This document shows positions 1 to 64,000 of a stretch of 64,000 bases of DNA, in pieces (positions within the stretch are counted from its first letter, which is position 1; each line of letters opens with the position of its first letter). Location of the stretch: the sequence record OR352954; one strand, given 5' to 3'. The position numbers and the translations under genes are program-made. The notes below the pieces were generated by a model that was given only the letters and a program-made list of their open reading frames with translations, did no database searches and had not been told where the DNA came from. Origin of the DNA: Escherichia phage AV124.

Positions 1-76
1 TAGACGAGCGAGTGCCGTCGAAATGGGGAGCATCCTGAAAAGGATGGTGATATGGTCCGATCCTACGTGAAAACGT

Positions 77-475
77 ATGGCAACACGTAATGGTGTGGGC
101 GAGATTAACGACCTCGCTAAACTTTTGGATGAATACCAGCTCCAGGTTCCTAAGAAATACCTGAAGAAGTGGGAGTTCGACACCCTGGAAGAGGCAACAG
201 CTTTCGTCAAAGAATGGGAAGCAAAAGGCCGGGTATTTGACGGACATGAATGGAGAAAGGCCGTCAAAGATGACAACGGTGATAAAGTCAAGGATGCGGA
301 AGGCAATACAGTCTACGAAGGTATTTTCGGGGACGATGGTAAAATCCACATCCAGTATTGCCCTGTTGGTGAAATGGTCGTAAGATGTGTAGAGAAGGCC
401 GCTCGTATCATGGGCAGTCCTGTACATATCACAGGGGCATATCTTACGGGCGCCAATTGGGCGCAATGTCATTGA
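77..475 (+). CDS. hypothetical protein (132 aa)
   Basis: Intact ORF in the track; weak RBS; no recognisable motif. Confidence 0.5.
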   Translation: MATRNGVGEINDLAKLLDEYQLQVPKKYLKKWEFDTLEEATAFVKEWEAKGRVFDGHEWRKAVKDDNGDKVKDAEGNTVYEGIFGDDGKIHIQYCPVGEMVVRCVEKAARIMGSPVHITGAYLTGANWAQCH

Positions 476-493
476 TATATAAGGATATTTTAT

Positions 494-1129
494 ATGGAAT
501 TATGGAAAGACATCCCCTCTACGGAGGGGAGATACCAAGTAAGTAATTATGGAAGAATAAAAAGGCAACGGTATTCTCGCATAAACAGCAATCAAGCAGC
601 AAGTTGGGAGCAAGTATATGAAACAAAGATATTAAAGCCTTCAAAGGACACACACGGTTACCTACAAGCTTGTTACCTTGTGGAAGGAGAGAGGACTATA
701 GCCCTGGTCCATAGGCTTGTTGCAGAAGCCTTCCTTGCACCGCCAAGTCAAGAGTTGATAGATGAATGTATGAAGGCTGGTCACAAAGTGGTTCTTGTCA
801 ACCACAAGGATGGAAACCCACTTAACAACCATGTTGACAACCTTGAGTGGTGTACTCCTTCTTACAACAATGAGTATAGTCCCCAAGATTATTCAAATAG
901 GTCTGGGGATAACTGTAAACATGCGGTTCTTAAAGAATCTGATGTTGACAAAATACTGGAACTACGTGGTAAAATGAGTCAGCAGGCCATCGCGGATATG
1001 TTCGATGTGAAACAGATCACTATCAGCAACATTTTCACCGGAAGGTCTTGGTCTTCTTATACCGGAATACCTCGCAAAGAGCGTAACAAAGGAAAACGTG
1101 CAGCTAAGACCAAACTGTTATCACAATAG
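494..1129 (+). CDS. HNH homing endonuclease (NUMOD4-like N-terminal motif)
   Basis: N-terminus WKDIPSTEGRYQVSNYGRIKRQ matches the NUMOD4 pattern of phage HNH homing endonucleases; C-terminal helix-turn-helix-like segment; RBS AAGGA upstream. Confidence 0.75.
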   Translation: MELWKDIPSTEGRYQVSNYGRIKRQRYSRINSNQAASWEQVYETKILKPSKDTHGYLQACYLVEGERTIALVHRLVAEAFLAPPSQELIDECMKAGHKVVLVNHKDGNPLNNHVDNLEWCTPSYNNEYSPQDYSNRSGDNCKHAVLKESDVDKILELRGKMSQQAIADMFDVKQITISNIFTGRSWSSYTGIPRKERNKGKRAAKTKLLSQ

Positions 1130-1137
1130 GAGATACC

Positions 1138-1365
1138 ATGTTTCCGAACAAACCTAAAGAAGCCACCCATTATTTTATGTATCCAGGGCATCCTACTCCG
1201 GGTGGTAATTGGGCATACTATGTCAGCTTTTTCAGGAAAGTTGCAGGTGAGTGGATGGTGTACACTACCGATACCGACAATGAGTACCCAGGCTGGACAT
1301 TAGCTTCTCGACGCTATAAGAATAAAAGCTTAGAGACTATGATTGAATATTTGCAAGAAATTTAA
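1138..1365 (+). CDS. hypothetical protein (75 aa)
   Basis: ORF with RBS GGAGAT 6 nt upstream of ATG. Confidence 0.55.
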   Translation: MFPNKPKEATHYFMYPGHPTPGGNWAYYVSFFRKVAGEWMVYTTDTDNEYPGWTLASRRYKNKSLETMIEYLQEI

Positions 1366-1374
1366 AAAATAGTG

Positions 1375-1403
1375 TTGACACCCGTTTCGAATAGCATTAA
1401 AGT
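1375..1403 (+). promoter_or_regulatory. sigma70-like promoter candidate (TTGACA-N17-TAAAGT)
   Basis: Consensus -35 TTGACA at 1375..1380, 17-nt spacer, -10 TAAAGT at 1398..1403, about 60 nt upstream of the 1462 start. Confidence 0.4.
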
Positions 1404-1461
1404 GTATCACATGAAGACGAGAGATCTCGCTTCAAAACAACCTCACAAACAGGAGAACGAA

Positions 1462-3492
1462 ATGACCGCAAAATATGAAACCGTACCTTATGCTGACTTC
1501 GTAAAAGCTCTGAAAGCTCAGTTCGCTGTCATGCAAGCGCTGGGTGCGCTTTACACGGTCGATGTACCGAAAGATGAACTGTACGACCTGTACCTTGATT
1601 CTTTCCCGGAAGGCACCAACCTGATGTATAAAGAGCGCCGTGAATACGACTGCAACTGCTGCAAGAGCTACATCCGTACTCTGGGCCGCGTAGTTGCTAT
1701 TCACAACGGCAAGCTGGTATCTATTTGGGACGTTAAAGTTGGTGGTTATTACCAAGTAGTTGCCGATGCGATGAAAGCGCGTGTTGAAAGCTCCGAGATC
1801 CGCGATCGCTTCTTCCACTTCGAAGGCCGCGTTGGTACTGAGAGCAACGTAGTTCTCCTGGAAAATGGGAAAACCAAAACCTGGACCCACTTCCATCAGG
1901 CCCTGCCTCGCGAACTGGTTAAACGTGGTGAAGATATCCCTTCTGCCCTGGGTGAGTACCGTGACAACGCAACTGTGCTGGCACGTTCTCTGAAAGATAT
2001 CGATATGGACTCTGCCGAAACGGTAATGGACCTGATCAACCAAGGCTCTCTGTACCGTGGTGATGAGAAAAAGCACATTGTTGCTGCCTTTATTAAGGCG
2101 AAACGTGCATACGACAAAACGCCGGAAGACCAGCGAATGAACTTCTGCTGGAAACAAAGTGAAACGCTGGGTAGACTGGGTCGCTTCCGTAATGATGTCA
2201 TCGGAACACTGATGAGCGATCTGGCAGAAGGTGTTGATCTTGAAGCCGCAGTGAAGTCCTTTGAAGACAAAGTCTCAGGGACCAACTACAAACGTACTAC
2301 TGCTCTGGTAACTCCGGGCATGATCAAGGCAGCACAAGAGAAAGTTGAAGCCCTCGGCTTGACTGAATCTCTGGCACGTCGCTTTGCGGTGACCTCTGAC
2401 CTGACGATCAACAACGTGTTGTTTGCTGACCGTTCTGCAAAGGCCCAAATGAACGTATTCGAGCAACTGGCAGCGTCAACCAAAAACGCGCCTAAGTCAC
2501 TGTCGAAAGTGGAAGAGATCAGCATTGAGGATTTCATCAACAACGTTCTACCGAAAGCGGACACTATCGAAGCGCTGGTTGAAGGTCGTCTGACACCGAA
2601 CCTGATGAGCTTGGTTGCCCCGGCAAACGCAGGTGCTCCTAACCTGTTCAAATGGGATAACGGCTTCTCCTGGTCGTATAATGGCGAAGTAACTGACTCC
2701 ATCAAGGAGCGTGTGAAAGCCGCTGGCGGCAGCGTGACTGGTGACCTGCGTGTTTCGTTGTCTTGGTACAACAGTGATGACCTCGACCTGCACGTATTCG
2801 AGCCTGGTGGCGGTCAAATTTACTTCGGTAACAAACGTGGTCGCTCAACGGGTACGCTGGATGTGGATATGAATGCCTATGGCAAGTCAGACGCACACCA
2901 TCCGGTTGAGAACGTTACGTGGGAAAATGAGCGTAATATCACGGAAGGTGTTTACAAGGTTGTTGTTAACAACTATAATAAGCGCATGACTGATCGCGTT
3001 GGCTTCGAAGTCCAGATGGAATACAAAGGCCAAGTGTTCAACTTCGCATACCCGCAAGCTTTGGGTAATAGCAAGAGCCAGACCGTTGTAACATTTAAGT
3101 ATTCTCGTGCGAAAGGTGTTGAAATTGTAGACAGCATCGGGCATACTAAGCAATCTAAAGAAGTGTGGGGCGTCTCTACCGAGACCTTCCAGAAAGTTTC
3201 TCTGGTGCTAAATTCTCCTAACTTCTGGGATGGTCAGACCAAAGGTAACAAACACTACTTCTTTATGCTGGAAGGTTGCATTAACCCTGACGATACTCGT
3301 GGCTTCTACAATGAGTATCTGCGTGACGAGCTGCATGAGCATCGTAAAGTGTTCGAAGTGTTGGGTTCCAAGCTCAAAGCTGAACACTCCGCTGATCAAC
3401 TGAGCGGCCTGGGCTTCTCGTCTACCCAGCGTAATGAGTTGGTTGTGAAGGTGACTGGTTCTTTCAACCGCACCCTGAAGATTAAGTTCTAA
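1462..3492 (+). CDS. large hypothetical early protein (676 aa)
   Basis: Long ORF; start taken at internal ATG 1462 (MTAKYET) with RBS AGGAGAA; no motif recognised; hairpin immediately downstream. Confidence 0.7.
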   Translation: MTAKYETVPYADFVKALKAQFAVMQALGALYTVDVPKDELYDLYLDSFPEGTNLMYKERREYDCNCCKSYIRTLGRVVAIHNGKLVSIWDVKVGGYYQVVADAMKARVESSEIRDRFFHFEGRVGTESNVVLLENGKTKTWTHFHQALPRELVKRGEDIPSALGEYRDNATVLARSLKDIDMDSAETVMDLINQGSLYRGDEKKHIVAAFIKAKRAYDKTPEDQRMNFCWKQSETLGRLGRFRNDVIGTLMSDLAEGVDLEAAVKSFEDKVSGTNYKRTTALVTPGMIKAAQEKVEALGLTESLARRFAVTSDLTINNVLFADRSAKAQMNVFEQLAASTKNAPKSLSKVEEISIEDFINNVLPKADTIEALVEGRLTPNLMSLVAPANAGAPNLFKWDNGFSWSYNGEVTDSIKERVKAAGGSVTGDLRVSLSWYNSDDLDLHVFEPGGGQIYFGNKRGRSTGTLDVDMNAYGKSDAHHPVENVTWENERNITEGVYKVVVNNYNKRMTDRVGFEVQMEYKGQVFNFAYPQALGNSKSQTVVTFKYSRAKGVEIVDSIGHTKQSKEVWGVSTETFQKVSLVLNSPNFWDGQTKGNKHYFFMLEGCINPDDTRGFYNEYLRDELHEHRKVFEVLGSKLKAEHSADQLSGLGFSSTQRNELVVKVTGSFNRTLKIKF

Positions 3493-3542
3493 TTAAACAG
3501 CCCCTTCGGGGGCTAATATTGAAATCATAGAGGAGATAAAAG

Positions 3543-3938
3543 ATGACCACTACTAACCTGTTCGAAGTTGCCACCCGTAAAAAACTGCGTTTTGCAAGTC
3601 CGAAAGGTCTACTGACCACAGAAGATCTGTGGGATCTGCCGATGACTGGTAATACCAGCCTAGATACGGTTTCCAAACTGGCTAACCGTGATGTGAAAGC
3701 ATCTGCTGAAGAAAGTTTCGTTGTCGAGGCCAGTGCTGTAAATGGCGAAGCAAACCTGAAGCTGGATATCCTGAAGTACATCATCTCGGTGCGTAAAGCG
3801 GAGATCGCGGATCGCCAGGCAGCGAAAGAGAAGGTTGAGCGTAAGCGTAAACTTCTGGACCTGCTGGCAGAGAAGGATAACGAGAAAGATGCAGCGATGA
3901 CTCGTGAAGAAATCCTGAAAGAGCTGGAATCTCTGTAA
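3543..3938 (+). CDS. hypothetical protein (131 aa)
   Basis: ORF with RBS GAGGAGA upstream. Confidence 0.6.
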   Translation: MTTTNLFEVATRKKLRFASPKGLLTTEDLWDLPMTGNTSLDTVSKLANRDVKASAEESFVVEASAVNGEANLKLDILKYIISVRKAEIADRQAAKEKVERKRKLLDLLAEKDNEKDAAMTREEILKELESL

Positions 3939-3948
3939 TCTGCCCGCC

Positions 3949-3970
3949 AAGGCCCTTCGGGGCCTTTTTG
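3949..3970 (+). terminator. rho-independent terminator candidate
   Basis: GC hairpin AAGGCCC-TTCG-GGGCCTT followed by TTTTTG. Confidence 0.55.
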
Positions 3971-3983
3971 CATTGGAGAAAAA

Positions 3984-4343
3984 ATGAAAGTAACTGGCAA
4001 ACAAACTGTTGTACAGAACGTGGAAGTAGATATCTCTGATGAAGAGATCATGAATATTGTCAAGGCACAAACACCAGACTACCTCGCAGATGTCCTCACC
4101 AAAGAACTGCTGAGGAACTTCATCTATAGCTTGCCAGCAGATTTTACTGGTGAGCGGGCCGTGTGGGAAACACGTAAAAGAGGATATGAACCGTTTCTTG
4201 TACTTGTCCATGTAGACGCTTGGTGGGACTACCACAACAATGTTGGTGTGGATGAAGAAGTCAGACCGCTCACCGAAGAAGAAACGGCAAAATATAATAT
4301 GATTTGCGGTTTGCGGGACTACATTAAGCATCTGCAAAAATAA
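3984..4343 (+). CDS. hypothetical protein (119 aa)
   Basis: ORF with RBS GGAGAA upstream. Confidence 0.6.
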   Translation: MKVTGKQTVVQNVEVDISDEEIMNIVKAQTPDYLADVLTKELLRNFIYSLPADFTGERAVWETRKRGYEPFLVLVHVDAWWDYHNNVGVDEEVRPLTEEETAKYNMICGLRDYIKHLQK

Positions 4344-4349
4344 TTCAAA

Positions 4350-4384
4350 AGCCTCTTGACTTCATGGTTGAGGGGCTTTATTGT
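4350..4384 (+). terminator. terminator-like hairpin with T-rich tail
   Basis: Imperfect stem GCCTCTTGAC/GTTGAGGGGC followed by TTTATTGTT. Confidence 0.4.
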
Positions 4385-4412
4385 TATGGAAGCTAAATAA
4401 CCTGGGGGGTGT

Positions 4413-4580
4413 ATGTTAGAGGCAATCAATTATTTCTTTTTAGTTCTGGCAGCAGTGGCCTGTGTTTCTTGTGCCTTCGGTGCTGTCTTTTCAAAAGATG
4501 AAACACACCGTACGGTGTACGTGCTTTGTGCAGTCATCAACGCCGCTTTTACGGTGCATCTCTGGAGTATCGCCCTATGA
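4413..4580 (+). CDS. small hydrophobic protein (55 aa)
   Basis: Short ORF below the track cutoff, translated by eye (MLEAINYFFLVLAAVACVSCAFGAVF...); predicted TM helix; stop overlaps next start. Confidence 0.4.
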   Translation: MLEAINYFFLVLAAVACVSCAFGAVFSKDETHRTVYVLCAVINAAFTVHLWSIAL

Positions 4581-4771
4581 AGCTTTCACATTTTATTTAT
4601 GCTGTGTTAGGCCTTATGGCCCTGACCATGCTGACAACGTTGGGGCTTTCATTTACAGCAGGTCATGAGCAACAAACAAAAGAAATTTTGGGCGCAGGTT
4701 TCGGTATGTTCATGCTTGAATTCTTCCTGCTTCTTTTGGGAGGCGTGATTGTGGATACTTCCGGCTGGTAA
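4577..4771 (+). CDS. small membrane protein (64 aa)
   Basis: Start at internal ATG (MKLSHFIYAVLGLMALTMLTTLG...) overlapping the upstream stop; two hydrophobic segments. Confidence 0.5.
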   Translation: MKLSHFIYAVLGLMALTMLTTLGLSFTAGHEQQTKEILGAGFGMFMLEFFLLLLGGVIVDTSGW

Positions 4772-4781
4772 GGAGAAATAA

Positions 4782-4988
4782 ATGCGTGGATTTATGCCTT
4801 TGGTGAAACCTTTAGTAATCGTTGGAATAATTGTGGTAGTGGCGCTTTTTATTGTTGACACAGCAGATACCGTCACTCATAATTGTAAGCCTAACGGTGA
4901 GCAACGCCTTGCAAACAGTGCGGATGGCATTGTCGTTGAGAACAAACTGATCTGCGACGGTGGTCGCGTGAAGTGGTCTCGCTACTAA
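4782..4988 (+). CDS. small membrane protein (68 aa)
   Basis: RBS AAGGAGA; N-terminal hydrophobic helix. Confidence 0.55.
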   Translation: MRGFMPLVKPLVIVGIIVVVALFIVDTADTVTHNCKPNGEQRLANSADGIVVENKLICDGGRVKWSRY

Positions 4989-5023
4989 ATCCTGACTAAA
5001 TAATCTCAAGAGGAGAAAAACAA

Positions 5024-6112
5024 ATGACGATTACTCGCGGCCTTATCTTCGGGAAGTTTGCACCCCTGACCAACGGGCATATTGAATTCATTCGCCAGGC
5101 GGCTTCGCAGGTTAGTGCTCTGTACCTGTTCCTGTCATATGATCAGAAATTCGTTGATGCACAACCAGAATGGATTCGTCCAAAGCTGGGGCTTGCTGAT
5201 CGTTATCGTGACCTGCTGGATGTTATTGCCGATGAGGGACTTGACAACGTGAAGGTAGACTACGTTGATGAGTCGAATATCCCAGGATACCCTGAAGGCA
5301 GTGCTGCCTATGCAAAACTGATCCGTGAAAAGCAACCGTTCGTTAAGTACGATTTTGCTTTCTCTTCTGAGCCGGAGTATGAGTCTTACTTCAGTGAGTT
5401 CTTCCCTGAAGCGAAGCATGTAGTTATCGACGCAGAACGTAAAGCTGTTCCTATCTCAGCCACGATGATCCGTAATGATCCGTACAACAACTTCTACAAC
5501 CTAGCGTGGCCTGCACGTAAGCGCTTCATGAAGAAGGTTGCCATCATTGGTGTTGAGAGTACGGGCAAGACAACCCTGACAAAACATCTGGCGCATACCT
5601 TCGGTGCTGGTTGGATTCCTGAGATCGGACGGCTTATCTGTGAGCGTGAATATCACTCCAGTGAGTTCGCAATGTCTCGTGAAGACTACCTGCGTATCGC
5701 TATGGAGCACCGCCTGAAGGAGATGGAGTTGGCTGGTTGGGGTGATCGTGGGGTTATGTTCTCTGACACCACAAACCTGATCACACACTTCTCTGGTGTT
5801 TGTGCTGATAAGATCGACTACGCAGACCTGTTGTTCCGGACACTAAGCCGTGAAGAGAGCTACAACTTCTATGACCTGTTCCTGCTCCTCACACCAGAGG
5901 TTCCGTGGGTTGCTGATCCTCTTCGCTTGCAGGATACACCAGAGAAACGTAAAGAAACCCATTCTTTGCTTGACACAATGATCAGAGCATCTTACGATAC
6001 AAGCAAGGTGGTGGTTATCTCCGGCAGTGATTACGAAGAGCGTACTCAGAGAGCTGAAGAAGCTGTCCGTAAATTGCTGAATATCAAAGGAGAACAAGAT
6101 GGATCAAACTAA
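5024..6112 (+). CDS. bifunctional NMN adenylyltransferase / ribosylnicotinamide kinase (NadR-like, no DNA-binding domain)
   Basis: N-terminal nucleotidyltransferase motif GKFAPLTNGH (HxGH type); second half has P-loop IGVESTGKTT as in the NadR kinase domain; RBS AGAGGAG. Confidence 0.8.
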   Translation: MTITRGLIFGKFAPLTNGHIEFIRQAASQVSALYLFLSYDQKFVDAQPEWIRPKLGLADRYRDLLDVIADEGLDNVKVDYVDESNIPGYPEGSAAYAKLIREKQPFVKYDFAFSSEPEYESYFSEFFPEAKHVVIDAERKAVPISATMIRNDPYNNFYNLAWPARKRFMKKVAIIGVESTGKTTLTKHLAHTFGAGWIPEIGRLICEREYHSSEFAMSREDYLRIAMEHRLKEMELAGWGDRGVMFSDTTNLITHFSGVCADKIDYADLLFRTLSREESYNFYDLFLLLTPEVPWVADPLRLQDTPEKRKETHSLLDTMIRASYDTSKVVVISGSDYEERTQRAEEAVRKLLNIKGEQDGSN

Positions 6113-6524
6113 TCTGGCAATTCTTCAGTTCTTGAAAGAGGATTTGGAGAGAACCGAGGCATGGACTTTCCACTATGTTATTGAGGAGGCCTTAGACCTC
6201 AGTCCGATGGTGGTGGACATCTCCCTCACGCAACTGGAGCAGGGTAAGATGATCACTCGCTGCCTGTGTGGTTGCAATGGCATTATGATTGCCCCTGGTG
6301 GGTATGAGGTGCTTCCAAAGCCTGAAAAGAAAGAGCAGATTCTGGTCTGGAAAACAGCACAAGGAGATGTTGTCAGGTTGACTCATATGGCAGATGATCA
6401 TCTCCGTAACGCGATGGTATGGCTTCTGGAGCAGCCCTATTTGAGCGAAGAATACGAAGGTGTTGGTATAACGACATGGCTCAAGGAGATGTCAATTGAA
6501 CTGCACAGGAGATTTTCACTATAA
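6099..6524 (+). CDS. hypothetical protein (141 aa)
   Basis: ORF overlapping the upstream stop. Confidence 0.55.
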   Translation: MDQTNLAILQFLKEDLERTEAWTFHYVIEEALDLSPMVVDISLTQLEQGKMITRCLCGCNGIMIAPGGYEVLPKPEKKEQILVWKTAQGDVVRLTHMADDHLRNAMVWLLEQPYLSEEYEGVGITTWLKEMSIELHRRFSL

Positions 6525-6718
6525 TGGCGATCAAAGTAATCTCCGAAGGTACTCCGTTTACGGCAACGTGTAAGAGTTGCAGGTCTGTGGTTGAATACAA
6601 TTACACGGATACCTATGTATATTCCTACACTGTTGCTCGTGGAATGCGGGTAGGTCATGGTGCGTACCGCTGCATCACCTGTCCTGTGTGCTCATCAAGG
6701 ATCAGGCATAATGGCTAA
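6524..6718 (+). CDS. small Cys-rich protein, zinc-ribbon-like (64 aa)
   Basis: CxxC ... CxxC arrangement (CKSC ... CPVC). Confidence 0.5.
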   Translation: MAIKVISEGTPFTATCKSCRSVVEYNYTDTYVYSYTVARGMRVGHGAYRCITCPVCSSRIRHNG

Positions 6719-7064
6719 GGTGCTCAACTTCTACCACATTGGTAAAGTGATCCCTGAAAATGCCGAATACATGGGGCGAGCAATGCCCCATCTAGGCCTG
6801 AAGCAATCTAAATTCGCTAACCCATATAAGTTGTCGAAGGATGAGCCTCGTGGAGCCACCATTGAGCGCTATCGCGTGTGGTTGTGGCAACAGATCCGTT
6901 CTGGGAAAATTACTATTCAAGATCTTCTTGACTTGGATGGTAAAGACCTTGTATGCTTCTGTAAACAGCCGAACAAAGAGGTGGCATGTCATTGTGATGT
7001 GATACTTGCGGCAATCGAATGGGCAAAACAGAGGAAGACAAATGGCAATTCATGCAAAAAGTAA
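6711..7064 (+). CDS. hypothetical protein (117 aa)
   Basis: Start at ATG 6711 (MAKVLNF) overlapping the upstream stop; conserved Cys/His cluster. Confidence 0.5.
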   Translation: MAKVLNFYHIGKVIPENAEYMGRAMPHLGLKQSKFANPYKLSKDEPRGATIERYRVWLWQQIRSGKITIQDLLDLDGKDLVCFCKQPNKEVACHCDVILAAIEWAKQRKTNGNSCKK

Positions 7065-7278
7065 TGGTCTGCTGATCGGCGGTAAGATCATCGAGGAGAC
7101 ACTGACAGGCTGGGTTTTCCAGGCAATGGATAACAAAGGTACTAATTTTGTGTTCAAGTCAGATGAGAAGAACCAAGTTTTTGACGGACCGAATGCTGTT
7201 GACGAAGCAATGGCTTGGCAAACTAAAGTCCGGGCAGAAATGAAAAATAAAAAGAGAAAGGGGCGCAAAAATGGCTAA
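7042..7278 (+). CDS. hypothetical protein (78 aa)
   Basis: ATG 7042 preceded by AGAGGAAGA. Confidence 0.5.
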   Translation: MAIHAKSNGLLIGGKIIEETLTGWVFQAMDNKGTNFVFKSDEKNQVFDGPNAVDEAMAWQTKVRAEMKNKKRKGRKNG

Positions 7279-7531
7279 AGATACATGGGAAGTATTTCAG
7301 GATGACGACGAAATAAAGGTCATTGTCTCAGGCTCTCTTGAGGTAGGTGCCGGGTGGCGATCTTACAGCGACGTGTGTTCAGAGATTAATAACCTTGATG
7401 ATGCAAAACTCATTGCCGCAGCACCTGAATTGCTTGACGCGGTTCTGGATCTGAAGTATAAGTTATACGGTAACGGCGCAGCAAGTCCTAAAATCGAGGC
7501 ACTGTTGAAACGCTTGGAGAGAATTACATGA
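7271..7531 (+). CDS. hypothetical protein (86 aa)
   Basis: ORF in track, overlapping neighbours. Confidence 0.5.
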   Translation: MAKDTWEVFQDDDEIKVIVSGSLEVGAGWRSYSDVCSEINNLDDAKLIAAAPELLDAVLDLKYKLYGNGAASPKIEALLKRLERIT

Positions 7532-7758
7532 ACAAATACTACTTCGCCTTCGGAATGAACCAAGAAACGAAGGATGGTATGTCTCTCGGTAATTACTACG
7601 TCTGCATCGAAGCCAAACACCATTACGATGCCAGATTTGAGATGTTCGATGCTCGTGGCAGTTCTTGGTCTTTTTGCTACACAGAAGAAGAATTTGCTGG
7701 ACAACCAGAAAAATATGGATTAAAGTCTATTTCGTTAGACGAAGTTCGTATCCGATAA
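7528..7758 (+). CDS. hypothetical protein (76 aa)
   Basis: ORF in track. Confidence 0.5.
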   Translation: MNKYYFAFGMNQETKDGMSLGNYYVCIEAKHHYDARFEMFDARGSSWSFCYTEEEFAGQPEKYGLKSISLDEVRIR

Positions 7759-7778
7759 ACAATAGGAGAAAAGATTAC

Positions 7779-8480
7779 ATGATGAATCTATACGTAAAAA
7801 CAACCTGGACAGACTTCTATGGTTGGACAAAACTCGAATACCTTTGGCTTCTAATCTGTTCTGCATCCATTGCAACGGTCTCTATCGTTACAGGTGGTAC
7901 GGTGGTGGAGTTTATTTCCTCCGTCACAGGCATCGTCGGTGCGATTCTGGTTGCGAAAGGTAAACTTTCCAGCTACTATTGGGGCTTCATTGCCACGGTT
8001 CTGTATGCATATATCTCTTTCACGTACAAGTTGTACGGTGAGACGATTATGTACACCCTGTTGTTCACCCCCATGCAGGTCATTGGCGGGGTGATCTGGG
8101 CGCGTAAGTTAACCGTCTCTGCGGATGGTGAGCGTGCGGATGTCATAAAGAAATATCTGACCACAAAACAGCGCTGGATTGTTGGTATCGGGACATTGGT
8201 GACGATCGGATTATACGCCGAGTTCGTTAGCCTATTGAAAGGAAGTATGCCGGGTCTAGATTCTGCGACAGCAATCCTGTCAGTTCTAGCAACCTACCTG
8301 ATGATGGTTCGTTATGCAGAACAATGGCTGATTTGGCTACTGGTGAACACTGTTGCAATTGTTATGTGGGTACAAGCTACGATTCATCATCAAGGAGCTG
8401 GTTCTGCAATTTTGGCTATGTGGGTCACATTCTGGCTCAACTCTCTTTATGGTTGGTATAAGTGGAGAAAGAATGGCTAG
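7779..8480 (+). CDS. pnuC: PnuC-like nicotinamide riboside transporter
   Basis: Polytopic membrane protein (233 aa) with RYAEQWLIWLLVNTVAIV and C-terminal LYGWYKW, resembling conserved PnuC motifs; RBS AGGAGAA. Confidence 0.7.
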   Translation: MMNLYVKTTWTDFYGWTKLEYLWLLICSASIATVSIVTGGTVVEFISSVTGIVGAILVAKGKLSSYYWGFIATVLYAYISFTYKLYGETIMYTLLFTPMQVIGGVIWARKLTVSADGERADVIKKYLTTKQRWIVGIGTLVTIGLYAEFVSLLKGSMPGLDSATAILSVLATYLMMVRYAEQWLIWLLVNTVAIVMWVQATIHHQGAGSAILAMWVTFWLNSLYGWYKWRKNG

Positions 8481-8594
8481 AAAACTAGTGTACGGGGTGG
8501 GCGAGTGATTCAACGCTTTACGGAAGTTCTAGACGGTATACTGGAAGACATTTCAAATTTACGTGAAACAACCAATTTTGGAGGGGGGTAATAT

Positions 8595-8966
8595 ATGATT
8601 GGATTTTGGGAATGGTTGACCATGCACAACAACTGGGTTCCTGGCGTTATCATGTATGCAATGATGTTGCTATGGGCTTTGGTCATCGCTTTCCGTAGTA
8701 CGTGGAAAGGGTATGTTGTTGCAATCGTCTTGATGGCTGGTGTTGGTGGTACACTGTTTAACTTCCTCAGCACATACCTTGACGGTTATGGAATGTATCA
8801 GCGCCATTATACTACTTGCGCAAAGCCAGAGGCTGTGGTATCATTCTATGTGTTTGATGCAAAGAAAGAGCGCTGTTATAAACCTGTTGTTGGATTTGCA
8901 CCTGTTGATGATAATCAGGTAAAGACTCTGACACCGAAACAAATGGAGACTGGAGAATGGCTTTAA
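8595..8966 (+). CDS. membrane protein (123 aa)
   Basis: RBS GGAGGGGGG; two N-terminal hydrophobic helices. Confidence 0.55.
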   Translation: MIGFWEWLTMHNNWVPGVIMYAMMLLWALVIAFRSTWKGYVVAIVLMAGVGGTLFNFLSTYLDGYGMYQRHYTTCAKPEAVVSFYVFDAKKERCYKPVVGFAPVDDNQVKTLTPKQMETGEWL

Positions 8967-9241
8967 CTCGTGAAGAACGCACAGGTGCCAAGTTTGTCGA
9001 GATGTATGAAGCAAGCTTAGGGGACAATCCTAATCTGGAAGAACAGTTAGTTCTCTCATATTTCAAGAAAAATGTAGAGGACCTGCCCGTGGACTTGTCT
9101 GATCCAACAAGTTTCCACAAAGCATTCCGGCAGGTTGACATCTGCCGTAAAGGTTATCAAGACATGGTGATTTGGTCCCTGATGTCTGGTGGAGAATTAA
9201 ATACAATCTGGAAAGTTTTGGAGGAATTTTATGCTAATTGA
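8957..9241 (+). CDS. hypothetical protein (94 aa)
   Basis: ORF in track. Confidence 0.5.
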   Translation: MALTREERTGAKFVEMYEASLGDNPNLEEQLVLSYFKKNVEDLPVDLSDPTSFHKAFRQVDICRKGYQDMVIWSLMSGGELNTIWKVLEEFYAN

Positions 9242-9533
9242 TGAACTTGGTGTTAGTGGCCTTGTCCCAGATGCTTGGGCAGAGGCATATGGTAAGCCAC
9301 AAGCTGATCCTCATTCTGTTTTCGCAGAGCTGCTTGGTGTAACACGACAACAAGCGAAGGTAATCAATTATGAGTATATGTACTCTGAAGAGGCCAAGCA
9401 TGTTCGGGCGATCAAACTGTGGCATCTGGCGGGAAAAGAAACTCGGTATGTTTACCGGAAGCTTGCTAACCTCTTGTTGGAGAATGGGGTTATTGTTCCT
9501 CCACTGAGAGAAATTCTTGAAGAGATGGATTGA
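9231..9533 (+). CDS. hypothetical protein (100 aa)
   Basis: ORF in track. Confidence 0.5.
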   Translation: MLIDELGVSGLVPDAWAEAYGKPQADPHSVFAELLGVTRQQAKVINYEYMYSEEAKHVRAIKLWHLAGKETRYVYRKLANLLLENGVIVPPLREILEEMD

Positions 9534-9939
9534 AATGACTAAAATCCGAAAATTTTTCAAATGGTTATTGGGGTTATTCAGTACAACAACGGTCGTATCT
9601 ATAGGGAAAGGAAACAGCACTTTTGTTAGCCAAACAACCAAGGTGACCACAATATCTTCTGAAGAGCTTAATGAGATGCTCAACAAAGCCTTTCGTCAAG
9701 CAAGACAAAATAGTGAGCGTAGATTGAAAATGTCACCCCCAACGCCACCTTCACCGCCTAAAAGACGTGTGGTCGTGGAGGATGGCGGTTATCGCCGGAG
9801 AAATGATGATGCGGCGATCATCAATACAACCACGATTAGTGATACGTATACCCATCATACGCCAAGTCACTCGTCAAGTAGTCATGACTCGTATTCCTCC
9901 TGTGATTCGAGTTCATCATTTTCAGGTAGTTGTGATTAA
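9517..9939 (+). CDS. hypothetical protein with Ser/His-rich low-complexity C-terminus
   Basis: ORF; start uncertain (9517 or 9535). Confidence 0.45.
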   Translation: MKRWIEMTKIRKFFKWLLGLFSTTTVVSIGKGNSTFVSQTTKVTTISSEELNEMLNKAFRQARQNSERRLKMSPPTPPSPPKRRVVVEDGGYRRRNDDAAIINTTTISDTYTHHTPSHSSSSHDSYSSCDSSSSFSGSCD

Positions 9940-9948
9940 GGAGATAAA

Positions 9949-10170
9949 ATGAAAATTGGTTTCTTAGGTCTTTTGGCGTTGGTATTTATCACGCTTAAAC
10001 TGTGCGGCGTGATCGCCTGGTCTTGGTGGCTTGTTCTACTGCCGCTCTACTTCGGGTTGGCACTTGTTGTTAGTTTCGGGGTGGTTTTTGTTCTCGGAGC
10101 TTTCGGTGTATTCGCTGCTTCTGCGCTTATTGAAAAACTCAAATTCTGGAATAAAAAATCTGGAAAATAA
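9949..10170 (+). CDS. small membrane protein (73 aa)
   Basis: RBS AAGGAGA; almost entirely hydrophobic. Confidence 0.55.
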   Translation: MKIGFLGLLALVFITLKLCGVIAWSWWLVLLPLYFGLALVVSFGVVFVLGAFGVFAASALIEKLKFWNKKSGK

Positions 10171-10173
10171 TTA

Positions 10174-10202
10174 TTGACATAACGAGTGTAAAGGGGTAAG
10201 AT
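10174..10202 (+). promoter_or_regulatory. sigma70-like promoter candidate (TTGACA-N17-TAAGAT)
   Basis: TTGACA at 10174..10179, 17-nt spacer, TAAGAT at 10197..10202; overlaps a GGGG/CCCC hairpin. Confidence 0.4.
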
Positions 10203-10226
10203 ACCCCTTCACTCATAAATGGAGGA

Positions 10227-10568
10227 TTGATGACTGAAGAAGTAACCCCTACCAACGAAGCACGATTCCTTGGACTAGACCCCAATCAGTTCGGAACTGT
10301 GGTCTTCCTCTCAAGTGCCAGCGTTCAGATGGCTGACCATATCAATTCTGAACCCGTCAGAAAAGAAATGGAACGTTTAATCAGTGAAGGCAAACACGAA
10401 ACTATCGAAACGGCGTTGGCCTGGGTTCGTGGTCAGCGTAATGCTGTGATGCAACTGAGCGGAGCTTCAACCTTCGCGCAAAACCTTTTGGCGCAAGTTG
10501 AAGATATGTTGGTTGATCAACTTCTTGCTGTACCAGTTACACAAGCCGTTGAAGAAAAATCTGAGTAA
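10227..10568 (+). CDS. hypothetical protein (113 aa)
   Basis: RBS GGAGGA upstream. Confidence 0.55.
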   Translation: MMTEEVTPTNEARFLGLDPNQFGTVVFLSSASVQMADHINSEPVRKEMERLISEGKHETIETALAWVRGQRNAVMQLSGASTFAQNLLAQVEDMLVDQLLAVPVTQAVEEKSE

Positions 10569-10581
10569 TAAAGGAGAGAAG

Positions 10582-11769
10582 ATGAGCGTAGTAAACGAAT
10601 ACAAAGACCCAATGTCCGGCAAAGTAAACCACTTCGCAAAAGGCAGCATCAAATTCATCAGCATCAAACCCGTGAAGAATGCTGATCAAGATGGTATTAA
10701 GCGTACCCACATCCCTGCACGTAACGGTCAACCTGCTAAGGTGATTGAAGCCACCCACACTATCAGCTTTTTAATGCAGGAAGTTGATGCGGATAATAAC
10801 GTGGTAGACCCACAGAGCCAAGGCGATTGGATTGGTATGGGTGAGAAGAAACTTCACGCCAGCCACACGGATAAGGTTCAGGTCAAGTTTGATTCCGGTT
10901 ATAAAGATATTCTAGCTGGCATGGTTGTATCTTTCCCGCTGAAAGTCTCTAAGAATGGGGATAAAACCTATATCAACGGCACTTTAAGCGGTAAGACATT
11001 CAACATTCTGGATGAAAGCAAAGCGGGCCAAGCTGCCCCTCGTCAACAGCAGTCTTCTGCCCAGGCAGCACAGTCGGGCGGTGGTGTTAAGATCTATGGT
11101 GAGATTACCGAAATCGTAGGTAATCTGGCGACTGTTAATGACGAGAAGAACGGCCCCGGCGGTGTAGTTCTTTCCGATGAACAACTGGCACAGGTATCTG
11201 TTGGTGGACGAATGACTGCCTTTGTGGATATGTCTAACGGTAACATCCTGAATGGATTCAAAGCTTACGGCCCCGCAGGTCAGAACAACGGCGGTTCTGG
11301 TGGTAAAAAGAGTGGTGGGTACGACCAATTTGGTGTTGAAACAGGGCACGCCATTAACGGTCTGAAAGAGTTGATGGGTGCTGGTTATAAAGTGAAGGAT
11401 GAGCTGGAGACAGCTAAAGCCATTCACCGTGCCACATTGGATATGAAAGCGTTCGTTGCGGAGCGTACTGGTAAGCCAGTCGATTCTAACCCGGTTGGTG
11501 CAAGTGCAGGCAACGCAATTCTGGTTGCATGTAGCCGTTTCAATGCTAAGTCAGATGTTTCTGAAGCAACGATTCTGAACGCAGCCAAAGATGTGTATAC
11601 AAAGCTCTCTGAGCCGCTTTATACGTTCATTAGTGAAAGTGCCAAGGGTGCCGATCAAACTCCGTCACAGCCCGTCCAGGAGCGTTTAACGACACCTCCT
11701 GCCCAAGAGGCGCCCGCTATGGATTTTGATGAGCCACCGATGGACTGGGACGAAGAAATACCGTTTTGA
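10582..11769 (+). CDS. putative single-stranded DNA-binding protein
   Basis: Start at ATG 10582 with RBS AAGGAGAGA; Gly-rich linker; C-terminal acidic tip MDWDEEIPF resembling the bacterial SSB DDDIPF tail; OB fold not verifiable by eye. Confidence 0.45.
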   Translation: MSVVNEYKDPMSGKVNHFAKGSIKFISIKPVKNADQDGIKRTHIPARNGQPAKVIEATHTISFLMQEVDADNNVVDPQSQGDWIGMGEKKLHASHTDKVQVKFDSGYKDILAGMVVSFPLKVSKNGDKTYINGTLSGKTFNILDESKAGQAAPRQQQSSAQAAQSGGGVKIYGEITEIVGNLATVNDEKNGPGGVVLSDEQLAQVSVGGRMTAFVDMSNGNILNGFKAYGPAGQNNGGSGGKKSGGYDQFGVETGHAINGLKELMGAGYKVKDELETAKAIHRATLDMKAFVAERTGKPVDSNPVGASAGNAILVACSRFNAKSDVSEATILNAAKDVYTKLSEPLYTFISESAKGADQTPSQPVQERLTTPPAQEAPAMDFDEPPMDWDEEIPF

Positions 11770-12197
11770 TAATGAAAAGATGTTCTAATTGTGGGGCTGA
11801 AAAGCCCCTTGAACAATTTCAGATCAGGAGGGCTTCTAAGGATGGATATACCGCATCGTGCAAGATTTGTCTTAAGGAACGCGACCGAATCAGGGACCAA
11901 GATCCTGAACGTAAAGCAATGAAAGAACGATACGTTAAAGGTATCGGAAGAGAAGCGGCAGCACGAGCAAAGCGGAAGTATATCGAGAAGAATCCGAAGA
12001 AGAGATCTGTGCATATAAAAACAGGTAATGCGATCCGTGACGGCAAGATATTTAAACAGCCTTGTGAAGTTTGCGGAAGTGAAAATGTACAAGCTCATCA
12101 TTGTGATTACGATAAACCTTTAGAGGTTATGTGGCTATGTCCTATTCATCATGAAGAGTGGCACAGGCAATACGGCGAGGCAAAGAACGCTATATAA
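11766..12197 (+). CDS. HNH endonuclease
   Basis: Zn-finger Cys pairs plus HNH core HHCDYDKPLEVMWLCPIHHEEWH. Confidence 0.7.
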   Translation: MIMKRCSNCGAEKPLEQFQIRRASKDGYTASCKICLKERDRIRDQDPERKAMKERYVKGIGREAAARAKRKYIEKNPKKRSVHIKTGNAIRDGKIFKQPCEVCGSENVQAHHCDYDKPLEVMWLCPIHHEEWHRQYGEAKNAI

Positions 12198-12202
12198 AAG
12201 AA

Positions 12203-12230
12203 AAGGCTCCCAAATGGGAGCCTTTTTTAT
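12203..12230. terminator. bidirectional rho-independent terminator at the convergence point
   Basis: Perfect hairpin GGCTCCCA-AAT-GGGAGCC flanked by A-run upstream and T-run downstream, between convergent genes. Confidence 0.6.
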
Positions 12231-13990
12231 TACGGTCTTTGATAGACAGCTACATCATAGACAGTCCCTCTTCCACAATAGGTTACTTGTAGAATTGTAA
12301 CTGAATTTGCAGTAGTGCTGATCGTACCACCATTTATGATTTTATAAGATGCATCAAGGGTGACGGCATGTCCGCCAGTTGCATCCTGGAACAGATAGAT
12401 CGTGGCAGTAAAAGCACTACCAAGATTTGCCCAAGGCCCGATAGTTAAAGTATTTGTCACATCTACGTTGTAGATGTTATTCATCTTCGTCAGATCAGAG
12501 CCTGTCCCTCCTGGTGTCCAAGTTGTTCCTGCGGAAGGTGTGGTAACAGAACCAGGGGTTGTTCCTACAAAATTCGCAGTGACCTTAGGAGCCGTTGCTT
12601 CACCCGTAATAACGAGGGATGCACCTTTTAGAGACCCGTATGCCTCTATTGTGGTGGTTGCCAGAACGGAGTTAGGGTTAATGTCCTTCCCGTTGACATC
12701 AACAGAAACGCCCGTTAGAGTACCAAGTACGTTAAGATTGTTTACAGTTGTTGTGCCTGTCCCACCATTATTAAGGTTGGCGTTTCCAGTAACTGTAAGG
12801 TTGGTGCTTACCGTAGCTGCCCCAGTAACTGCAAGCAGGCCCGTGATGGAGAGGTTTCCTGCAACAGAGCTAGCACTACCGGCTGTAAATCCCCCAGTTA
12901 ATGTGCTGTTTCCATCGACTGTTAATGAACTTACTACGCCTAAATTCTGAATAGAGGCACTTCCGAGAGTTGTTACACCGTTTACAGTTAGATCAGACCC
13001 TATCTCGGCTGTTGTCGTTGTGGCAATAGAGTTGGGGAGAATGTCTAAGCCATCAACACCGACATTGACACCGGACAACGAACCCGTTACTCTTACGTTT
13101 TCAAGTTCTGTCGTTCCGGTTACCTTAAGTCTTGGTTCCGTAGAGGCCTTGGAAGAGTTCCCTCGGATATACACATAGTCGAAGGTGTTATTACCGACAC
13201 CAGTTAATGACATTGTGGTGTTATCTGCACTAGCTGTCCCATTCACAATAACTGCGGAAGTCAGATTATTGGTTTGAACAGAGTTCGGAGATATGATAGT
13301 CTTCAGATAGTTAGAGGCAGCGGTGTAGTCAAAAGAAAGAGTGGCAGTTTGTCCAGATAACGAAATTTTCTGGAATTTACCAAGCACACCAGAGGCATCA
13401 AGCGTCCCACCAAATTGGGATGTCCCAGAAACAACCAATGTGTTAAGGGTTGAAGCACCAACCACCGTAAGAGCAGCATAACTTGGAGAAGACCCAGCAA
13501 GAGAATTGATCGCTGCTGCGACAGCCAAGTTGACAAATGCAGTTGTCGCTATTGCACCACTATTACTTCCCTGAGCAGGGGTAGGCGCTGTCGGAGAACC
13601 GACAAATGCAGGGGTATTAAGAGGTGCAAATTTTTCAGAAACTACAACGGAGTCATTATAAACTTTCCAAGCGGTGCTTGTGGACGGATCGGCAGGTAAA
13701 GTGATAGGTGTAGATGGTGACGCTCCTGGGGCATACCACCAGAAAGTCCCTGCTGAATTGGTGAAGGAATACAGTTGATTAAAAACTGTCGCCTGTGTAC
13801 CAGCCACCCAAGGTTGTGGTGGTGTTTTAAAATACACATTGTCAAGAAGCGCTTTACGTAATGTTGGAATCGTGCTACCATCTTCTACAATAACAGTGTC
13901 GATCGCCGATCCGTTGACCACCTTATGGAGACGCTCAGAATCCTCGATAACCTGATCCACAGCCTGTTCAAATTGTGTTGTATCAGCCAT
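12230..13990 (-). CDS. tail fibre protein (586 aa)
   Basis: Large Ser/Thr/Gly/Asn-rich repetitive beta-type sequence; RBS AAGGAGA; position at end of tail module. Confidence 0.6.
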   Translation of the reverse strand: MADTTQFEQAVDQVIEDSERLHKVVNGSAIDTVIVEDGSTIPTLRKALLDNVYFKTPPQPWVAGTQATVFNQLYSFTNSAGTFWWYAPGASPSTPITLPADPSTSTAWKVYNDSVVVSEKFAPLNTPAFVGSPTAPTPAQGSNSGAIATTAFVNLAVAAAINSLAGSSPSYAALTVVGASTLNTLVVSGTSQFGGTLDASGVLGKFQKISLSGQTATLSFDYTAASNYLKTIISPNSVQTNNLTSAVIVNGTASADNTTMSLTGVGNNTFDYVYIRGNSSKASTEPRLKVTGTTELENVRVTGSLSGVNVGVDGLDILPNSIATTTTAEIGSDLTVNGVTTLGSASIQNLGVVSSLTVDGNSTLTGGFTAGSASSVAGNLSITGLLAVTGAATVSTNLTVTGNANLNNGGTGTTTVNNLNVLGTLTGVSVDVNGKDINPNSVLATTTIEAYGSLKGASLVITGEATAPKVTANFVGTTPGSVTTPSAGTTWTPGGTGSDLTKMNNIYNVDVTNTLTIGPWANLGSAFTATIYLFQDATGGHAVTLDASYKIINGGTISTTANSVTILQVTYCGRGTVYDVAVYQRP

Positions 13991-14001
13991 TTAAGGTCTC
14001 C

Positions 14002-14277
14002 TTATTTAATTTCTTGTTTATCTTCATCTTCCGCTGCCTTTATAGCTAAACCCCAGCGAAGTGAGATTAGCTTGCTTATAAGTTGTGGAGCTGCTACAGT
14101 AGGTGCATATACCCACATGTACCATTCTGTAAGGGTTCCTTTAAATCCCCAGTACAGGAAAACAGCCGTCATGGATGCCAGACCTATATTGCTCCAAAAC
14201 TTGGTATGTGAGGCCTTATCAGGGTCTATAGGGGACCTGACTAAGTCCTTTAGGAACTTCATTATTCGAGTTGGCAT
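14002..14277 (-). CDS. small membrane protein, holin-like candidate (91 aa)
   Basis: Start moved to ATG 14277 (MPTRIMKF...); central hydrophobic helix and charged C-terminus. Confidence 0.4.
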   Translation of the reverse strand: MPTRIMKFLKDLVRSPIDPDKASHTKFWSNIGLASMTAVFLYWGFKGTLTEWYMWVYAPTVAAPQLISKLISLRWGLAIKAAEDEDKQEIK

Positions 14278-14290
14278 TTTACCTCGGGGA

Positions 14291-14764
14291 TCAATGAGTG
14301 AAGAATGGTAATGCCCTGGCAATCACCAACAGGCTTATGACAGTTGCAGTTTTTATCCATTCCTTTATCGTCGTGTCTTTAAAATTTGCACAAAGTATGA
14401 TAATTTCCATCCAAGTTTGGTAGGAAGAATTTATTACAAAATCAAAGAGTCCGGGGATTATTAACGGAAACTGCATGGATATTATCTGGCAGAAGAGAAT
14501 TGGCACTGCTACAGAGAGTGTTAGCTTTTTCTTCCATCCCGATAATATACACGCAGCACCAAAGATAAAAGAGATATCTAGGAACCAACATAGATTAAGG
14601 TAAAGAGATAGATCGAAAAACTGGGTGTTTGAAGAAAACCACCATAGGAGGGTATTCTCAAGAAAGATATGGACCATGCCAAAAACAGACATGATCCTTA
14701 TACCTTTGTCAGAATGAAACAACAAAATAATAAAGCACAGAAAATAGAATACTGAGCTTATCAT
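14291..14764 (-). CDS. polytopic membrane protein (157 aa), AT-rich gene
   Basis: Strongly hydrophobic Phe/Ile/Leu-rich ORF; local base composition visibly AT-richer than flanking genes. Confidence 0.5.
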   Translation of the reverse strand: MISSVFYFLCFIILLFHSDKGIRIMSVFGMVHIFLENTLLWWFSSNTQFFDLSLYLNLCWFLDISFIFGAACILSGWKKKLTLSVAVPILFCQIISMQFPLIIPGLFDFVINSSYQTWMEIIILCANFKDTTIKEWIKTATVISLLVIARALPFFTH

Positions 14765-15075
14765 TTTGCGGATCTTTCCATTAACATCTGGAATTGCTTG
14801 GTGAGGTCTGTTCTTAAATCACCAACATCTCCCTTGATGTCCCTTCTAAGATCGGAAACATCATCCCTAATCGCTTTTAGCTTTTTATCTAAGATATCAT
14901 CCAGCTTTTCTTTAGTGACCATTTCGGCCCTTATACGGATGATATCTTTGTCAAGCTCATCAAGGCGCTCTTGAGTCTTTTTGTAATCCGAGTACGTTAT
15001 TCTTAGGACTCCGATCAGGACAAAGGTAATAACCCCCCAGACCGCCTTCAGGATAGCAAACAGGTCAATAGACAT
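14761..15075 (-). CDS. membrane-anchored coiled-coil protein (104 aa)
   Basis: N-terminal TM helix followed by charged heptad-like region; ATGA overlap with downstream gene. Confidence 0.5.
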   Translation of the reverse strand: MSIDLFAILKAVWGVITFVLIGVLRITYSDYKKTQERLDELDKDIIRIRAEMVTKEKLDDILDKKLKAIRDDVSDLRRDIKGDVGDLRTDLTKQFQMLMERSAK

Positions 15076-15084
15076 AGTGCCCCC

Positions 15085-15564
15085 TTAGGCTGTCTGCGGA
15101 AGCTCTGGTTGAGGGTCTCCCTTGGTCCATCCTCTGAGATCGATGATATATTTCTTCATTGTCTCAACCTTATCTTCTTCACCCAGTGCAGCGTAAGTTG
15201 ATAGCAGTATCGCGGCCCTTTGGAAAAGTCCTTGTTTCTTATTTTCAAAGATTCTGTCTTCCATCCACTCCACTTTTTCGAACTCTTCACCGTTAAAGAT
15301 ATGAGTTCTATTAGAGAAATCACTTGGGAGAGAATCTACAAGACGAAAGTAACAATCTTCCGGGAAGAATTTGGTCGGGTCCGTATCTGCCATATAGACC
15401 TGACCGTTAGAATCGTATTGAATATATAGGCCTTTTTGTTTTTCTTTTAATTGAGATACAAAATCGTACCAATCTTGACCGTTCTCATCTTTTAGATATA
15501 AGGCGCCAGGAACCGCAACCTTTTCTGGAGAATATCTAACCCATTTCATATCAGTTATTTTCAT
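15085..15564 (-). CDS. tail fibre assembly protein-like (159 aa)
   Basis: Start at ATG 15564 overlapping the upstream stop (TAATG); immediately downstream of a tail-fibre gene. Confidence 0.4.
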   Translation of the reverse strand: MKITDMKWVRYSPEKVAVPGALYLKDENGQDWYDFVSQLKEKQKGLYIQYDSNGQVYMADTDPTKFFPEDCYFRLVDSLPSDFSNRTHIFNGEEFEKVEWMEDRIFENKKQGLFQRAAILLSTYAALGEEDKVETMKKYIIDLRGWTKGDPQPELPQTA

Positions 15565-16610
15565 TAAAGCCCCACTGTATACCAAATGCCATCAAGAGCT
15601 TTCTGTAAAAATCTGAACCTTATCTCATCAATGTCGTGAAGATAAACATCTCCGCTGGCGTTCGCATCAATCAGGCCAGTCAATACAGAGCCGTCAGGTC
15701 CACGCGCGAAACGTCCACCTGGACCATAATTCTCAAAATCAACGTTGACTTTGTTTTGTTCTCCACTCCAACGAATGTCAGAAACCCCAATACTGATATG
15801 AAGATCACCATTGGCATTTGCAGCGGTACTATTTACTGCACGAACAATGGATCTTCCACCAACGGTTGCGTTGTTGGAGTTTACTACGAGGTTTTGTAAC
15901 GTAGCTGTACCACTAACACCAAGACTGGTTGTCTGAATATTACCACCATTATTAATGGTTGTCGATGCTAAGGTTCCTGTAGTCATCGTACCTGTGGCTG
16001 TAATATTACCCTGGACCCTTAACAGCGCAGTGTTTGTACCAGTTGCATTAAGCTCCATCATGTTGAATGGTGAAACTGTAGCAGAGTTGTTTACAGGAAC
16101 AAAGCGGAACCTCATGATATCAACATTAGATTGTCCAGCTACACCCGGATTATCACCAATTACAAAATCCAAATAGGTTTGGTCAGTACCTAAGGTGGTT
16201 GTGATGTGTGCAGTATCGCTTGCATCAGATGGGAAGGTAATACGCGGAACAGTCAAAGGACCTGTCATCGTGTCACCTTCAACATTCACATAACGATTAT
16301 CCCCTTCAGCTTTACTATAGACCTCTAGATTAGTACGAGCTGTGGCCTTATTCTCCACATCACTTAAGTTCTGGTCTTTTCTTAAATAATCGGCTGCCAT
16401 ACCAGGAATTTGCTCAGTGGAAATGTAAGACATCCACCAAGTCATCATGTTAAGAACATAGTTAAGTTCTTCACAAGCGGGTTTCTCACCCAAATCCCAA
16501 CCCTTATCCCAAAGATCAGCGATAGGGGAGATTTTATTTGCAGTATGAGCATTAGGTAACACGACGTCACTTTCAGCCCATATCTGAAGAGGAATAGTAG
16601 GAATTGCCAT
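15564..16610 (-). CDS. tail fibre protein (348 aa)
   Basis: Thr/Asn/Gly-rich beta-rich sequence; RBS GGGAGA. Confidence 0.5.
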   Translation of the reverse strand: MAIPTIPLQIWAESDVVLPNAHTANKISPIADLWDKGWDLGEKPACEELNYVLNMMTWWMSYISTEQIPGMAADYLRKDQNLSDVENKATARTNLEVYSKAEGDNRYVNVEGDTMTGPLTVPRITFPSDASDTAHITTTLGTDQTYLDFVIGDNPGVAGQSNVDIMRFRFVPVNNSATVSPFNMMELNATGTNTALLRVQGNITATGTMTTGTLASTTINNGGNIQTTSLGVSGTATLQNLVVNSNNATVGGRSIVRAVNSTAANANGDLHISIGVSDIRWSGEQNKVNVDFENYGPGGRFARGPDGSVLTGLIDANASGDVYLHDIDEIRFRFLQKALDGIWYTVGL

Positions 16611-16619
16611 GATTCTCCC

Positions 16620-17249
16620 TTATAATAGTGTGTTCTCTTCTTCGGAGGTATAGATAAGACTGGATAGGCCACCAGGCCCTGTTCGCGATGTGCTTACAGA
16701 CCCAAAACCAATTGCATAGGAATCGTTTTTAAACCCAAAAGGTAGCCCTTCTGATTTTACCAGTCGAAGGTACGTAGGCATAGGGAGCATATCTTTTATT
16801 TCTTGTATAGCTGTTTCTATCTCGAAACAGCTATTAAAGATATTGATATCAAAACGATAATTATCACCTTTGTAAGTGGTAAAATTCTCGGCTCCGAAGA
16901 GTTGCTTCAGCGTCCCAATTACCTCAGGCCTGGTCCCGTGTTTAGCTGTGCTTGAGAGCAGGATTGTGATAATGGCACGATAATTCATATCACTCAAGCC
17001 ATTTCTGTCAATTCCCACTTGAGCACCAATCTCATCCAAGTTGACTCCTCCGGCATTCTGGAGGAGACGCCCTTCTGCAAGATTGACCATCATCTCATCT
17101 ACAGCCTTCATTCGTTCCAGATACACGGATAAAAATTTTACAAGGTTTTCTTTTTCCCGTAAAAAGTCCCCCGGCAGGTAGTCAATACCGTCCGAAACGA
17201 AATCATCCAATGGATGGATGTGGTTGACATCTTTTATCGTATCTGCCAT
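16620..17249 (-). CDS. baseplate component (209 aa)
   Basis: Position between baseplate and fibre genes; RBS AGAGGGA. Confidence 0.4.
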   Translation of the reverse strand: MADTIKDVNHIHPLDDFVSDGIDYLPGDFLREKENLVKFLSVYLERMKAVDEMMVNLAEGRLLQNAGGVNLDEIGAQVGIDRNGLSDMNYRAIITILLSSTAKHGTRPEVIGTLKQLFGAENFTTYKGDNYRFDINIFNSCFEIETAIQEIKDMLPMPTYLRLVKSEGLPFGFKNDSYAIGFGSVSTSRTGPGGLSSLIYTSEEENTLL

Positions 17250-17257
17250 AATCCCTC

Positions 17258-18751
17258 TTAGATTATCTGTAGGAATGTAATATTATCAGTGTCGATAGAG
17301 AATACCTCATCCATCCCTGCAACAACATCAGAGGTTGTATAGGAAGTATCAGGATCTCCGACGTTCTTGACATCCACATAAAGTTGTGTAAATCTACCAG
17401 CAGAGATAGAAGAACCTACAGCAGATACAAGCTGGATGTTGTATAAAGTGTCAGCAATGTTAAGCGGGTCAATAACACCTTTGAGGGCGGACTTTATAGT
17501 ATCCTGTTCAGTGGTTGAGAGGACCTTTCCTTTATAACGGACACGGATAGCCAAATCCCGTGCCTGTGCTTTACTGTGATAAATTCGTTCTGTCTGATTA
17601 TCCTCAGTAGGGACATCATAAAAAACATTACCATAGGTAGCGTTAGACAAAGCAATTGAATTATAAAGTGCCTTGCTAATATCTTCAGTAGACCCACCAT
17701 ACACCACGGTCTCAAACTTGTACGGTGGTATTCCATTCTGGTCTGTAGTCCCTGTGTTATTTGAGAAGATTTTAACCTTACTTACACCACTCACCCCAAG
17801 GACAGCACTCACCACCGCAGGTCTGGTCGCAGCCGCACTCGATGCTGTTGTGTTAGAAGCCCTGACCTTGTATTCGGTGTCGGTCTCAACATCTGTACCC
17901 TCTGTGAAGGCATTCATGTTGTTAAGGCTGATGAACCCACCCGGTGTTGGGGAAATCGAGGTTACGGTGTTTTTCTCTCTCGACAGTTCACCTGCCTCAA
18001 CAGCAACAACATCCATTGTGATTGTACGTTCACCAACAATTGGTGATGTCCTGAAATCAACACGGCTATTAAGGCCGATCATTTCAAGATTAGTATCATA
18101 CCCAATGTACAATGCCCCGTTTTGAGAGTCAATGATGATCCTATCATTATTAAGCTCGGAGGTATTGTTGACAATAAAGCTCTTGACAGAGGCCATGAAA
18201 GTGTTAAGCTGAGAGCTATTAGGTGTTTTATTGGTCAACTGAAGAGTTGTTTGACTTGTGGTTCCGGTGTTTTGATTATTGATCTGGAAACTATAAGTAC
18301 CTACAACCCAGTCCTTATTGAGAATTTTTTGTGCCAGTATGTTACCTGCAAGGGTGGTGTCGTCATTTAATACAAATGTACCACTATCAAGTGTGTATGT
18401 GTTTTGGGCATATACCATGTTGTAAGGGACAGTATTATTAACTGTCATCTCAACAGATCCTGAACTTTTTGTCTTCCCTCGACGATAAACACCTCTTCGG
18501 GAAAGCAGCTCATCAAGATAAATCCCCTCAGCCCCTGCAAGGGTCTGAGCCGAATAAACTGACGCTGCCAGAAGGATAATCTGATATTCCCTTTCGTTGA
18601 AAATTGTTGTCAACTTGTCAGCAATTGTGTTAGTTTGCGTGTTGAAATTTTCACCAAAAGTTCTAATGAGGGTCTGTTTTGTGTCTGCGATAAGGTCATC
18701 AAGAGAGGGGATAGTGAAACCGTAATCGCTCAATCCATATTGAGTTGCCAA
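17258..18751 (-). CDS. baseplate protein (497 aa), TTG start
   Basis: Long ORF; TTG start preceded by strong RBS AAGGAGG at 5-nt spacing. Confidence 0.45.
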   Translation of the reverse strand: MATQYGLSDYGFTIPSLDDLIADTKQTLIRTFGENFNTQTNTIADKLTTIFNEREYQIILLAASVYSAQTLAGAEGIYLDELLSRRGVYRRGKTKSSGSVEMTVNNTVPYNMVYAQNTYTLDSGTFVLNDDTTLAGNILAQKILNKDWVVGTYSFQINNQNTGTTSQTTLQLTNKTPNSSQLNTFMASVKSFIVNNTSELNNDRIIIDSQNGALYIGYDTNLEMIGLNSRVDFRTSPIVGERTITMDVVAVEAGELSREKNTVTSISPTPGGFISLNNMNAFTEGTDVETDTEYKVRASNTTASSAAATRPAVVSAVLGVSGVSKVKIFSNNTGTTDQNGIPPYKFETVVYGGSTEDISKALYNSIALSNATYGNVFYDVPTEDNQTERIYHSKAQARDLAIRVRYKGKVLSTTEQDTIKSALKGVIDPLNIADTLYNIQLVSAVGSSISAGRFTQLYVDVKNVGDPDTSYTTSDVVAGMDEVFSIDTDNITFLQII

Positions 18752-18861
18752 TTCGTCCTCCTTTCAGGACCATGATTCTTTTGTATATTTTACCATACGC
18801 GGCAGTGTTTTGCAAATAAAGGGGAAGAAGCTACAAATGAAAAAACCACCCCGAAGGGTGG

Positions 18862-19695
18862 TTAGTTGCCGGACAAAGAGTCTTCCAAGGCTGAAAGGCG
18901 CTTGTCAAGATCCTCCTGCACCGCTATTGTTGCTCTAAGTATCCAGAATAAAAGCTCTTCTTTTCTGAAAGCGTACTCCTCGCCTGCTGGGTTATCACCA
19001 TTAGCTTCCCACTTATCATAGCAAAATGCTGAGTATTTCGTCCAATCAAGACCATACTTAAGCATAATCTTGATAGCATCTTGTACAGTAGGTCCCGAAT
19101 GGAGTCTAGCTAAACCTTTTTCAGAAGAGTATTTTGCCAACCATTGCCAGACAGAGTCTAGTTTTCCAATCTCATAGAACGCTTTTACTTCTGCGGTTGA
19201 AATTTGGCGAAGGTTGGTTTTCTTTTTCTTATTGGAAGTAGAAATCACACTATTCACAGCATAAACTTGATTCCAACGAAGAGCTGTAGTACCGTTTGAA
19301 ATAAAGTTATCCCGCTTAGGGTAAAATGCTGCTAATGATGTAGATATCTGGACACCATAAGATCTTTGCACTGGGCTTATAGATATTGTATCTGCATATG
19401 TCCCAACTTCGTTTCCAGAGGTGGCAAAATAATACCCATTAGATAGATTTTGCCACTTGTTTGAAAGACTGTCCAGAACTTGCTGGACAGTTGATCCTGA
19501 ATGTGTCCCGACCAAAGAGGCCCCTGAGACATCCATGATATCACCTTTCTTTAAGATTCCAATATCAGAAATGAACTTACTAATAGTGGTTTTTTCTGTA
19601 TCAACAGATGACTGGATGATTAGCTCATCAGTATCTGATACCAACACCTTATCAGAAAGATTTCTTATCTTAATGACTGGCAAATCAATTGACAT
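18862..19695 (-). CDS. tail fibre with C-terminal intramolecular-chaperone-like domain
   Basis: Start at ATG 19695 (MSIDLPVIKIRNLSD); C-terminal region resembles the self-cleaving chaperone domain of phage fibres. Confidence 0.45.
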   Translation of the reverse strand: MSIDLPVIKIRNLSDKVLVSDTDELIIQSSVDTEKTTISKFISDIGILKKGDIMDVSGASLVGTHSGSTVQQVLDSLSNKWQNLSNGYYFATSGNEVGTYADTISISPVQRSYGVQISTSLAAFYPKRDNFISNGTTALRWNQVYAVNSVISTSNKKKKTNLRQISTAEVKAFYEIGKLDSVWQWLAKYSSEKGLARLHSGPTVQDAIKIMLKYGLDWTKYSAFCYDKWEANGDNPAGEEYAFRKEELLFWILRATIAVQEDLDKRLSALEDSLSGN

Positions 19696-19756
19696 ATTAA
19701 CCTCGTTTTTAAGTCCCTCGTGACACGAAACGGATTTCTTTAAAGCCCCGTAACCG

Positions 19757-20557
19757 TTAGGCTGCAATCTTGCCAATCCGCTCCATCAGATATGCAAAAA
19801 TCACATCCTGGGCACTAGTCCCGTAGGAATACAGACCAGGTATCACTATTGCATCTGACAGTACAGACGTCAGAGGTGAAACAGACCCATCTCCTGCTCC
19901 GCCCAAATTCATTTTTTGAGACGTGGTGTATTCAGGTATCGTATAGCCAGTCACCTGTCTGGTTGTTACCGCAGACTGGTCAGACCTTTGGTATGCAATA
20001 GCGTAAGCCCCTGTATTTTTGTTAGAACACATAACCACGGCGCAAAACAGACCAGCCCCCATATTTGATGGAGTGAAAGGGACATCTGGCTGTGTGCCAC
20101 CATTAAAAAACACAGGGAAACTACCAGATGAAGTTGTGCGAATACCAACCCCATGAGGTGTTGTTTCTTGGGTTGCGATGGCTATCCTATCTGTCGGGGC
20201 TGATGATAATGCACCTGAAGGCAACTGGTAGATGAAGGCGAACGTATTGATGTTTGCGTCCATAACCACTTCGGTATCACCAGCCATACCGGATGCACCG
20301 GAGAAATTAATCCCCTGCAAAACAGGCCCATTCAGCTTTGTGGATGGCTCGAGGCCTGACTGGGAATTGAATTTTCCACCATCTACCCGGTTTGCGAGTG
20401 CGGAAACTTTTTGCCCGATCCCTAGTTTGATAAAATCAACCGTTGCAGGCGACCATATAGTGGGGTTTAAATTTGCCAGTGCTATTTCCGCAGCTGTCAA
20501 AGAATAAACGGGAAGCAATGGGTTATTTAACCCTGTGTCAGTGTAAAGAAGGCGCAT
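19757..20557 (-). CDS. structural protein (266 aa)
   Basis: ORF with RBS; Gly/Ser/Thr-rich. Confidence 0.45.
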   Translation of the reverse strand: MRLLYTDTGLNNPLLPVYSLTAAEIALANLNPTIWSPATVDFIKLGIGQKVSALANRVDGGKFNSQSGLEPSTKLNGPVLQGINFSGASGMAGDTEVVMDANINTFAFIYQLPSGALSSAPTDRIAIATQETTPHGVGIRTTSSGSFPVFFNGGTQPDVPFTPSNMGAGLFCAVVMCSNKNTGAYAIAYQRSDQSAVTTRQVTGYTIPEYTTSQKMNLGGAGDGSVSPLTSVLSDAIVIPGLYSYGTSAQDVIFAYLMERIGKIAA

Positions 20558-20569
20558 TTTTTTTTATCC

Positions 20570-23092
20570 TCAGAAAACGTTGATTCGAAAAGCCGGTAAC
20601 CAGTCGTAGAGGGTTACAGATGTATCGTATACCCACGCGATTCCGGCAGAAGATCTTACACACCCTCGTGCGCCCAAGGTCTTACCAGAAGGTTTGACAG
20701 TCGCACCGCTTTGAAGAGGATTTTCTACTGTCGCATAGGAAACCCGTCCAAAACGGCCAGTAGGAGCAGATGCTAGGTTAATCAGCACGCCCTTTCCGTC
20801 CGAGCTGATCGCTATGCTAGAAATGGCAGGGGGTGACGCCGATTCATCTGTGTAGTTAAAACCGTAATTTGCCAGGCCATCAATACTAATATTGGTCGTG
20901 TCTATCACCAGGTTGGTATACGAAGGGATGTTTATTTGTATTTGCGTGGGGGAGTTCCATACAAAACCATTCGGAACCATACCATACCAGCCGCTCGTAA
21001 ACCACTCCTGGATAATTGCTCTTGCCACAGCCGCTCCACGTTTATTTTGTGCAGCACAGGTGAGGTGCAAACCGTCCGTAATAAAATCGTACTGATACAA
21101 GGTATTTACGCAACGGAACTGCTCACGGCCATGTAGGTTGTTTACTGACATCCTTACACGCTGGCCTGTAAACGCACCATGCCCGTCATTGACATACCCC
21201 AGCTGGGTGATGGCGATGATCGGCGGTTCGTTTTGACCAGTCCTTGCCATGATGTCACTGATGACTTGCCTCTGGTACTGCTTCATCCTAGACTCATACA
21301 TCCCTTCCCGCAACCCAGACCAGTCCTCGTCTGACTCTCCTTGCATCCAGTCAACGCAGAGAACAATCGGCAGCCAGCCACGCGCTTTACAGGCCGTCAC
21401 GCAGTCTTCGATTGAATCCAGCATGTATTGGTACACGGCATTACCGCGTTTTTGGTACTCGTATGCCTGCCCGGATTGGGCACACACGATTGATAGTGTG
21501 CGCGGCATGATTCCGGTAGCTGCAGCCATATCGCGAATGAAGGTGTTTGCCAAGCCAGATGCTGCAGTCTCCTTATCAGTGCCGCTTACTGCCTCAACCA
21601 GTGGCACCAGAGTAGTGCTGCGTGCCCCCGTTCTCCTGACCCCGCCAGATAGCATAAACGCGTTATCAGGATAAACTGGCGTCGACGCGATAATGGTTTG
21701 ATCCGCATCTGGGCAATAGCCGCGTGCATTAGACTGCCCGGCAGTTACAAAAATGAAGCATACCGGAACATCTTCTGAATACGGGTAAGCCGTAGACCCT
21801 GACAAATGGAGTCCATACTCAGGGAGGATAGTCATATCATCGCCGCCACCCCCTCCACTCTCCTGGTTAACAAGAACCAAGCCGCTATCGGAGTAGATCC
21901 AGTGATGGCCGCCAACCGTGTAAGCCTCAACGATCTGGTTTGTCGTGGCGTCAACGATCATGCGCCACACCTTTTCACCGCCGATAAATTGCGGCACTGC
22001 CCCCTCAGTTCCGAGCGCATATAACTCAGCCTCTTGCGGCGTGAGCACTTCATAATATTTTCCGTCAGGACCAATTTGTATTAACCGCCCAGCGGCGTTT
22101 AAAAAAGGAGCCACTCTTTTTGTCTCCGGGTCATAACCCGCCAGGGCCACACTGTTTGATGATATCTGGTATGCGTAGTCGTCACGAGCTATCAACCTAT
22201 CTGTCGGATTAAGAACCCCTGAATTATTCACATACTCATTTGCTAGGGTTGAGTCTGAAGAATTTCTAACCCAACAATGTGCCCCATTTGGGATATTACC
22301 TGCCGCAACCTCATTCTGGGCTACCGCCAGCGATTCATATCCCCGGATGGTATTTATAATGGCCCCTGTTCCTGGAACAGCCGCGACTTCTTGAGCAACC
22401 CCTGCATTATTCTTGTACACTTTGAACGCTACAGAGCTACCACTTCCCTGAGGCACTTGGAAATATTGTCCATCCGTAGTTGCAGCAAGACCTTCACTAA
22501 CAGATGCGTATAAGTTTCCCAGCTCAGAGGCCTGCAATGCATATGCTTGTGCCTCATCTCTCGCATCTTCTGCTTGGTCTTTTGCCTCAACTGCTTCGTT
22601 TTTGATTTCTGTTACTTCATCGAGCAGACTCAAACCACCAACAGTTACCCATGCAGATGCTGAAACACCACCTGTTGTAGACGGGGTGGATTTTTCGGGT
22701 ACTGTCTTGGGGAATGTCCCTCCCCATGTGTAACATTGCGCTCCTGCAATATGCCAAATAGCATCGTTGGCATAGGTTAATGTTGCACCATCTTCGAAAG
22801 AACCTTCTACCAAAGTTAGCCCAAGATCATGAAGTGCTCTTCTCCATAATTCTCTCTCATTTGCACGGGCAGTGTCAAGACTTTGTTGGACATGTGTCCC
22901 ATCAGAGGTCCCTATAAGGGAGGCACCGCCATCCGCCGCCAAATCCCCTTTGTTAGCCAAGTCTAAGTCGGAGATAACCTGGGAGACAGTGGCCTTTTTG
23001 GTCTTATCTGGTTGTTCTACAACAAGGTAGTCGTCTCCGACCACTTGGGTTGCGGAGGGTAACTCCGCAATTTTAATTGTATCAAAGGCCAT
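20570..23092 (-). CDS. tailspike with SASA-type carbohydrate esterase domain
   Basis: Start at ATG 23092 (MAFDTIKIAELPSAT...) with RBS GGAGGG; shared N-terminal anchor motif; esterase signatures FVTAGQSNARG and WMQGESD. Confidence 0.65.
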   Translation of the reverse strand: MAFDTIKIAELPSATQVVGDDYLVVEQPDKTKKATVSQVISDLDLANKGDLAADGGASLIGTSDGTHVQQSLDTARANERELWRRALHDLGLTLVEGSFEDGATLTYANDAIWHIAGAQCYTWGGTFPKTVPEKSTPSTTGGVSASAWVTVGGLSLLDEVTEIKNEAVEAKDQAEDARDEAQAYALQASELGNLYASVSEGLAATTDGQYFQVPQGSGSSVAFKVYKNNAGVAQEVAAVPGTGAIINTIRGYESLAVAQNEVAAGNIPNGAHCWVRNSSDSTLANEYVNNSGVLNPTDRLIARDDYAYQISSNSVALAGYDPETKRVAPFLNAAGRLIQIGPDGKYYEVLTPQEAELYALGTEGAVPQFIGGEKVWRMIVDATTNQIVEAYTVGGHHWIYSDSGLVLVNQESGGGGGDDMTILPEYGLHLSGSTAYPYSEDVPVCFIFVTAGQSNARGYCPDADQTIIASTPVYPDNAFMLSGGVRRTGARSTTLVPLVEAVSGTDKETAASGLANTFIRDMAAATGIMPRTLSIVCAQSGQAYEYQKRGNAVYQYMLDSIEDCVTACKARGWLPIVLCVDWMQGESDEDWSGLREGMYESRMKQYQRQVISDIMARTGQNEPPIIAITQLGYVNDGHGAFTGQRVRMSVNNLHGREQFRCVNTLYQYDFITDGLHLTCAAQNKRGAAVARAIIQEWFTSGWYGMVPNGFVWNSPTQIQINIPSYTNLVIDTTNISIDGLANYGFNYTDESASPPAISSIAISSDGKGVLINLASAPTGRFGRVSYATVENPLQSGATVKPSGKTLGARGCVRSSAGIAWVYDTSVTLYDWLPAFRINVF

Positions 23093-23290
23093 TTTTTGCC
23101 CTCCAAGAAGTTTATTTAGAATAGTCAATGATGACTGTCATATAATTGTTAAAGCTTTACATGGCAGGGGTGGGCTATCATACCCGCAACGGTAGGCTGT
23201 TCTTCCCTAACCGTTGCAGGCCGTAGTTAGTGTGAATTGTTGCGTATGTCATTATTGTGGTCTATTTATACAAACAATAATATTCATAAA

Positions 23291-24970
23291 TTACATAGAT
23301 GGAAGTAGTGAAACGTTCACCGATCTAGCCAAACCATCTACGCTGGTAAGCAATACTGTAATTTCCCCATCTGTTGCTGATATAGACAAAGCAACCTTGA
23401 CCCCTGTGCCAGAAAGGCCAATCCTTCCAGAGTTTGCGACAATTCCGCTGGTGATGATATCAAGATAGAAGTTGTTTTCGTGCCTTACACCTATAGGTAT
23501 TTTTATATAATCACTCTGCGCAGTACTACCAATCCTACACTCAATCAATATGGCTCTGGTGATATACGTATCATATATGCCTTGCAAAATATTAGTTTTA
23601 GTGAATGATAATGTTGCGCCAGCAGATGCGGCAAGGATTCCTGAAGAAAGTGGCCCTATTATACGTCTACCATTGACTACCTGATTCATCCCCACGTTTA
23701 CATCGTCATTAATCCCAAGACATCCAGTAATAGACTTCCTTACCGTCGAGGCTTTTTGATTAATGGCAGATGTCACAAATCCAGTCATATCCGAGCCTGA
23801 AATAAGAAGTGTTCCACCTCCAGCCCCAAGTATTGACACGTTGAAAGATGGCGATGTTGTCCCGCCGTCTCCGCTATCGTTTGCACCCTTCCCGGTTCTT
23901 ACGTTTCCAATTTGTAACTTGCCATTATCAATGATGATGAAGTTAGCAGAGTAATCACTTCCCTCTGGCTGGCTTGCGCCGCATCGCCTTACGTCAGCGC
24001 CGGTTACAATCCATTGTGCATCTTTGCCAGCCACTACACCGCCACGCCCAGCGCGGTCGCACAATTCGCCAATAATTGTATTTTCTACGGACTCATAAGC
24101 ATAATAGTTGTCTGTGGCATTCCATTCGTTTCTGCATGAATCAAAGTTGTTGTTATTTGATCCACCAGTCAAGGCAACGCCGCGATTGTTTGCGTTAATC
24201 ACGCAAGCAACAAGGTTGGAATCAATCAGGTTTCTCACACCGTCACCGCACCCAGACACAGAACAACGGGTGGCAAACAACGTCCCGGTGTAACCAGACC
24301 AACCAAGACCAACCGTAAAGTTGTATATGCCGCAACCTTCAAATCGCGTGCCGTTAAATTGCTCTGAAGAATTGGTGGAATAGAGCAGATAAGTAGTTCT
24401 ATCTCTACCGTTAAAAACAATATCCCTGAAAACGTGCCTTTTGTTGGAGTAAAACGGGAACGTTTTTCCTGTAGCCACTTCAATCACAACGCCGCAATCG
24501 TCAAATGCACTGTCTGTCAATGGGTTGTATGGCCTAAAGCAACCCTCACCAATCATAAAGAAACCAGAAGGTAGTGTGGCAGGGGAGTTCCCAAAGATGT
24601 AGCGACCTTTTACCCTAGGCAGGCATAGTGTCATTACTCCGTCAGAAATAGCATCCTTTAACGCATAGTCACAATCAACCTTAGCCCCGGTTGTTGAAAG
24701 AAGGGTTGCACGGTCAGTATCGTTCAAATAGCTAAAAATTGACTTTTGCGTTATTTCATCAAGTGGCGCTTTGCCTTTGTATACTTTACCAGAACCATCC
24801 GGCTGCGCCAAAGCCGCCAGCGTTGACTGCCCAACAACATCTCCAAGATAATTTAAAACTTGAAATAAAGTTGCCTTCTTTGTATCGTCGGGTTGATCGA
24901 CCACGATCAGATCGTCTTCTGTTAGAGTGTCCGCGCTTGGCAACTCTGAAATTTTAACACTCTGTAGCAT
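23291..24970 (-). CDS. tailspike, beta-helix type (559 aa)
   Basis: Start at ATG 24970 (MLQSVKISELPSADT...) with RBS GAGGGG; same N-terminal anchor motif; Asn/Gly-rich repetitive body. Confidence 0.55.
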   Translation of the reverse strand: MLQSVKISELPSADTLTEDDLIVVDQPDDTKKATLFQVLNYLGDVVGQSTLAALAQPDGSGKVYKGKAPLDEITQKSIFSYLNDTDRATLLSTTGAKVDCDYALKDAISDGVMTLCLPRVKGRYIFGNSPATLPSGFFMIGEGCFRPYNPLTDSAFDDCGVVIEVATGKTFPFYSNKRHVFRDIVFNGRDRTTYLLYSTNSSEQFNGTRFEGCGIYNFTVGLGWSGYTGTLFATRCSVSGCGDGVRNLIDSNLVACVINANNRGVALTGGSNNNNFDSCRNEWNATDNYYAYESVENTIIGELCDRAGRGGVVAGKDAQWIVTGADVRRCGASQPEGSDYSANFIIIDNGKLQIGNVRTGKGANDSGDGGTTSPSFNVSILGAGGGTLLISGSDMTGFVTSAINQKASTVRKSITGCLGINDDVNVGMNQVVNGRRIIGPLSSGILAASAGATLSFTKTNILQGIYDTYITRAILIECRIGSTAQSDYIKIPIGVRHENNFYLDIITSGIVANSGRIGLSGTGVKVALSISATDGEITVLLTSVDGLARSVNVSLLPSM

Positions 24971-25057
24971 CTTATATTTACCCCTCTTCTTAACATTAGT
25001 ACATTTTACCACAAAGTTCAAAGATTTAAAAGAAGGGACCTTACGGTCCCTTGCTAA

Positions 25058-26701
25058 TCATGTTCCAAATCCAACAATTCTATATTTCAAGGATGAGTTG
25101 TTGGTTGTGATGGAGACAACAACACCACCATCGGTTGTCCCATCTACTGTGGACAAAGTAAAGAGTCTTGAACCACCTGTCGTAGAACCAGTTCCTGGTG
25201 TCTGGTCATGATTACCGATAACCGTATAAGTGACCACCCCTTCCCGGTTAGTAGCAATCAGTTCAACAGCCTGCGCCCAACTTGTTTGAGCAGAGGTCCA
25301 AACATCGATAAAAATTTTCTTGGTTGTCCGGTTCGGTATGGTGATAAGTTGAGTATCTCCGGCGGCATAAAGCCCTTTAGTCCTAGTGTGATATTCGATC
25401 CATTGTAGATTATAACCCGGACTGGAAGTTGTCGGTTCTTGAGAGGTGTAGGACCATCTTGTTACTTCCCCGACTTGGCTAACATGCTCAATTTTTCTTG
25501 AAAACTTATCTCTCAGCACGAAACTATAAGACCTCACACCATTGCTTTGGAGGTCTACGTCAGCCTCTTTAGGATTTGGGTAGCTCCCTGTACCACCTAC
25601 TTCGAACAGATCTTTTTTGCCAGCATCTGGCGCAATCCATCCATTTTTATCCATGTTGGCAAAGAATTCCTCAAATGCAAGCCAATACGATTCTTGATGC
25701 CCCAGAAGGTTGGGGTGAACAGTTTGCCCACTGTTAAACAATGAGCTAATGCCATACTTGGCAAGGGCATCGAACCAATATTTTTCGACATCGATAAGAA
25801 CACAACCCATTTCTACAGCAATCTGGCGAATAGCATCGTTTCCTCGCAAGAAACGATGGCCCACCGTAATGGTCACACCATTCCATACTAAATCTACATT
25901 TGACTCGGCAGCGGAAGGGATGATACTATCATCAGAAACGGGGGCCGGGGAAGGGGAAGGCCATACTTGGGCGACACCCGGAGGCATACTCCAAGAATAA
26001 ATGGGGATATTAGGATGTGGGGTGGTAGTAAGAATAACGTCACCACCTGCATCCCTAACATTTCTGATTGCAGCTCTTAATCTTTGCTTAAACCCATTCT
26101 CGTTGAAAGTCTGACCTGCGTTGTAGTTTGCTGTGGGAAAATCATTCATCCCATACACGAATAAGGCAATATCTGGATATGTCCCAGTAGCAACAACAGC
26201 AGGCCATTGGTCAACCAAAAAATTATTGATCGTTGACCCGTTTACAGACCTATTTACAAAGGATAGTGGATATATCCCACCTTTATTAATGGATTTGTTA
26301 AAGAATTCAAAGAATTTAGCCACAGGAGCTTGGGTGGCAGGATCTGGTAATGTTGCACCATTCCCCACAGAAGACCCAAATCCGTACAGTAGAAACTGCG
26401 TCTGCCCAGAGGCACCATGACGATAGGCGGTTAGTTTGTTAATAAGTTGGGGAAAGAGTGCCTGTGAATTCCCCGAAGCAGCCCTAATGGATTCCTCAAC
26501 TGTTTTACCTGTGGCTGTCCCTATAAGGCTCGCACCATCATCATCAGCAAACATAGTTTCTCTGGATATATCCATATCAGAAACTAGTTGACTTAAGGTT
26601 GTCTTTTTCGTAGCATCTACTTGCTCCACAACAAGCAGGTCAGTCCCTGCAAGTGTAGAGGATGGAGGAAGTTCCGAGATCCTTGTGGTTGGTATTGACA
26701 T
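25058..26701 (-). CDS. tailspike with SGNH/GDSL-type hydrolase-like domain
   Basis: N-terminal anchor MSIPTTRISELPPSSTLAGTDLLVVEQVDATKKTT; candidate SGNH blocks (YGFGSS, YGMND); RBS GGGAGAA. Confidence 0.55.
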   Translation of the reverse strand: MSIPTTRISELPPSSTLAGTDLLVVEQVDATKKTTLSQLVSDMDISRETMFADDDGASLIGTATGKTVEESIRAASGNSQALFPQLINKLTAYRHGASGQTQFLLYGFGSSVGNGATLPDPATQAPVAKFFEFFNKSINKGGIYPLSFVNRSVNGSTINNFLVDQWPAVVATGTYPDIALFVYGMNDFPTANYNAGQTFNENGFKQRLRAAIRNVRDAGGDVILTTTPHPNIPIYSWSMPPGVAQVWPSPSPAPVSDDSIIPSAAESNVDLVWNGVTITVGHRFLRGNDAIRQIAVEMGCVLIDVEKYWFDALAKYGISSLFNSGQTVHPNLLGHQESYWLAFEEFFANMDKNGWIAPDAGKKDLFEVGGTGSYPNPKEADVDLQSNGVRSYSFVLRDKFSRKIEHVSQVGEVTRWSYTSQEPTTSSPGYNLQWIEYHTRTKGLYAAGDTQLITIPNRTTKKIFIDVWTSAQTSWAQAVELIATNREGVVTYTVIGNHDQTPGTGSTTGGSRLFTLSTVDGTTDGGVVVSITTNNSSLKYRIVGFGT

Positions 26702-26713
26702 TTTTTCTCCCGA

Positions 26714-27328
26714 TTATTTAATAGTATTAATTGTGTTGTCTTCTGGCGTAACAATAGGCGTACTTTTACGAGTTAGTAATGATCCGGGGGTCACCGGATT
26801 TTCCATATCGCCTGCCCAAGTATTCCACCAAGTTGCATCACCAGTCTTAGGTAATCTAAAGTTGATAAGGTAGTATAACTTATTTCCCCAAGGTATCCAA
26901 CCCTCATCCCCGCAAAGAGTTGTTGTTTCAGGCACCGGCGTCGGGTAGTAGTAATCATCACCGCCTACGAAGGCTATTCTTACAATCTCCTGCTCTTTTG
27001 TTAAGACTTCAAAGAAGGCAGAATAGCTTCTTGTTGTATGGTCCATTACAGACTGGAAATCTGCAATTTCTAAAACATCTGGTTCAAGACGGGTTATTTC
27101 CTTTATCTTATTATCAAGGACCGTCTTCATAACCTTTTTGCTTATGTAGGTTCTATAGGGAAATCCAAAGGTCTCATCAAAATACCAATCCCCTGCCCAC
27201 ACATTAAACCTTAGCCATAAGCGCTGTCGTAGACTTACTTGATTGGAGTCTATCAACTGAAGACCTGTAGAAACATCAAGGTCTCCTGTTACCGGGTCCA
27301 TTAAGAAGTCAGAATAAAGTGTCGCCAT
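26714..27328 (-). CDS. structural protein (204 aa)
   Basis: RBS GGTGAGGAG; within the tailspike cluster. Confidence 0.45.
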   Translation of the reverse strand: MATLYSDFLMDPVTGDLDVSTGLQLIDSNQVSLRQRLWLRFNVWAGDWYFDETFGFPYRTYISKKVMKTVLDNKIKEITRLEPDVLEIADFQSVMDHTTRSYSAFFEVLTKEQEIVRIAFVGGDDYYYPTPVPETTTLCGDEGWIPWGNKLYYLINFRLPKTGDATWWNTWAGDMENPVTPGSLLTRKSTPIVTPEDNTINTIK

Positions 27329-27339
27329 TGCTCCTCACC

Positions 27340-28575
27340 TTAAAGTTGGTCTGGGAATGCGTTATTCTCAGAAATGATATTAGAAATTCCATCTACAATT
27401 GCGGTAGACGCCCTTTTAACGCCTATTCCAAGACCATTTTTTACAGTTACCGATCCTGTTACTGTTCCCTTGGCATTATCCAGCCAAGCACAACCCGCCT
27501 GATTGGCAATGGTCCCGGCGGTATTACCAAGACGCATATTCCCATCCATTACAACAGGTCCGTACTCAGTATCTCCATGAATATCACATGTTCCTGACTC
27601 TATAACAACCATACCGCCAGACACATTATGGTTAAAAGTCCCACCATTGAGTATCATTGTGGTTGTTTCATGATTAGATGCCCCTTGAGCAGATTGTCCT
27701 GGAGCATCTCCATTATAGCTACCATCACAACCATTGAGTATCATGAGGCCAGCGCCTCCAGTTGGGGCATGTTGTCCAAAACCATCGTTACTTATACGAT
27801 AAGCCTTTACATTGGTACATTCTATTCTTTCATTTCTTCCTGTACCACCAACGCCTCCATTAGCACAGTATTCAACCACAGAGTCATACACCGTTAGAAA
27901 ACCTGTACCAGCAGGTTGAGTTGATAAGCCGCAGGATATCCCATTAATCATACAATATCTTGAGACTACATCCCTTACCGTAAGTAACCCGAAACCAACC
28001 GTACCGACACCGAAGTTTCTTCTTGAAACCTCTATTTGATGGGTATTCGGGTCTGAATCATCAGGAAGCCTGACGTATATTGTCGAACCACTATAGCCGT
28101 ATTGTCCTAAACCTGGAGTTGTTGGGGTGGTAGTATTCTGGACAAGCTTAAGATAAAAATCATCTTTGTCGGCTATTGTCTCTGTCATCGTGGTAACAAC
28201 CACTTGCATTACAGATGTGTAATTTATAACCTTAGAATAAATGTTTCCAGAGAGTACCCATCCTGAAGTATGCATTTCAGAACCATATATGTGCCAAGGT
28301 TCATTGTCAATACCCTCCAAGAAAACATTCATGGAAGTATCAAAAATAACTTCCTGGCGTAAAGGGTTTGTTTCTGGTGCAGCAATTTTTATGACATAGT
28401 CAGGAAGCCCAGCGCAGAGACCTAGTGCGAGGGACAAGGAGTTGACAGGATTGTTTAATGATCCTGTTCCTGCTGCGGAACCTCTCACAGTATCAACATA
28501 AAGAGGGTTTGGTGGGTATGTCCTAAGGACCCCCGGCGTGGGAACTCCTGTTCTCCAAGTTTGGGTAACACTCAT
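27340..28575 (-). CDS. tailspike-like beta-helix protein (411 aa)
   Basis: Gly/Asn/Thr-rich repetitive sequence; lacks the N-terminal anchor motif; RBS AAGGTGG. Confidence 0.45.
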   Translation of the reverse strand: MSVTQTWRTGVPTPGVLRTYPPNPLYVDTVRGSAAGTGSLNNPVNSLSLALGLCAGLPDYVIKIAAPETNPLRQEVIFDTSMNVFLEGIDNEPWHIYGSEMHTSGWVLSGNIYSKVINYTSVMQVVVTTMTETIADKDDFYLKLVQNTTTPTTPGLGQYGYSGSTIYVRLPDDSDPNTHQIEVSRRNFGVGTVGFGLLTVRDVVSRYCMINGISCGLSTQPAGTGFLTVYDSVVEYCANGGVGGTGRNERIECTNVKAYRISNDGFGQHAPTGGAGLMILNGCDGSYNGDAPGQSAQGASNHETTTMILNGGTFNHNVSGGMVVIESGTCDIHGDTEYGPVVMDGNMRLGNTAGTIANQAGCAWLDNAKGTVTGSVTVKNGLGIGVKRASTAIVDGISNIISENNAFPDQL

Positions 28576-28576
28576 C

Positions 28577-29329
28577 TTATGCCACCTTTGTCAATCTTAC
28601 TGCCAGAAGAACAATAGCTGTTGCAACGGTATCGTTAGCTGATGTACCATTTCTACCGACACGGACAGTGGTATGTCTTGTTGGGTCAACAGTTAGATCT
28701 TGCAATATCTGTGATTCAACCGCAATATACGGTGTTGCATTTGCCACGGGAATTACTGCTCCGCCTGCTGGCGCTTGGTTGAATGATTCCCCTGCTGACC
28801 AACTGTTGATCAAACCTGAAAAGCTTACTGAACCAGAATTAGATACCATATTTGACCAGATCAAGGAGATTCTCATCTTTGTCCAATGGGACGGGAGGTC
28901 TATCATCTTTGATACGGAAGCATCTACACCGTGATTAAACTGCCAGCCCCCAAGACGTTGTGCGACAGCTCCGTAAGTTGCTGTTCCAATAACGAGATCG
29001 AAATCTTTCGCAGGAATGACTATGGAAGTTACAGCATTTTCAGGATCTGCGGTAATTGCGTCAACGGATGTTTGAAGTTCTGTAAATTGTTGTTTTGTTG
29101 GTAGCTGGCTAGCTGTCTGTTCTGCGCTATCTGCTGCTTGGACGGCTTCATCTTTGGCAGCAACCGCCTCATCCTTGATGTCAGTAATGTCTTGAATAAT
29201 TCCAATATCATTCATTGCCTTATCAAATGTAGCTTTCTTAGTTCCACCTGCCTGCTCAAATATGATAAGGTCGTTACCAGAAACGCTATCTGCATCAGGA
29301 AGCTCTGGAATACGGATTGTAAGACTCAT
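28577..29329 (-). CDS. receptor-binding protein with N-terminal anchor (250 aa)
   Basis: MSLTIRIPELPDADSVSGNDLIIFEQAGGTKKATF matches the anchor shared by three other spikes; RBS AAGGAAA. Confidence 0.5.
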   Translation of the reverse strand: MSLTIRIPELPDADSVSGNDLIIFEQAGGTKKATFDKAMNDIGIIQDITDIKDEAVAAKDEAVQAADSAEQTASQLPTKQQFTELQTSVDAITADPENAVTSIVIPAKDFDLVIGTATYGAVAQRLGGWQFNHGVDASVSKMIDLPSHWTKMRISLIWSNMVSNSGSVSFSGLINSWSAGESFNQAPAGGAVIPVANATPYIAVESQILQDLTVDPTRHTTVRVGRNGTSANDTVATAIVLLAVRLTKVA

Positions 29330-29341
29330 TATGTTTTCCTT

Positions 29342-30043
29342 TTATTGGTTTGGGGCATCAGTATTGTTCTGACCACCATCATCTGTCCAAGTATAGTGAT
29401 GTGTATGGCGAATAAAATAATCATAAAAATCATTCATGTTGACACCACGCGCAGTAATAATATTGCCATCAGGGGTAACTTGAGCGCCATTCATCTTAAT
29501 CGTACCACCAGATTCTGCTGTCAGGTTTGCCGCTCCATTATCGAATTTGAAATTCCCAGATTGGTCAACCACTAATTTACCTACTGGCGTCTCCAGTGTG
29601 AAATCACCAGCAGGCGTCATTGAGAAATGCACCTTGTCGTTCCAAAGTTCAACATTGTCTGGATCTATGGTCATGGCATTCCCATCGCTGTGAACACCAA
29701 TTATTGCCCACCCTGGGAACATATTATGAGTTGTCTGGTCATTATTATCATTCTCATTTCTTTCTGAGAAGCTTAGACCCACAATATCACCAGGCTTCAC
29801 AGGAAGCGTTAGGCGGGCTTTTCCTCCATTACCTGAAGGCATTGATAGAGGAACATCAAAAACAGAACCATAGGCATCCACGGTGCCATCTGGGAAGTTT
29901 GTACTTGCAAGGGGTTGAACTGTTGCAGATGGGATGCTATAGTCTACATCAACTACCTTTGCCCTTAGCCCTGTGTGAATATCTCTGGCCTGTTTCGCAA
30001 ACCATTGATTAAGGGCTGCATCCATACGAGTTATTGCTGCCAT
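29342..30043 (-). CDS. baseplate central spike-like protein
   Basis: Start at ATG 30043 with RBS GGAGGG; C-terminal His cluster RHTHHY reminiscent of spike-tip metal sites. Confidence 0.4.
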   Translation of the reverse strand: MAAITRMDAALNQWFAKQARDIHTGLRAKVVDVDYSIPSATVQPLASTNFPDGTVDAYGSVFDVPLSMPSGNGGKARLTLPVKPGDIVGLSFSERNENDNNDQTTHNMFPGWAIIGVHSDGNAMTIDPDNVELWNDKVHFSMTPAGDFTLETPVGKLVVDQSGNFKFDNGAANLTAESGGTIKMNGAQVTPDGNIITARGVNMNDFYDYFIRHTHHYTWTDDGGQNNTDAPNQ

Positions 30044-31032
30044 TAGCCCTCCACAATTCCACCACGGGTTTCTGCAAGTCCTAACTCTGTGATCCAATCC
30101 CCACCTTCGAGCTGGCCTTTGTGAGTTAAGTATACAACCTTGTAAAAACCTGTATATTTCTGGCTCTTTAAAAATACCGTTGATTCTGGTATGATAGCGC
30201 CATTCATTTCTGTTACCACCACCAACCCAGCGTCTTCTTTTATCTCTGCGGAAGTAGGTTCATGAGGCTTAGAGGATTTTCTCTTAGACTTCGCCTTTTT
30301 TTCCTGTCTCCTCTTTGCAGGCTCGGGGTTCTGTGGCGTTGGAGAATCATGCATACCAGATTCAGCGCTGATCTCAAAAACTGCCCTTTGAAATCTTTTC
30401 CCTTGCGTTGTCCAGTATACAGCCCCATCTTGAACACTGAAAGTAGACCCTGTATTCTTGGCTAATCTCTCCAGGTTATTTGCGGCGAGACCCGTAAAGG
30501 ACATAGAGTGCTGAAGCGTCTGGTCTCCAAACTTGACGATTTTACCAACAGGGAGCTTCATATCAGAAGCGAGATCACTAATTACCGTATCTATTGGCGT
30601 ACCTTTCTTATAAGAGCGGGAGGTCTTTGCCGTTTTAATGTTTACTGTCGCATCACCGAGGATCATCTTTGTCTGACGGGTATTGCCGTCCCACTTATCC
30701 TGAACAAACTCTACGGTCCCAGAAAAGATAGTCTGATTCTCACCATCAAACCCGGCCTCAAGAACGATAGCAATGGACTCTCGTTGGTTAGCATCGAGGT
30801 AGCTCACCGTCTCATCGGAGAGGTTGTAGATGGTAACATACCCTTTATTAGGCTCCTTCGAGTTGTCTTTTTTGACCTCGAACTCGATGTTTGCGGCACC
30901 AGTTTCATTACTGATATAATACGCATCTTTGGCGTTCTGATTAGTGTAATCTGAGATATTGGTAGGCTTTTCACCAACATACACTGGTTTGCCTATCGTT
31001 AGCTTATAGGTTCTTGTTCTGTAAGCAGGCAT
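30043..31032 (-). CDS. baseplate / tail structural protein (329 aa)
   Basis: RBS GAGGAG; position in tail module. Confidence 0.45.
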   Translation of the reverse strand: MPAYRTRTYKLTIGKPVYVGEKPTNISDYTNQNAKDAYYISNETGAANIEFEVKKDNSKEPNKGYVTIYNLSDETVSYLDANQRESIAIVLEAGFDGENQTIFSGTVEFVQDKWDGNTRQTKMILGDATVNIKTAKTSRSYKKGTPIDTVISDLASDMKLPVGKIVKFGDQTLQHSMSFTGLAANNLERLAKNTGSTFSVQDGAVYWTTQGKRFQRAVFEISAESGMHDSPTPQNPEPAKRRQEKKAKSKRKSSKPHEPTSAEIKEDAGLVVVTEMNGAIIPESTVFLKSQKYTGFYKVVYLTHKGQLEGGDWITELGLAETRGGIVEG

Positions 31033-31035
31033 TGT

Positions 31036-31389
31036 TTACTCCTCAGCGGTCGTTACCTCATCATCAGGAGACGAGTAAAGTAGTTGCAAGTCTGACAAAA
31101 ATCCAATATTGTATCTCCCTACACGTTTAGTTGATTGAGTAAAAGAAAATACTCTCAACTGACCATCGGGAATATTGTCAAGATATTTGAAAGGCGCGAA
31201 TATATCGAAAATTGTAGTTAATTTGAAAGATATTGTAGGTTCAGAACCAACATCCCCGAAATAGACAAGCCAAGACTCATCTCTTTCGTTCCATTGAAAA
31301 CGCATTTCATAAGTTTGGCTATCTAGAACCACACGCATTGTCTGATCAGCAAAGCCGTCTATGTCCCAAGAAAATGTGATCGCCGCCAT
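31036..31389 (-). CDS. tail structural protein (117 aa)
   Basis: ORF in track; position. Confidence 0.45.
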   Translation of the reverse strand: MAAITFSWDIDGFADQTMRVVLDSQTYEMRFQWNERDESWLVYFGDVGSEPTISFKLTTIFDIFAPFKYLDNIPDGQLRVFSFTQSTKRVGRYNIGFLSDLQLLYSSPDDEVTTAEE

Positions 31390-32261
31390 TAGTTACCTAC
31401 CGCTTTATTATAGTCGATGATATTACCATTTTGGTCCTTGAGCTTGCCATCCGGCGTCAACGTACCAACCACCTGGTCTTGCTTGGTATAATCGCCGATA
31501 CCCATCTCATCTGCAACCTTTTGCCAACCATCTTGATTAGGACCAGCAAACTTAGTTCTCCTTGCAGTGACTTCTACTTCGTCATCTGTAGCCGAAGACT
31601 GAACAGAACCTTTCTGCTTTGTTTTCCCACCAGATTTTTTAGGGTCGGTATATACCGTGGCTAAGGCTGTCTTCCCAAGGGTAAAAGTACGGAACTCTGT
31701 AAACTCAAGTTGGAACACCAAAGCCGCCCCATCAGAATTGCTACGACTTGCTTCCAAGGAAGTCAAGATATAGTTTTCAATGATACGATCTTCCGTTACA
31801 AGCGTAACGATTTGGCGATCAGTGATGAGCCTTTCTAAAACCTCTAAGGCCTTTTCAGGACGTCGTGATTCGACAGGATTGTTAGGGTCGGTATCTTTGT
31901 CGATATAGTTGTTTTCGATCATATATAGTGGTGAGCTGTTTATTCTCGCACTAAAAGAGAATTTACCATCCTCTATTACGCCGTGATCACTGTATTTGAC
32001 CTTATTCTCTACTGCGTAGGAGGTTTTGTCAACAGTTCTTGTATACGTATGGTCTTCAACAACATCAAATAAGATCGCAATATTATCCGTATAGTTTTTA
32101 TTTTTTAATTCTACATTCCTTCCGCCATTATTAAGGCCGCTAGCAAACAACGTATATTGAACTTCACTACTGGCATTCTGAGCCGTAGAGATCTTTTGCT
32201 CAACGTTTGCTGTAGCCTTACCTTGTTGCGGTTTGGACTGGTTGCTTGCTACAACTGCCAT
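31389..32261 (-). CDS. tail structural protein (290 aa)
   Basis: ORF in track; position downstream of tape measure. Confidence 0.45.
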   Translation of the reverse strand: MAVVASNQSKPQQGKATANVEQKISTAQNASSEVQYTLFASGLNNGGRNVELKNKNYTDNIAILFDVVEDHTYTRTVDKTSYAVENKVKYSDHGVIEDGKFSFSARINSSPLYMIENNYIDKDTDPNNPVESRRPEKALEVLERLITDRQIVTLVTEDRIIENYILTSLEASRSNSDGAALVFQLEFTEFRTFTLGKTALATVYTDPKKSGGKTKQKGSVQSSATDDEVEVTARRTKFAGPNQDGWQKVADEMGIGDYTKQDQVVGTLTPDGKLKDQNGNIIDYNKAVGN

Positions 32262-32342
32262 AAAACCTCCTCAATAAGCTTGTTATGATTTTATCATAAA
32301 TCTTCAAATAAAACAACGAAAAAGGGGCCGAAGCCCCTTGTG

Positions 32343-34754
32343 TTAATCTGGGACACCAAGGATTAAATTGATGTTGCCCATATTCGATGCTTCGATCTGT
32401 TGGTCAATCATATCCTTCAGCTCTCCGGCATCCAGTTTGATAGTTATCTCACCAGAGACAGGCTCTGTCGGAATAACCATAGGCGGGGCAGCAGAAGACT
32501 TACCATTCGCCCCAGGCATCTGATTGTTCAGATAATCTAGGGTTGCCTTATCAGGCCCCCAGAGGTTAGAGAACCAGCTTCCTGTTTTTCCACTGACAAT
32601 GCTATCATGCACATTGGAGAACACTTTACCACGCTCTTCGTTGAAGTCGCTGTACGGATTATATCTGTCGTTAAGTTCAGATCCTAAAGTGAACAGGGAC
32701 AGCAGTCCACCTAAGGAACCTGCCCCTTTAAAGAACTTACCTACACGAGAGAATCTACCACCCTTAGCAGGGCCAGCTCCGCCACCACCTTCGCCACCTT
32801 TAGGCGTAGCTCCATCACCTTTACCAAAAACAGCACCAATACTCTTGATCGCCCCAGCAAGGCCTGCGATCTTAGCGAGGATGTTGAACACCCTGACCAG
32901 AGATGTTGCAAAGAATATAGCACCTATTCCCCAGCCTACCCAGTTCCATGTCTTAGAAATATCTTCCCCATTCTTTCTGAATATGGGAATATATCTTTCT
33001 AAGATCGCATTAACCATCGTAAAGGCATTATACAGAGCATAAGGTATCTTCATAAACCCGTCTATGAATCCTGCGACAAACTGCCCCACAGCTGCGGCGA
33101 GTGGACCATTAGAGTCCAAGATCTTGGCAAGGTTATTAAATGTCTCTGTCATCTTATCACCAAAACCAGATTCGAAGATCTTGTTCTGGAAGTTCATCCA
33201 AGTCTGGGTAAGGCGTTGCATAGCAACCCGGTTACCTTGTAAAGCTTTCTGTAGTGCTCCACCCTTGTTAGCAGCTTCAGCATAGTATTTAGCAACGAAC
33301 GGAAGCACTTTAGCAGCCTTCAGCTCACCCTTCTGCATCATATCCATCAATTTAGTAACGTCGATGGTGGAGTCGTTAAAAGCTTCTTGCGATGCCTTTA
33401 TGAACACCTGTAATGATCCGGGGATACCTTCAGCAAGCTGTTGCTTAAGTTCTTCAGCCATGATCTGGCCTTTACCCATCATCTGTTGAATAGCTGTAAT
33501 ACCGCGTTGGTATTTTACAGGGTCAACCTGAAGGGCAGTTGCATACTCAGAGAATGACTTGAAGAGTTGGTCGTTTTGTGATTTAGTAAGCACACCGTTT
33601 GCTGCGATAGACATTTGTGTGTAACCCTGGGCCGCTACCTTAAGGTCGAGACCTAAACGATACGCCTGGTTTCTCACAAATTCAATACGCTTACCAGCCT
33701 CTGCGGAGTCATCGGATACCATCAGCATTGTTGCTTCCATACCCTGGAAGAACTGACCCGTTTTCAGAACACTTGCAGCGGCATTAAACGCCCCGTATGC
33801 TGCTGTAACGCTGATCAATGTGCTACGTAAAGTTCTCAGACCATCATTCAGGGAAAGAGTATTAGCGCTGGCCTTACGAAGTCCAGTTTCCATAGAGGCA
33901 AGTTCTGCACGGAAATTTGATGCCTTCATGTTCCCGCTCTTCATATAGCGGTTGACTAAAGAATCATACCCCGGCATCTTTCTTGCATATTTGTCACCAT
34001 ACTTGGCACGAAGACGAACGTTGGCGTTAGAGATTGTGCTGATCTTCGCTTCACGCGCTCTTGCTCTTCTCCCTGCCTCGCGCTCTTCATCGCGAATCAT
34101 TTTCTCTCTGGCTTTATTGTCAGCCTTGTCCTGTTTTACTTGTTCTCGGCGTATTCTCGCATGGCCACGTTCCATTGCCTTGCGTTGCTGTTCAGCAACT
34201 TTCGGGTCATAAGCCGTAGCATTTGCATTGAGAATCGGAGATCCCCAGCCCTGAGAACCTTTATTTTTTAGACTCTCTTCATATGCTGCCATGCGAGCGG
34301 CAGCGATAGAAGGATTCGTACCATACGTACCATTCTTAGCCGCAAGCTTTTCTTGTTGACGCAGTTGAGCCTTTAAAGCATTATAGTTTGCCTGAGATTC
34401 TGGAGACCGTCCAGCCGTTAATCTCGATACGGCTGCTTTTCTCCTGGCTTTTTCTATCTTATCAATGGCCTCTCTTGCACGAGCTTCCTTTTTAGCCATC
34501 GCGATGTTATGTGCGGTAGTTTTTGCTGCTTCAGCTCGTTCTACTTGATTGAGACGCTTGTTTACCATCCTTGCTTGCATGGCAGAACGTTTAAGAGCAG
34601 CAGCGGGATCGGCTTTAGCAGAAGAAAAAGCTTTCCCGGTCTTTTCCCATTCGGAGCGAATTTGCTTTACAGCCTTCAAGGCGCGTCCAAAGGACGTTTT
34701 GTCAACGTCCCATGTGACCTTGTTGACTGTAGAAGTCACTATAATATTTGCCAT
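32343..34754 (-). CDS. tail tape measure protein (803 aa)
   Basis: Ala/Lys/Arg-rich coiled-coil N-terminal half, Gly-rich C-terminal segment; RBS GAGGAAA; downstream of the chaperone. Confidence 0.75.
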   Translation of the reverse strand: MANIIVTSTVNKVTWDVDKTSFGRALKAVKQIRSEWEKTGKAFSSAKADPAAALKRSAMQARMVNKRLNQVERAEAAKTTAHNIAMAKKEARAREAIDKIEKARRKAAVSRLTAGRSPESQANYNALKAQLRQQEKLAAKNGTYGTNPSIAAARMAAYEESLKNKGSQGWGSPILNANATAYDPKVAEQQRKAMERGHARIRREQVKQDKADNKAREKMIRDEEREAGRRARAREAKISTISNANVRLRAKYGDKYARKMPGYDSLVNRYMKSGNMKASNFRAELASMETGLRKASANTLSLNDGLRTLRSTLISVTAAYGAFNAAASVLKTGQFFQGMEATMLMVSDDSAEAGKRIEFVRNQAYRLGLDLKVAAQGYTQMSIAANGVLTKSQNDQLFKSFSEYATALQVDPVKYQRGITAIQQMMGKGQIMAEELKQQLAEGIPGSLQVFIKASQEAFNDSTIDVTKLMDMMQKGELKAAKVLPFVAKYYAEAANKGGALQKALQGNRVAMQRLTQTWMNFQNKIFESGFGDKMTETFNNLAKILDSNGPLAAAVGQFVAGFIDGFMKIPYALYNAFTMVNAILERYIPIFRKNGEDISKTWNWVGWGIGAIFFATSLVRVFNILAKIAGLAGAIKSIGAVFGKGDGATPKGGEGGGGAGPAKGGRFSRVGKFFKGAGSLGGLLSLFTLGSELNDRYNPYSDFNEERGKVFSNVHDSIVSGKTGSWFSNLWGPDKATLDYLNNQMPGANGKSSAAPPMVIPTEPVSGEITIKLDAGELKDMIDQQIEASNMGNINLILGVPD

Positions 34755-34804
34755 AATTTCCTCAATAAAAAAGCCAGGCTCCTGAAAAGGAACCTGGCTT
34801 GAGA

Positions 34805-35082
34805 TTAACCTCTTCTGCCTTTGCTTCGGGGTTTAGCTGCTTCGGCGTCTGCTCTCGATTTCTCTTCTTTCTCATTAACATCGTTGATGAAATCTTCGAC
34901 ATCGAGATATTCGTTTAGCTTAAGCAAATATTCCATATCGGCAGACTCAAGGGAGATATAAGATTCTCCCTTAAAGTTCTTCAGAGCACGGCACCAGAGA
35001 TAGTCGAACCACGTCAGGGAACTATTTTTTCTTGCATAATCAATAGCTCTTTGGACGACTTTAGAAATTTTGGACGGTGTTA
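34805..35082 (-). other. -1 frame extension of tail assembly chaperone (putative programmed frameshift product)
   Basis: The -1 frame stays open from inside the chaperone gene for about 90 further codons with no start codon of its own, filling the gap to the tape measure gene. Confidence 0.35.
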
Positions 35083-35559
35083 TTCCGCTGCCACTTCCGT
35101 CGGTTCCTGATCCACCGTCGCTACTTGGTGAACCATCCCGAAGTTGCCCAGAAGTCCCTGAAGGTCTGCGAAACCGTCTTTCGTGAAAAAACAGCCGTAG
35201 TTAATCTTCAGAACCTCCGCTACCAATTTGATCAGATCCAACATCTTGTCCTGGAAGATTGTATCAATATCAATCTTGCCAGCCATTCCGTTCACAGACA
35301 CATCTTCAAGGATGAGGTCGAATAATTTTTCGATATCATCTTGCTCCATCTGCTCAAACAGGTATAGAATTGCGGTAGGTAGTGCTTCAGAGAGGTTAGA
35401 CCCTCCGGTAAACAATGCACCACTAATAGTAGCCATTGGAACTGCGATATAACGACCAATCTTAGGAAGGTTTTTCATAACCTTGGACGGAGACCAGTGT
35501 GTGATTACAAAGTTCTTACCAGCCAGATCGATTTCTGTGGTAGGTCTAAAATTCATCAT
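35080..35559 (-). CDS. tail assembly chaperone (159 aa)
   Basis: Start at ATG 35559 with RBS AGGAG; lies between tube and tape measure as in contractile-tail modules. Confidence 0.5.
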   Translation of the reverse strand: MMNFRPTTEIDLAGKNFVITHWSPSKVMKNLPKIGRYIAVPMATISGALFTGGSNLSEALPTAILYLFEQMEQDDIEKLFDLILEDVSVNGMAGKIDIDTIFQDKMLDLIKLVAEVLKINYGCFFTKDGFADLQGLLGNFGMVHQVATVDQEPTEVAAE

Positions 35560-35640
35560 GTGTACGCTCCTGCGTCTTTTAAAGTGTGGATATCCATGCG
35601 TGTTTGAAAAGGCCACATCCTTGTGGCACACGAAACGCTA

Positions 35641-36114
35641 TTAGATGATACCTGCAAGGCCAGCCAGACCGAAGCCTGTAGCGTACAGAGTATCTGGGCT
35701 TAACCATGCGTCCAGGATTCCGATTTCCCAGTCCATTTGGCCTACTTCAGTACCGTAGGTCAGGTCAGGCTGTTTCTGAATCCAACCAACTGTGCTCAGA
35801 CCCATACCCTGGGAGCCTTCAAGAAGGACAGGGAAGAAAATCAGACCAGTGATGGAAGCTTGTTTCTGCCAGTTAGCCAAGTACCCGTTCCATACCGAAG
35901 TGTTCTGTAGAGAGACAGTCAGGACACCAGATTGGTTACGAGACAGCGCTGCTGACAGTTCACCATCAACCCCCATGTGGGGGATGATGTTATCTTCGTT
36001 GCGAGCAACGACGATCTTGGTATCCGCTGCGAACCCAGTGACGCGCTGAGTCATCATATAGAGACGCGCTTTCTGTGGGTCGTAGGCATACGGGGTTAAA
36101 ATTCTTGTATCCAT
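35641..36114 (-). CDS. tail tube protein (157 aa)
   Basis: Size and position directly downstream of sheath gene; RBS AGGAGTG. Confidence 0.55.
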   Translation of the reverse strand: MDTRILTPYAYDPQKARLYMMTQRVTGFAADTKIVVARNEDNIIPHMGVDGELSAALSRNQSGVLTVSLQNTSVWNGYLANWQKQASITGLIFFPVLLEGSQGMGLSTVGWIQKQPDLTYGTEVGQMDWEIGILDAWLSPDTLYATGFGLAGLAGII

Positions 36115-36117
36115 TTA

Positions 36118-37614
36118 TTACACTCCTGCTGTTACTTGTCCGCTGGAAGAAGTAGACCCGGTTTTGTCTAGCAGAACAGAGATGCGAATCTTGACGAAAT
36201 GCAAGGAACTGTTGTAGACTAACTCTACCTTAACATTGTTAAGGGTACGAGATGCAAGGTCGTTAGATGGGATGCTTGCACGAAGCGGAATTGTTACAAC
36301 CGGATCGTAGAACACCTTGTTGACGGAATCATATCCGGTCAAAATAGACCCATTAGTGATACCGACGTTCAGAGGACTGTTCATCAGGACTGCTTTTAGG
36401 TTCGGCATATCATCATCGCTCATCTTCATGGAAAGGCCAAGATTAGAACGGCGAGACATATATGCGAAGATACTCTCTTCACTTCTGAATTTCAGCCAGT
36501 GTCCGAAACGAACTACGTCAACATACTGACCGGAAGCACACTTACCTTCCCAGAATGCACCAACACCATTAATCATACGATAGAAGTTCAGGTTCTGTCC
36601 CCAAATTGTTGGGCGATCGGAAGAACTGAGTGTTGGAGCAACTACGCCAGGCATTGTCTTCAGGTGAATAGAATCACCATATGAAGGATCATTAGAAGCC
36701 ATAGCCCCTATGATTCCTCCTTCGGAGAATGCACTATCCGCAAGAGGGTCGTACATACCAATACTGGTATCATATTGGAGAGCTTTTAGCTGATTAGCGA
36801 TAGAATTGCCATCAACAACCAAGGATAGTTGGTCAGCTGTTGAATATACATGCAGCTTATAATTAGCAGATGCATAAGCGGCTGCACCAAGAATCGCAGA
36901 TGCAATATGTTGCTCTGTACTCAGGAAATACCAGTTGTTATTTGCGGTTTCAATCTCCGGGAGAATTCCGCTAACTGTTTCCGTAGAGGTATTTGTAAGT
37001 GTACAATTACCATAATCGATACCGATGCTGAATGGCTCGCCGATAACATCAGAAGATGTTGCCATAATGCCCTGGTCAGATTCGGTTGTAACCACCTCGT
37101 CATTGTTAGTCGCCAGCAGAGAGCCGTCGCCTTTCGGGGTGATTGTTACAACACCAGCGGTAGCTACTGCACCGACAATTACGTTAAGCGTGGTATCAGA
37201 GTTGATTGCAGATGCTAGGGCTGTTGCAATACTGTCTGGCGTAGATGCGGCAGTAACAGGAATAACGATGCTTTTAGTATATGCGCCTGCTGCAACGTTG
37301 AAACTTACCGGGTTATTAGGATCTACGTTTGTCTGCCCTGTGAAATTGATAACTGTTGATTCCCATGCTTGTCTTCCGATCATAAGCGCTTGGGGGCGGA
37401 AAGTCCCAGCAAAGGCTTTTGTCGCAAAAGTATACGCAGGGGAACCTACAGCGAAACCATCCGCAGCGAGTTCATCCAGATCTGTATATGTACGTACTCG
37501 TTCTGGGAAAACGTTGTGAATTGCGATAAATAGAGGGGTTTCAAACCCTACGGTGTCGATTGGTTGTGTCCCGAGAACAACCGTTACGTCAACAACCTTA
37601 TCATTATAAGCCAT
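36118..37614 (-). CDS. tail sheath protein (498 aa)
   Basis: Size, composition and position upstream of tube; RBS GAGGAAA. Confidence 0.6.
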   Translation of the reverse strand: MAYNDKVVDVTVVLGTQPIDTVGFETPLFIAIHNVFPERVRTYTDLDELAADGFAVGSPAYTFATKAFAGTFRPQALMIGRQAWESTVINFTGQTNVDPNNPVSFNVAAGAYTKSIVIPVTAASTPDSIATALASAINSDTTLNVIVGAVATAGVVTITPKGDGSLLATNNDEVVTTESDQGIMATSSDVIGEPFSIGIDYGNCTLTNTSTETVSGILPEIETANNNWYFLSTEQHIASAILGAAAYASANYKLHVYSTADQLSLVVDGNSIANQLKALQYDTSIGMYDPLADSAFSEGGIIGAMASNDPSYGDSIHLKTMPGVVAPTLSSSDRPTIWGQNLNFYRMINGVGAFWEGKCASGQYVDVVRFGHWLKFRSEESIFAYMSRRSNLGLSMKMSDDDMPNLKAVLMNSPLNVGITNGSILTGYDSVNKVFYDPVVTIPLRASIPSNDLASRTLNNVKVELVYNSSLHFVKIRISVLLDKTGSTSSSGQVTAGV

Positions 37615-37646
37615 TGATTTCCTCTTCTTCTATTTCTTTCATAAAG

Positions 37647-38192
37647 TTATTGTTGATCATCTGGAGCCGGATAGTAATAAACCATCTCTGCATTCACCCT
37701 TTCGATATCCTCGAAGGCCCCTGTATCTGTCACGCCAACGCAGACGTTAAACGTGATAAGTACAGTTGCACGGTTTTCGAAGGTTTGCATGTTCAACGGA
37801 ACTCTCTGGCGCGATACCGTTGAGGAAGAAGAATATGCAAATGGGGAATTGGTTGGAAAATACTTGTCGCAGATGTAGGGGAGGCTCAAGGCCTGTAGAA
37901 TCCGAGTTAATGCATTTGATGCTTTTCCTCGAAATGCTGTCAGGTTGTAAACCACCTCGTAGTTGTGAGTTATTACAGCGTTACCGCTCTCATCTACCCA
38001 CTCGTTCGCAGCCCAGTCCATCTGGTCAGCGGTAACTTGGTTGAGCATGATGAACTCACCCTCTACCTTGGATATGACGTCTCCGTCCCCGTCAATTATT
38101 TTTCTCCCCGTGACTTCTTTGCAAAATCTGGCGAGCGTAACTGCGAGGGCGTCAAAAATATCATCGGAGTTTGTTACGAAGTCTGCCATCAT
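37647..38192 (-). CDS. head-tail joining / tail completion protein (181 aa)
   Basis: Position between capsid and tail modules. Confidence 0.4.
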   Translation of the reverse strand: MMADFVTNSDDIFDALAVTLARFCKEVTGRKIIDGDGDVISKVEGEFIMLNQVTADQMDWAANEWVDESGNAVITHNYEVVYNLTAFRGKASNALTRILQALSLPYICDKYFPTNSPFAYSSSSTVSRQRVPLNMQTFENRATVLITFNVCVGVTDTGAFEDIERVNAEMVYYYPAPDDQQ

Positions 38193-38626
38193 AGGCCTCC
38201 TTCTGTCCCCGCAGGCGTAGAGATCACATACGCTCTGTAACGGCTCACCCCTGTCGTCTGATACGGATCAGACTTGATAACAGTAAACCATTCCATTTCC
38301 CCACGGGAATTCATGAGCTGGATTTGATCTGCTAGCAGGAAAGAACCTTCGACAGGACCTTTAAGAAGAGTTGACGAATATACAGTGAATGAATCATACT
38401 GTCTGCCGCCAGCCTCGGTCAACTGAGAAGTGTAGTCTCTTGCTGCCTTGCCTGTCAGAGGCTGAACAACGCATTCCAAGACATCAAACTCTTCATACTG
38501 AATAGCGATCTCTTGGTTTTCGAATGGATTGTCTGGGTCTGGCTGGGAAAAAGTACGATGTCTTCCGATGAAGGTCTTTCTCGGAATCAGCTTATTCCTG
38601 CCTATTAGTCTGTAGCCTGGTGTCAT
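38189..38626 (-). CDS. head-tail joining protein (145 aa)
   Basis: Position; overlapping stop/start. Confidence 0.4.
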   Translation of the reverse strand: MTPGYRLIGRNKLIPRKTFIGRHRTFSQPDPDNPFENQEIAIQYEEFDVLECVVQPLTGKAARDYTSQLTEAGGRQYDSFTVYSSTLLKGPVEGSFLLADQIQLMNSRGEMEWFTVIKSDPYQTTGVSRYRAYVISTPAGTEGGL

Positions 38627-39096
38627 TTAGTCCCCTTCCCAGTGGAAATCTTATAGGTTGCAGATGACTTCAGGTCGCCGTAGTGGAACATGGCCTCTTT
38701 AAATCCTTTGACATCAGCCCACGCATCAGATACGATGTTATTAGGGAACAGACCACCTTCGATGACATATCTAATCTTGTCTGCACCTGCTTGACCGATT
38801 TGTTTCAGGACTGGAGTCGGGTCTTGTGCTCCCGCAGCCAATTGACCAAAGAGGTCGATCTGAAATTTTTTAAGTTCTTTCTGGAAAAGAACACCCGCGC
38901 TGGTCATGAAAGTACGAGCCGGGAGGTTATTCCAACCCTCTTGATGAATCGCTGCAAGAGTTGCAGTATTCAGGCCGGAATAGTGAGGATCGTCGAAAAA
39001 GCCGTAGCTTACCTGACGATAATCCAGCTTCTTAACCACATTAAAGAAGTTCATCAGCTGGCTAAGATCTTGCGTACTTGTGAAATTTGGTCTCAT
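38623..39096 (-). CDS. head-tail joining protein (157 aa)
   Basis: Position; overlapping stop/start. Confidence 0.4.
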   Translation of the reverse strand: MRPNFTSTQDLSQLMNFFNVVKKLDYRQVSYGFFDDPHYSGLNTATLAAIHQEGWNNLPARTFMTSAGVLFQKELKKFQIDLFGQLAAGAQDPTPVLKQIGQAGADKIRYVIEGGLFPNNIVSDAWADVKGFKEAMFHYGDLKSSATYKISTGKGTK

Positions 39097-39161
39097 GACT
39101 GCATCCGTTTAGGTATTTTACCACATTATCTTAGCAAAATCAATGATAAAGGTTTGGATAA

Positions 39162-39680
39162 TTAGTAAGGCCAACGGCGAGGGTATCGACGAGGAATTCC
39201 GGGTACTCCAGTCTGTGGAATTATGCCACCCACATCGAAAGGTCCACGGGAGTTTCTGTCGTATTTAACACGGTTGAACTCGTCTTCACGAACGCCCCCA
39301 ACGATAACAAGGCCTCTGACCGCACTTAAGCAATCATTGACATAGTCAGGGTTTTCAAGCAGCCAGTCGAGGAAGTCTTTCCAATTCTGGTAAGGAGAAC
39401 CACCTTTAATCTGGATAGTTTCATCACCAATCTTTTCAAGGCGATCCGTGATTGATGCCTCTCCTGTGTTCACTTCCTGAAGAATCAACCAACGTACCAC
39501 GTCAACAAGGGTATTGTAAATAACGTAGTAAACGGTGCATGGCGTGTTATCATCACTGGGGTAATTAGCCTTTGATTTCTCTATTGCCAAAAAGGCAAGG
39601 ATAATCTCGTCGGGTAAGACTTCCGGGGAAATGGACCCAAGGAGCAGGCGGATATAAGCAACAATTTCTTGGTCTGTCAT
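39162..39680 (-). CDS. head completion protein (172 aa)
   Basis: Position. Confidence 0.4.
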   Translation of the reverse strand: MTDQEIVAYIRLLLGSISPEVLPDEIILAFLAIEKSKANYPSDDNTPCTVYYVIYNTLVDVVRWLILQEVNTGEASITDRLEKIGDETIQIKGGSPYQNWKDFLDWLLENPDYVNDCLSAVRGLVIVGGVREDEFNRVKYDRNSRGPFDVGGIIPQTGVPGIPRRYPRRWPY

Positions 39681-39804
39681 TTTCGCTCCTTCAAGCTCTT
39701 CTATTTATCAATATCTTATCATAGAACGTCGATTTTGTCATCAAAAACACTTGACATCGTGGAACAGGGTGCTATTCTCAAAGAAAATTATTGAGGAGAA
39801 TCCC

Positions 39805-40203
39805 ATGAAAGCAGTAATAGCCGGTGTTATCACAGCCATCGTTGTCTCGGGTGGACTTATCTACTTTATGAAAACCAACCCCAATATGAACAAATTCGAC
39901 GATGTTTCTTCAAGCTGGTTGTCGGCTGAAGAAAAAACAGAGGCCATTCATCGGATTGCTGGGATGAAATGCGATACAGAATTCAGAAAGGCATTCATTC
40001 CCGGCACTCTGACGACGCAGACAGGTATGTTAGATGAGATGGAAGAACAAGAAGATAGTTTCCAAGTAATGAGAAATATGGGGATAGTGAACGGTACTGT
40101 TCTTGCAACAGGAACTTACATCTGTAAATATTATAAGGATGGCCGACAACCTTATCTTCAGGTATCTTTGAAACCGGAGGCGAGACCGCTACTAAAAAAA
40201 TAA
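39805..40203 (+). CDS. membrane-anchored protein on the opposite strand (132 aa), moron candidate
   Basis: Start ATG 39805 with RBS GAGGAGAA; N-terminal hydrophobic anchor; the only plus-strand gene inside the minus-strand structural block; TTGACA about 50 nt upstream; hairpin at its 3-prime end. Confidence 0.5.
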   Translation: MKAVIAGVITAIVVSGGLIYFMKTNPNMNKFDDVSSSWLSAEEKTEAIHRIAGMKCDTEFRKAFIPGTLTTQTGMLDEMEEQEDSFQVMRNMGIVNGTVLATGTYICKYYKDGRQPYLQVSLKPEARPLLKK

Positions 40204-40222
40204 GGCCCCGGAGGGCCTTTAT
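40203..40222. terminator. hairpin between convergent genes
   Basis: GGCCCCGGAGGGCC hairpin followed by TTT. Confidence 0.4.
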
Positions 40223-40223
40223 A

Positions 40224-40520
40224 TTACGCCATAATGCCAGCAGCCTTCAGCTTGGAAAGAAGGGCATTAAAGTCGGTAACCAGTCCAGCTACGTCAGTCG
40301 CCACCGTGTTGGCCTGTGTTTCTGCCATTTTAACACCGCCAACCACAGAAGTGGTTGCAGCCACGGGAGCAAAAGTGGTAGGCTTGCCAGTAATGTCGGC
40401 CCATGCCACAGCTCCACCGCCTGCGACAGCGATTACATCAGCGAAGGAAATAACTCCGCCAGTTGCAAGGTCAATCAGTTTTGTACCGTAGACCAGTCCA
40501 GCTACACCAGATGTTGCCAT
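40224..40520 (-). CDS. small Gly/Ala-rich protein, N-terminal paralog of the collagen-like protein
   Basis: N-terminus MATSGVAGLVYGTKLIDLATGG resembles [23 protein letters not shown] of the upstream gene; RBS AAGGAG. Confidence 0.5.
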   Translation of the reverse strand: MATSGVAGLVYGTKLIDLATGGVISFADVIAVAGGGAVAWADITGKPTTFAPVAATTSVVGGVKMAETQANTVATDVAGLVTDFNALLSKLKAAGIMA

Positions 40521-40532
40521 TTTTCAATCTCC

Positions 40533-41672
40533 TTAGATTGCGGGTAATTGTGTTGCAGATTCAGGTACAACCTGTTCTGCGATTAACAAAATAGTTGAAG
40601 GGATGAATGTTGATCCAACAGCGGAAATCAAACACTGAGTCCCGTTTGTCGCCATATTGCCATTAACATCCACGCTGAACATATTGAGTAAGTTAATTGT
40701 ATCCTGTTGAGATGTACCTTGTACACGAGCTGCCGTTAGTCTGTTACCGACTGAAGGTGGGAAATTTAATTCTATCGCACGGTTACTTGAACTACTCGAC
40801 CAAGTTCCAATCAAATTCAGCTTAAAGTAAACGCTAAAGTTTGAGTTGTATACAATCATCTTATCGACGGTGGTATTGAAGAGCGGAGATAAACTACCGG
40901 AATGGGGTATATTCTTCAGAAGAGTGATAAGATTTGTTTCTGGACCTATCGTTACATCTGTAAGATTTGTCCAAGTAACTTCCACCTTTCTTCTTATACG
41001 AGATTCCGCAGGGGTTCCTGGCTCACCATCATCACCTTTTGGTCCCTCTGGACCCTGAGGTCCAGATGGGCCTTGTGGACCAGCAGGCCCTGTAGGCCCG
41101 ACCGGGCCTGTAGCACCTTGTGCTGCCATTAATGCCCAGTGTGTGGCAGAAGCCGGGTCTCCAGTAGGAGGCACTCCAGTTGACGTCAGTGTGTTGAAAT
41201 ACAATGCCCCGTTGTAAACAGCAGCATCGTTCTCAACATATGTTGTCGTTGAGGAATAGTTACCTTTAAACTCTAGACCCGTAGCCCCAGAAGGTCCCGT
41301 AGGTCCCTGTGGCCCCGTTGGGCCTTGAGGCCCTTGAGGGCCAGTTGGTCCTGCTGGTCCTTCTTCACCTTGAGGCCCTTCCGGGCCTTGAACTCCACGA
41401 GGTCCCTGCGGGCCTTGGGTTCCAGGTATTCCTTGGATTCCCTGAGGACCTGTAGCCCCATCCTGCACATTTATAATCGTTTTTACAGCATCTTGGTCAG
41501 CTGCTTTTAATATCTCTTTACCAATATCAGACGCATCGGTGATAGATTCAACAGTAATCTCACCTGACCCGCCATTCATGATATCATCAAAATCGATCTT
41601 ATTACCAGTCTTCTGACTAACAAGTGTTCTTCCATAAACAACACCAGCTACGCCAGCCGAAGCTATTGACAT
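40533..41672 (-). CDS. collagen-like repeat protein (379 aa)
   Basis: Uninterrupted Gly-X-Y tract ([58 protein letters not shown]) plus a second shorter tract. Confidence 0.7.
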
Positions 41673-41688
41673 ACTCTACCTCTCAGGC

Positions 41689-42222
41689 TTAAGCTGTCAG
41701 CGCTGCCTCAAGATCAGCCAACATGTTTTCGAAGGTCTTGGTCTTCGACAGAGTAACACCTTTGTTTGCTGCGAATTCAGCAAGTTTATCTTTGCTGCCT
41801 TTTTTATCCGCATCATCTCGTAAAGCAGAGGCTTCCGCAATAATTGCTTTCACATCGGGGTTTACTTGCTCATTGGCTTTTGCATTATCTTCTATAACCT
41901 GTGCAACCACGGTTTCTTCAACCTTTTGTTTAGCCACTGACGACTTAACATCAGAAGGTGGTGTAATCTCACCATTAAAGAATACGATAAAGTTGCCCAT
42001 TCTCAGGGTGGAGGCCTTAGTATCTACAGGAAGACCTGACAGGTCTGCAAGTTCCTGGAAGAACTCCATGAAAGAACGAAAAGCCTTCATTTGCTTACCA
42101 AGGGCGAATCCATTTAGGGGTAAGCGGCTTGAAGCACTAATGTTCAATTCGGGAATGTATGCACCAAAGAACTTGAAAAGCTCTACCTTGTTCGGGAAAA
42201 TGCGATAATTTTGATTTGCCAT
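41689..42222 (-). CDS. head-associated protein (177 aa)
   Basis: Start at ATG 42222 (MANQNY) with RBS AAGGAG. Confidence 0.45.
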   Translation of the reverse strand: MANQNYRIFPNKVELFKFFGAYIPELNISASSRLPLNGFALGKQMKAFRSFMEFFQELADLSGLPVDTKASTLRMGNFIVFFNGEITPPSDVKSSVAKQKVEETVVAQVIEDNAKANEQVNPDVKAIIAEASALRDDADKKGSKDKLAEFAANKGVTLSKTKTFENMLADLEAALTA

Positions 42223-42280
42223 AGAATCTCCTTTGATCCTCATAAACCTCTTGACATATAAGATCACTATGCTAATCTTA

Positions 42281-42320
42281 AAATGAAAAAAGGGAGAGGT
42301 GATTAACACCTCCCCCTCTT
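42281..42320 (-). terminator. rho-independent terminator downstream of capsid gene
   Basis: On the minus strand: hairpin GAGGGGGAGGTG-TTAATC-ACCTCTCCC followed by TTTTTTCATTTT. Confidence 0.55.
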
Positions 42321-42340
42321 AGAGGTAGCTTTAAGCTATA

Positions 42341-43354
42341 TTACGCGAAAGTACCAGTCAGTTTAACAACCAGCTCTGGGCGGCAGTTAACTGTCAGGAA
42401 GGAAGTTTCAGACTCTACCTTCTCTTCACGCAGGTAAGCAGAAGATTTGTACCACAGGTACAGTTCTTGTGCCGGAGTATTCGCTTCACGAACATCATCT
42501 GCTGGCGCATAGTGGATCTGGAACATGTTGTCGATACCGCGCGGCAGCATGTAAGCTTCACCGTCCGGGATGTAACCGGAGATATCTTCGATGTACAGAA
42601 CGTTTTTGTGAACGAAGGAACGGTTGTTAGCGTTTTCCTGACCTTCACCAAGACGACGACGCAGCGGCTCTTGAGTAGAGCTGTAGTATTGGTATGCGTT
42701 CATGATCAGCGGGTGAGCGATGAAAGCAGAGAACCATTTACGAGAAGCCAGGACTACGATGTCGTAGTTGTTTCCGTTGTCACCAGCGTTGTCGATGATG
42801 AATGCACGACCATCGTTTTCGAGCAGGTCAGACGGGTCAACTGCAACGTCAGTGAAATCTACGTTAACAACTTCCTGGGTAACACCCCATTCGGTGAAGT
42901 AGTTATACTGAGCGGTCGGGTCCTGCGGTGCCCAAGATTTACCCATGATTGCCTGAAGCATTGCTTTTTCTTTAAGCTGTTCATGAGAAATACGGATACG
43001 ACGAACAACACGTTCAACTACGTCCTGTACAGATTTAGGAGCATCCGCAGTGAAATATTTACGGAAGTTCTGTACGTCTGCCGGAGTGATCTGACGATCC
43101 AGCGGGAAGAACGGGATGTTGAAGTTTTTCAGTTGGGCCTTTTCAGTACCAACGTAGTTACGTTCACCCTGACGACGACGAGCTGGGAAGTCGGTTACAA
43201 CTTCGTCAACACGCTCGATCTGGGCGATAGTAGAGACACCGTGATAAGCCTCGAAAAGGTTCATGTTGGTGATCATACGGTACTGACGAGGTACGATTTC
43301 CAGAGTTGCGCCTAGATCGACGATCTGGAAATCATTAGTGCGTACTACTGCCAT
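42341..43354 (-). CDS. major capsid protein (337 aa)
   Basis: Size, strong RBS AAGGAGA, position after scaffold/protease and before a strong terminator; fold not verifiable by eye. Confidence 0.55.
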   Translation of the reverse strand: MAVVRTNDFQIVDLGATLEIVPRQYRMITNMNLFEAYHGVSTIAQIERVDEVVTDFPARRRQGERNYVGTEKAQLKNFNIPFFPLDRQITPADVQNFRKYFTADAPKSVQDVVERVVRRIRISHEQLKEKAMLQAIMGKSWAPQDPTAQYNYFTEWGVTQEVVNVDFTDVAVDPSDLLENDGRAFIIDNAGDNGNNYDIVVLASRKWFSAFIAHPLIMNAYQYYSSTQEPLRRRLGEGQENANNRSFVHKNVLYIEDISGYIPDGEAYMLPRGIDNMFQIHYAPADDVREANTPAQELYLWYKSSAYLREEKVESETSFLTVNCRPELVVKLTGTFA

Positions 43355-43374
43355 TATTTTCTCCTTGGTGTAGA

Positions 43375-43794
43375 TTAGATAGACGTTACTGGGATCTCAA
43401 CGGAGCCGTCGTAATATTTATCAGTGATCTTCAGACCTTTGGCCTCAAGAGCAGCGATAGCAGCAGCGTTGATAGCAGTAGTACCGTCAGCAAAGAACAG
43501 TTTGGATTTGTTCAGGGTCAGACCACGAACAGCCACAACGAAGTTGTATTTAGTACCAACAACAAACTCACGAGGAGCATCGTATGCAGGAACCAAATCG
43601 CGGTCGGTGATTACACCAAATGCGCTTGCAGCGTCGGAAGTTGCAGCCAGAGTACCATCAGACTTGACGATCATCCCAGCCTTCAGCCCTGCGGAATAAG
43701 TGATTTCCATTTCCAGGAAGCTGTAGCCCTGATCAGAAGAATCAACTTTACCCAGGACGATGTCAGAGTAGTACCCTTGAATCGGATTAGCCAT
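43375..43794 (-). CDS. head decoration / capsid accessory protein (139 aa)
   Basis: Position between scaffold and capsid genes; RBS GAGGAGA. Confidence 0.4.
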   Translation of the reverse strand: MANPIQGYYSDIVLGKVDSSDQGYSFLEMEITYSAGLKAGMIVKSDGTLAATSDAASAFGVITDRDLVPAYDAPREFVVGTKYNFVVAVRGLTLNKSKLFFADGTTAINAAAIAALEAKGLKITDKYYDGSVEIPVTSI

Positions 43795-43813
43795 TTATAT
43801 TATCTCCTCGATA

Positions 43814-44809
43814 TTAGGCAGTTTTGCGAGCGCGAGCAGCTTCTAGAGCTTTCTGCACGTTTGCTTTAAGAACGTCTTCGGCAGATTTAGCCAGGTCATC
43901 AGTCACAACCTCTTGGTTGATGCCATTTTCCTGAGTGCCGAACTCTTTCTTCACAGTTTCAACTTCTGTTTCCAGTTCGCTAATACGAGCTTGGGCTTTT
44001 TCCAGAAGAGCCACCACTGGGGCGTTAGCTTTTTCAATGATGAAGTCAGCAAGAGATTCATGATCTTCTTCAGCGGCAAAAGTAAAACCTTTGGCTTTTG
44101 TAAGAGCATTTTTCTTTTCTGCTTCAACAGCAGCCTTGATAATCAGTTCTGCTTGGGCATTTTTTGCATTAGCTTCTTCAAGCTTTTTAACCAGGTCCAG
44201 GTACTCCTGGGATTTGGTTACATCAACAGTATCGGACACAGAGGTCTCCTTGTTTTCAATTGTATTTTGAACAGGTACGTCTGGTTTAGCAGCGTCCTTG
44301 ATGACCTCAGTCTCCTGAGTGTCTTTGGCATCAAAAATGACACCGTGCTCTGCAACACCCTTCTCAAACATCTGTTGGAGTTTGATTAGTTCATATTGCT
44401 TCACAAGGTCCAGCTCTTCACCTGCATTTGCAGCTTTGGCGATAGAGATGGACTCCATCTTCGATTCTAACCATTCTTGGTTATCATCATTCCAACGTTG
44501 CAGCCACTCATCATCAGGATTTTCAGCAGCAGCGTTTTCCAGTTCTGTTTCGAAGCCCAAAAGTTTGGCAAGGAGTTCAGCATCACTACTCCACATATCG
44601 AAGAAGCGACGAAGGAATTCTTCAAAGCTCATATCGACAGTAACTTGGCGAAGTGCCTTAACCACGTCTTTGGTAATCTGTTCAGGTGCAAGGTCAGACT
44701 TCATCAGAAGACTAACCGGACGCATATTTGCAGAATAACCTTGACTCTTGTGGCAGAGTGCGATACCCTTATCCTTAATAGTTTTGGCCTTGACTACGAG
44801 TGCGCTCAT
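43814..44809 (-). CDS. scaffolding protein (331 aa)
   Basis: Highly acidic, Ala/Glu/Lys-rich coiled-coil sequence; RBS GAGGAAA. Confidence 0.5.
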   Translation of the reverse strand: MSALVVKAKTIKDKGIALCHKSQGYSANMRPVSLLMKSDLAPEQITKDVVKALRQVTVDMSFEEFLRRFFDMWSSDAELLAKLLGFETELENAAAENPDDEWLQRWNDDNQEWLESKMESISIAKAANAGEELDLVKQYELIKLQQMFEKGVAEHGVIFDAKDTQETEVIKDAAKPDVPVQNTIENKETSVSDTVDVTKSQEYLDLVKKLEEANAKNAQAELIIKAAVEAEKKNALTKAKGFTFAAEEDHESLADFIIEKANAPVVALLEKAQARISELETEVETVKKEFGTQENGINQEVVTDDLAKSAEDVLKANVQKALEAARARKTA

Positions 44810-45435
44810 TCGTTTTCCTCGGCAATCTCAATCCCGAAATCGAGTCCGGTGATTTCACCAGTCTCCTTGTCTGTGTAGCCAGAGCATTGAATGCTCAGTC
44901 CACCGACAGCGTTGGCCTTTTTCAAGAGCCACAGTTCAGGATCATTGTATTTAACCTTAGCTACCCAGGTGCCAGCTTTAATGATTTGCTCGCTACCGAT
45001 AACCACGACATCGAACTCTTCTTGAATCCAAGTCTTCTCGATGGTAAAGGCATCAGTCTCGACAATGTGGAACAGGTTCTCTTTAACAAGACCAGCCGCT
45101 CGCGCAGCATCGAAACTTTCCTTACCTTTGACGATTGTCTCTGGAGACATCCATTCACCGTGGGCATCCCTAGTGTTTGGTTCATAAATGACTTCGTAAG
45201 AAATCATTTGTTCTCCAGCATCTTTGACAACAGATACAGGCTTGGCATTCTTTTGAATTGCTGTCTTCTTCAGCCCTACATGGAGTACATCTTTAGATGC
45301 TTTCTCAATAGCGGCTTCAGGAGATAGGCCTGAATCAATCAGGCCATTTGCGAGAACCAGTACCTTGCTCTTCTGAATGAGAGACAGATTCGATACTGAT
45401 GCAGGAAGGTCAGCAATACTTGAGTATTTCATCAT
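44806..45435 (-). CDS. prohead protease candidate (209 aa)
   Basis: Position between portal and scaffold; overlapping stop/start; catalytic residues not confirmed. Confidence 0.4.
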   Translation of the reverse strand: MMKYSSIADLPASVSNLSLIQKSKVLVLANGLIDSGLSPEAAIEKASKDVLHVGLKKTAIQKNAKPVSVVKDAGEQMISYEVIYEPNTRDAHGEWMSPETIVKGKESFDAARAAGLVKENLFHIVETDAFTIEKTWIQEEFDVVVIGSEQIIKAGTWVAKVKYNDPELWLLKKANAVGGLSIQCSGYTDKETGEITGLDFGIEIAEENE

Positions 45436-45499
45436 TTTCCCCGTTGATAGTTATTTTAACACCGTTTATTTTCTTTTGCAAGTTATTTCAGTGAGTTGC

Positions 45500-47047
45500 T
45501 TAGTTATCCAAGTTAGAGACAGAATTATCTCTTACTTTAGACGTCCCATTACCAGAAGTACCTTGCTTCATTCCATCACCGGAGCGACTGGTATCTTCCC
45601 CAAGGATCTTGAGTAGTTCCTCTTGAGATGTGTTTTCAGGAATCTCTTCATCAAACCCACCAACCTCAAGGATCTTATTGATAACTGTAGGTGTCTTCGG
45701 CAGATAACCAACAGCACCAATTCTCTGAACAAATTTGGAGAAGCTTTCCATATCAACTTCCTGGATAGCTCCAGGCTTAAGTCTCGGCATGTCTTCATCA
45801 GACAAACGGATATTATTAAGAGCGAGTAGTTGAGGAATCAAGTTCTTGTTGAATGATTCACAAATAATATCGATATCTCGTTGAACAAAATGCCCGTGGA
45901 TTGTTTGTTTTGATTCCGACAGGTTGTAAGACCCTTGACCATCATTCCCTAAGTTGATGAACCCCGCACCAAATCTGTCCAAGATCGCCTTCTTACGCTC
46001 TTGTATTAGATCCTTGGTACTATACTGTTTACCAACCCCATCGATTCCCTTAAGGGTCATCTTATACTGCTCACCGCCCTTATCATTCATATCTGAAGGT
46101 AAGATGAAGTAAGATTGTTCACCTGAGTGTGCGTTTGCAGCGTCAGCCATCAGACCACGAACCATATCTGCTTCAGGTGATCTCGGGTCCATAGACGCCT
46201 TATTCAGAATTGAAGAAGGGATCTTTAATTCAATGATACCACCGAGGTCCTTAGATGCCCCTATAACTTCAAGGTTTTCGATCAGGATTTTTTCACGGAA
46301 TGCACGGTAACAACCAACAAGAGGTGATACACCTGTAGGGTTTGATTCTGTCCCACCAAGAGACATTATCATCAACTTATTCACAGGGATGAATTTCTCA
46401 TCCGCACTTCCTGACAGATTTGTGACGAGACTCATAGCCCCAGCAATCTGGTTCATCCCGTTCTGAAAATTAGCAAAAGCCAGTGCGCTTTGATAAACAC
46501 CCGTAATTGTCCTTCCATCATCGCTGAAGACAAAAGGTTTTGTACGAGAGAGGCTTGACTGAGGACGGAAAGCAATTTTGTCGATCGTCATATAGCCTGC
46601 GTACTTAGATGGCGCGGATTCTGTTCTGTAGACCTTTTCGAATACAGAGAAACCATACTCGTTAAATGTCGCAGCACTTCTCGCCACATCGCGAAGCGTC
46701 TGTTGGTTAGCAAGATTCTTCAGAGCATACTCGACGAAATCTGCCGCTTTTTTAGACTCTTCACTATCTCGGTTGAAAAGAATTTTAAAATCATTGAAAG
46801 CCTTGGTGACAAAAACATATTTCGTATCCAGCGCTGTGGCAACAGTATGGTCTTGCTTCATGGAATCCACTGTTGCGAGGAACATAGGCCAGCGGAGTTC
46901 TTCAACCTTCATAATCTCAGATTCAGCACGAATCTGAGACAATGCTCCACTACCAAGTTCTCCAGTACGGACACGACTCACAGCAAGGTTTTCATTCCCT
47001 GCTTTTGCCACCGCATTCTTTCTTTTTCTGTTTCTGCGATTTGACAC
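45500..47047 (-). CDS. portal protein (515 aa), GTG start
   Basis: Size and position directly downstream of large terminase; GTG start preceded by RBS GAGGGGA. Confidence 0.55.
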   Translation of the reverse strand: MSNRRNRKRKNAVAKAGNENLAVSRVRTGELGSGALSQIRAESEIMKVEELRWPMFLATVDSMKQDHTVATALDTKYVFVTKAFNDFKILFNRDSEESKKAADFVEYALKNLANQQTLRDVARSAATFNEYGFSVFEKVYRTESAPSKYAGYMTIDKIAFRPQSSLSRTKPFVFSDDGRTITGVYQSALAFANFQNGMNQIAGAMSLVTNLSGSADEKFIPVNKLMIMSLGGTESNPTGVSPLVGCYRAFREKILIENLEVIGASKDLGGIIELKIPSSILNKASMDPRSPEADMVRGLMADAANAHSGEQSYFILPSDMNDKGGEQYKMTLKGIDGVGKQYSTKDLIQERKKAILDRFGAGFINLGNDGQGSYNLSESKQTIHGHFVQRDIDIICESFNKNLIPQLLALNNIRLSDEDMPRLKPGAIQEVDMESFSKFVQRIGAVGYLPKTPTVINKILEVGGFDEEIPENTSQEELLKILGEDTSRSGDGMKQGTSGNGTSKVRDNSVSNLDN

Positions 47048-47062
47048 GAGTCATCCCCTCTA

Positions 47063-48562
47063 TTATAATCGTGTATACATAGTCGGAGCAACAATCCTTG
47101 GGATTACGACAGGTCTGATGATCTCCGTTTTCTCCAGGAAGTTAATACCTGAAGAGATGGCGTCAACCCAATCGTCCTTACGGGACACGGTGCTTCGCTC
47201 GCCATTAAATTTCTCAAGCTCATTCATGAGGGCTTCATATGTCTTTGCATCAAAACTACTACGTACAATACGGACAAAGCCTTGCTGTGCAAGCTGGGCA
47301 AATGGTGCAAAACGAGTAAGTTTCGACTTGTTGCCTGGCGTAGGGTCTTTCTCAACCACATAACCATCCGCGAGCAATGCTCTTGAGCTGGTGAGGAATT
47401 CGCTTATACCAGCTTGGCCTGGGTCAACTGAGAAAATAATCGTTACATCATCGCCATCATGTTCTGCTTGTTTTTTGATAATTGCATCACGTTCGCCAGC
47501 CTTCTTACAGAAGCGGCCCTGCGTCCCGGTAGAATAAGGACCATCATCAACAAAATCTGGGTGATAGTCACCAGAAAGATAATAGAATCCCTCGGTATCT
47601 TTACTTACCTTGACCGATGCAGTAAAGTCAGGGAACTTGTTGCCTGTTGAGCGTTCAGTTCCCGCCTTGTCGTATGGTCTTACAGAAGTGCAGCCTAAAG
47701 GTAGCGTCGCGACTTCTTTCAAGAAAGACCTTTGGAAATAGTTTGCACCTTCTGGGCGAACCTTCCAGTTACCATACAACAGCTGTGCTTTTTCAACTTC
47801 AGGAAGACCTTCAAGAAATGCAAGATAATCTGGGTTGTTTTCCAGCATTGGCGGATTATCGAAAATTGTTGCGCTAATAAACGAGAAGGAGAGCGGCTTA
47901 GGCTTCTTGTGGATATCTTCACCATCCCAGTATCGTTCAATCAATTCTTCTGCGCTATCACCCCAAATGAAATCACCATCACGACGGATGAACCAACGGA
48001 TAACACCATCACGTTCTGGGATAGGATAACCATCCTCGTCGAGATACCAATCTATCAACTCTTTAATCTTATGATCAGGATCAGGGTTACAAGAGATGAC
48101 CATACGGCTTGGGTATTTAGATTCGGAACGTAAACGAGACATCAGATATTCGATCTGCGTCCATTCAAACTGTGTTCCTTCGTCAAACCCTACAAAAGTA
48201 TACTGAAGGCCCTGATGAGAAAGCTTGTCTTTCTCATATTCCATGTGCGACCATTTAACTTTTGCACCCGAAGGGAAGATAGCCTTCAGGTCTTTTTCTC
48301 GGAAGCGCGGCTTCCACTCAGGCGACAATTCACTATAGATACCACGAGCTGTTTCATACAAACCACCCGCACCGACAATCTGCGGTGTAAGTCTTCGGAA
48401 CATGATACAGTTTGAGCGAGGATCATCTATTAAGGCTAAGGGCATAAGTTGCAACAGGTAAGATTTACCTGATCCCGCAGCGCCCCCAATGATCAGGATT
48501 TGCGCCTTGTTTTCCAGGATCATTTTCTGCTTGGGGCTGGCGGGTCCAAAAGTGGTACTCAA
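47063..48562 (-). CDS. terminase large subunit, TTG start
   Basis: Walker A P-loop IIGGAAGSGKS near the N-terminus; TTG start with RBS GGAGGT. Confidence 0.8.
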   Translation of the reverse strand: MSTTFGPASPKQKMILENKAQILIIGGAAGSGKSYLLQLMPLALIDDPRSNCIMFRRLTPQIVGAGGLYETARGIYSELSPEWKPRFREKDLKAIFPSGAKVKWSHMEYEKDKLSHQGLQYTFVGFDEGTQFEWTQIEYLMSRLRSESKYPSRMVISCNPDPDHKIKELIDWYLDEDGYPIPERDGVIRWFIRRDGDFIWGDSAEELIERYWDGEDIHKKPKPLSFSFISATIFDNPPMLENNPDYLAFLEGLPEVEKAQLLYGNWKVRPEGANYFQRSFLKEVATLPLGCTSVRPYDKAGTERSTGNKFPDFTASVKVSKDTEGFYYLSGDYHPDFVDDGPYSTGTQGRFCKKAGERDAIIKKQAEHDGDDVTIIFSVDPGQAGISEFLTSSRALLADGYVVEKDPTPGNKSKLTRFAPFAQLAQQGFVRIVRSSFDAKTYEALMNELEKFNGERSTVSRKDDWVDAISSGINFLEKTEIIRPVVIPRIVAPTMYTRL

Positions 48563-48651
48563 AGGACCTCCATTATTATATGCTATAGGAGGATTTTACC
48601 ACGAAAGATCATAAAAATAAAGCCCTTATCACGAAATAAGGGCCTTGTCAA

Positions 48652-48942
48652 TCACTTTTGAGGTGTAAATATGTTACGAATGTATGCCTGAAGGATAAGC
48701 AACTTGCTACGTGTATCTGCTGCTTCAAGATTATTTTTCTTAACAATAGCACTGTTTTTAGCGTTATCAGCACCATAGGGAAGTGGTGTTGGGTCAGAAG
48801 GGGGAATCATCGCGTGAGCAGGCGGCTTAGAAAGCACCTCAGAGGGATTAAACTTCTCAACCACTGGAACTACCTTCTGTGGAGACTCGCATCCAACAAG
48901 CATGATTACAGAGAGGAATATGGCAAGCAAACTCTTTCTCAT
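48652..48942 (-). CDS. o-spanin (outer-membrane lipoprotein, Rz1-like)
   Basis: Signal peptide with lipobox LVGC; Pro-rich mature part; overlaps the i-spanin stop by 4 nt. Confidence 0.65.
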   Translation of the reverse strand: MRKSLLAIFLSVIMLVGCESPQKVVPVVEKFNPSEVLSKPPAHAMIPPSDPTPLPYGADNAKNSAIVKKNNLEAADTRSKLLILQAYIRNIFTPQK

Positions 48943-49343
48943 TTAACCCCCAAGCTTTCATTATAGATATCAACAAAGTCGTTATCCAGCCCAAACTTTT
49001 TACCCGCTTCAGATTTGTTATATGCCTGTTGTTTTTCATCGAGTCGGGATCTAAGTAAATCATTCTTAGCCTTCTCTTCTGCAAGCTGGCGACTCAGTTC
49101 ATCAGAGAAGTCTTGCTGCCCATTTTTGAAATCTTGATTTGCATATTTGTTGTTTCTCATTTGCAGAACCCATTTGTTATCCGTATCATTAACCCCACGG
49201 CTATAGGCCTGCTGTATTTGGTCATCATACCACCACTTAACTTCAAAAGCGCCCCACAGGAGCGCCAGAGAAAGGACAGCAATGATAACCAGTTTGGTGT
49301 GTCCCTTTATAAAGGTCCAAACCACACTGATAAAATTTATCAT
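48939..49343 (-). CDS. i-spanin (Rz-like)
   Basis: N-terminal TM helix followed by charged coiled-coil periplasmic domain; ATGA overlap with upstream gene. Confidence 0.6.
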   Translation of the reverse strand: MINFISVVWTFIKGHTKLVIIAVLSLALLWGAFEVKWWYDDQIQQAYSRGVNDTDNKWVLQMRNNKYANQDFKNGQQDFSDELSRQLAEEKAKNDLLRSRLDEKQQAYNKSEAGKKFGLDNDFVDIYNESLGVK

Positions 49344-50797
49344 GAGATATCCCCATCACAATCTAATAATTCAACAATAGTCACCTTATTCCGAGGAGCC
49401 TTATCTTCTCGGTTTACAGACACTCGCCCATCTCCCTCGTACTCAAGGATAAGCGGGTCTTCCACGATAACCTTAAACAGACAAGCACCAGGTTCTATAC
49501 CCCCAACGTGCCAACTCCCCTGCACCCCATTCTTGCATAGCAGCTTATACCTCTCTTGTGCAGCATCAAGATCAAAATAAATACTGATCTTATCTAGCAT
49601 CTCTGGATTGTCGATGCTATTGCTATTAAGGCCGAATACGTGTTTTTCGGTATGCGCTTGCATCATGTAAAAATGCACAGCACTAGATACAGCCCAGAAC
49701 TCCTTAAAGTACAGGCGATCGGTGTTTTTACGCAGGCGTTGGAAAACATTGAAGATATCTTTAGCTTCAAGATTGAAACGCCGTTGCCCTTTACGCTTGT
49801 CGGTGATAGTGGCAATCGTACTGATAGTAATATCCCCTGCGTTATCCAGTTTATCAAATAATCGTTCAAATGAAAACGGTTCTTTTGTATCGAAGAGTTC
49901 TTCAACGTTTGTCCCGTACATACCACTAAGATGCTTTTTGGCATCCTCCCAGCTTTCCATTTTGAGACCTGCAACGGCAACACCCAACTTCATTGTTTCT
50001 CGACGGGAGATTGTATACCCACGGGCCTCGTACTTTGACGCTCGGAGCATACTGATGATCGGGTAGTCTGTCGCTGGATTAAGAACCAACACCTTCTGTG
50101 CAGCATGTTTAAGAAAACGACTGTCAAACACCCATGTTTCATCACCAAATGAGAAGGCACCCATATTGATGGTATAGTCAAACTTATCAAAGATCTGCCC
50201 AGCGTTCTCAAATACCGAGAATGCAATGCATTGCATCACCGGATTAGAACCCTCTGAAAACATAATGCTTTTGTCTGTCATGCCGATATTACGAACATAT
50301 GAGACTTTCTCCTTTCTACTTTCGAGCAGTTTTTCAATACCATCCCAAGTCGATTCAGAGATATCAGACAGATCAAAAGGGCAGTCACTGGCAAACTTAT
50401 CTTCCATCTCCACGATCTCTTGCTTAGACACTTTCTGAGAAAGAACCTTGAATCTTGGCGCACGGGATTCCCATACCTCTTTCCCATTGTCTAAAATGAA
50501 GAAATCACGATAAACACGTTTCTCTTCATTGTATCCCTTCGTTTTAGGCGACAGGTCATGTTCACCTTTTCGTAGGTCTATGTCGATCATATAAGTAATA
50601 AAGATCTCTAGGTCATCCCATGAACGGAAGTACAGGTCGAGATCATTAACTTCCCGGTTGGTAAAGAGAGCCGTGATAGCGCCTCCTGCGATTATAACAT
50701 CGAGGCTGCGAAGGATATGGTAAATATCCTCAGAGAAAAAACTTTTTAGTAAACGGTATTCTCGAAGATGTTCACTCTTCTCGTAAGTGTGGATCAT
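49340..50797 (-). CDS. Pol-beta-superfamily nucleotidyltransferase, CCA-adding-enzyme-like head motif (485 aa)
   Basis: Start at ATG 50797 (MIHTYEK) with RBS AAAGGAGACC; motif VIIAGGAITALFTNREVNDLDLYF (GGA, 11 residues, DxD) has the same spacing as the tRNA nucleotidyltransferase / poly(A) polymerase head domain but lacks the RD of GGxVRD. Confidence 0.55.
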   Translation of the reverse strand: MIHTYEKSEHLREYRLLKSFFSEDIYHILRSLDVIIAGGAITALFTNREVNDLDLYFRSWDDLEIFITYMIDIDLRKGEHDLSPKTKGYNEEKRVYRDFFILDNGKEVWESRAPRFKVLSQKVSKQEIVEMEDKFASDCPFDLSDISESTWDGIEKLLESRKEKVSYVRNIGMTDKSIMFSEGSNPVMQCIAFSVFENAGQIFDKFDYTINMGAFSFGDETWVFDSRFLKHAAQKVLVLNPATDYPIISMLRASKYEARGYTISRRETMKLGVAVAGLKMESWEDAKKHLSGMYGTNVEELFDTKEPFSFERLFDKLDNAGDITISTIATITDKRKGQRRFNLEAKDIFNVFQRLRKNTDRLYFKEFWAVSSAVHFYMMQAHTEKHVFGLNSNSIDNPEMLDKISIYFDLDAAQERYKLLCKNGVQGSWHVGGIEPGACLFKVIVEDPLILEYEGDGRVSVNREDKAPRNKVTIVELLDCDGDIS

Positions 50798-50829
50798 TCT
50801 GGTCTCCTTTAGTAAGTTACTTTTAGAGT

Positions 50830-50864
50830 GTACCAGAAAAAGAAAAGCCCCGCAAGAGCGGGGC
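50830..50864 (-). terminator. rho-independent terminator between tRNA array and nucleotidyltransferase gene
   Basis: On the minus strand: hairpin GCCCCGC-TCTT-GCGGGGC followed by TTTTCTTTTTCT. Confidence 0.55.
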
Positions 50865-50908
50865 GAGGCAAAGGAGAGGAGATATAATAATTTATTGTTA
50901 TTAGAATT

Positions 50909-50984
50909 TGGTTGCGAGCAGCGGAATCGAACCCCTCTGAACAAGCTTATGAGACTCGTGAATTCACCAGAATTCTAGCTCGCA
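50909..50984 (-). tRNA. tRNA-Met/Ile2 (anticodon CAT)
   Basis: Cloverleaf read by eye: acceptor TGCGAGC/GCTCGCA, D-arm GAAT-TCTGGTGA-ATTC, anticodon stem CGAGT/GCTTG with wobble pairs, loop CTCATAA, T-loop TTCGATT; CCA encoded. Confidence 0.7.
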
Positions 50985-50990
50985 ATTGTT

Positions 50991-51067
50991 TGGCGGGACG
51001 GGGTGGATTCGAACCACCGACACCATGATCTTCAATCAAGTGCTCTACCAAACTGAGCTACCGACCC
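50991..51067 (-). tRNA. tRNA-Phe (GAA)
   Basis: D-arm GCTC-AGTTTGGTA-GAGC, anticodon loop TTGAAGA, T-arm GGTGG-TTCGAAT-CCACC; CCA encoded. Confidence 0.75.
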
Positions 51068-51073
51068 GATGTG

Positions 51074-51158
51074 TGGTGGGCAAGGAGAGACTCGAACTCT
51101 CACGTCATAGGACGCCAGAACCTAAATCTGGTGCGTCTACCAATTTCGCCACTTGCCC
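51074..51158 (-). tRNA. tRNA-Leu (TAG)
   Basis: Anticodon arm CCAGA-TTTAGGT-TCTGG, long variable arm, T-loop TTCGAGT; CCA encoded. Confidence 0.75.
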
Positions 51159-51403
51159 TAATCGATCCTTCGGGAGAATGCCACCCTCGGACAAATACCA
51201 TGATAAGCACTTATAGGCAATATACTCATCAATCCTCGCTCCGTTTTGATATCGTTACCGCCACAAGGACGCATTGCGAACCATCAATATCCGAAGACTC
51301 GCCTTATCGTTGTACACCGAGTCGGGCTTCCTCTTTATTAGTTTGCTCTGTTACGCCACACGTAAATCCTGCAAGCCAGAAGGTCTCTACAGGAGAGCAA
51401 ATA

Positions 51404-51476
51404 TGGTGTGGATGGAAGGACTCGAACCTACATCAAACGGCTTCGTAGACCGTTGCCTGTCCGTCAGGACACCCAC
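51404..51476 (-). tRNA. tRNA-Arg (ACG)
   Basis: Anticodon arm ACGGT-CTACGAA-GCCGT, T-loop TTCGAGT, acceptor GTGGGTG/CATCCAC; CCA encoded. Confidence 0.75.
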
Positions 51477-51482
51477 ATAATT

Positions 51483-51559
51483 TGGTCTCCATAGAGTGAC
51501 TCGAACACTCAACCTCCTGGTCCCAAACCAGGCGCTCTACACTATTGAGCTACACGGAG
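51483..51559 (-). tRNA. tRNA-Pro (TGG)
   Basis: D-arm GCTC-AATAGTGTA-GAGC, anticodon arm CCTGG-TTTGGGA-CCAGG, T-arm GAGTG-TTCGAGT-CACTC; CCA encoded. Confidence 0.8.
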
Positions 51560-51657
51560 AGAAGTGCAGAATTTTAATTATCCCAGACACTGCAACTGGT
51601 ATTGCTGGCTAGCTAATAAGTTCTCCAAGCAAAGTTTTAATTTGCAAGGAGGATGTT

Positions 51658-51734
51658 TGGCGGGACCGAAGGGAATCGAACCCTCATTTTCCGCATCGAC
51701 AGTGCGGCACCATTACCTTGTCAGCCACGGCCCC
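51658..51734 (-). tRNA. tRNA-Asp (GTC)
   Basis: Anticodon arm CCGCA-CTGTCGA-TGCGG, T-loop TTCGATT, acceptor GGGGCCG/CGGTCCC; CCA encoded. Confidence 0.8.
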
Positions 51735-51741
51735 ATAAATT

Positions 51742-51826
51742 TGGCGACGAGCGTAGGAATTGAACCTACATAGAGCTAATGCTCGCGGATTAACAGTCCG
51801 CCGTTCTACCAATGAACCAGCTCGTC
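51742..51826 (-). tRNA. tRNA-Asn (GTT) with enlarged variable region
   Basis: D-arm GTTC-ATTGGTA-GAAC and anticodon arm GCGGA-CTGTTAA-TCCGC; variable region is 15 nt with a GAGC-ATTA-GCTC mini-hairpin; CCA encoded. Confidence 0.65.
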
Positions 51827-51886
51827 ATTTAAATACTTTATCAGTGAAAACAACCTTTTGCAAGAATTATTTTAACTGATTTAATT

Positions 51887-51962
51887 TGGCGGGAAGGGAA
51901 GGATTTTAACCCATCGTCTCTTCGCTTAAAAAGCGAATGCCTGACCGCTCGGCTACCTACCC
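51887..51962 (-). tRNA. tRNA-Lys (TTT)
   Basis: Anticodon arm TTCGC-TTTTTAA-GCGAA, T-loop TTAAAAT; acceptor has one mismatch; CCA encoded. Confidence 0.65.
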
Positions 51963-51970
51963 ATATTGTT

Positions 51971-52059
51971 TGGAGGAGAGCAACAGAATCGAACTGTCAC
52001 CGTATCTCTACGGTGGGACCGGGTTCAAACCGGAGCCTGCACCATGCAGCCTGCTCTCC
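51971..52059 (-). tRNA. tRNA-Ser (TGA)
   Basis: Anticodon arm CCGG-TTTGAAC-CCGG, long variable arm, T-loop TTCGATT; CCA encoded. Confidence 0.7.
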
Positions 52060-52064
52060 AAAAT

Positions 52065-52150
52065 TGGCGGAAGATGCAAGGGTTGAACTTGCACACCCTT
52101 TCGGATGGCGGTTTAGCAAACCGCTGTGGCTACCATTTCACCAATCTTCC
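52065..52150 (-). tRNA. tRNA-Ser (GCT)
   Basis: Anticodon arm GCGGT-TTGCTAA-ACCGC, long variable arm, T-arm GCAAG-TTCAACC-CTTGC; CCA encoded. Confidence 0.75.
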
Positions 52151-52296
52151 AATTGTTCTTTAATTTCTTTACGAAGATCTGCTTTTTCTTTCGCACGAGT
52201 AATAGGGACTGATTGAATCTCTTCTGCAACACCACAGTTACTACCGTGAAGTCTACAGCGTCCAAACACTTTCTTGCAACGCAAAAGTTTCTGCAT
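52138..52296 (-). CDS. small Cys-containing protein inside the tRNA array (52 aa)
   Basis: Start at internal ATG 52296 (MQKLLRCKKVFGRCRLHGSNCGV...) with RBS GGAGG at 4-nt spacing; three Cys in 13 residues; the 3-prime end of the frame runs into the adjacent tRNA-Ser. Confidence 0.35.
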   Translation of the reverse strand: MQKLLRCKKVFGRCRLHGSNCGVAEEIQSVPITRAKEKADLRKEIKEQLEDW

Positions 52297-52311
52297 AAAT
52301 CCTCCATAAAG

Positions 52312-52401
52312 TGGCGGAGAAGGAGAGAATTGAACTCTCAAGCCGTTTTACCAGTCAGCACCTTTCCAAGGTGTTTTCGTCACCTATCGATTTGCTTCTC
52401 C
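52312..52401 (-). tRNA. atypical type-II tRNA, possibly tRNA-Ser (GGA)
   Basis: Acceptor GGAGAAG/CTTCTCC and T-arm GAGAG-TTCAATT-CTCTC are clear; candidate anticodon arm ACACC-TTGGAAA-GGTGC; D-arm irregular; 90 nt; CCA encoded. Confidence 0.45.
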
Positions 52402-52405
52402 ATAT

Positions 52406-52482
52406 TGGGGTGGCTAGTGGGACTCGAACCCACATAGGACTGCCTCACAAGCAGTGTCATTATCCAGTTATGATATAGCCAC
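52406..52482 (-). tRNA. tRNA-His (GTG)
   Basis: Anticodon arm ACTGC-TTGTGAG-GCAGT, T-arm GTGGG-TTCGAGT-CCCAC; CCA encoded. Confidence 0.7.
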
Positions 52483-52554
52483 ATCAAAAGGCACTCCCAG
52501 CTTTCGGGTGAATTTCAAGAGCGGCTGCGCAACCACTTGAAGTACCTTTTGATA

Positions 52555-52630
52555 TGGCAGGAAGATCAGGACTTGAACCTGAACTACGGATTTCAAAGAC
52601 CCGTGTGCTAACCAATTACACCATCTTCCT
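52555..52630 (-). tRNA. tRNA-Gln (TTG)
   Basis: Anticodon arm CGGGT-CTTTGAA-ATCCG, T-loop TTCAAGT, D-arm GTGT-AATTGGTTAG-CACA; CCA encoded. Confidence 0.75.
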
Positions 52631-52785
52631 ATAATCGGTGAGGGCGCCTGAAACCGAGCCAGGCTAAGTATTGGACTGCAATCCTCAACTTATTTTGTTG
52701 CCGCCATGCTTACTTATGACCGACAAGAGTTCCCGTTGCAGCGGTAGATCATAGTCATTTTCAACATCCGGTCGCCCCCATTATT

Positions 52786-52859
52786 TGGAGCGTCTAGAGG
52801 GAATCGAACCCTACTCTGCGAGGCTTGGAAGGCCTGCGACACACCTCGTGCTTAGACGC
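52786..52859 (-). tRNA. tRNA-Trp (CCA)
   Basis: Anticodon arm AGGCC-TTCCAAG-GGCCT, T-loop TTCGATT; CCA encoded. Confidence 0.7.
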
Positions 52860-52866
52860 TTTAAAT

Positions 52867-52941
52867 TGGTGGGAGTATCTGGGATCGAACCAGAGACCTC
52901 TCGATTATCGGTCGAGCGTTCTACCGCTGAACTATACTCCC
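52867..52941 (-). tRNA. tRNA-Ile (GAT)
   Basis: D-arm GTTC-AGCGGTA-GAAC, anticodon arm CTCGA-CCGATAA-TCGAG, T-arm TCTGG-TTCGATC-CCAGA; CCA encoded. Confidence 0.8.
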
Positions 52942-53074
52942 ATTAATTGGTGCGCCCCTTTATAAAAATGTCTTCAAGCGGAGTCTTTATTGAAACAATA
53001 AATTTACTCACTCACCTAATCTTATTTTTACTCAGATGGACGTCTTTAGCGGAGCGTCCTCCACCTTCTTCGTT

Positions 53075-53161
53075 TGGTACGCCGTGATAGAGTCGAACTA
53101 CCCGAGCCTTTTGAGCAACAGATTTACAGTCTGTCCCGCTACCCCTACGGTCTAACGGCGC
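53075..53161 (-). tRNA. tRNA-Tyr (GTA)
   Basis: Anticodon arm ACAGA-CTGTAAA-TCTGT, long variable arm, T-loop TTCGACT; CCA encoded. Confidence 0.7.
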
Positions 53162-53163
53162 AT

Positions 53164-53514
53164 TTAGCCTTGTTTGAACTGAACAATATCTGTTGTGAAT
53201 GGCTTACTCATAGGAGTAGATTTCTTATCATCAACATTAGTTGTTTCAGCTTCTTCATTCTCTTCATCGAAGTAATCAGAAAGCATTTGTTCACCTTTCT
53301 CAATTACAAATCGAGCAATATTTTCCCTGATGTTGTCCTTTGTTGTGGCGCTTGTCATAAGGTCTTTTAGCACTTTATGAGCATCAGGAATCATAGCAAT
53401 CATATTGGTCTTAAGGTCAAGGATATTCTTCTCAAGCTGAATAGCATTAGACTCTTCTTTAAGGGGTCTACCTTTTCCTCTACGACGCTTTGTAAGTTGT
53501 TGTTTTACTGCCAT
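53164..53514 (-). CDS. hypothetical acidic protein inside the tRNA array (116 aa)
   Basis: ORF with ATG start; Lys/Glu-rich. Confidence 0.5.
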   Translation of the reverse strand: MAVKQQLTKRRRGKGRPLKEESNAIQLEKNILDLKTNMIAMIPDAHKVLKDLMTSATTKDNIRENIARFVIEKGEQMLSDYFDEENEEAETTNVDDKKSTPMSKPFTTDIVQFKQG

Positions 53515-53599
53515 AATAACCCCACTTATTAATATTATCAGATTTAAATTTATCTGTCAAGGGTCATTTTATCATTTTTTATAAAAATATTCAACAACT

Positions 53600-53674
53600 T
53601 GGAGCACGGTAGGTGAATCGAACACCTGACATTTCTTTTGCAGAGAAAGCTGTTGCCACTCCAGCAACCGTGCT
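53600..53674 (-). tRNA. tRNA-Cys (GCA)
   Basis: Anticodon arm TTTCT-CTGCAAA-AGAAA, T-arm AGGTG-TTCGATT-CACCT; CCA encoded. Confidence 0.75.
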
Positions 53675-53789
53675 TTCGGGGGACCCGATTATTTCAATTC
53701 GCTTCCACACATTCGGGTCAAGACGTGTCCTATAGTCTTTCGACGCTTCCACAGCTCGGAGTAAACCCGTCCCGGCTGTCCTGTGAATT

Positions 53790-53871
53790 TGGCGAAGGCG
53801 GCAGGATTCGAACCCGCATACTCCAATTACTCGATTAACGACGGGTTAGAAGCCCGTTGAGATACGCCCTC
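53790..53871 (-). tRNA. atypical tRNA-like gene (anticodon-like loop TCT, no recognisable D-arm)
   Basis: Acceptor GAGGGCG/CGCCTTC and T-arm GCGGG-TTCGAAT-CCTGC are clear; only one further hairpin ACGGG-CTTCTAA-CCCGT, followed by a 23-nt unpaired region; CCA encoded. Confidence 0.4.
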
Positions 53872-53877
53872 TTAAAC

Positions 53878-53966
53878 TGGTGCGGGATGAGGGATTCGAA
53901 CCCTCAAGGCCTAGAGGCCTACGAAGTCTTAAGCCTCGTGTGTACTGCCAATACCACCAATCCCGC
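53878..53966 (-). tRNA. tRNA-Leu (TAA)
   Basis: Anticodon arm CGAGG-CTTAAGA-CTTCG, long variable arm, T-arm GAGGG-TTCGAAT-CCCTC; CCA encoded. Confidence 0.75.
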
Positions 53967-54148
53967 AGAAATCTATTTTGTGAAGTCCCGATGTCCTGAC
54001 AACCGCCGTTGTCTCTCCGAAGCGCCTCTACTTGCGAAGAAGAGCCTACGCCATCCCTTTCATCAACTTGATATCAAAGCCGACACAGAGATCACACCCC
54101 ACTAGATGCAGGAGATTTTAAGTGTTTCAGAACCTCGCAGAATAGATT

Positions 54149-54257
54149 TGGAGCAGGGTGGTGGAATCTAACCACCTATGTATTTAGCCATGCTGTTAGT
54201 TCTGGCATATTTTTCAGGTCTGGATGGACCTCGCGGTTGACAAACCGCCTACCCTGC
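54149..54257 (-). tRNA. oversized tRNA-like gene (109 nt) with internal insertion
   Basis: Acceptor GCAGGGT/ACCCTGC, D-arm GCGG-TTTGTCAA-CCGC, T-arm GGTGG-TTAGATT-CCACC; stem AGGTC/GACCT closes a 6-nt loop; about 37 extra nt before the T-arm; CCA encoded. Confidence 0.35.
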
Positions 54258-54259
54258 AT

Positions 54260-54334
54260 TGGCTTCTCGAACAGGAATCGAACCTGTACCGTCCCTATCG
54301 TGGGACCGCTCTAACCAAAGTAAGCTATCGAGAA
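54260..54334 (-). tRNA. tRNA-like gene with 6-nt anticodon-position loop
   Basis: Acceptor TTCTCGA/TCGAGAA, D-arm GCTT-ACTTTGGTTA-GAGC, T-arm ACAGG-TTCGATT-CCTGT; stem GTCCC/GGGAC closes loop ACGATA; CCA encoded. Confidence 0.5.
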
Positions 54335-54340
54335 ATTGTT

Positions 54341-54416
54341 TGGTGCTCGCAGTAGGACTTGAACCCACGACCTTCTCCTTACAAGGGAGTTGCTCTACCA
54401 ACTGAGCTATACGAGC
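54341..54416 (-). tRNA. tRNA-Thr (TGT)
   Basis: D-arm GCTC-AGTTGGTA-GAGC, anticodon loop CTTGTAA, T-arm GTGGG-TTCAAGT-CCTAC; CCA encoded. Confidence 0.75.
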
Positions 54417-54817
54417 AAGAAATGCTGTTTCCGATTAACAGCCTGGAGGAGTCAGTTAGCCATATCTTGTGAGCTAAGATCCTATATCCAGGATTTAAGT
54501 AATCAAAGAAATTTTAGCTTTATGGTTTAGAAGTTTCAAGTTTAAACATTAAGCTTTGAACGATAATCTTTGAATGCTGAATGTTGAAGTCTTTCGAATT
54601 CGCGATTCGACAATTTCGATCAAGCCGCATCATTGTGCGGTCTGACGGAAAGATATGTTTAAGTATCATCCTATACGATTATGTTCGGAGCAGTTTAACC
54701 TCCGGCCCCGGTAGAGGCAAGATGTTTCTGACTTCGCTAACCAAAAACAGCATTTAAAAACTTTACCAGCTATCCACAGGAATTACAAGATGTTAATCAA
54801 GAATTCCTGCAAATATT

Positions 54818-55465
54818 TTAGATTGATCCTTCAATCTCTACTTCAGTCCGTGCATTTGACTCGGAAAGAACAAAGTCAACGTTAGACTTAAAGTCTTCAA
54901 TCTCTGCTTCCAGAGAACGAATGCGATCTGCCAGGCCCAGTGGATCGACAATGGAAGGAGTTCCCATGCTACGAACTGGCGCTTCTACTACAGCCAACTG
55001 TGCAGCGTCTGGCGCTTTATCACGTTGGACATATGGAGCACGAGCTGCTTCAAGCTTCGCTTCGAATTCCTGTGTATCACGGTTCAGGCGAACCTGAGCA
55101 TGATTATACTGAGACTTCAGTTTGCCAAGCAGAAGCTCTTTGAAAACGATGGTGCGTTTACGCTCAATCGCCTGAGCTACGGTCATAGACTCGCCAGCGA
55201 TCTCAACTTTTGTTACAGCGTTTGACTGAACAACTTTCGCCTTCAGGTCGTCGCGAACAGCCAGAAGATCCTGAACACCCTGGAAGTCTGCCTGAGCAGA
55301 TTTCTCGAAGTCCTCAACGCTCTGGATAGAGCCTGGGATCTGACGGTTTGCGTCAGTGCCTTTCGCGATGTGAATCGTGTTCAGCGCTTCGATACGCTTC
55401 TGAATCTTTTCCTCAACCTTGGTCAGGGTAGCCAGAGCGCGGGTTACAGACATCTTAGTAGACAT
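54818..55465 (-). CDS. coiled-coil protein (215 aa)
   Basis: Ala/Glu/Lys/Arg-rich heptad-like sequence. Confidence 0.5.
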   Translation of the reverse strand: MSTKMSVTRALATLTKVEEKIQKRIEALNTIHIAKGTDANRQIPGSIQSVEDFEKSAQADFQGVQDLLAVRDDLKAKVVQSNAVTKVEIAGESMTVAQAIERKRTIVFKELLLGKLKSQYNHAQVRLNRDTQEFEAKLEAARAPYVQRDKAPDAAQLAVVEAPVRSMGTPSIVDPLGLADRIRSLEAEIEDFKSNVDFVLSESNARTEVEIEGSI

Positions 55466-55539
55466 AGAATTCTCCTCTCATGAAATTTAAAATTTAAGTT
55501 ACTTCAAATATTTGCCGACATCCGTGTCGGCACTACGCA

Positions 55540-56151
55540 TTAGTTTTTGCCAGTATTAACAACTACGCCCTGGCGGTTAGCATCAGCTTTTGCGATTTCC
55601 AGACGGGTTTCGCGTTCAGCCTTCAGATCACCACGCGCTGCTTCAAGCTGTTCGGTCAGCATTGCAATGCGGTCATCCTTAGCCTTGCTATTAGCAGTAA
55701 GTTCTGCAATTGCAACCTTGTGAGCAGATTCCAGATTTGCCTTAACCGCATTCAGTTCGATTGCAGCGCTACGTTTAACGTCGGCAACTGCGCTTTCTAC
55801 AGCTTCAGCATTGTTCTGCTGAGAGATCGCCAGCTCTGCACGAAGGTCTTCAACAACACCCGGTTCTACAGCTACAAGGCCGCGAGATTTCAGGATAGAG
55901 TTCAGAACGGAATCTTCGTTTTCCAGAACTTTGATCTTCAGCTTGGATTTTTCTTCAGCCAGTTTTTCGTTGAACTGAACTTCAATTTGTCCCAGTTCCT
56001 GCTGCTTAAACTGAATTTCCTGACTGATCTTTTCAGACCCTTCTGCCAGAGATTGCAGTTCAGCGACTACTTTAGTCAGACCAGTAGCGGCAGTGGTTAC
56101 TGCTTTAGTGGCACGTTCAGTTACGGAAATTACAGTTTTAGAATCAGTCAT
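55540..56151 (-). CDS. coiled-coil protein (203 aa)
   Basis: Ala/Glu/Lys-rich heptad-like sequence. Confidence 0.5.
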   Translation of the reverse strand: MTDSKTVISVTERATKAVTTAATGLTKVVAELQSLAEGSEKISQEIQFKQQELGQIEVQFNEKLAEEKSKLKIKVLENEDSVLNSILKSRGLVAVEPGVVEDLRAELAISQQNNAEAVESAVADVKRSAAIELNAVKANLESAHKVAIAELTANSKAKDDRIAMLTEQLEAARGDLKAERETRLEIAKADANRQGVVVNTGKN

Positions 56152-56189
56152 TAAGTTATCCTTTGCGTTAAATTAGGTTTTAAATACTA

Positions 56190-56330
56190 CACTTACAGAT
56201 TGTGTTTGTCAAGCGAATCTTTGATTATTTCTTCGGTGGTAGGGTTGTTTTCAAACCATGACCAATAATACCAAAGAACAAGCAGGAAAGAGATCACTGA
56301 CATGATGATGAAGATAACACCGACACTCAT
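56190..56330 (-). CDS. small membrane peptide (46 aa)
   Basis: Below the track cutoff; translated by eye (MSVGVIFIIMSVISFLLVLWYYWSWF...); ATGA overlap with upstream gene. Confidence 0.4.
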
Positions 56331-56515
56331 CGTACAACGTCCTTAATGGAGTCACAAACTTCACCAACGACGTCTGCGGTAGGTGATACGACAATCTCAT
56401 CAGCGGCGTCAAAAACTTCTGCGGCTACATCTACAAAAGGTTCTGCAACAGTTGCAGTGACAACAACAGCAGTACCAACAATATCGCCAGCCATACGTAA
56501 TAATGTCCCTAACAT
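56327..56515 (-). CDS. small acidic protein (62 aa)
   Basis: Start at internal ATG (MLGTLLR) with RBS AAGGAGAA. Confidence 0.45.
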   Translation of the reverse strand: MLGTLLRMAGDIVGTAVVVTATVAEPFVDVAAEVFDAADEIVVSPTADVVGEVCDSIKDVVR

Positions 56516-56642
56516 TTTGTTCTCCTTTTGGTTCCGATTTGAAACGAGAGCACTTTCGTCCATTTAAGCTATCGCCCTGTGCCACTACGCGAGCCGGTCC
56601 AGCAAGAACGGGAGTCGAACCCGTATCTCTCTCATTTCAAAT

Positions 56643-56717
56643 TTGGTGGGGCATGAAGGATTCGAACCTTAGACAAACCGATTAAGAGTCTGCTACTCTA
56701 CCACTGAGTTAATACCC
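56643..56717 (-). tRNA. tRNA-Lys (CTT), anticodon stem imperfect
   Basis: Acceptor GGGGTAT/ATGCCCC, D-arm ACTC-AGTGGTA-GAGT, T-loop TTCGAAT, anticodon loop CTCTTAA with one stem mismatch; CCA encoded. Confidence 0.6.
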
Positions 56718-56782
56718 CGAAATAAGATCCGTGTTTTTAAAGACGTTTCACGGAATCGTCATTGTTCCCCATGCCGGAGGAA

Positions 56783-57094
56783 TTATTTTTTCTTCTTACC
56801 ATTTGGAGCTACGGTTTCAATAACCTTAGCTTCCTTCACTTTACCAGCACGTTCACGTTTTGTCTTACCTGTGCGAACACGGTAAGATGCAGAGATAATC
56901 TGACCACCCTCAATGCGGGTTTCTGACTTGTATTCACCCTTACGGCGATCAAATACCGAAACAGTCTTCTCTACACCACCAAGACGTACATCATGCGGAG
57001 CAGAATGCGTCTGAGTAGACTTTGACTCAAACTGGAAAGGCTGTTTGATAGCGTCAATAGCAGATACTTTCTTAGTAGAATTTTTCTTAGTCAT
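56783..57094 (-). CDS. basic hypothetical protein (103 aa)
   Basis: ORF with Lys/Arg-rich termini. Confidence 0.5.
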   Translation of the reverse strand: MTKKNSTKKVSAIDAIKQPFQFESKSTQTHSAPHDVRLGGVEKTVSVFDRRKGEYKSETRIEGGQIISASYRVRTGKTKRERAGKVKEAKVIETVAPNGKKKK

Positions 57095-57186
57095 AATTTT
57101 CTCCTTTGCATTTTATTTGGGAATTTCTCCCGTTTATGTTCATGAGGATATTAACTCAATCAATTATCCTCGTCAACATTTTTTAA

Positions 57187-57264
57187 TTGGTGACCCCCGG
57201 AGGATTCGAACCTACCTACCTCTCGATTATGAGTCGATTGCTCATACCTTATGAGCTTGAGGGC
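57187..57264 (-). tRNA. tRNA-Met/Ile2 (CAT)
   Basis: Anticodon loop CTCATAA, T-loop TTCGAAT, acceptor GGCCCTC/GGGGGTC with wobble pairs; CCA encoded. Confidence 0.65.
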
Positions 57265-57267
57265 CTT

Positions 57268-57340
57268 ATCGTTCAGAGTGGACTTGAACCACTGACCTTA
57301 TCCGTATGAAGAACATGCTCTACCAACTAAGCTACTGAAC
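57268..57340 (-). tRNA. tRNA-Met/Ile2 (CAT), no encoded CCA
   Basis: Acceptor CGTTCAG/CTGAACG, D-arm GCTT-AGTTGGTA-GAGC, anticodon arm TGTTC-TTCATAC-GGATA, T-arm AGTGG-TTCAAGT-CCACT; 3-prime end lacks CCA. Confidence 0.65.
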
Positions 57341-57365
57341 GGTTGTACTGTTGATGTGGTAGATA

Positions 57366-57566
57366 TTATAGATTGCCTGTTTCATTGTCAACGTCTTTTT
57401 TACTATTCTCGCAAATAAAACAGAAAATTTCTCTTTTAGGACCTATGTACTCCTTCCCGCAGTTAGTACAGGCTGAATGATAATACATACCCCGCAGACT
57501 TTCACCAGGCCAGTCTCTTTCAGAGAATGCGATGCAGTGATTGGAATTAGAAGTCTGGGTGCTCAT
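57366..57566 (-). CDS. small zinc-ribbon protein (66 aa)
   Basis: Start at internal ATG (MSTQTSN...); two CxxC pairs (CTNC ... CFIC). Confidence 0.45.
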   Translation of the reverse strand: MSTQTSNSNHCIAFSERDWPGESLRGMYYHSACTNCGKEYIGPKREIFCFICENSKKDVDNETGNL

Positions 57567-57666
57567 CAGAAGAAATCCCCTCTCCGAAACCAACGAAAAC
57601 ATCTACGTCTTCAGCCTGACGAATTCCTTCGCCGTAAACAATAAAGCCGTCAAATTCATCTTTCAT
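57547..57666 (-). CDS. small acidic protein (39 aa), overlapping the downstream gene start
   Basis: Below the track cutoff; translated by eye (MKDEFDGFIVYGEGIRQAEDVDVF...) with RBS AAAAGGAG. Confidence 0.35.
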   Translation of the reverse strand: MKDEFDGFIVYGEGIRQAEDVDVFVGFGEGISSDEHPDF

Positions 57667-57729
57667 CGTTTTGCTCCTTTTCGTTTTGAACGACTGATCG
57701 CCGCTTCAGCACGGCGTTGTTTGCGATTC

Positions 57730-57975
57730 TTAAATTGTTCGGAAGATTCGGAGAGCGTATTTGATTGTGAGATCTTCGTCATTGGGGTAGAAATAGTATA
57801 ATCCACCTTCTTCGCCGAAGGAGGCAACGTATTTCCAGGCTTCAATTCCAAAACCAGTTGTAGAAAAAGCGATCTCATCCGCTTCATCAGTGGCTTCATC
57901 CAGTTCCCTATGATTCGATTCGTGTTCAATATACTCTCCGTTATCAGATTTATAAACGAGTTTTAGTTTAAACAT
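57730..57975 (-). CDS. hypothetical acidic protein (81 aa)
   Basis: ORF in track. Confidence 0.45.
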   Translation of the reverse strand: MFKLKLVYKSDNGEYIEHESNHRELDEATDEADEIAFSTTGFGIEAWKYVASFGEEGGLYYFYPNDEDLTIKYALRIFRTI

Positions 57976-58049
57976 AGTGTCCTACCGTGTAAGTTGTTAA
58001 GAGTCAAGTTATTTCGATAACTCAATCTTACCAGCGGACACCTTTTTTG

Positions 58050-58298
58050 TCAATCCATGATACCTGAGTCGTTGACACCACGACGGTATTCTGCTATGGA
58101 AAGTGCTCTGATACGTTCTATGAACTCATCATCAGTTTCCCATTCACAGTCATCATCGTAATATTCATCAAGACCATCTTCAATCTCAGGAACCCAAGAC
58201 TTCTTCTGATCTTCATGAACAGATGCCCTATTGAAATCGTGTTTAGCGACTAAATTACGCACTGAAATCAGACCCCTTAATCTGTTTTGCGGTTTCAA
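58050..58298 (-). CDS. hypothetical protein (82 aa)
   Basis: ORF in track; 3-prime overlap with neighbour. Confidence 0.4.
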   Translation of the reverse strand: MKPQNRLRGLISVRNLVAKHDFNRASVHEDQKKSWVPEIEDGLDEYYDDDCEWETDDEFIERIRALSIAEYRRGVNDSGIMD

Positions 58299-58566
58299 CG
58301 AGATCTACATTTCCCGTTTTCGTGTTTACCCAGCGGGTTTCGGTCTTTGTTGCGTGCATTGTATGTCCACAACCAAAGGAAATGATGCAAACACCTGGTC
58401 CATGAGCCTCAAGATCGGCTTCAAACTCCTGTTTACAGACTTTACATTCCATCATTACGGGTCCAAACATTTTAGGCTCCTTAATATAATACGGGTTTGT
58501 CGGTGTATTATTACATGTTAGGCAATCATGTACCGGGACTTCATGCCACTTGCATGGATTTTCCAT
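58255..58566 (-). CDS. Cys-rich protein, zinc-finger-like (103 aa)
   Basis: Multiple CxxC pairs (CLTC, CKVC, CIISFGC). Confidence 0.45.
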   Translation of the reverse strand: MENPCKWHEVPVHDCLTCNNTPTNPYYIKEPKMFGPVMMECKVCKQEFEADLEAHGPGVCIISFGCGHTMHATKTETRWVNTKTGNVDLVETAKQIKGSDFSA

Positions 58567-58574
58567 AGTGTACC

Positions 58575-58600
58575 TATCAGAAAAGCCCCCGAAGGGGCTT
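58575..58600 (-). terminator. rho-independent terminator downstream of nadV
   Basis: On the minus strand: hairpin AGCCCC-TTCG-GGGGCT followed by TTTTCTGAT. Confidence 0.55.
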
Positions 58601-58605
58601 ATTGA

Positions 58606-60282
58606 TTACAGTTGAGCGGCTGCGCGTTCACGAATCGTTGTCAGGTCTTCATCGACAATCAATTTACCGTTGTAGAACACACGACGCAGTTCATTATCTT
58701 CAGACTGTACTTCTTCCAGTTGGCAATTGTCAATCAGTTCTAACTGACCGAACATGTTGCGAACAACTTTGAGGAAGCCTTTCGCAGATTTCTTACTGAG
58801 GTCGGTCTTAGGCTCTTTGACAACCATGATCTGCTGACCATCAATCACAGCACCAGTTGCCTTCACAGCCATGCCCAGTGAATCGCGGGTTGTATACTGA
58901 GTGGTGAAAGAACCGACGCCGTAAACAATGTTGCTGGATGCGAAGCCTTTTTCTTTCAGACGTTCAAAGATGTCTTTTGCACGAGCAACAGTGATTGAGT
59001 CACCGTAGATCAGACCAACGTGGGTGTCGAGGACCTTGTAACCTTTGGAGTTAACTTCACCACCAAAGATCTCCCACAGGCACTGAATTGCACCAATTGC
59101 CTCATGACGAGTAATCTCTTTATCGTCATCATCTGTCTGTGACAGAAGAACATAACGGTCGGTGTCTTTGAAGTATGCAACTTCTGTCTTCAGTGCGAAG
59201 GAACCTTTGTTATAGAAACCGTCTTCTGTTTCGAATTCTTCAATTCGATAACCAGCAATGATATGTTCAGGAATGCCGGAGTCAGGACGGAAAACAACAC
59301 GACCATCACGTGCCATGATTTCCTGTTTCAGGATCGCTGCTGCTTTGGTGATAATAGCCCAGAAATCATAGCTGTCTGCTACGTAGGAAACAAAACCTTT
59401 CGGGAAAATTTCCGTGATATAGCGTTTCAGGAACTCAACTTCAGCCAGAAAACGTTTCTGGTCGAGGCTCATAAACTCTTGTGTTACAGTATTCTCTTCG
59501 ATTTCTTTTACAATAAATCCGATGTTCGTGGTTGCAACAGAGTGTTCAGATGCAGGAATAGAACCAGCAACGAACTTGCCTTTCATGTTGTAATAACGAC
59601 GAGCATACAGAATCGCTGGGATAGTGTCTGTACCCATAGAGTTGATCAGTTGACCGAATTCGCTCTGTGCTGCGTCGTGAGTACCAGCTTCACCGCGATA
59701 TGCGAAGCAGTGGTTCTGGAATGCAACATGGTCGTTGTTATCACAGGTCGCAGCAGCCCATTTTTCGGACAGCTTGCGATACTGCCAGAACGTCGTTGCA
59801 GTTGTGATAGTTTTCCAAGTTTCTGCGGAGATCACACTTTCCAAGAAGTTAGGCAACCAGTAAAAATCCGGGTGCGTATTCTGGATTGTAAACATTGGGA
59901 TCTGAACCGGAGAAAGCGTTCCTTCTGGAAGAGCACGGATTTCCAGAGGAAGATAACCGAGATCATGAAGAGCCTCAAAGCCCCAGGTTTCTACCATGCC
60001 AATGCCGATGCTGGAGTCGCAAACCTCACGATAATCAGCAACCGCTACTTCTTTCGGGAGGTTGAAGAAGTTATTGTTGAACATGTCGATAAGGAACCAC
60101 TTAATAAATCCCTGAAGGCCAGCAAACATGACACGCTGGTCGTTATCAGCGAAGTGAATGAAGTGCTTCGCGTTACGAGGGGTCATGTTATCCTGAACAA
60201 TTTCAGAACGTTTATCATACATGGAGATGTGTGAAGGTTTGTAAAAGTCAGCGAACAGGATAGGACTTTCTTGATTAAGCAT
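58606..60282 (-). CDS. nadV: nicotinamide phosphoribosyltransferase (Nampt)
   Basis: Start at ATG 60282 with RBS AAGGAGAAA; N-terminal LFADFYKPSH resembles the Nampt signature (LLATDSYKVTH in the human enzyme); size about 558 aa; adjacent to prs. Confidence 0.75.
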   Translation of the reverse strand: MLNQESPILFADFYKPSHISMYDKRSEIVQDNMTPRNAKHFIHFADNDQRVMFAGLQGFIKWFLIDMFNNNFFNLPKEVAVADYREVCDSSIGIGMVETWGFEALHDLGYLPLEIRALPEGTLSPVQIPMFTIQNTHPDFYWLPNFLESVISAETWKTITTATTFWQYRKLSEKWAAATCDNNDHVAFQNHCFAYRGEAGTHDAAQSEFGQLINSMGTDTIPAILYARRYYNMKGKFVAGSIPASEHSVATTNIGFIVKEIEENTVTQEFMSLDQKRFLAEVEFLKRYITEIFPKGFVSYVADSYDFWAIITKAAAILKQEIMARDGRVVFRPDSGIPEHIIAGYRIEEFETEDGFYNKGSFALKTEVAYFKDTDRYVLLSQTDDDDKEITRHEAIGAIQCLWEIFGGEVNSKGYKVLDTHVGLIYGDSITVARAKDIFERLKEKGFASSNIVYGVGSFTTQYTTRDSLGMAVKATGAVIDGQQIMVVKEPKTDLSKKSAKGFLKVVRNMFGQLELIDNCQLEEVQSEDNELRRVFYNGKLIVDEDLTTIRERAAAQL

Positions 60283-60343
60283 GTTTTGTTTCTCCTTTGT
60301 TTGTTTAATAGGGCGATTGTACGCCCACTTATTCATTTGTCAA

Positions 60344-61144
60344 TTAAAAGTTTTCGGTCCAGTCGTGGTACGCATAGATTTCATCAACGCCGCCTTCGTA
60401 GATAACTTCTTTGCCGAAGGAAAAGATACCGTGTGTTACGTAAAGAATAACACGTTTTGCACCTTTTGCCTTCAATGCTTGTGCCAGGGCAATGAATGTG
60501 CGACCACCATCGCAGATATCATCGACAATAACACACTCGCGACCTTCAACATCACCGAAAACAGCAGTCCCGGTAATTTCATTTGTCTTCAGATCGCGCA
60601 CTTTTCCAGCTTCCACCAGAGGGAGGCGGAGACGATCGGAAACTTTCTGAGCTTTTTTACGTGCTCCGGCGTCAGGTGCCACGATAACAACATCTTTTCC
60701 AACCAGGCCTTCATGGAATTTCGCAATAAGAGCATCCTGACCACGAATTTTAACGTTGTTAAGTAGTGCTGCGGAGACATCGCTGTGCGGATCATCGACA
60801 ATTATCTTATCAAACCCAAGAGAGTTGACGATATTTGCGAAAACTTTGATGGATAACGCTTCACCAGGTTGCATTACGCGGTCCTGACGTGCATATGGAA
60901 TATATGGCAAGTGCAAAGTAAATTGTGCAGTATGATGGAGACCTTCAAGGCGAGAACATGCATCCACCAACATGGCAAGTGCCATAACATCAGTAGAATT
61001 TTTAATTTTCGCAGTGATGTCTACGAAACCAATACCACCTTTTGGGGTATGCGTCATGTCAATTTTAACCTGTTCTTCACCACCTTTGAACGTAAAGTGA
61101 TCAACAGGAACTACCAGTTTGTTCAGACGAAGTTCTAAACTCAT
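60344..61144 (-). CDS. prs: ribose-phosphate pyrophosphokinase (PRPP synthetase)
   Basis: Type I phosphoribosyltransferase PRPP-binding motif VIVDDICDGGRT plus upstream VIVAPDAGA. Confidence 0.8.
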   Translation of the reverse strand: MSLELRLNKLVVPVDHFTFKGGEEQVKIDMTHTPKGGIGFVDITAKIKNSTDVMALAMLVDACSRLEGLHHTAQFTLHLPYIPYARQDRVMQPGEALSIKVFANIVNSLGFDKIIVDDPHSDVSAALLNNVKIRGQDALIAKFHEGLVGKDVVIVAPDAGARKKAQKVSDRLRLPLVEAGKVRDLKTNEITGTAVFGDVEGRECVIVDDICDGGRTFIALAQALKAKGAKRVILYVTHGIFSFGKEVIYEGGVDEIYAYHDWTENF

Positions 61145-61515
61145 TTCATGTATCCTCTATTAACAATTATGTAATGTCTGGGTTTTGCATTCCCATTTGA
61201 ATCCTGAAAACCAGAACGTATCCTTCGAATGTATCCAAGAGACTCCATCTTTGTCAAGAACTCTGATACTTTCGGTTGTGACTTCTCGCTCAACCCAAAC
61301 AGATGACACAAAGATTTTTGAGATGGGTAAAAAACTTCATCGCCACCATCTGGGTTTAGACTCTTGAAGTAATCATACCTCCACCAAAGCTTGATTAATC
61401 TTTGCAAATCTTGGGGTGAGAGACGATCATCAAAAAGCCACTGCGTCGGAATGGTGACATATGCCCCATCTCTGATATTCACAGTGTTGTCACCAATCTT
61501 TATCTCCACCACCAT
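61141..61515 (-). CDS. hypothetical protein, possible DNA-binding regulator (124 aa)
   Basis: First gene of the minus-strand early unit, next to palindromic operators; the RBS AGGAG directly abuts the ATG, so the true start may be the GTG one or two codons downstream. Confidence 0.45.
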   Translation of the reverse strand: MVVEIKIGDNTVNIRDGAYVTIPTQWLFDDRLSPQDLQRLIKLWWRYDYFKSLNPDGGDEVFYPSQKSLCHLFGLSEKSQPKVSEFLTKMESLGYIRRIRSGFQDSNGNAKPRHYIIVNRGYMK

Positions 61516-61582
61516 CTCCTATTTATTCCGCCATAGGTATAATTAGAGACTACACCACTAACCCAATACTGTCAACTCTAAT

Positions 61583-61624
61583 TATTCCCGATTAGGAATA
61601 TCTAATTATTCCCGAACAGGAATA
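61583..61624. promoter_or_regulatory. tandem palindromic operator candidates (2 x TATTCC-N6-GGAATA)
   Basis: TATTCCCGATTAGGAATA at 61583..61600 and TATTCCCGAACAGGAATA at 61607..61624, each within a CTAATTATTCCCGA direct repeat, 24 bp centre to centre. Confidence 0.45.
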
Positions 61625-61784
61625 CAATACTAACTTATCATTTAAACTAACTTATGATCTTTAAAAACAATAAAACATAAGATCTAAAACAAGATCTTTT
61701 ACTACAGAGTATAAATATTCTATATCATAGAGTCGATGACTCGATGAGTTTGATTATCGTATGAAGAAAAGATGATGTCAAGTG

Positions 61785-61812
61785 TTGACATGAACTTTTT
61801 AACGTGTAAAAT
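61785..61812 (+). promoter_or_regulatory. sigma70-like promoter candidate (TTGACA-N16-TAAAAT)
   Basis: TTGACA at 61785..61790, 16-nt spacer, TAAAAT at 61807..61812, about 25 nt upstream of the ATG at 61838 (RBS AAGGAG between them). Confidence 0.5.
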
Positions 61813-61837
61813 CTAGGTAATGTTAAAGGAGATTGCT

Positions 61838-62161
61838 ATGTTTTCAAGTAAAGAAACAAAAGTTATTGGTGAAATAGTCTGTGGTAAGCCACGACGGAAA
61901 ACGGAGCAGACCGATGAAGAGAAGACCAAGCTGATGATGATACGTGAAGTGTATCATGAATGTGGTGAAGACCACAATGTGTGCGTGGTATTACCAGATG
62001 GTATACCAGTTGACAAGGTCTTCGATAACTTCTATGCTTCGATAAAGTCGAGACTAGCTCGACGTAATGTGTGTGTAACATATGCAAAGGACTTGACTGT
62101 GGAACACATCGAGAACAACAATGTTGTAGTGGATCTAAGCGAAATCCGTATAACGCTCTAG
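61838..62161 (+). CDS. hypothetical early protein (107 aa)
   Basis: Start at ATG 61838 (MFSSKETK) with RBS AAGGAGA. Confidence 0.55.
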   Translation: MFSSKETKVIGEIVCGKPRRKTEQTDEEKTKLMMIREVYHECGEDHNVCVVLPDGIPVDKVFDNFYASIKSRLARRNVCVTYAKDLTVEHIENNNVVVDLSEIRITL

Positions 62162-62278
62162 GACGCATCCTAAGGCGTTATAAGTGTGTGGTGGTACACT
62201 TGGGTTACCAACCCGTATTAAATTAAATACAGGGCCTCCCAGAGGCTCTGAGAGGTATTGTGGAGGATTATTTTGGAT

Positions 62279-62548
62279 ATGAAGAGCATTACCCGTGATG
62301 ACTCCATCTATAAAGGTGCTTATCTAGCTCTGAGAGACATCATGAAGTCTATGGAGAAAAAGTATGGTGTGAAACTGTACTTAGATAGCCGGGTAGACTG
62401 GGGAAAGACATGGATGGATGCTTCAGTTTACATTCATGGTGATAGGCATATCGTTAACTTGGTGTGCATGAAACTTATTGTGTGGCAGCACTACCAGAAA
62501 ATAAGGGATGGAATTCTGTTCGCCTACCCCGCTGAGGATATGAAATGA
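62279..62548 (+). CDS. hypothetical protein (89 aa)
   Basis: Start at ATG 62279 (MKSITRD); RBS GGAGG upstream; track start 62258 is TTG. Confidence 0.5.
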   Translation: MKSITRDDSIYKGAYLALRDIMKSMEKKYGVKLYLDSRVDWGKTWMDASVYIHGDRHIVNLVCMKLIVWQHYQKIRDGILFAYPAEDMK

Positions 62549-62829
62549 AGAAAGATATCAAGAAACCTGTCAAGGAAAAGTTTGATACCTCTGCATTTGT
62601 GTTCACAACCGATGTGGGTGTGATTAAAGATGCTCTACAGCTACTGAATGAACAGGAGGCAGATCCTGAAGCGGAACCACTGACAAAGGATCAGATCTAT
62701 TGGATGGGTTGGTGGGAGCTTAACATGCCGGAGGTTGATCGTCGCGGATTAACACGTGTATTGACATGTGCTCAGGAAAATGCTGCACTGGGTCTGTATA
62801 AGAAAACTACGAAGAGGAAGAAAAAATGA
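62545..62829 (+). CDS. hypothetical protein (94 aa)
   Basis: ATGA overlap with upstream gene. Confidence 0.5.
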   Translation: MKKDIKKPVKEKFDTSAFVFTTDVGVIKDALQLLNEQEADPEAEPLTKDQIYWMGWWELNMPEVDRRGLTRVLTCAQENAALGLYKKTTKRKKK

Positions 62830-63065
62830 GCAGACTTGCAAAACTAAACAGAAGAAAGAAAATGTTGAAAGAAAAGCAGAAAAACATCACGGCTACTTTC
62901 CAAGTATGCCGAGAGGCTATGAAGGCAAATCTGATAACACCTTCGCAGAGACAGTTGATCCGTGATATTCTTCGTCCTGTGCTCCACGACCTTGAAGGTG
63001 AAGTTCGTGATGTTACACTTCATATTCAAGAGGAACTTGTAAAAAGATATCAGGAGGATACATGA
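62826..63065 (+). CDS. hypothetical protein (79 aa)
   Basis: ATGA overlap with upstream gene. Confidence 0.5.
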   Translation: MSRLAKLNRRKKMLKEKQKNITATFQVCREAMKANLITPSQRQLIRDILRPVLHDLEGEVRDVTLHIQEELVKRYQEDT

Positions 63066-63655
63066 TCGACCACGTCACGTCAGACACGCATTGGTGGCAT
63101 ACCAACATCCTTGGTTTCCCATCGTGTGATAAATTCCGTAAGAACCTGTACGGTCCAAAAGAAGACCGTGAAAGTCTGTATGCAATGAATGAAGGTATGA
63201 TTGAAATCTGGAATAAGCACGTTAAACCAGATGATGTCGTAGCGCACCTTGGTGACTTCGTGATTGCTTACGGACGTTACATGGAGCCTCGCGTTCGTGA
63301 CATCCTTGAAAAGATCAACGGAAAGATCATTCTGGTTGGTGGTAACCATGACAACCGAGATACGAAACGTATCTTCCGTGAATTCGGTCATGAAGTTGTT
63401 GATTATAAAGAGATTAACTTCAGCACTGGAAAAGAGAAGGTGCATGTGTGTATGTCTCACTATCCGTTCGCATCGTGGAACAAAGCACACCACGGGTCAG
63501 TTATGTTGCACGGGCATAGCCACGGCTCCTATACAGCCCCCGGTGGACGTATTCTCGATGTAGGTTGGGATGTTCATGGTCGTCCTCTGACGATGCGTGA
63601 GGCCGTCCTGATGTGCCTCAAAAAACCAATCTACACTGCTGACCACGGAGAATAA
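63062..63655 (+). CDS. calcineurin-like metallophosphoesterase
   Basis: Metal-ligand motifs in canonical order: SDTHWWH (DxH), LGDFV (GD), GGNHD (GNHD), then His cluster HGHSHG. Confidence 0.65.
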   Translation: MIDHVTSDTHWWHTNILGFPSCDKFRKNLYGPKEDRESLYAMNEGMIEIWNKHVKPDDVVAHLGDFVIAYGRYMEPRVRDILEKINGKIILVGGNHDNRDTKRIFREFGHEVVDYKEINFSTGKEKVHVCMSHYPFASWNKAHHGSVMLHGHSHGSYTAPGGRILDVGWDVHGRPLTMREAVLMCLKKPIYTADHGE

Positions 63656-63656
63656 G

Positions 63657-64000
63657 ATGCATAACAAAGAACGAAATTTCATAGCACGTAACACGGCGAA
63701 GTCTTTCTTCGCTACTATTCACATTGCCGGGGATTATGCTCAGGCCGAGAATTTGTGTCGCCAGTGGGTTATGCAAGGTGCTTGTGTGCAGATTGCTCCA
63801 TGCACCTATGTTTACACAGGTGGTGTCGAAGATGGTATGACTGTGCGGTTGATGCAGTATCCACGTTTCCAGCGTCAGGAGCATGAGATATTATCAATGG
63901 CTGTCGAACTTGGAAAATATCTTGCTCAGGAGATGTGCCAGATAAGCTTCAGTATAGAAACTCCTTATAATACAACATATTATCAGGCGGAAGGTTATGA
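63657..64000 (+). CDS. hypothetical protein, 3-prime partial
   Basis: ATG at 63657 (MHNKERNF...) immediately after the upstream stop; frame open to window end. Confidence 0.4.
   Translation, partial: MHNKERNFIARNTAKSFFATIHIAGDYAQAENLCRQWVMQGACVQIAPCTYVYTGGVEDGMTVRLMQYPRFQRQEHEILSMAVELGKYLAQEMCQISFSIETPYNTTYYQAEGY

What the first reader, a model, noticed from the sequence alone, without database searches (positions are those of the whole stretch)
53790..53871. tRNA-like gene with acceptor and T-arm but no recognisable D-arm
Only seven nucleotides separate the acceptor stem from a hairpin with loop CTTCTAA (TCT anticodon if read canonically). A 23-nt unpaired stretch containing AATTGG precedes the T-arm. 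This is either a rearranged or degenerate tRNA-Arg, or a tRNA-like element.
Basis: seen in the sequence. Interest (0 to 1): 0.4.

Follow-up and report, generated by a model that had tools for sequence, protein, structure and literature searches.

The report
Phage arginine tRNA with rearranged core
This is a conserved phage gene for an arginine tRNA that has no ordinary D-arm hairpin; the two strands of that helix lie on either side of the anticodon arm, an arrangement found in hundreds of phages and, as far as I could find, never described.

Summary
At 53790-53871 on the minus strand, inside a cluster of about 23 tRNA genes, lies an 82-nt tRNA-like gene. It has a 7-bp acceptor stem, a UCU anticodon arm, a canonical T-arm and an encoded GCCA end, but no D hairpin. 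ARAGORN misses it. Rfam's tRNA model passes it at 34.9 bits only by deleting the D-arm.

It is not degenerate. Homologues occur in 282 GenBank phage records and in more than 160 distinct viral-contig sequences. This helix shows 17 complementary triplet types and no mismatch in 58/58 aligned sequences. After it comes a D-loop-like UAAnnGGA motif.

Of 197 parsed members, 190 carry Arg anticodons, 188 of them with A after GG (the A20 Arg determinant). Five switched to Ile anticodons, and all five have GGU and A73. Nearby canonical tRNA-Arg genes almost never share the anticodon (4 of 166). Relatives Ro1 and KP12 carry a canonical tRNA-Arg(UCU) instead. The near-identical KPP-1 genome has no other AGR-reading tRNA.

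Most likely this is a working tRNA-Arg(UCU) with a strand-swapped core. The fold and charging are inferred, not shown.

The parts
53790..53871 (-). Whole gene: 82-nt non-canonical tRNA-Arg(UCU), including the encoded 3' GCCA
   Evidence: Rfam RF00005 hit at 34.9 bits; family model R1 at 102.4 bits, full length 1-82; identical copy in the KPP-1 genome at 64007(-)
53865..53871 (-). Acceptor stem, 5' strand (G1-G7)
   Evidence: Pairs with 53794-53800; all 7 pairs show compensatory changes, 99% of cells paired in 58 sequences
53862..53864 (-). Junction U8-A9-U10
   Evidence: Invariant in A1; UAU in 191 of 197 parsed members. The role of U8 as partner of A44 (A14-like) is inferred
53859..53861 (-). 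5' strand of the relocated D-type helix (C11-U12-C13)
   Evidence: Pairs with G40-A41-G42. Pair 12-41 is UA 39 / GC 10 / AU 9 and pair 13-40 is CG 47 / GC 6 / UA 5, with none unpaired in 58 sequences; 17 complementary triplet types family-wide
53841..53857 (-). Anticodon arm: 5-bp stem and loop CUUCUAA; anticodon UCU at 53848-53850
   Evidence: Sequence; all 5 stem pairs covary; anticodon always Arg except 5 Ile members and 2 copies with 8-nt loops
53833..53840 (-). Bulge CGUUAAUC between the anticodon stem and the 3' strand of the relocated helix (variable-loop-like)
   Evidence: CGUUAA invariant in the 82-nt class; replaced by 3-5 nt (AGAAA, UGAAA, AGNA) in the 77-80-nt classes
53830..53832 (-). 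3' strand of the relocated D-type helix (G40-A41-G42)
   Evidence: Covaries with 53859-53861. The second GAG at positions 49-51 does not covary
53818..53829 (-). D-loop-like single strand UAAUUGGAGUAU; G48-G49-A50 at 53822-53824 (proposed G18, G19, A20); final U54 proposed as position 48
   Evidence: UAAnnGGA is conserved in sequences retrieved with a pattern that did not contain it. The nucleotide after GG is A in 188 of 190 Arg members and U in 5 of 5 Ile members. For the proposed 15/48 pair: A.U 188, G.C 4, G.G 3, G.U 1, U.U 1
53801..53817 (-). T arm: 5-bp stem and canonical loop UUCGAAU
   Evidence: Rfam alignment; 4 of 5 pairs covary, 99.3% of cells paired
53794..53800 (-). Acceptor stem, 3' strand
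53790..53793 (-). Discriminator G (53793) and encoded CCA (53790-53792)
   Evidence: Sequence. Among Arg members the discriminator is G in 92, A in 62, U in 28 and C in 8; CCA is encoded in 105 of 197

Best explanation
The locus encodes a functional phage tRNA-Arg(UCU) whose core is wired differently from the cloverleaf.

Shown by the sequence and by comparison: it has a normal acceptor stem, anticodon arm, T arm and GCCA end. Instead of a D hairpin, a 3-bp helix forms between C11-U12-C13, just after U8-A9-U10, and G40-A41-G42, which lies downstream of the anticodon arm. The anticodon arm is therefore enclosed by this helix. An 8-nt bulge sits on the 3' side. A 12-nt single strand, UAAUUGGAGUAU, with the sequence signature of a D-loop, leads directly into the T stem.

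Inferred: the short helix stacks on the anticodon stem as a D stem does. U8 pairs with the first A of UAA (A14-like). The second A pairs with the U just before the T stem (Levitt 15-48-like). GG docks on the T loop (G18/G19 with psi55/C56). The following A sits in the 'position 20' pocket. The RNA would then reach an L-like shape as a topological isomer of a normal tRNA.

Inferred workflow: it is transcribed as part of the minus-strand tRNA array, 6 nt after tRNA-Leu(UAA). It is trimmed by RNase P and 3' exonucleases. Host ArgRS charges it through A20-like A50, C35, U36 and G73. It then reads AGA (and probably AGG) codons, which make up about a third of the arginine codons in this phage. The phage carries no other tRNA for these codons.

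A duplication-deletion of the D-arm/anticodon-arm segment would be a simple origin, but this is speculation. Why phages keep this form is unknown; resistance to host tRNA-directed nucleases is one untested idea.
For: (1) Anatomy.
(2) Conservation: 282 GenBank phage records in unrelated groups (Mydovirus, Felixounavirus, the T5-like Sugarland group, Asteriusvirus jumbo phages, Justusliebigvirus, Streptomyces phages). After three IMG/VR pattern scans and one GTDB scan, 197 distinct parsed members are in hand.
(3) Helices: 94.7% of cells paired against 64% in shuffles, and 19 of 21 pairs have double changes. The new helix has no mismatch in 58/58 at pairs 12-41 and 13-40, with three pair types each. 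Slid controls collapse to 33-47% paired. There are 17 complementary triplet types, including A-U at the otherwise invariant C11-G42 pair.
(4) Arg specificity with the anticodon left free in the search: 128/128 Arg anticodons. Overall: UCU 152, CCU 18, ACG 12, UCG 5, CCG 2, GCG 1.
(5) Identity elements covary. 188 of 190 Arg members have A after GG. All 5 Ile-anticodon members have U there and A73 (Fisher p = 9e-9). This matches the published bacterial identity sets: Arg is A20, C35, U/G36, A/G73; Ile includes U20, U21, A73 (PMC9976931).
(6) Complementarity: of 166 members, 50 have canonical tRNA-Arg genes nearby, but only 4 share the anticodon. In 17 multi-copy loci every copy has a different anticodon.
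(7) Replacement: Ro1 lacks the gene and has a canonical tRNA-Arg(UCU) in the same Leu(UAA)-Cys interval. In KP12 the gene is split by an HNH gene plus a canonical tRNA-Arg(UCU).
(8) Demand: AGA is 22.7% and AGG 10.5% of Arg codons in the window's ORFs. The near-identical KPP-1 genome has only tRNA-Arg(ACG) besides this gene.
Against: There is no expression, processing, aminoacylation or decoding data for any member. The 3-bp helix is not predicted by energy-based folding: RNAalifold returns only the acceptor, anticodon and T helices, and the single-sequence MFE is a different, non-conserved fold. The composite arm has 8-9 stacked pairs, against 10 layers in a normal tRNA, so the anticodon-to-elbow distance may differ. 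The tertiary contacts (U8-A14-like, 15-48-like, GG with the T loop, A20 pocket) are inferred from sequence analogy. The 15-48 signal rests on 8 variant sequences, 4 of which are not G.C. The sequences were collected with patterns that fixed parts of the motif, so the conservation of any one block rests on the scans that did not fix it. Members are related, so counts of sequences overstate independent events. The advantage of this architecture over a normal tRNA is unexplained. The artificial D-arm-less tRNA was usable in E. coli only after a mutation in pnp, the PNPase gene, so stability in vivo is not guaranteed.
Confidence: 0.75

Rival explanations
1. It is a tRNA-like decoy or regulatory RNA rather than a decoder. 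It mimics tRNA-Arg closely enough to bind or be cut by a host factor (an anticodon nuclease, ArgRS, or a modification enzyme) but does not deliver arginine to the ribosome.
For: The non-canonical core could hinder ribosome or EF-Tu use. The phage lineage invests in tRNA repair and maintenance: a CCA-adding enzyme and two RNA ligases are annotated in KPP-1. tRNA-targeting defences and phage tRNA counter-measures are documented, for example Septu cutting tRNA-Tyr (abstract of PMC13096335). The anticodon loop CUUCUAA is almost invariant.
Against: A decoy would not need to complement the anticodons of the neighbouring canonical tRNA-Arg genes (4 of 166 share an anticodon; 17 of 17 multi-copy loci have all copies different). 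It would not need to be exchangeable with a canonical tRNA-Arg(UCU). It would not need to switch A20 to U20 together with C35 to A35 and A73 when the anticodon becomes Ile. The acceptor stem, discriminator and CCA are maintained as in charged tRNAs.
Confidence: 0.12
2. It is a working tRNA-Arg but truly D-armless, like mitochondrial tRNA-Ser(AGY) or the synthetic mini HisT. The 7-nt and 23-nt segments would be flexible connectors, the shape Y-like, and the C11-C13/G40-G42 pairing and the D-loop analogy not structurally relevant.
For: RNAalifold does not predict the short helix. D-armless tRNAs can be charged and used by bacterial machinery. Three base pairs closing a large asymmetric loop are thermodynamically weak.
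Against: There is perfect complementarity with 17 triplet types at exactly these columns, and loss of pairing when partners are slid by 1-3 columns. UAAnnGGA and the canonical T loop UUCGAnU are strictly conserved, unlike mitochondrial D-armless tRNAs, whose elbow contacts are lost (PMC7609411 and PMC11551756). The nucleotide after GG tracks amino-acid identity, which implies it is presented to the synthetase.
Confidence: 0.08
3. It is a decayed tRNA gene, an integration-site remnant, or merely a recognition site kept by the neighbouring HNH homing endonucleases. It would have no RNA function.
For: Many GenBank records leave it unannotated or call it tRNA-OTHER or a pseudo-type. HNH endonuclease genes flank it in FelixO1, Roth39, SSBI34, PHA46 and bumzen, and interrupt it in KP12.
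Against: Compensatory substitutions in all four helices keep an RNA structure, not a DNA site. It is full length with both acceptor strands, unlike att-site fragments. It occurs in phage groups with and without adjacent HNH genes, and in this window sits between two tRNA genes. Its anticodon complements the local tRNA set.
Confidence: 0.03

Closest known systems
Canonical bacterial and phage tRNA-Arg(UCU), e.g. E. coli argU or the canonical genes in Raoultella phage Ro1 and Klebsiella phage KP12
   Same: Same anticodon loop CUUCUAA, 7-bp acceptor stem, 5-bp T stem with UUCGAAU loop, G/A discriminator and encoded CCA. The D-loop-like AAUUGGA resembles argU's AGUUGGA (argU sequence from my own knowledge). 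It occupies the same slot in the tRNA array as the canonical gene of Ro1.
   Different: There is no D hairpin between positions 10 and 25. The helix strands lie on either side of the anticodon arm, and the D-loop-like segment follows the helix and runs into the T stem. The result is a three-way rather than four-way junction. ARAGORN missed 162 of 166 members.
Mitochondrial D-armless tRNAs (mammalian mt-tRNA-Ser(AGY), nematode mt-tRNA-Ser(UCU))
   Same: No D hairpin, and a short connector between the acceptor and anticodon stems (PMC7609411).
   Different: Those are organellar, have lost the D-loop/T-loop elbow contacts, are flexible or Y-shaped, and need dedicated synthetase binding modes. This family keeps a canonical T loop, an invariant GG, a covarying D-type helix and bacterial identity nucleotides. 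It lives in phages of bacteria.
Synthetic D-arm-less 'mini HisT' used by E. coli (Edelmann et al. 2024, PMC11551756)
   Same: It shows that bacterial aaRS, EF-Tu and ribosomes can use a tRNA without a D hairpin.
   Different: It is artificial, with bases 11-25 simply deleted. It has no relocated helix or D-loop-like strand, and it needed a pnp mutation to be usable in vivo.
allo-tRNAs and (8/4), (9/3) tRNAs of bacteria and phages (Mukai et al. 2017, PMC5389517)
   Same: Non-standard tRNAs found in phage tRNA clusters and metagenomes.
   Different: Those alter the acceptor/T-stem lengths but keep a four-arm cloverleaf with a D hairpin. Here the acceptor/T branch is a standard 7/5 and the D arm is rewired.
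Circularly permuted tRNA genes of the red alga Cyanidioschyzon merolae (from my own knowledge, not checked here)
   Same: tRNA segments appear in a non-standard order in the gene.
   Different: There the 3' half precedes the 5' half, and processing through a circular intermediate restores a normal cloverleaf. Here the termini are normal and the permutation is internal, so it would persist in the mature RNA.

Membership tests
tRNA (Rfam RF00005, canonical cloverleaf) | Score at or above the family's gathering threshold | tested here: met
   34.9 bits against a gathering score of 29, at 53793-53871(-)
tRNA (Rfam RF00005, canonical cloverleaf) | 7-bp acceptor stem closed by the 5' and 3' ends, then discriminator and CCA | tested here: met
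   GAGGGCG/CGCCUUC + GCCA; all 7 pairs covary
tRNA (Rfam RF00005, canonical cloverleaf) | T arm: 5-bp stem and 7-nt loop with the U54-U55-C56-R57-A58 signature | tested here: met
   GCGGG UUCGAAU CCUGC; U60, U61, C62 and A64 invariant in A1
tRNA (Rfam RF00005, canonical cloverleaf) | Anticodon arm: 5-bp stem and 7-nt loop with U33 and a purine at 37 | tested here: met
   ACGGG CUUCUAA CCCGU; 196 of 197 members have a 7-nt loop
tRNA (Rfam RF00005, canonical cloverleaf) | D-arm hairpin (stem 10-13/22-25 enclosing the D loop) between the acceptor and anticodon stems | tested here: not met
   Only 7 nt lie between the stems. The CM deletes 15 D-arm positions. ARAGORN makes no call.
tRNA (Rfam RF00005, canonical cloverleaf) | Variable region of 4-5 nt, or a self-contained extra stem-loop | tested here: not met
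   There are 23 nt with no hairpin of their own. Three of them pair with positions 11-13.
Bacterial tRNA-Arg identity set (A20, C35, U/G36, A/G73; PMC9976931) | C35 and U36 or G36 in the anticodon | tested here: met
   Anticodon UCU. All 190 Arg-class members have C35 and U/G36.
Bacterial tRNA-Arg identity set (A20, C35, U/G36, A/G73; PMC9976931) | Discriminator A73 or G73 | tested here: met
   G at 53793. Family: G 92, A 62, U 28, C 8.
Bacterial tRNA-Arg identity set (A20, C35, U/G36, A/G73; PMC9976931) | [quoted passage not shown] | tested here: inconclusive
   An A directly follows the invariant GG (GGA at 53822-53824) in 188 of 190 Arg members and is U in all 5 Ile members. Whether it occupies the position-20 pocket in three dimensions cannot be tested here.
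Bacterial tRNA-Arg identity set (A20, C35, U/G36, A/G73; PMC9976931) | Aminoacylation by ArgRS | not testable with these tools
   Needs an in vitro charging assay or an acid-gel Northern blot
Mitochondrial-type D-armless tRNA | D hairpin replaced by a short connector | tested here: met
   7-nt connector
Mitochondrial-type D-armless tRNA | Loss of the conserved D-loop GG and T-loop elbow elements; relaxed, non-canonical T loop | tested here: not met
   Canonical UUCGAAU T loop and an invariant GG in a D-loop-like strand
Permuted tRNA gene processed to a normal cloverleaf | 3' half encoded upstream of the 5' half, with termini inside the mature sequence | tested here: not met
   The 5' and 3' ends form the acceptor stem directly and CCA is terminal
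Strand-swapped-core phage tRNA-Arg family defined here (model R1) | acceptor(7) - UAU - C-N-N helix strand - anticodon arm - 3-8-nt bulge - N-N-G helix strand - UAAnnGGA...AU - T arm | tested here: met
   102.4 bits, full-length match, the best hit in the window. Every block is present. The window sequence is in the model's training alignment, so the score is partly by construction. Independent members of other length classes, which were not in the model, score 50-76 bits.

The most novel reading that the evidence does not exclude
This is one member of a large, previously undescribed class of translationally active phage tRNAs (mostly Arg, with a small Ile offshoot) whose core is a topological isomer of the cloverleaf. 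The D-stem strands and D loop are permuted around the anticodon arm, yet the RNA still forms an L shape and presents A20 to the host ArgRS. It would be the first natural non-cloverleaf tRNA working in bacterial cytoplasm. It may be kept because the rewired core escapes host enzymes that recognise or cut normal tRNA cores.
Probability: 0.5. Interest if true: 0.9.

Novelty: new variant of a known kind. Interest (0 to 1): 0.8.

Why it matters
[quoted passage not shown] The 2020 review of non-canonical tRNAs describes D-arm-lacking tRNAs only for mitochondria and does not mention phages.

If this family is active, it is a natural counter-example, and it occurs in well-studied cultivable phages (Felix O1, 121Q, phi92-like, rV5-like and T5-like Klebsiella phages). 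Several questions then become directly testable:
- How much of the tRNA core topology do RNase P, ArgRS, EF-Tu, modification enzymes and the ribosome actually need?
- How is A20 read in a different backbone context?
- Do phages rewire tRNAs to evade tRNA-targeting defences?

There is also a practical point. ARAGORN missed 162 of 166 members, and GenBank records label the gene tRNA-OTHER, tRNA-Leu or nothing. Phage tRNA repertoires and codon-usage analyses therefore systematically lack an AGR decoder. The scaffold could also interest people who engineer orthogonal tRNAs.

Tried and rejected
1. Canonical cloverleaf: ARAGORN, the Rfam tRNA model and MFE folding give none.
2. The single-sequence MFE (-29.7 kcal/mol, z = -2.35) breaks the T and anticodon arms. 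I rejected it because those arms covary across the family.
3. RNAalifold on 58 sequences recovers only three helices, so the extra helix rests on comparative counts, not on energy.
4. Pairing of C11-C13 with the second GAG (positions 49-51) is rejected. That GAG stays constant when positions 11-13 change to CGC, CAG, CCC and so on, while positions 40-42 follow.
5. A fourth helix pair (14-39) forms in only 11 of 58 sequences, so I did not count it.
6. I found no conserved complementarity between the bulge and the D-loop-like strand by inspection.
7. Other Rfam families give only sub-threshold chance hits on these coordinates.
8. A second copy in the window: none.
9. A canonical tRNA-Arg(UCU) elsewhere in the genome: none in the near-identical KPP-1.
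10. A strictly Arg-only architecture is rejected, because the covariance model found 5 Ile-anticodon members.
11. Cellular rather than phage origin is unlikely. In one genome for each of 185,579 species there were only 42 pattern hits, about 24 of them real, and 26 distinct members once the model was run over those loci. They lie mostly on MAG contigs or in tRNA arrays. The two isolate-chromosome copies I examined sit next to a phage integrase or a phage tail gene.
12. Seven full-text literature searches and five papers read found no prior description. The library lacks most subscription journals, so an older description (for example of T5 or Felix O1 tRNA regions) cannot be excluded.
13. The 116-nt spacer downstream (53674-53789) shows no significant structure (z = 0.43).

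Full report
**1. What is at the coordinates**

The window is part of a roughly 143-kb Klebsiella myophage of the genus Mydovirus (Vequintavirinae). The 821 bases around the finding are 99% identical to phages VLCpiM5b, KPP-1 and VIK251.

A cluster of tRNA genes lies on the minus strand between 50.9 and 57.3 kb. ARAGORN genes there, and Rfam adds two more.

The finding lies inside this cluster, 6 nt downstream of tRNA-Leu(UAA) and on the same strand. Read on the minus strand, 53871 to 53790 gives:

GAGGGCG UAUCUCA ACGGG CUUCUAA CCCGU CGUUAAUCGAGUAAUUGGAGUAU GCGGG UUCGAAU CCUGC CGCCUUC GCCA

- a 7-bp acceptor stem
- 7 nt, then a hairpin with loop CUUCUAA
- a 23-nt stretch containing AAUUGG
- a T arm

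No program produces a cloverleaf:
- ARAGORN skips the locus.
- The Rfam tRNA model reaches 34.9 bits (gathering score 29) only by deleting the 15 D-arm positions and inserting about 20 nt in the variable region.
- The minimum-free-energy fold is a different structure that breaks the T arm.

**2. It is conserved, not degenerate**

The 101-nt stretch matches 282 GenBank phage records. They include:
- Mydovirus, 100% identical
- T5-like Klebsiella phages of the Sugarland group, 96%
- Felix O1 and other Felixounavirus
- the jumbo phages 121Q and PHA46
- phi92-like Justusliebigvirus
- rV5-like phages
- in part, Streptomyces phages

Most records do not annotate it. Some call it tRNA-OTHER. 121Q calls it tRNA-Leu(taa).

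Three pattern scans of IMG/VR, each fixing different blocks, and one scan of GTDB genomes brought in many more. A covariance model built from 58 sequences (R1) was then run over all fetched DNA. This gave 211 distinct hits, of which 197 parse into the same layout.

Lengths fall into classes of 77-80 nt and 81-82 nt. The classes differ in the bulge and in the tail of the D-loop-like strand.

In the window the model scores the locus at 102.4 bits and ordinary tRNAs at 33 bits or less. There is therefore one copy.

**3. The structure**

On the 58-sequence alignment the proposed structure has 94.7% of cells paired, against 64% after shuffling. Sliding the partners by 1-3 columns drops this to 33-47%. 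Nineteen of 21 pairs show changes on both sides.

| Pair | Types seen in 58 sequences | Unpaired |
|---|---|---|
| 11-42 | C-G 58 | 0 |
| 12-41 | U-A 39, G-C 10, A-U 9 | 0 |
| 13-40 | C-G 47, G-C 6, U-A 5 | 0 |

Family-wide there are 17 complementary triplet types: CUC/GAG, CGG/CCG, CCC/GGG, CAC/GUG, CGC/GCG, CAG/CUG and others. They include ACC/GGU and AGC/GCU, where even the first pair changes. A possible fourth pair (14-39) forms in a minority of sequences.

RNAalifold does not predict this helix. The support is comparative, not energetic.

After the helix every class has U-A-A-n-(n)-G-G-A...A-U and then the T stem. This was seen in sequences retrieved with a pattern that did not contain the motif. 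The motif is the signature of a D loop: A14, R15, two variable positions, G18, G19, A20.

The second A and the U just before the T stem behave like the Levitt pair 15-48: A.U in 188, G.C in 4, G.G in 3, G.U in 1, U.U in 1, and never A.C. This is suggestive but rests on few variants.

My reading is as follows. The D stem exists but its strands are permuted. The order is [3'-type strand] - anticodon arm - bulge (variable-loop-like, 3-8 nt) - [5'-type strand] - D-loop-like strand - T arm. The helix can then stack on the anticodon stem as usual, and the D-loop-like strand can reach the T loop. That three-dimensional picture is inference.

**4. Evidence that it is a working tRNA-Arg**

(a) With the anticodon arm left free in the search pattern, 128 of 128 distinct sequences had Arg anticodons. 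Over all parsed members the counts are UCU 152, CCU 18, ACG 12, UCG 5, CCG 2 and GCG 1.

(b) The covariance model also found five members with Ile anticodons (GAU, UAU). In all five, the A after GG is replaced by U and the discriminator is A. By contrast, 188 of 190 Arg members have A there (Fisher p = 9e-9). The published bacterial identity sets are A20, C35, U/G36 and A/G73 for Arg; U20, U21, A73 and the anticodon are among those for Ile (PMC9976931). Identity nucleotides that change together are what one expects of RNAs that must be charged.

(c) Of 166 members, 50 have canonical tRNA-Arg genes within the fetched flanks, but only 4 share the anticodon. The non-canonical gene typically supplies the missing isoacceptor. 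In all 17 loci with two or three non-canonical copies, the copies have different anticodons.

(d) In the related Mydovirus Ro1 the gene is absent, and a canonical tRNA-Arg(UCU) lies in the same Leu(UAA)-Cys interval. In KP12 the gene is split after GGAGU by an HNH endonuclease gene that brings a canonical tRNA-Arg(UCU) with it.

(e) AGA and AGG make up 22.7% and 10.5% of the Arg codons in 54 ORFs of the window. The complete, near-identical KPP-1 genome has tRNA-Arg(ACG) as its only other Arg tRNA, and carries this gene unchanged at 64007(-).

(f) E. coli synthetase, EF-Tu and ribosomes accept an artificial tRNA lacking the D arm without adaptation (PMC11551756). Use of a D-hairpin-less tRNA in an enterobacterial host is therefore plausible.

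**5. Rivals**

- A decoy or regulatory mimic cannot be excluded without charging data. It does not explain the anticodon complementarity, the exchange with canonical genes, or the co-switch of identity elements.
- A truly D-armless, floppy tRNA is contradicted by the perfect covariation of the 3-bp helix and by the conserved GG and T loop.
- A pseudogene or homing-endonuclease target is contradicted by compensatory changes in all helices.

**6. Distribution**

Among the parsed members, 163 come from IMG/VR viral contigs, 8 from GenBank phages and 26 from GTDB genome contigs.

The genome hits are mostly MAG contigs, often inside arrays of 15-27 tRNA genes. The two isolate chromosomes I examined carry the gene next to a phage integrase (Agrobacterium) or next to a tape-measure protein and a GIY-YIG endonuclease (Devosia). 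The family therefore looks phage-borne.

**7. Comparison with what is known**

It passes the Rfam tRNA threshold and has three of the four arms, but it fails the defining D-hairpin and variable-region features.

- It differs from mitochondrial D-armless tRNAs, which have lost the elbow elements.
- It differs from allo-tRNAs, which change acceptor/T lengths but keep a D hairpin.
- It differs from algal permuted tRNA genes, which mature into normal cloverleaves (my own knowledge).

Seven literature searches and five papers read found no description of this arrangement. A 2024 paper states that all known bacterial tRNAs are canonical cloverleaves. The library lacks most subscription journals, so earlier mention cannot be ruled out. 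Annotation pipelines have flagged some copies as tRNA-OTHER.

**8. Verdict**

The 'rearranged tRNA-Arg' reading is supported, and the 'degenerate' reading is not.

The locus is a member of a large phage family of tRNA-Arg genes with a strand-swapped core. I rate it a new variant of a known kind. Function as a charged decoder is strongly suggested by comparative evidence but is unproven. The three-dimensional model is inference.

Noticed in passing
window 54152-54258 (-): A 107-nt tRNA-like RNA that ARAGORN does not call. It has a 7-bp acceptor stem, a selenocysteine-type D arm (6-bp stem, 4-nt loop), a 5-bp anticodon stem with a 6-nt loop CAUCCA, a ~38-nt variable region, a T arm with loop UUAGAUU and an encoded CCA. 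MFE is -40.2 kcal/mol, z = -4.09. Rfam tRNA-Sec gives only 22 bits against a gathering score of 47.
   Followed up: partly
window 54260-54334 (-): An otherwise normal tRNA whose anticodon loop has 6 nt (ACGAUA). ARAGORN reports 'tRNA-???' with a 2-base anticodon. The same gene is in KPP-1. Two adjacent genes with 6-nt anticodon loops are unlikely to be an accident.
   Followed up: partly
window 57188-57265 (-): A tRNA with anticodon CAU found by Rfam (42.3 bits) and by model R1, but not by ARAGORN in the window. ARAGORN calls a tRNA-Met at the corresponding position in KPP-1.
   Followed up: partly
L015 (Klebsiella phage KP12) 380-1010: The non-canonical tRNA-Arg gene is interrupted after GGAGU by an HNH endonuclease ORF followed by a canonical tRNA-Arg(tct). 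This looks like a mobile cassette that destroys the old gene and brings its replacement. K18PH07C1 has the same split.
   Followed up: partly
L277 (Raoultella phage Ro1) about 456-532 (-): Where the window has the non-canonical gene, Ro1 has a different 65-nt sequence ending in GCCA (UGGGGUACUU...GUCCCCGCCA). It looks like a CCA-ended minihelix or tRNA-like RNA, and is followed by a canonical tRNA-Arg(tct).
   Followed up: no
L023:5506-5585(+), L158:2889-2967(-), L191:2425-2504(-), L183:1078-1156(+), L222:9034-9113(+): Five members of the same strand-swapped architecture carry isoleucine anticodons (UAU or GAU). All have GGU instead of GGA and discriminator A, which is an apparent identity switch from Arg to Ile.
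   Followed up: partly
L253 (Agrobacterium radiobacter DSM 30147) 1997-2074 and L236 (Rhizobiaceae MAG) 85-162: These copies have an 8-nt anticodon loop CCUUCUAU. L253 lies next to a phage-type integrase and an HTH regulator. They could be frameshift-prone or inactive variants.
   Followed up: no
KPP-1 genome (L279, L280): record positions 74409-75371, 101172-102419, 140823-141866: The near-identical phage encodes an RNA ligase, a CCA tRNA nucleotidyltransferase and an RNA ligase 2. These are tRNA repair or maintenance functions that fit a conflict with host tRNA-targeting defences.
   Followed up: no
L002 (Escherichia phage 121Q) 405-486: The homologue of this gene is annotated in GenBank as tRNA-Leu(taa). 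By its anticodon loop CUUCUAA it is Arg(UCU).
   Followed up: yes
L196:8180-8420(-), L138:1175-1539(-): Tandem arrays of three non-canonical tRNA-Arg genes with different anticodons: CCG, CCU and UCU in L196; ACG, CCU and UCU in L138. Some phages thus cover most Arg codons with this architecture alone.
   Followed up: partly
window 53674-53789 (-): The 116-nt spacer between the non-canonical gene and tRNA-Cys has no significant predicted structure (z = 0.43). In Ro1 this interval holds the canonical tRNA-Arg(tct).
   Followed up: yes

Follow-up and report, generated by a model that had tools for sequence, protein, structure and literature searches.

A conserved family of five-arm tRNA-like RNAs in Vequintavirinae phages and its short-loop tRNA-family neighbor

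Two adjacent tRNA-like genes in the tRNA array of a Vequintavirinae phage are different kinds of thing and not a pair. Element A is a 109-nt five-arm RNA encoded at positions 54,149–54,257 on the minus strand of the 64,000-nt stretch of DNA analyzed here (the window). It belongs to a conserved family of phage RNAs that is found in the Vequintavirinae and has not been described before, and it matches the covariance model of this family (R1) with 119 bits. Element B is a 75-nt tRNA-family gene at 54,260–54,334, also on the minus strand. Both elements were confirmed at the positions originally given, as tRNA-like genes with acceptor stems, T arms, and an encoded CCA.

Judged by its sequence, the window phage is a Mydovirus-like Klebsiella phage of the Vequintavirinae, and KPP-1 shows 99.5% identity to it across the A/B locus. 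ARAGORN and Rfam searches of the window revealed an array of more than 20 tRNA genes on the minus strand; U33 is present in 21 of the 22 canonical genes called by ARAGORN at a relaxed setting. Immediately upstream of B lies a canonical tRNA-Thr(TGT) gene (54,341–54,416, minus strand), detected by both ARAGORN and Rfam (69.8 bits). Only 6 nt separate tRNA-Thr from B and 2 nt separate B from A. A promoter-like motif (TTGAAA-17-TAAAAT; 54,511–54,539, minus strand) matches the consensus at 10 of 12 positions upstream of tRNA-Thr, and by inference from its position a Thr-B-A transcript might start there. The gene order at the locus is tRNA-Thr, an Ile-like or Arg gene, A, and then a structured spacer of ∼180 nt. 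In Mydovirus, Seunavirus, Henunavirus, and Av-05, tRNA-Thr is the usual 5′ neighbor of B or A, which is not the case in rV5 or Ro1.

In element A, the 5′ strand of the acceptor stem (GCAGGGT; 54,251–54,257, minus strand, as for all features of A) pairs with positions 54,153–54,159 within the 3′ segment (54,149–54,159), which comprises the strand ACCCTGC, the discriminator T, and the encoded CCA. The D arm (GCGG-TTTGTCAA-CCGC; 54,233–54,248), in which three pairs change on both sides, also permits a tRNA-Sec-like drawing with 6 bp and the 4-nt loop TGTC. It is followed by an anticodon-position hairpin, AGGTC-CATCCA-GACCT (54,216–54,231), with a 6-nt loop at 54,221–54,226, in which position 33 is A, not U. 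The extra nucleotides that had been predicted before the T arm of this 109-nt element amount to 39 nt between the anticodon-position stem and the T arm. They contain a 5′ linker (GAAAAATA; 54,208–54,215), an extra, fifth arm (GCCA-GAACTAACAGCA-TGGC; 54,187–54,206), and a 3′ linker (AAATACATA; 54,177–54,185). Both linkers are conserved and read GAAAATA and GAATACATA in most relatives, corresponding to GAAAAUA and GAAUACAUA in RNA letters. The T arm (GGTGG-TTAGATT-CCACC; 54,160–54,176) is 100% paired, and its T loop TTAGATT forms, together with T19 in the D loop, a compensated U19:A56 pair. The predicted fold has a minimum free energy of –40.2 kcal/mol (z = –4.6), and none of 200 shuffled sequences folds as well. 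We defined the R1 family by the acceptor stem, a D arm with A8 and T14, a 15–16-nt anticodon-position hairpin, a GAAAA(A)TA linker, a variable hairpin, a NAATACATA linker, and the T arm. The window copy carries every one of these features.

The 6-nt loops described before for both elements, CATCCA in A and ACGATA in B, are each closed by a 5-bp stem, and RNAfold returned the same 6-nt loop for B. As both anticodon-position hairpins are 16 nt long, the loop can only be 6 or 8 nt in size, never 7, and refolding gave a canonical 7-nt anticodon loop for neither A nor B. The anticodon arm of RF00005, with its 5-bp stem, 7-nt loop, U33, and purine at position 37, is thus found in neither element. 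The variable regions of 3 nt in B and 39 nt in A likewise differ from the canonical 4–5 nt or moderate class II arm. Both elements do possess the canonical acceptor features (7-bp stem, discriminator, and 3′ CCA), a canonical T arm (5-bp stem, 7-nt loop), and the elbow between D and T loops.

Standard tools do not recognize A as a tRNA. It was not called by ARAGORN in standard mode, and Rfam, queried with the whole window, with the array, and with the short interval alone, gave no match to RF00005 at E-values up to 10 and no family above threshold for A. The best Rfam score, 22.1 bits against a threshold of 47, was obtained for tRNA-Sec (RF01852), an identity that we rejected on the basis of this score, the 7/5 stems, U73, and the UCC loop. 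The suggestion that the genes contain introns was not borne out either. Introns of bacterial and phage tRNA genes are group I ribozymes, and no Rfam match to a group I intron or any other intron family was found at the A/B locus. ARAGORN run with intron models (-i, relaxed) produced no credible intron-containing tRNA for A or B: for A, it only forced a tRNA-Trp(cca) with a 16-nt intron and mismatched anticodon and variable stems. Moreover, excision of the 39-nt insert would still leave a 6-nt loop and not restore a canonical cloverleaf. In existing records, A is annotated as tRNA-Lys, TERM, OTHER, suppressor, hypothetical protein, or not at all. These entries can now be corrected; calling A a “suppressor tRNA” in phages considered for therapy may cause needless concern. 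No published description of A was found in the literature searched, and the six tRNAs listed in the rV5 genome paper do not include it.

Family A is represented by close to 190 records of related phages (66 and 126 records in the phage collection, a few of them found in both searches). It spans all sampled genera of the Vequintavirinae, namely Mydovirus, Seunavirus, Henunavirus, Vequintavirus, and Av-05, and its carriers include model and therapeutic phages such as rV5, PVP-SE1, Av-05, Mydo, and isolates of the BASEL collection. One unrelated podovirus, UTK0002 (Schitoviridae), also has a copy, which sits within its own tRNA array; no obvious shared protein gene that could have been transferred along as a partner accompanies it. 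R1 separates the family clearly from ordinary tRNAs: true members score 99–122 bits and one divergent metagenome copy 89 bits, compared with at most 25 bits for ordinary tRNAs. A pattern consisting of the T arm plus linker gave no match in 185,579 bacterial genomes, and we therefore rejected a bacterial origin of A. A pattern based on the linkers only, CTGAAAA-N(12-42)-AATACATAGG, proved too loose, as it matched at least 120 loci in viral contigs, none of which is a true member by R1. Global alignment with the phage's own tRNAs revealed no clear parent for either element; the top matches of A were Cys, Leu, and Gly.

The structure of A is maintained throughout this family. Based on 30 distinct sequences and 23 assessed pairs, 99.3% of the alignment cells are paired, and 12 of the 23 pairs change on both sides. 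This number of compensated pairs was reached by none of 500 shuffles, and slid controls gave two at most. All seven acceptor pairs are formed in every sequence, with five of them changing on both sides, and the fifth helix is present in 30 of 30 sequences despite 15 distinct stem sequences. The elbow pair 19:56 is G:C in 20 sequences and U:A in the other 10, without exception, so that A56 in the T loop occurs only together with T19 (10/10). The linkers are conserved as well: the 3′ linker core AATACATA is invariant in all 30 sequences, and the 5′ linker contains GAAAA in 29 of them, the exception being UTK0002 (GTAAA). These two linkers are the most conserved features of A, and simple tRNA mimicry does not explain them. 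The whole insert ranges from 30 to 39 nt. The loops of the extra arm fall into discrete, conserved types that are swapped between phages 92% identical elsewhere; Erwinia phages, Ro1, and UTK0002 have the same type as the window.

The anticodon-position arm measures 15–16 nt rather than 17 in every member of the family, and outside the rV5 and Av-05 group nearly all members have A or C at position 33. In a clade of 15 sequences, C32, C35, C36, and A37 are fixed and only positions 33 and 34 vary, resulting in the loop C-N-N-C-C-A. The triplet NCC occurs with T73 and TTT with A73, a link that rests on essentially one evolutionary switch. Members from Henunavirus and UTK0002 combine UCA with U73, and those of Av-05 combine UAU with U73 or C73; both combinations fit no single tRNA identity. 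In rV5 and the Erwinia phages, the hairpin also permits a 4-bp stem closing a 7-nt loop; in rV5 this loop has U33, so that decoding there may be possible.

Element B, in contrast to A, is a true tRNA-family gene. Within 54,334–54,260 on the minus strand, it consists of an acceptor stem (TTCTCGA/TCGAGAA), a D arm (GCTT-ACTTTGGTTA-GAGC) with GG in the D loop, the stem GTCCC/GGGAC closing the ACGATA loop (54,296–54,301), a 3-nt variable loop, the T arm ACAGG-TTCGATT-CCTGT, G73, and CCA. It would have lost one base of the anticodon loop and one base of the variable loop. ARAGORN reports it as “tRNA-???(ga)” with a two-base anticodon, and the Rfam tRNA model scores it with 39.8 bits (threshold 29) when the short interval is searched alone and misses it in larger searches. 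Relatives of B carry the loops AAGATTC, ACGATTC, and ACAGATCC. Related phages fill this slot with an Ile-like gene (6-, 7-, or 8-nt loop), with Arg(GCG), or with an aberrant gene, or leave it empty. From these sequences, B is probably an Ile(GAU)-type copy that is non-decoding or decaying. Nevertheless, the window and PVP-SE1 differ by compensatory changes at acceptor pairs 2:71 and 7:66, and the T arm does not vary across genera, which indicates that the body of B has been under selection. This body may persist for the processing of a closely packed Thr-B-A precursor. Instead of decay, selection acting on the loop may underlie this combination of intact stems and a hypervariable loop.

The aberrant loops might trivially result from canonical tRNA genes that were missequenced or misassembled, and one UNVERIFIED record, GE_vB_MG, indeed contains obvious indel errors in this region. 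This explanation is refuted by their recurrence: an identical B sequence is found at five independent loci, including metagenome contigs, and the 6-nt loop of A in 15 distinct sequences, and both loops come from independent isolates as well as metagenome contigs. Restoring one base would, in addition, leave the 39-nt insert of A and the 3-nt variable loop of B in place. It is also very improbable that both elements are functionless, decaying tRNA pseudogenes kept because of a recent origin. The disagreement of gene finders on A and on B would fit such decay, as would the fact that the slot of B is empty or otherwise filled in relatives and that the length of its loop is not stable (6, 7, or 8 nt). 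This dispensable slot and unstable loop keep the earlier idea of a degenerate tRNA plausible for B, even though its compensated acceptor pairs and constant T arm speak against a simple pseudogene. For A, decay is excluded in practice by 30 distinct sequences from several genera and two phage families, with nearly complete pairing, compensatory changes across genera, a covarying 19:56 pair, and (nearly) invariant linkers.

The explanation that we tentatively prefer, with considerable reserve, is that A is a tRNA-processed, L-shaped, non-decoding tRNA mimic and B probably a non-decoding or decaying Ile(GAU)-type copy. Element A retains all features that the tRNA maturation machinery reads. Because it keeps the acceptor stem, discriminator, CCA, T arm, D arm, and 19:56 pair, we infer that it is excised from the tRNA-array transcript and adopts the L shape. 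Its short anticodon-position hairpin, A33, and 39-nt insert are incompatible with ordinary decoding, and this insert combines two (nearly) invariant, purine-rich linkers with a fifth helix that is swapped between close relatives. Of the functions originally considered, a non-decoding tRNA-like RNA, which may be a decoy or a regulator, is favored for A by the evidence. In the proposed mechanism, A would not serve as a ribosomal adaptor but as a stable molecule that mimics one particular tRNA. The copy in the window would be glycine-like, with its C-N-N-C-C-A loop, U73, G1:C72, and C2:G71, and the rV5 copy lysine-like (UUU with A73). The identity of tRNA-Gly in E. coli is determined by U73, G1:C72, C2:G71, G3:C70, C35, and C36. 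Element A has U73, G1:C72, C2:G71, and a fixed CC in the loop, with the 3:70 pair being A:U or C:G and the placement of positions 35 and 36 ambiguous in a 6-nt loop. Such a mimic would engage a tRNA-binding protein, most plausibly a host tRNA-directed defense or toxin enzyme or an aminoacyl-tRNA synthetase, and binding would titrate or divert this candidate partner. Our leading inference for A is that it serves as a decoy for a host enzyme directed at tRNAs. In its most specific form, A would be the first phage-encoded non-decoding tRNA decoy, a modular scaffold whose loop and discriminator imitate a host tRNA: Gly in Klebsiella and Salmonella phages and Lys in rV5. The fifth arm and linkers would bar it from the ribosome or tether a partner, and it would be charged or bound instead of the real tRNA by a defense nuclease or an aminoacyl-tRNA-modifying toxin, thereby neutralizing the system. 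Taken as a whole, this detailed scenario is unlikely. In this scenario, the short-loop B, and perhaps also the C33 tRNA-Ile, would be part of the same conflict, one over tRNA-Ile.

Two other functions have to be weighed against a non-decoding mimic. Element A could be an unconventional but working decoding tRNA, charged with Gly here and with Lys in rV5, that causes recoding on the ribosome. Its 6-nt loop (or 8-nt loop with the closing pair open) would then shift the frame at GGN codons, the UCA of the Erwinia phages would read UGA, and UUU on the 4-bp stem of rV5 would make a nuclease-resistant tRNA-Lys. The complete acceptor, T-arm, and elbow features with the encoded CCA are in line with this proposal, and so are the constancy of C35, C36, and A37 next to a position 34 with wobble-like variation, the discriminator that tracks the triplet, the forms from rV5 and Henunavirus that permit 7-nt loops, the tRNA-Lys and suppressor labels in some records, and the lack of any other tRNA-Lys among the six tRNAs in the rV5 genome paper. 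We nevertheless consider decoding quite doubtful, given the shortened arm in every member, A or C at position 33 in nearly all members outside the rV5/Av-05 group, and a triplet that differs by genus (NCC, UCA, UUU, UAU), which would be odd for conserved recoding. Moreover, a canonical tRNA-Gly(UCC) gene (52,786–52,859) is already present in the window phage, and we know of no class II variable arm as long as the 39-nt insert of A.

Somewhat unlikely, in our estimate, is a role of A as a trans-acting regulatory or scaffold RNA, in which the tRNA-like body would serve processing and stability and the extra-arm loop or the linkers would act on another RNA by pairing or on a protein such as an RNA chaperone, or else a cis version, in which A and B are structural punctuation for processing of a polycistronic tRNA transcript. 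The strong conservation of the linkers, which have no counterpart in tRNAs, argues for such a role, as do the discrete extra-arm loop types exchanged between otherwise 92% identical phages. Pairing partners were sought among these loops. The type I loop is complementary to the anticodon loop of tRNA-Asn over 6–7 nt, but this match is weak, as it was reached by 145 of 2,000 shuffles for the window and by 42 of 2,000 at best. The type II loop contains TGGA, complementary to TCCA in A's own anticodon-position loop, and in 4MG both sides have changed together (TGGC and GCCA); however, this is a single case in an arm that differs throughout. Loop–loop pairing fails for type I arms including that of the window, where the anticodon-position loop varies and the extra loop is constant. 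We therefore rejected TCCA/TGGA kissing as a general feature of A; TGGAG is also complementary to the 5′ strand of its own arm. The close packing of Thr, B, and A, only 6 and 2 nt apart, fits the cis version, but a pure processing role leaves both the fixed C-N-N-C-C-A loop and the transfer to an unrelated podovirus unexplained.

A non-decoding mimic finds partial parallels in known systems. Phage tRNAs can counter tRNA-targeting defenses, as described for T5 tRNA-Tyr against the retron Eco7 PtuAB and for T1 and T7 tRNA-Lys against PrrC170 (PMC11555353). Like A, these are phage-encoded, located in tRNA-rich regions, and tRNA-shaped molecules in a conflict over host tRNAs (PMC11555353). In contrast to A, they have 7-nt loops, decode normally, and substitute for host tRNAs that have been cleaved, whereas A would have to be a decoy or inhibitor. 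The A loop varies at positions 33 and 34 between close relatives, which a conflict of this kind would predict. Arrays of phage tRNAs have come to be seen as weapons against tRNA-cleaving immunity, which has so far been shown only for normal decoding tRNAs; family A and its covariance model provide a defined set for asking what role non-adaptor tRNA mimics play in phage infection. In bacteria, the tRNA-like domain of tmRNA and the tRNA-like module of the Y RNA YrlA illustrate how proteins that handle tRNAs can be recruited through a tRNA-like acceptor/T-arm or elbow module for functions other than that of an adaptor. An anticodon arm is absent from tmRNA, which carries an open reading frame, and YrlA lacks a free CCA acceptor end. 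Element A differs from both in being a complete cloverleaf with one added arm, and no Rfam match to them was found at the locus.

With tRNA-Sec, A shares a long arm between the anticodon and T arms and a D arm that may alternatively be given 6 bp and a 4-nt loop containing GG. The Henunavirus and UTK0002 loop C-A-U-C-A-A-A is only one base away from C-U-U-C-A-A-A of tRNA-Sec. The acceptor and T stems of A are, however, 7/5 bp and not 8/5, the discriminator is U73 and not G73, the anticodon arm has 15–16 nt, and the window copy carries UCC in place of the UCA anticodon of tRNA-Sec. Class II variable arms begin 1–2 nt from the stems. The insert of A, with its long, conserved, single-stranded linkers, is different from those of class II tRNAs, tRNA-Sec, and allo-tRNAs. 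A tRNA body that tolerates an insertion of this size and keeps its elbow represents a natural scaffold.

The closest analogue of A is the stable species 1 RNA of phage T4 (rnaC, 139 nt), which, like species 2 (rnaD, 119 nt), is a small RNA of unknown function from the distal end of the phage tRNA cluster, where both follow the tRNA genes directly. rnaC is predicted to fold with an acceptor-like stem at its ends and a canonical T arm (CCGGG-UUCGAAU-CCCGG), which an extra hairpin immediately precedes. It lacks the D arm and anticodon-position arm that are present in A, and rnaD is not tRNA-like. Homology was rejected, as cmsearch with R1 and filters off gave only 6.9 bits (E = 1.3) on rnaC and nothing on rnaD. 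The T4 RNAs raise the same question about their role, which has been standing since the 1970s. Their gene order in T4 (Thr, Ile, segB, Arg, rnaD, rnaC) resembles the order of Thr, Ile-like or Arg gene, and A described here, which may be coincidence.

The phage from which the window comes is a myovirus of the Vequintavirinae, with Klebsiella phages KPP-1 and VLCpiM5b and Proteus phage Mydo as close relatives. Identity is ∼96% across 85% of the array region, and the locus of elements A and B is 99.5% identical to KPP-1. The array (∼50.9–57.3 kb, minus strand) contains more than 20 tRNA genes. It is larger than the default ARAGORN call implies, since a second tRNA-Met(CAT) (57191–57265, minus strand) and a normal tRNA-Gly(UCC) (gene anticodon TCC; 52786–52859, minus strand) were missed at default settings and seen only with the relaxed threshold or Rfam. 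Directly downstream of tRNA-Thr(TGT) lie B and, adjacent to it, A, with spacings of 6 nt (Thr–B) and 2 nt (B–A).

B (54334..54260, minus strand, 75 nt) consists of the acceptor stem TTCTCGA/TCGAGAA, the D arm GCTT-ACTTTGGTTA-GAGC, an anticodon-position hairpin GTCCC-ACGATA-GGGAC, a 3-nt variable loop, the T arm ACAGG-TTCGATT-CCTGT, and the 3′ end G73-CCA. A (54257..54149, minus strand, 109 nt) has the acceptor stem GCAGGGT/ACCCTGC, the D arm GCGG-TTTGTCAA-CCGC, the hairpin AGGTC-CATCCA-GACCT, the T arm GGTGG-TTAGATT-CCACC, and the 3′ end T73-CCA. Between its hairpin and T arm lie 39 nt, close to the roughly 37 extra nucleotides estimated in the original prediction: GAAAAATA-T, a further hairpin GCCA-GAACTAACAGCA-TGGC, and T-AAATACATA. 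RNAfold returned the same folds for both genes (A: −40.2 kcal/mol, z = −4.6). The minus-strand sequence and these folds bear out the predicted pair of adjacent tRNA-like genes with 6-nt anticodon-position loops, acceptor stems, T arms and encoded CCA. Because both anticodon-position hairpins are 16 nt long, a loop of 6 or 8 nt is possible, and the canonical 7-nt loop, the detection of which would have refuted the prediction, is impossible in A and B alike.

At its default settings, ARAGORN made no call for A and labelled B “tRNA-???”, giving it an anticodon of two bases. The suggestion of an intron-containing tRNA did not survive: for A, the relaxed intron search yielded nothing but a “tRNA-Trp(cca)” model interrupted by a 16-nt intron, with mismatches in its anticodon and variable stems, and Rfam searches matched no intron family. 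Sequencing error is excluded as the source of the short loops, since B recurs unchanged at five independent loci, metagenome contigs among them, and the 6-nt loop of A is present in 15 distinct sequences.

BLAST identified homologs of A in 66 phage records; a shorter form of 99–100 nt is present in 126 rV5-type records, a few of them shared with the BLAST set, and pattern scans added members from viral and metagenome contigs. Under a covariance model derived from 13 sequences, members score 99–122 bits, one divergent metagenome copy 89, and ordinary tRNAs no more than 25. With one copy per phage, family A occurs in Mydovirus, Seunavirus (PVP-SE1, SSE-121, 4MG, GAP31), Henunavirus (Hena1, SNUABM_01), Vequintavirus (rV5) and Av-05, and once in an unrelated Schitoviridae podovirus, Salmonella phage UTK0002, where it likewise sits within a tRNA array. 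Among 185,579 genomes of bacteria and archaea, none matched the diagnostic pattern of the family. Full-text literature searches yielded no description of this RNA, and the family-A gene is absent from the six tRNAs given in the rV5 genome paper. GenBank labels range from tRNA-Lys, tRNA-TERM / sup(tca), tRNA-OTHER and tRNA-???(atcc) to hypothetical protein or none. The “hypothetical protein” CDSs overlying the gene in several records, such as 4899–5100 of the Mydo locus L001 (RefSeq) and 185–268 of the SSE-121 locus L004, are probably false protein calls. Eighteen “Campylobacter phage” records carry the rV5-type element at 99–100% identity in genomes of rV5-like size, which suggests misassigned E. 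coli rV5-like phages. In UTK0002, an unannotated tRNA-like gene directly precedes the family-A copy (L146, ∼130–222; record ∼66260–66352); it starts with GGAAGAT and ends with ATCTTCCGCCA, as tRNA-Sec or tRNA-Ser genes do, and its loop TTTGAAC contains the anticodon TGA.

We analyzed the structure of family A in 30 distinct sequences. The four tRNA helices are 99.3% paired, and 12 of 23 pairs show changes on both sides, a covariation reached by none of 500 shuffles; sliding the partner by 1–3 columns left at most two such pairs. A fifth helix occupies the same place in all 30 sequences, with 15 different stem sequences of 3–8 bp. The D-loop TTTGGCAA or TTTGGTAA occurs together with the T-loop TTCGATT in 20 sequences and TTTGTCAA with TTAGATT in the other 10; the elbow pair 19:56 accordingly switches from G:C to U:A with no exceptions, probably in a single event. 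Based on helix pairing, covariation, the fifth helix and the 19:56 signal, we conclude that the predicted fold, a tRNA-like L with one extra arm, is maintained by purifying selection. Where canonical tRNAs have U8 and A14, every member carries A8 and T14.

The anticodon-position hairpin, 17 nt in tRNAs, is 15–16 nt in every member: 5 bp plus 6 nt in the Mydovirus/Seunavirus clade, 4 bp plus 7 nt (loop C-A-T-C-A-A-A) in Henunavirus and UTK0002, and 4 bp plus 7 nt, or 6 bp plus 3 nt according to RNAfold, in rV5 (TTTTTAA) and Av-05 (TTTATAA). Within the 6-nt-loop clade only positions 33 (A/C/T) and 34 (T/G/A) vary, while C32, C35, C36 and A37 are fixed; all alleles (CATCCA, CTTCCA, CCTCCA, CCACCA, CCGCCA, CAGCCA) thus contain an NCC triplet. 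The discriminator tracks the triplet, NCC occurring with T73 and TTT with A73. By E. coli identity rules, U73 with G1:C72, C2:G71, C35 and C36 is glycine-like, and A73 with UUU lysine-like; pair 3:70 departs from the Gly rules, and members with UCA or UAU match neither identity. Outside the tRNA-like parts, conservation is highest in the two linkers, with AATACATA in 30 of 30 and GAAAA in 29 of 30 sequences. The extra arm has a short stem and a 12–14-nt A-rich loop (type I) in the window, FENT2, Ro1, the Erwinia phages and UTK0002, a 5–8-bp stem and a 6–12-nt loop, often with TGGAG, in PVP-SE1, GAP31 and Mydo, and a 5-bp stem and a 5-nt loop in rV5; these types are swapped between phages otherwise at least 92% identical.

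Judged from its sequences, family A is a real, conserved and undescribed family of putative tRNA mimics with a five-arm design, and it belongs with the tRNA-like stable RNAs of phage tRNA clusters. A carries all features read by tRNA-processing enzymes and is conserved, but is no canonical decoder. We propose that it would be cut out of the array transcript, for which a promoter-like site lies at 54539–54511 (minus strand), would build up as a stable L-shaped RNA, and would mimic one particular tRNA toward a tRNA-binding protein, off the ribosome. Our leading guess is a decoy or inhibitor of a host tRNA-directed nuclease or toxin, possibly once aminoacylated, since phage tRNAs neutralise tRNA-cleaving defences (PMC11555353) and positions 33/34 change fast beside fixed neighbours, which could be the product of conflict with such an enzyme. 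We advance this overall reading as a tentative hypothesis that may well prove wrong, and within it a tRNA mimic that is processed but does not decode carries most of the weight, the decoy far less.

Among the alternatives, A might be a regulatory or scaffold RNA that works by way of its extra arm or linkers, or an element that serves processing in cis. This would agree with the conservation of the linkers, but we regard it as unlikely, as the pairing leads for the extra-arm loop did not hold. Loop-loop pairing TCCA/TGGA looked promising, with both sides changed in 4MG (to GCCA and TGGC), but it does not extend to type I arms, which stay the same as the anticodon-position loop varies. The 6–7-nt complementarity of the type I loop to the tRNA-Asn anticodon loop was reached in 42–280 of 2000 shuffles. 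An unconventional decoder or recoder is more doubtful still: the phage already encodes a canonical tRNA-Gly(UCC), and A has no canonical decoding capacity. Pseudogenes are highly improbable and in effect a matter of B only, the family-wide helix conservation, covariation and apparent purifying selection ruling them out for A. The nearest precedent of the proposed tRNA mimic is a pair of T4 stable RNAs with no known function, rnaD and rnaC, which close the T4 tRNA cluster behind Thr, Ile, segB and Arg. For rnaC, a terminal stem, an additional hairpin and a canonical T arm are predicted, but the family model finds no homology to it (6.9 bits). The best Rfam match of A, tRNA-Sec, is below threshold, and A lacks several of its defining features. 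Well-established phage systems would allow a direct test of what family A does.

B is a tRNA-family gene: when searched by itself, it reaches 39.8 bits with the Rfam tRNA model (threshold 29). Its slot between Thr and A holds a B gene with a 7-nt loop in PVP-SE1 and SSE-121 (AAGATTC) and KE22 (ACGATTC), an 8-nt loop (ACAGATCC) in Csp-D17, and the 6-nt loop ACGATA in the Klebsiella/Mydo group including the window; NDO71 has an aberrant gene, 4MG, GAP31 and FENT2 have tRNA-Arg(GCG), and the slot is empty in K54lambda and the Erwinia phages. All B versions keep GAT and none has U33, which is near-universal in tRNAs. The loop of B repeats, one base shorter, the loop motif of the high-scoring tRNA-Ile(GAT) (52867–52941, minus strand; Rfam 69.4 bits; C-C-GAT-A-A); this tRNA has C33, the other 21 canonical array tRNAs found by ARAGORN U33. 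The window and PVP-SE1 share an identical T arm and differ on both sides of acceptor pairs 2:71 and 7:66, indicating that the body of B is selected while its loop length drifts. We read B, a minor curiosity, as a dispensable Ile-type copy that has probably lost decoding; the degenerate tRNA originally considered for both genes is plausible for B and does not fit the conserved, covarying A. With spacings this short, the body may be kept because Thr, B and A must be processed together.

The tRNA-Arg(GCG) in this slot (252–325 of L005 and L006, the 4MG and GAP31 loci; also loci L141, L143, L147 and L151) has the loop CTGCGCA with a pyrimidine at 37, and its anticodon stem differs from phage to phage by compensated changes. 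GCG is an unusual tRNA-Arg anticodon in bacteria. Elsewhere in the array, a tRNA-like gene at 53793–53871 (minus strand; Rfam 34.9 bits, no ARAGORN call) combines a loop of Arg(TCT) type, CTTCTAA, with an irregular D region and a long variable region. The 182-nt spacer from A to tRNA-Leu(TAA) (53967–54148, minus strand) had no match in Rfam and gives a multibranch fold (z = −3.0) that AAUCUAUU/AAUAGAUU closes; in an alignment with Erwinia phages and Raoultella phage Ro1, 65 pairs are kept, nine of them changed on both sides. By analogy to T4 rnaD and rnaC, the spacer may encode a second non-coding RNA that is stable, beside A. In other Vequintavirinae, the spacers at this place differ and are mostly 170–210 nt long.

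Follow-up and report, generated by a model that had tools for sequence, protein, structure and literature searches.

The gap at 54417–54817 of the 64,000-nt stretch of Escherichia phage AV124 DNA that we analysed (sequence record OR352954; referred to here as the window) raises the question of what is contained between a tRNA array and the protein gene next to it. The gap is bounded by a tRNA-Thr gene (54341–54416, minus strand) and by the stop codon of a 215-aa ORF (54818–55465, minus strand), a T5.085 homologue which belongs to the PHROG_1491 family (E = 3e-83) and is usually labelled 'tail fiber protein'. ARAGORN finds 19 tRNA genes in the array, and because all of these are on the minus strand the gap lies upstream of the array in the direction of transcription, as the initial annotation of this sequence had placed it, with tRNA-Thr(UGU) as the first gene of the array and outside the conserved RNA described below. 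That annotation had also described the gap as AT-rich and without an ORF on either strand, and had expected it to hold the promoter or processing signals for the tRNA array, or a replication or packaging element. The GC content of the gap is indeed lower than that of its flanks (0.345–0.42 compared with about 0.45–0.53), but this makes it only moderately AT-rich, and two short ORFs do exist, one of 49 aa with an ATG (54520–54669, minus strand) and one of 58 aa from the ORF list (54581–54757, plus strand), although neither looks coding. The expected promoter or processing role is partly supported by our analysis, with the main content of the gap appearing to be a conserved structured RNA.

Comparison with related phages, which had been suggested as a check, found the whole gap to be very highly conserved. 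The region matches Klebsiella Mydovirus-type phages (Vequintavirinae) at 99% identity, and a BLAST search with the gap returned 68 phage records from five or more genera. The gap is more conserved than the neighbouring gene, as it is 92.9% identical at the nucleotide level in the Raoultella phage Ro1 where the adjacent protein shares 70.7% amino acid identity, and 85.9% identical in GAP31 where the protein shares 74%. An alignment of 13 phages (A1) consists of near-invariant blocks separated by variable hairpins. Neither this conservation of the entire gap nor an 18–21 bp complementarity between its two ends (54735–54755 and 54420–54440) had been described in the initial annotation, and the long-range helix is kept in the relatives. 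The minus strand between 54420 and 54755 is predicted to encode a structured RNA of ~336 nt, the parts of which are, in order, a closing helix (P1), a 5' H-type pseudoknot, a set of variable hairpins, ~90 nt of heptad repeats, and a 3' three-helix domain.

P1 was recovered in a repeat search of the window as an 18-nt complementarity with its two arms 300 nt apart. The 5' strand (AAAUGCUGUUUUUGGUUAGCG, 54735–54755, minus strand) ends in a conserved CGAA junction and pairs with the 3' strand (UGUUAAUCGGAAACAGCAUUU, 54420–54440, minus strand) which ends 4 nt before tRNA-Thr, giving a duplex of 21 bp in the window (–26.7 kcal/mol, z = –7.3) and of 20 bp in T5/RN29, and in every member compared P1 is an uninterrupted duplex of 17–21 bp with an energy of –21 to –29 kcal/mol. 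RNAalifold independently pairs A1 columns 68–88 with columns 453–471, which correspond to P1, and MFE folds have P1 as the closing stem both of the window element (z = –5.0) and of a T5-like homologue (z = –3.7). Cognate P1 flanks form duplexes of about –19 to –29 kcal/mol (z of –4.4 to –8.6 against shuffled flanks), whereas cross-clade combinations reach only –4 to –16 kcal/mol. An ungapped mini-alignment of P1 (A3) has 90.8% of cells paired and compensatory double changes in 16 of the 21 pairs, though it should be noted that this and the pseudoknot mini-alignment were registered by hand with one offset per sequence and lean slightly towards structure; none of 500 shuffles reached the observed pairing, and slid registers gave 35–49%. 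In more distant loci the P1 helices are 13–21 bp long, many of them only 13–15 bp, and have unrelated sequences; here the z-scores are weak, given the large 5' search space, and we relied instead on the consistent register, in which CGA closes the 5' strand and GGCUG precedes the start of the 3' strand. Several P1 positions are G–U in nearly all of the sequences, and because there are many G–U pairs the helices are continuous only in the minus-strand RNA.

The 5' pseudoknot (54686–54723, minus strand) has the sequence AUCUU-GCCUCU-ac-CGGGG-cc-GGAGGU-uaaacug-CUCCG in which two stems are interleaved, with S1 (6 bp, GCCUCU/GGAGGU) pairing 54713–54718 with 54698–54703 and S2 (5 bp, CGGGG/CUCCG) pairing 54706–54710 with 54686–54690. 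The strands occur in the order S1-5', S2-5', S1-3', S2-3', and the loops in the window measure 2, 2 and 7 nt. S1 is 100% paired and mostly invariant among the enterobacterial phages, with a U–G to G–C change in T5, and three of the five S2 pairs have compensatory double changes. The T5 pseudoknot (ACCUCG/CGAGGU and CAGCGGU/ACCGCUG) retains the interleaved topology with other sequences, and the topology is also found in three further distant loci as well as in a Bacillus locus; MAFFT misaligned the T5 rows in S2. RNAalifold offers two nested hairpins as an alternative, which we rejected as the A ending the S2 5' strand in Av-05 and in the divergent viral contig L018 pairs only in the pseudoknot model, and the T5 sequence supports the pseudoknot only. 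The resemblance of S1 to a Shine–Dalgarno/anti-Shine–Dalgarno pair (CCUC/GGAGG) is not general, as distant members use CCCU/AGGG and similar pairs (CCCU/AGGG, ACCU/AGGU and CCUU/AAGG were read by eye).

The region between the pseudoknot and the 3' domain is where the lineages differ most in their hairpins and where the repeats are found. A small hairpin reported in the initial annotation, CCGCA-TCATTG-TGCGG, is present one base away from where it had been placed, at 54625–54640 (minus strand), and is a lineage-specific insertion in the variable region which is absent from Ro1, Seunavirus and others, with different hairpins at this place in other lineages (e.g. UUCCCCCGAUAUAGGUUCGGGGGAA in L018). 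The many TTGAA-type repeats also noted there are real and occur far above chance; read on the minus strand, they are UUCAAAG-type heptads with a 7-nt period. The A-rich tract they form (54505–54596, minus strand; UUCAACA UUCAGCA UUCAAAG ... UUCAAAG ... UUUAAAC UUGAAAC ... AUAAAG CUAAAAU) contains about ten repeats over ~90 nt and is predicted to be mostly single-stranded. Among 43 related loci the spacing of AAG peaks at 7, 14 and 21 nt, whereas the ORF control has only a 3-nt period, and UUCAAAG is the commonest heptamer ending in AAG across the family. The repeat unit in four divergent IMG/VR loci is UUCAAAA or CUCAAAA, with the period still ~7 nt. That the heptads resemble anticodon loops, T-loops or slippery sequences is speculation on our part.

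The 3' domain (54439–54496, minus strand; AAAUCCUGG...AGGA...UAGC[UCACAAGAUAUG]GCUA...UCCUCCAGGCUG) is formed by three stacked helices, and helices 2–4 are 87–97% paired with compensatory changes in each. Outside the core RNA and directly after the ORF stop, the inverted repeat which the initial annotation had reported (CAGGAATT-N17-AATTCCTG, 54777–54809, minus strand) is exact at 54777–54784 and 54802–54809, and its pairing is kept in the relatives through compensatory changes. This hairpin (P0) is 89% paired with double changes in three pairs; it is replaced by unrelated hairpins in L018 and three other loci, some of them followed by U-runs, and is absent in the T5-like phages. P0 may act as a weak terminator or simply as a hairpin at the 3' end of the mRNA.

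The 215-aa protein has homologues in 738 phage records, 408 IMG/VR stretches and 199 bacterial-genome stretches, and we used these to determine how widely the RNA is distributed. A covariance model built on the 3' domain (R1) matched 55 of 80 IMG/VR loci which had been fetched via alignment of the protein homologues, all of them on the ORF strand and 200–400 nt past the stop codon, and including phages with only 32–40% protein identity. A second model (R2), built from the loci matched by R1, recovered 24 of the remaining 25 as well as a weak match in the last one (i.e. 79–80 of the 80). R2 also matched 69 of the 80 bacterial-genome loci kept from the 199, on the same strand and in the same position, and its only match in the 64-kb window at E < 0.01 is the 3' domain itself (54439–54496, E = 8e-12). 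We note that individual distant matches to the covariance models are weak (E of 1e-2 to 1e-4) and convincing only through their consistent strand and position; distant loci that we read through have the full architecture with different helix sequences and a like heptad tract, and the orientation of the element relative to the ORF is constant in about 150 loci. A pattern scan of metagenomes found L018, which has a like architecture and a wholly different P1 sequence, while five other loci from the first such scan were chance matches and were discarded. In a Parabacteroides MAG there are two matches to the 3' domain downstream of one ORF (2348–2408 and 2710–2766 of that locus), possibly a tandem duplication of the RNA.

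A BLAST search with the TH18 copy led to a T5-like Salmonella phage in which a 440-nt gap without annotation follows the homologous ORF (gp073) and contains a 20/20-bp P1, a clear pseudoknot, the heptads and the 3' domain. About 440 T5-like phage genomes carry the element at ≥90% identity. In T5 itself it is found at 43142–43504, between T5.085 and the annotated promoter of T5.084, with no annotation in the T5 record, and the element is therefore followed there by a promoter and a protein gene (T5.084). In Bacillus altitudinis the ORF lies between an amino-acid permease gene and genes for Ig-domain proteins, in a non-phage neighbourhood with no tRNA within 1.5 kb, and is followed by the RNA and then by a clean intrinsic terminator; intrinsic terminators are also found after P1 in three other loci. 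The B. altitudinis arrangement argues that the ORF and RNA form a self-contained unit, with the RNA at the 3' end of the ORF transcript. In Paenibacillus xylaniclasticus a skipping-rope RNA (RF02924, 54 bits) lies ~95 nt after the 3' domain (2528–2656 of the locus). Judged from these comparisons, the predicted family spans the Vequintavirinae, T5-like phages, many other large phages and bacterial chromosomes, and we are highly confident that a conserved family of structured RNAs accompanies the ORF.

The position next to tRNA genes is a feature of only part of this family. Same-strand tRNA genes occur within 1.5 kb of the element in 31 of 50 viral loci, sometimes directly after the element and sometimes directly before the ORF (as in Bacillus phages), and tRNAs are near the element in only six of 40 bacterial loci. 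This distribution indicates that the RNA travels with the upstream ORF and not with the tRNAs, and that the core association is of ORF and RNA, with large phages putting the pair inside tRNA clusters.

Searches for known RNAs gave no match to the element. At E ≤ 1, Rfam 15 returned only tRNAs and chance matches for 50000–58000 of the window with nothing in the element, and the element was also unmatched by Rfam in six viral and six bacterial loci; the ROOL and GOLLD models (RF03087 and RF01998) were unmatched in the window and in twelve related loci, and neither ARAGORN nor RF00005 found a tRNA or tmRNA in 54417–54817. We rejected the phage K lncRNAs (PMC9241854) as members of the family, as the phage K regions have no match to our models and PhageK_033 is not a homologue, and sRNA1 and sRNA2 of PAK_P3 (PMC4933390) as relatives, as their gene context is unrelated. 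We also rejected a type III toxin–antitoxin RNA. ToxI-like RNAs have tandem repeats of ~34–45 nt upstream of an endoribonuclease toxin gene, and here the repeats are of 7 nt and downstream of an ORF whose protein has no significant PADLOC match. Our literature search found no paper on this RNA and, for T5, no transcript data on the element locus. A catalogue of short viral RNA motifs (PMC10690425) lists candidates of only 29–151 nt.

The partner protein offers few clues of its own. Pfam, NCBIfam and PADLOC gave no family for the 215-aa protein, and a PDB sequence search found only 3kdq, an uncharacterised Corynebacterium protein which is also the only structure that the AF2 model resembles in a Foldseek search of the PDB. 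The model (pLDDT 86.7) is an elongated helical bundle with long helices and small sheets, and has no recognisable RNA-binding fold. Homologues are of 205–220 aa and contain no nuclease or other known domain. We find no support for the 'tail fiber' label, given the absence of a Pfam domain, the resemblance of the model to 3kdq only, and the location of the gene in tRNA clusters or, in Bacillus, next to a permease gene. The next ORF upstream in the window (203 aa, 55540–56151, minus strand, PHROG_9325) encodes a coiled-coil protein and is syntenic in the Vequintavirinae loci examined.

The best reading of this locus is probably a new ORF-associated non-coding RNA which forms an RNP with the protein encoded upstream. 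The RNA would be co-transcribed with the ORF, as there is no promoter-like site between them here and the bacterial unit ends in a terminator directly after P1, and would fold into a compact particle closed by P1, its defined fold being due to the pseudoknot and 3' domain. The 20–21-bp P1 of this phage and of T5 is long enough for RNase III, and here a cut in P1 combined with RNase P processing of tRNA-Thr, which starts 4 nt further on, could free the RNA from an mRNA–tRNA precursor. The window and T5/RN29 duplexes do have the length usually taken for RNase III sites (about two helical turns, or ≥20 bp), but because P1 is only 13–15 bp in many distant members such cleavage is not a universal role, and we regard the RNase III step as less likely than not. 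The ~ten heptads could provide a multivalent platform to which a protein binds, and the most plausible candidate is the elongated helical PHROG_1491 protein that is inherited along with the RNA; this pairing is suggested by co-occurrence alone and we hold it to be possible but rather doubtful. The explanation as a whole (structured RNA, co-transcription, processing and RNP) has in our judgement a slightly better than even chance of being right, and the chances are evenly balanced that the element is a discrete functional non-coding RNA and not purely a cis element. The embedding of the element in the tRNA clusters of large virulent phages suggests a role that may be tied to tRNA or translation biology or its defence. 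A bolder proposal, which we put forward as a conjecture with the odds against it, is of an ancient and hitherto unrecognised RNP module shared by large virulent phages (including T5) and Firmicutes and cyanobacteria-related chromosomes, in which the heptads would bind an array of proteins and the particle would act in trans on tRNA or translation biology, e.g. by decoying or blocking defence nucleases that target tRNAs, or by serving as a scaffold for tRNA handling.

The RNA could alternatively act purely in cis on its own mRNA, with P1 as an RNase III-type site at which the upstream mRNA is parted from the tRNA precursor, or as protection for the 3' end of that mRNA, and with the excised piece having no function. 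The uninterrupted 20–21 bp duplex in the window and T5 is what would be expected of such a site, as are the end of P1 just 4 nt before tRNA-Thr, the likeness of this arrangement to the stems that flank rRNAs in their operons, and the location of the element in a 3' UTR in bacterial genomes. However, the stem alone would suffice for this purpose, and conservation between enterobacterial phages and Bacillus chromosomes extends to the pseudoknot, 3' domain and heptads; in many members P1 falls short of the length needed for canonical RNase III cleavage, and the element persists in ORF–RNA–terminator units where nothing needs to be separated. We think a purely cis role unlikely. A DNA-level element, i.e. 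a replication origin or packaging site made up of short iterons, an AT-rich stretch and inverted repeats, would account for the composition of the gap, its about ten short direct repeats and its long inverted repeats, and we know of no T5 replication origin which has been mapped to sequence. Against this, many G–U pairs would read as A–C mismatches in the opposite strand, the element keeps one orientation with respect to the ORF, the element is present in ordinary bacterial chromosomal contexts with a terminator after it, and the 7-nt period is unlike that of known iterons, which are of 17–22 bp. The replication or packaging role raised by the initial annotation is thus disfavoured, by the constant orientation and by helices that are continuous only in the minus-strand RNA, and we rate it as highly improbable.

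In line with the main idea of the initial annotation, the gap could be chiefly a promoter, with AT-rich UP-type sequences and the leader of the tRNA array. There is a sigma-70-like site on the correct strand (TTGAAA-17-TAAAAT, 54539–54511, minus strand; –35 at 54534–54539 and –10 at 54511–54516, 10 of 12 matches) which is ~95 nt upstream of tRNA-Thr and embedded in the heptad tract, the A-rich upstream repeats resemble UP-elements in composition, and L018 has a strong TTGACA promoter before its tRNAs and just after the element. The site is kept in several genera, but only in Mydovirus, GAP31/PVP-SE1 and TH18/Av-05, and is missing at the homologous place in FENT2, 4MG, KE22, NINP13076, Hena1, pEp_SNUABM_01, L034 and the T5-likes, even though tRNA-Thr is directly downstream in FENT2, 4MG, KE22 and Hena1. 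Furthermore, there are loci that have the heptads and flanking structures but no tRNA gene downstream, and the covariation points to selection on RNA pairing which spans the putative promoter. The promoter-like site is not the reason for the conservation of the region, and we judge it very unlikely that the gap is chiefly a promoter. The site may nonetheless start the tRNA-array transcript near 54504, and a promoter coexisting here with the RNA has a little less than an even chance, plausibly as a lineage-specific add-on that arose from the A-rich heptads. Finally, the 49-aa ORF might encode a small protein, since it has an ATG and the record of Proteus phage Mydo lists it as a CDS, as do some records annotated with PHANOTATE, yet its frame changes after ~8 residues between close relatives, indels within it are not multiples of three, and it is absent in PVP-SE1, KE22, Hena1, L018 and T5, leaving this with a probability close to negligible.

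Large structured non-coding RNAs have been described from phages and prophages, often beside tRNA genes, as ROOL, GOLLD (RF03087 and RF01998) and the phage K lncRNAs (PMC5737381, PMC12286853, PMC9241854), with the phage K lncRNAs being abundant and next to tRNAs (PMC9241854). Like ROOL and GOLLD, the element is in or beside a same-strand tRNA cluster in the 31 viral loci counted above, but it differs from all three in having no sequence or structure match to them, in being smaller (about 270–400 nt), in being obligately paired with one protein gene, and in having a long single strand of heptads as well as non-phage chromosomal contexts. A parallel in inheritance is provided by the HEARO RNA (the IscB omega-RNA), where an RNA–ORF association later proved to be an RNP. 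Both are structured RNAs of several hundred nt inherited with one particular ORF; our element differs in being 3' of the ORF, in having a 205–220-aa helical protein without a nuclease domain as partner, and in showing no guide-like variable segment and no transposon ends. In rRNA operons with their flanking stems, and at phage RNase III sites, distant sequences pair around a functional RNA within a polycistronic transcript containing tRNAs. The ends of our element are likewise hundreds of nt apart and form a ~20 bp duplex, which would be a candidate cleavage site, but P1 is 13–15 bp in many members and the enclosed RNA is not rRNA. The heptad platform proposed above is modelled on the protein-sponge RNAs CsrB/RsmZ, with which the element shares a length of ~350 nt and a short motif repeated about ten times, and in CsrB these repeats titrate many copies of one protein; the motif here is UUCAAAG with strict 7-nt spacing in a single strand, in contrast to GGA in hairpin loops. 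The T4 species 1 and 2 RNAs (120–140 nt) and the T5 'rnaX' are stable RNAs and, like the element, are distinct from tRNAs but encoded in a phage tRNA region. In the T5 record (NC_005859) a 719-nt 'rnaX, stable RNA with unknown functions' is annotated at 40848–41566, 1.6 kb from the element, which at 43142–43504 is a different and unannotated locus.

The element would add a new family of structured RNAs that is very widespread and has a protein as its obligate partner. It has gone unannotated in the classic model phage T5, and it is also present in Bacillus chromosomes and in Klebsiella, Salmonella and E. coli phages that are candidates for therapy. Orphan RNAs of this ORF-associated kind that were described earlier, HEARO among them, were later shown to be RNA-guided machines, and the large phage RNAs beside tRNAs (ROOL and GOLLD) are a current open problem; the element is smaller than these, lends itself to genetics in T5 and E. 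coli, and has a candidate protein partner, so that the proposal is directly testable. In hundreds of genome records the partner gene carries the mistaken label 'tail fiber', and spurious small ORFs are called within the RNA. If the conjecture of an RNP module acting in trans on tRNA or translation biology were true, this would be a new functional class and not one more orphan RNA.

Several features of the downstream tRNA array were noted in the course of this work. A stretch at 53793–53871 (minus strand) scores 34.9 bits with the Rfam tRNA model, which is above the gathering score, and has no ARAGORN gene; it may be an unannotated or degenerate tRNA. ARAGORN reports 'tRNA-???' with a two-base anticodon at 54260–54334 (minus strand), and in the relatives the second slot of the array is Ser as annotated in Mydo, Arg(gcg) in GAP31 and Ile(gat) in PVP-SE1, which suggests turnover or an unusual anticodon loop. 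The next 107 nt (54152–54258, minus strand) have a weak tRNA-Sec-like match (22 bits, E about 1), and a 108-nt 'tRNA-sup(tca)' suppressor is annotated at the equivalent place in the Erwinia phages Hena1 and pEp_SNUABM_01, so a suppressor-like tRNA with a long arm may be encoded here. A 116-aa ORF (53164–53514, minus strand, PHROG_3330) embedded midway in the array is kept in PVP-SE1 (gene 82) and rV5 (gp070), and in PVP-SE1 a promoter is annotated before this gene.
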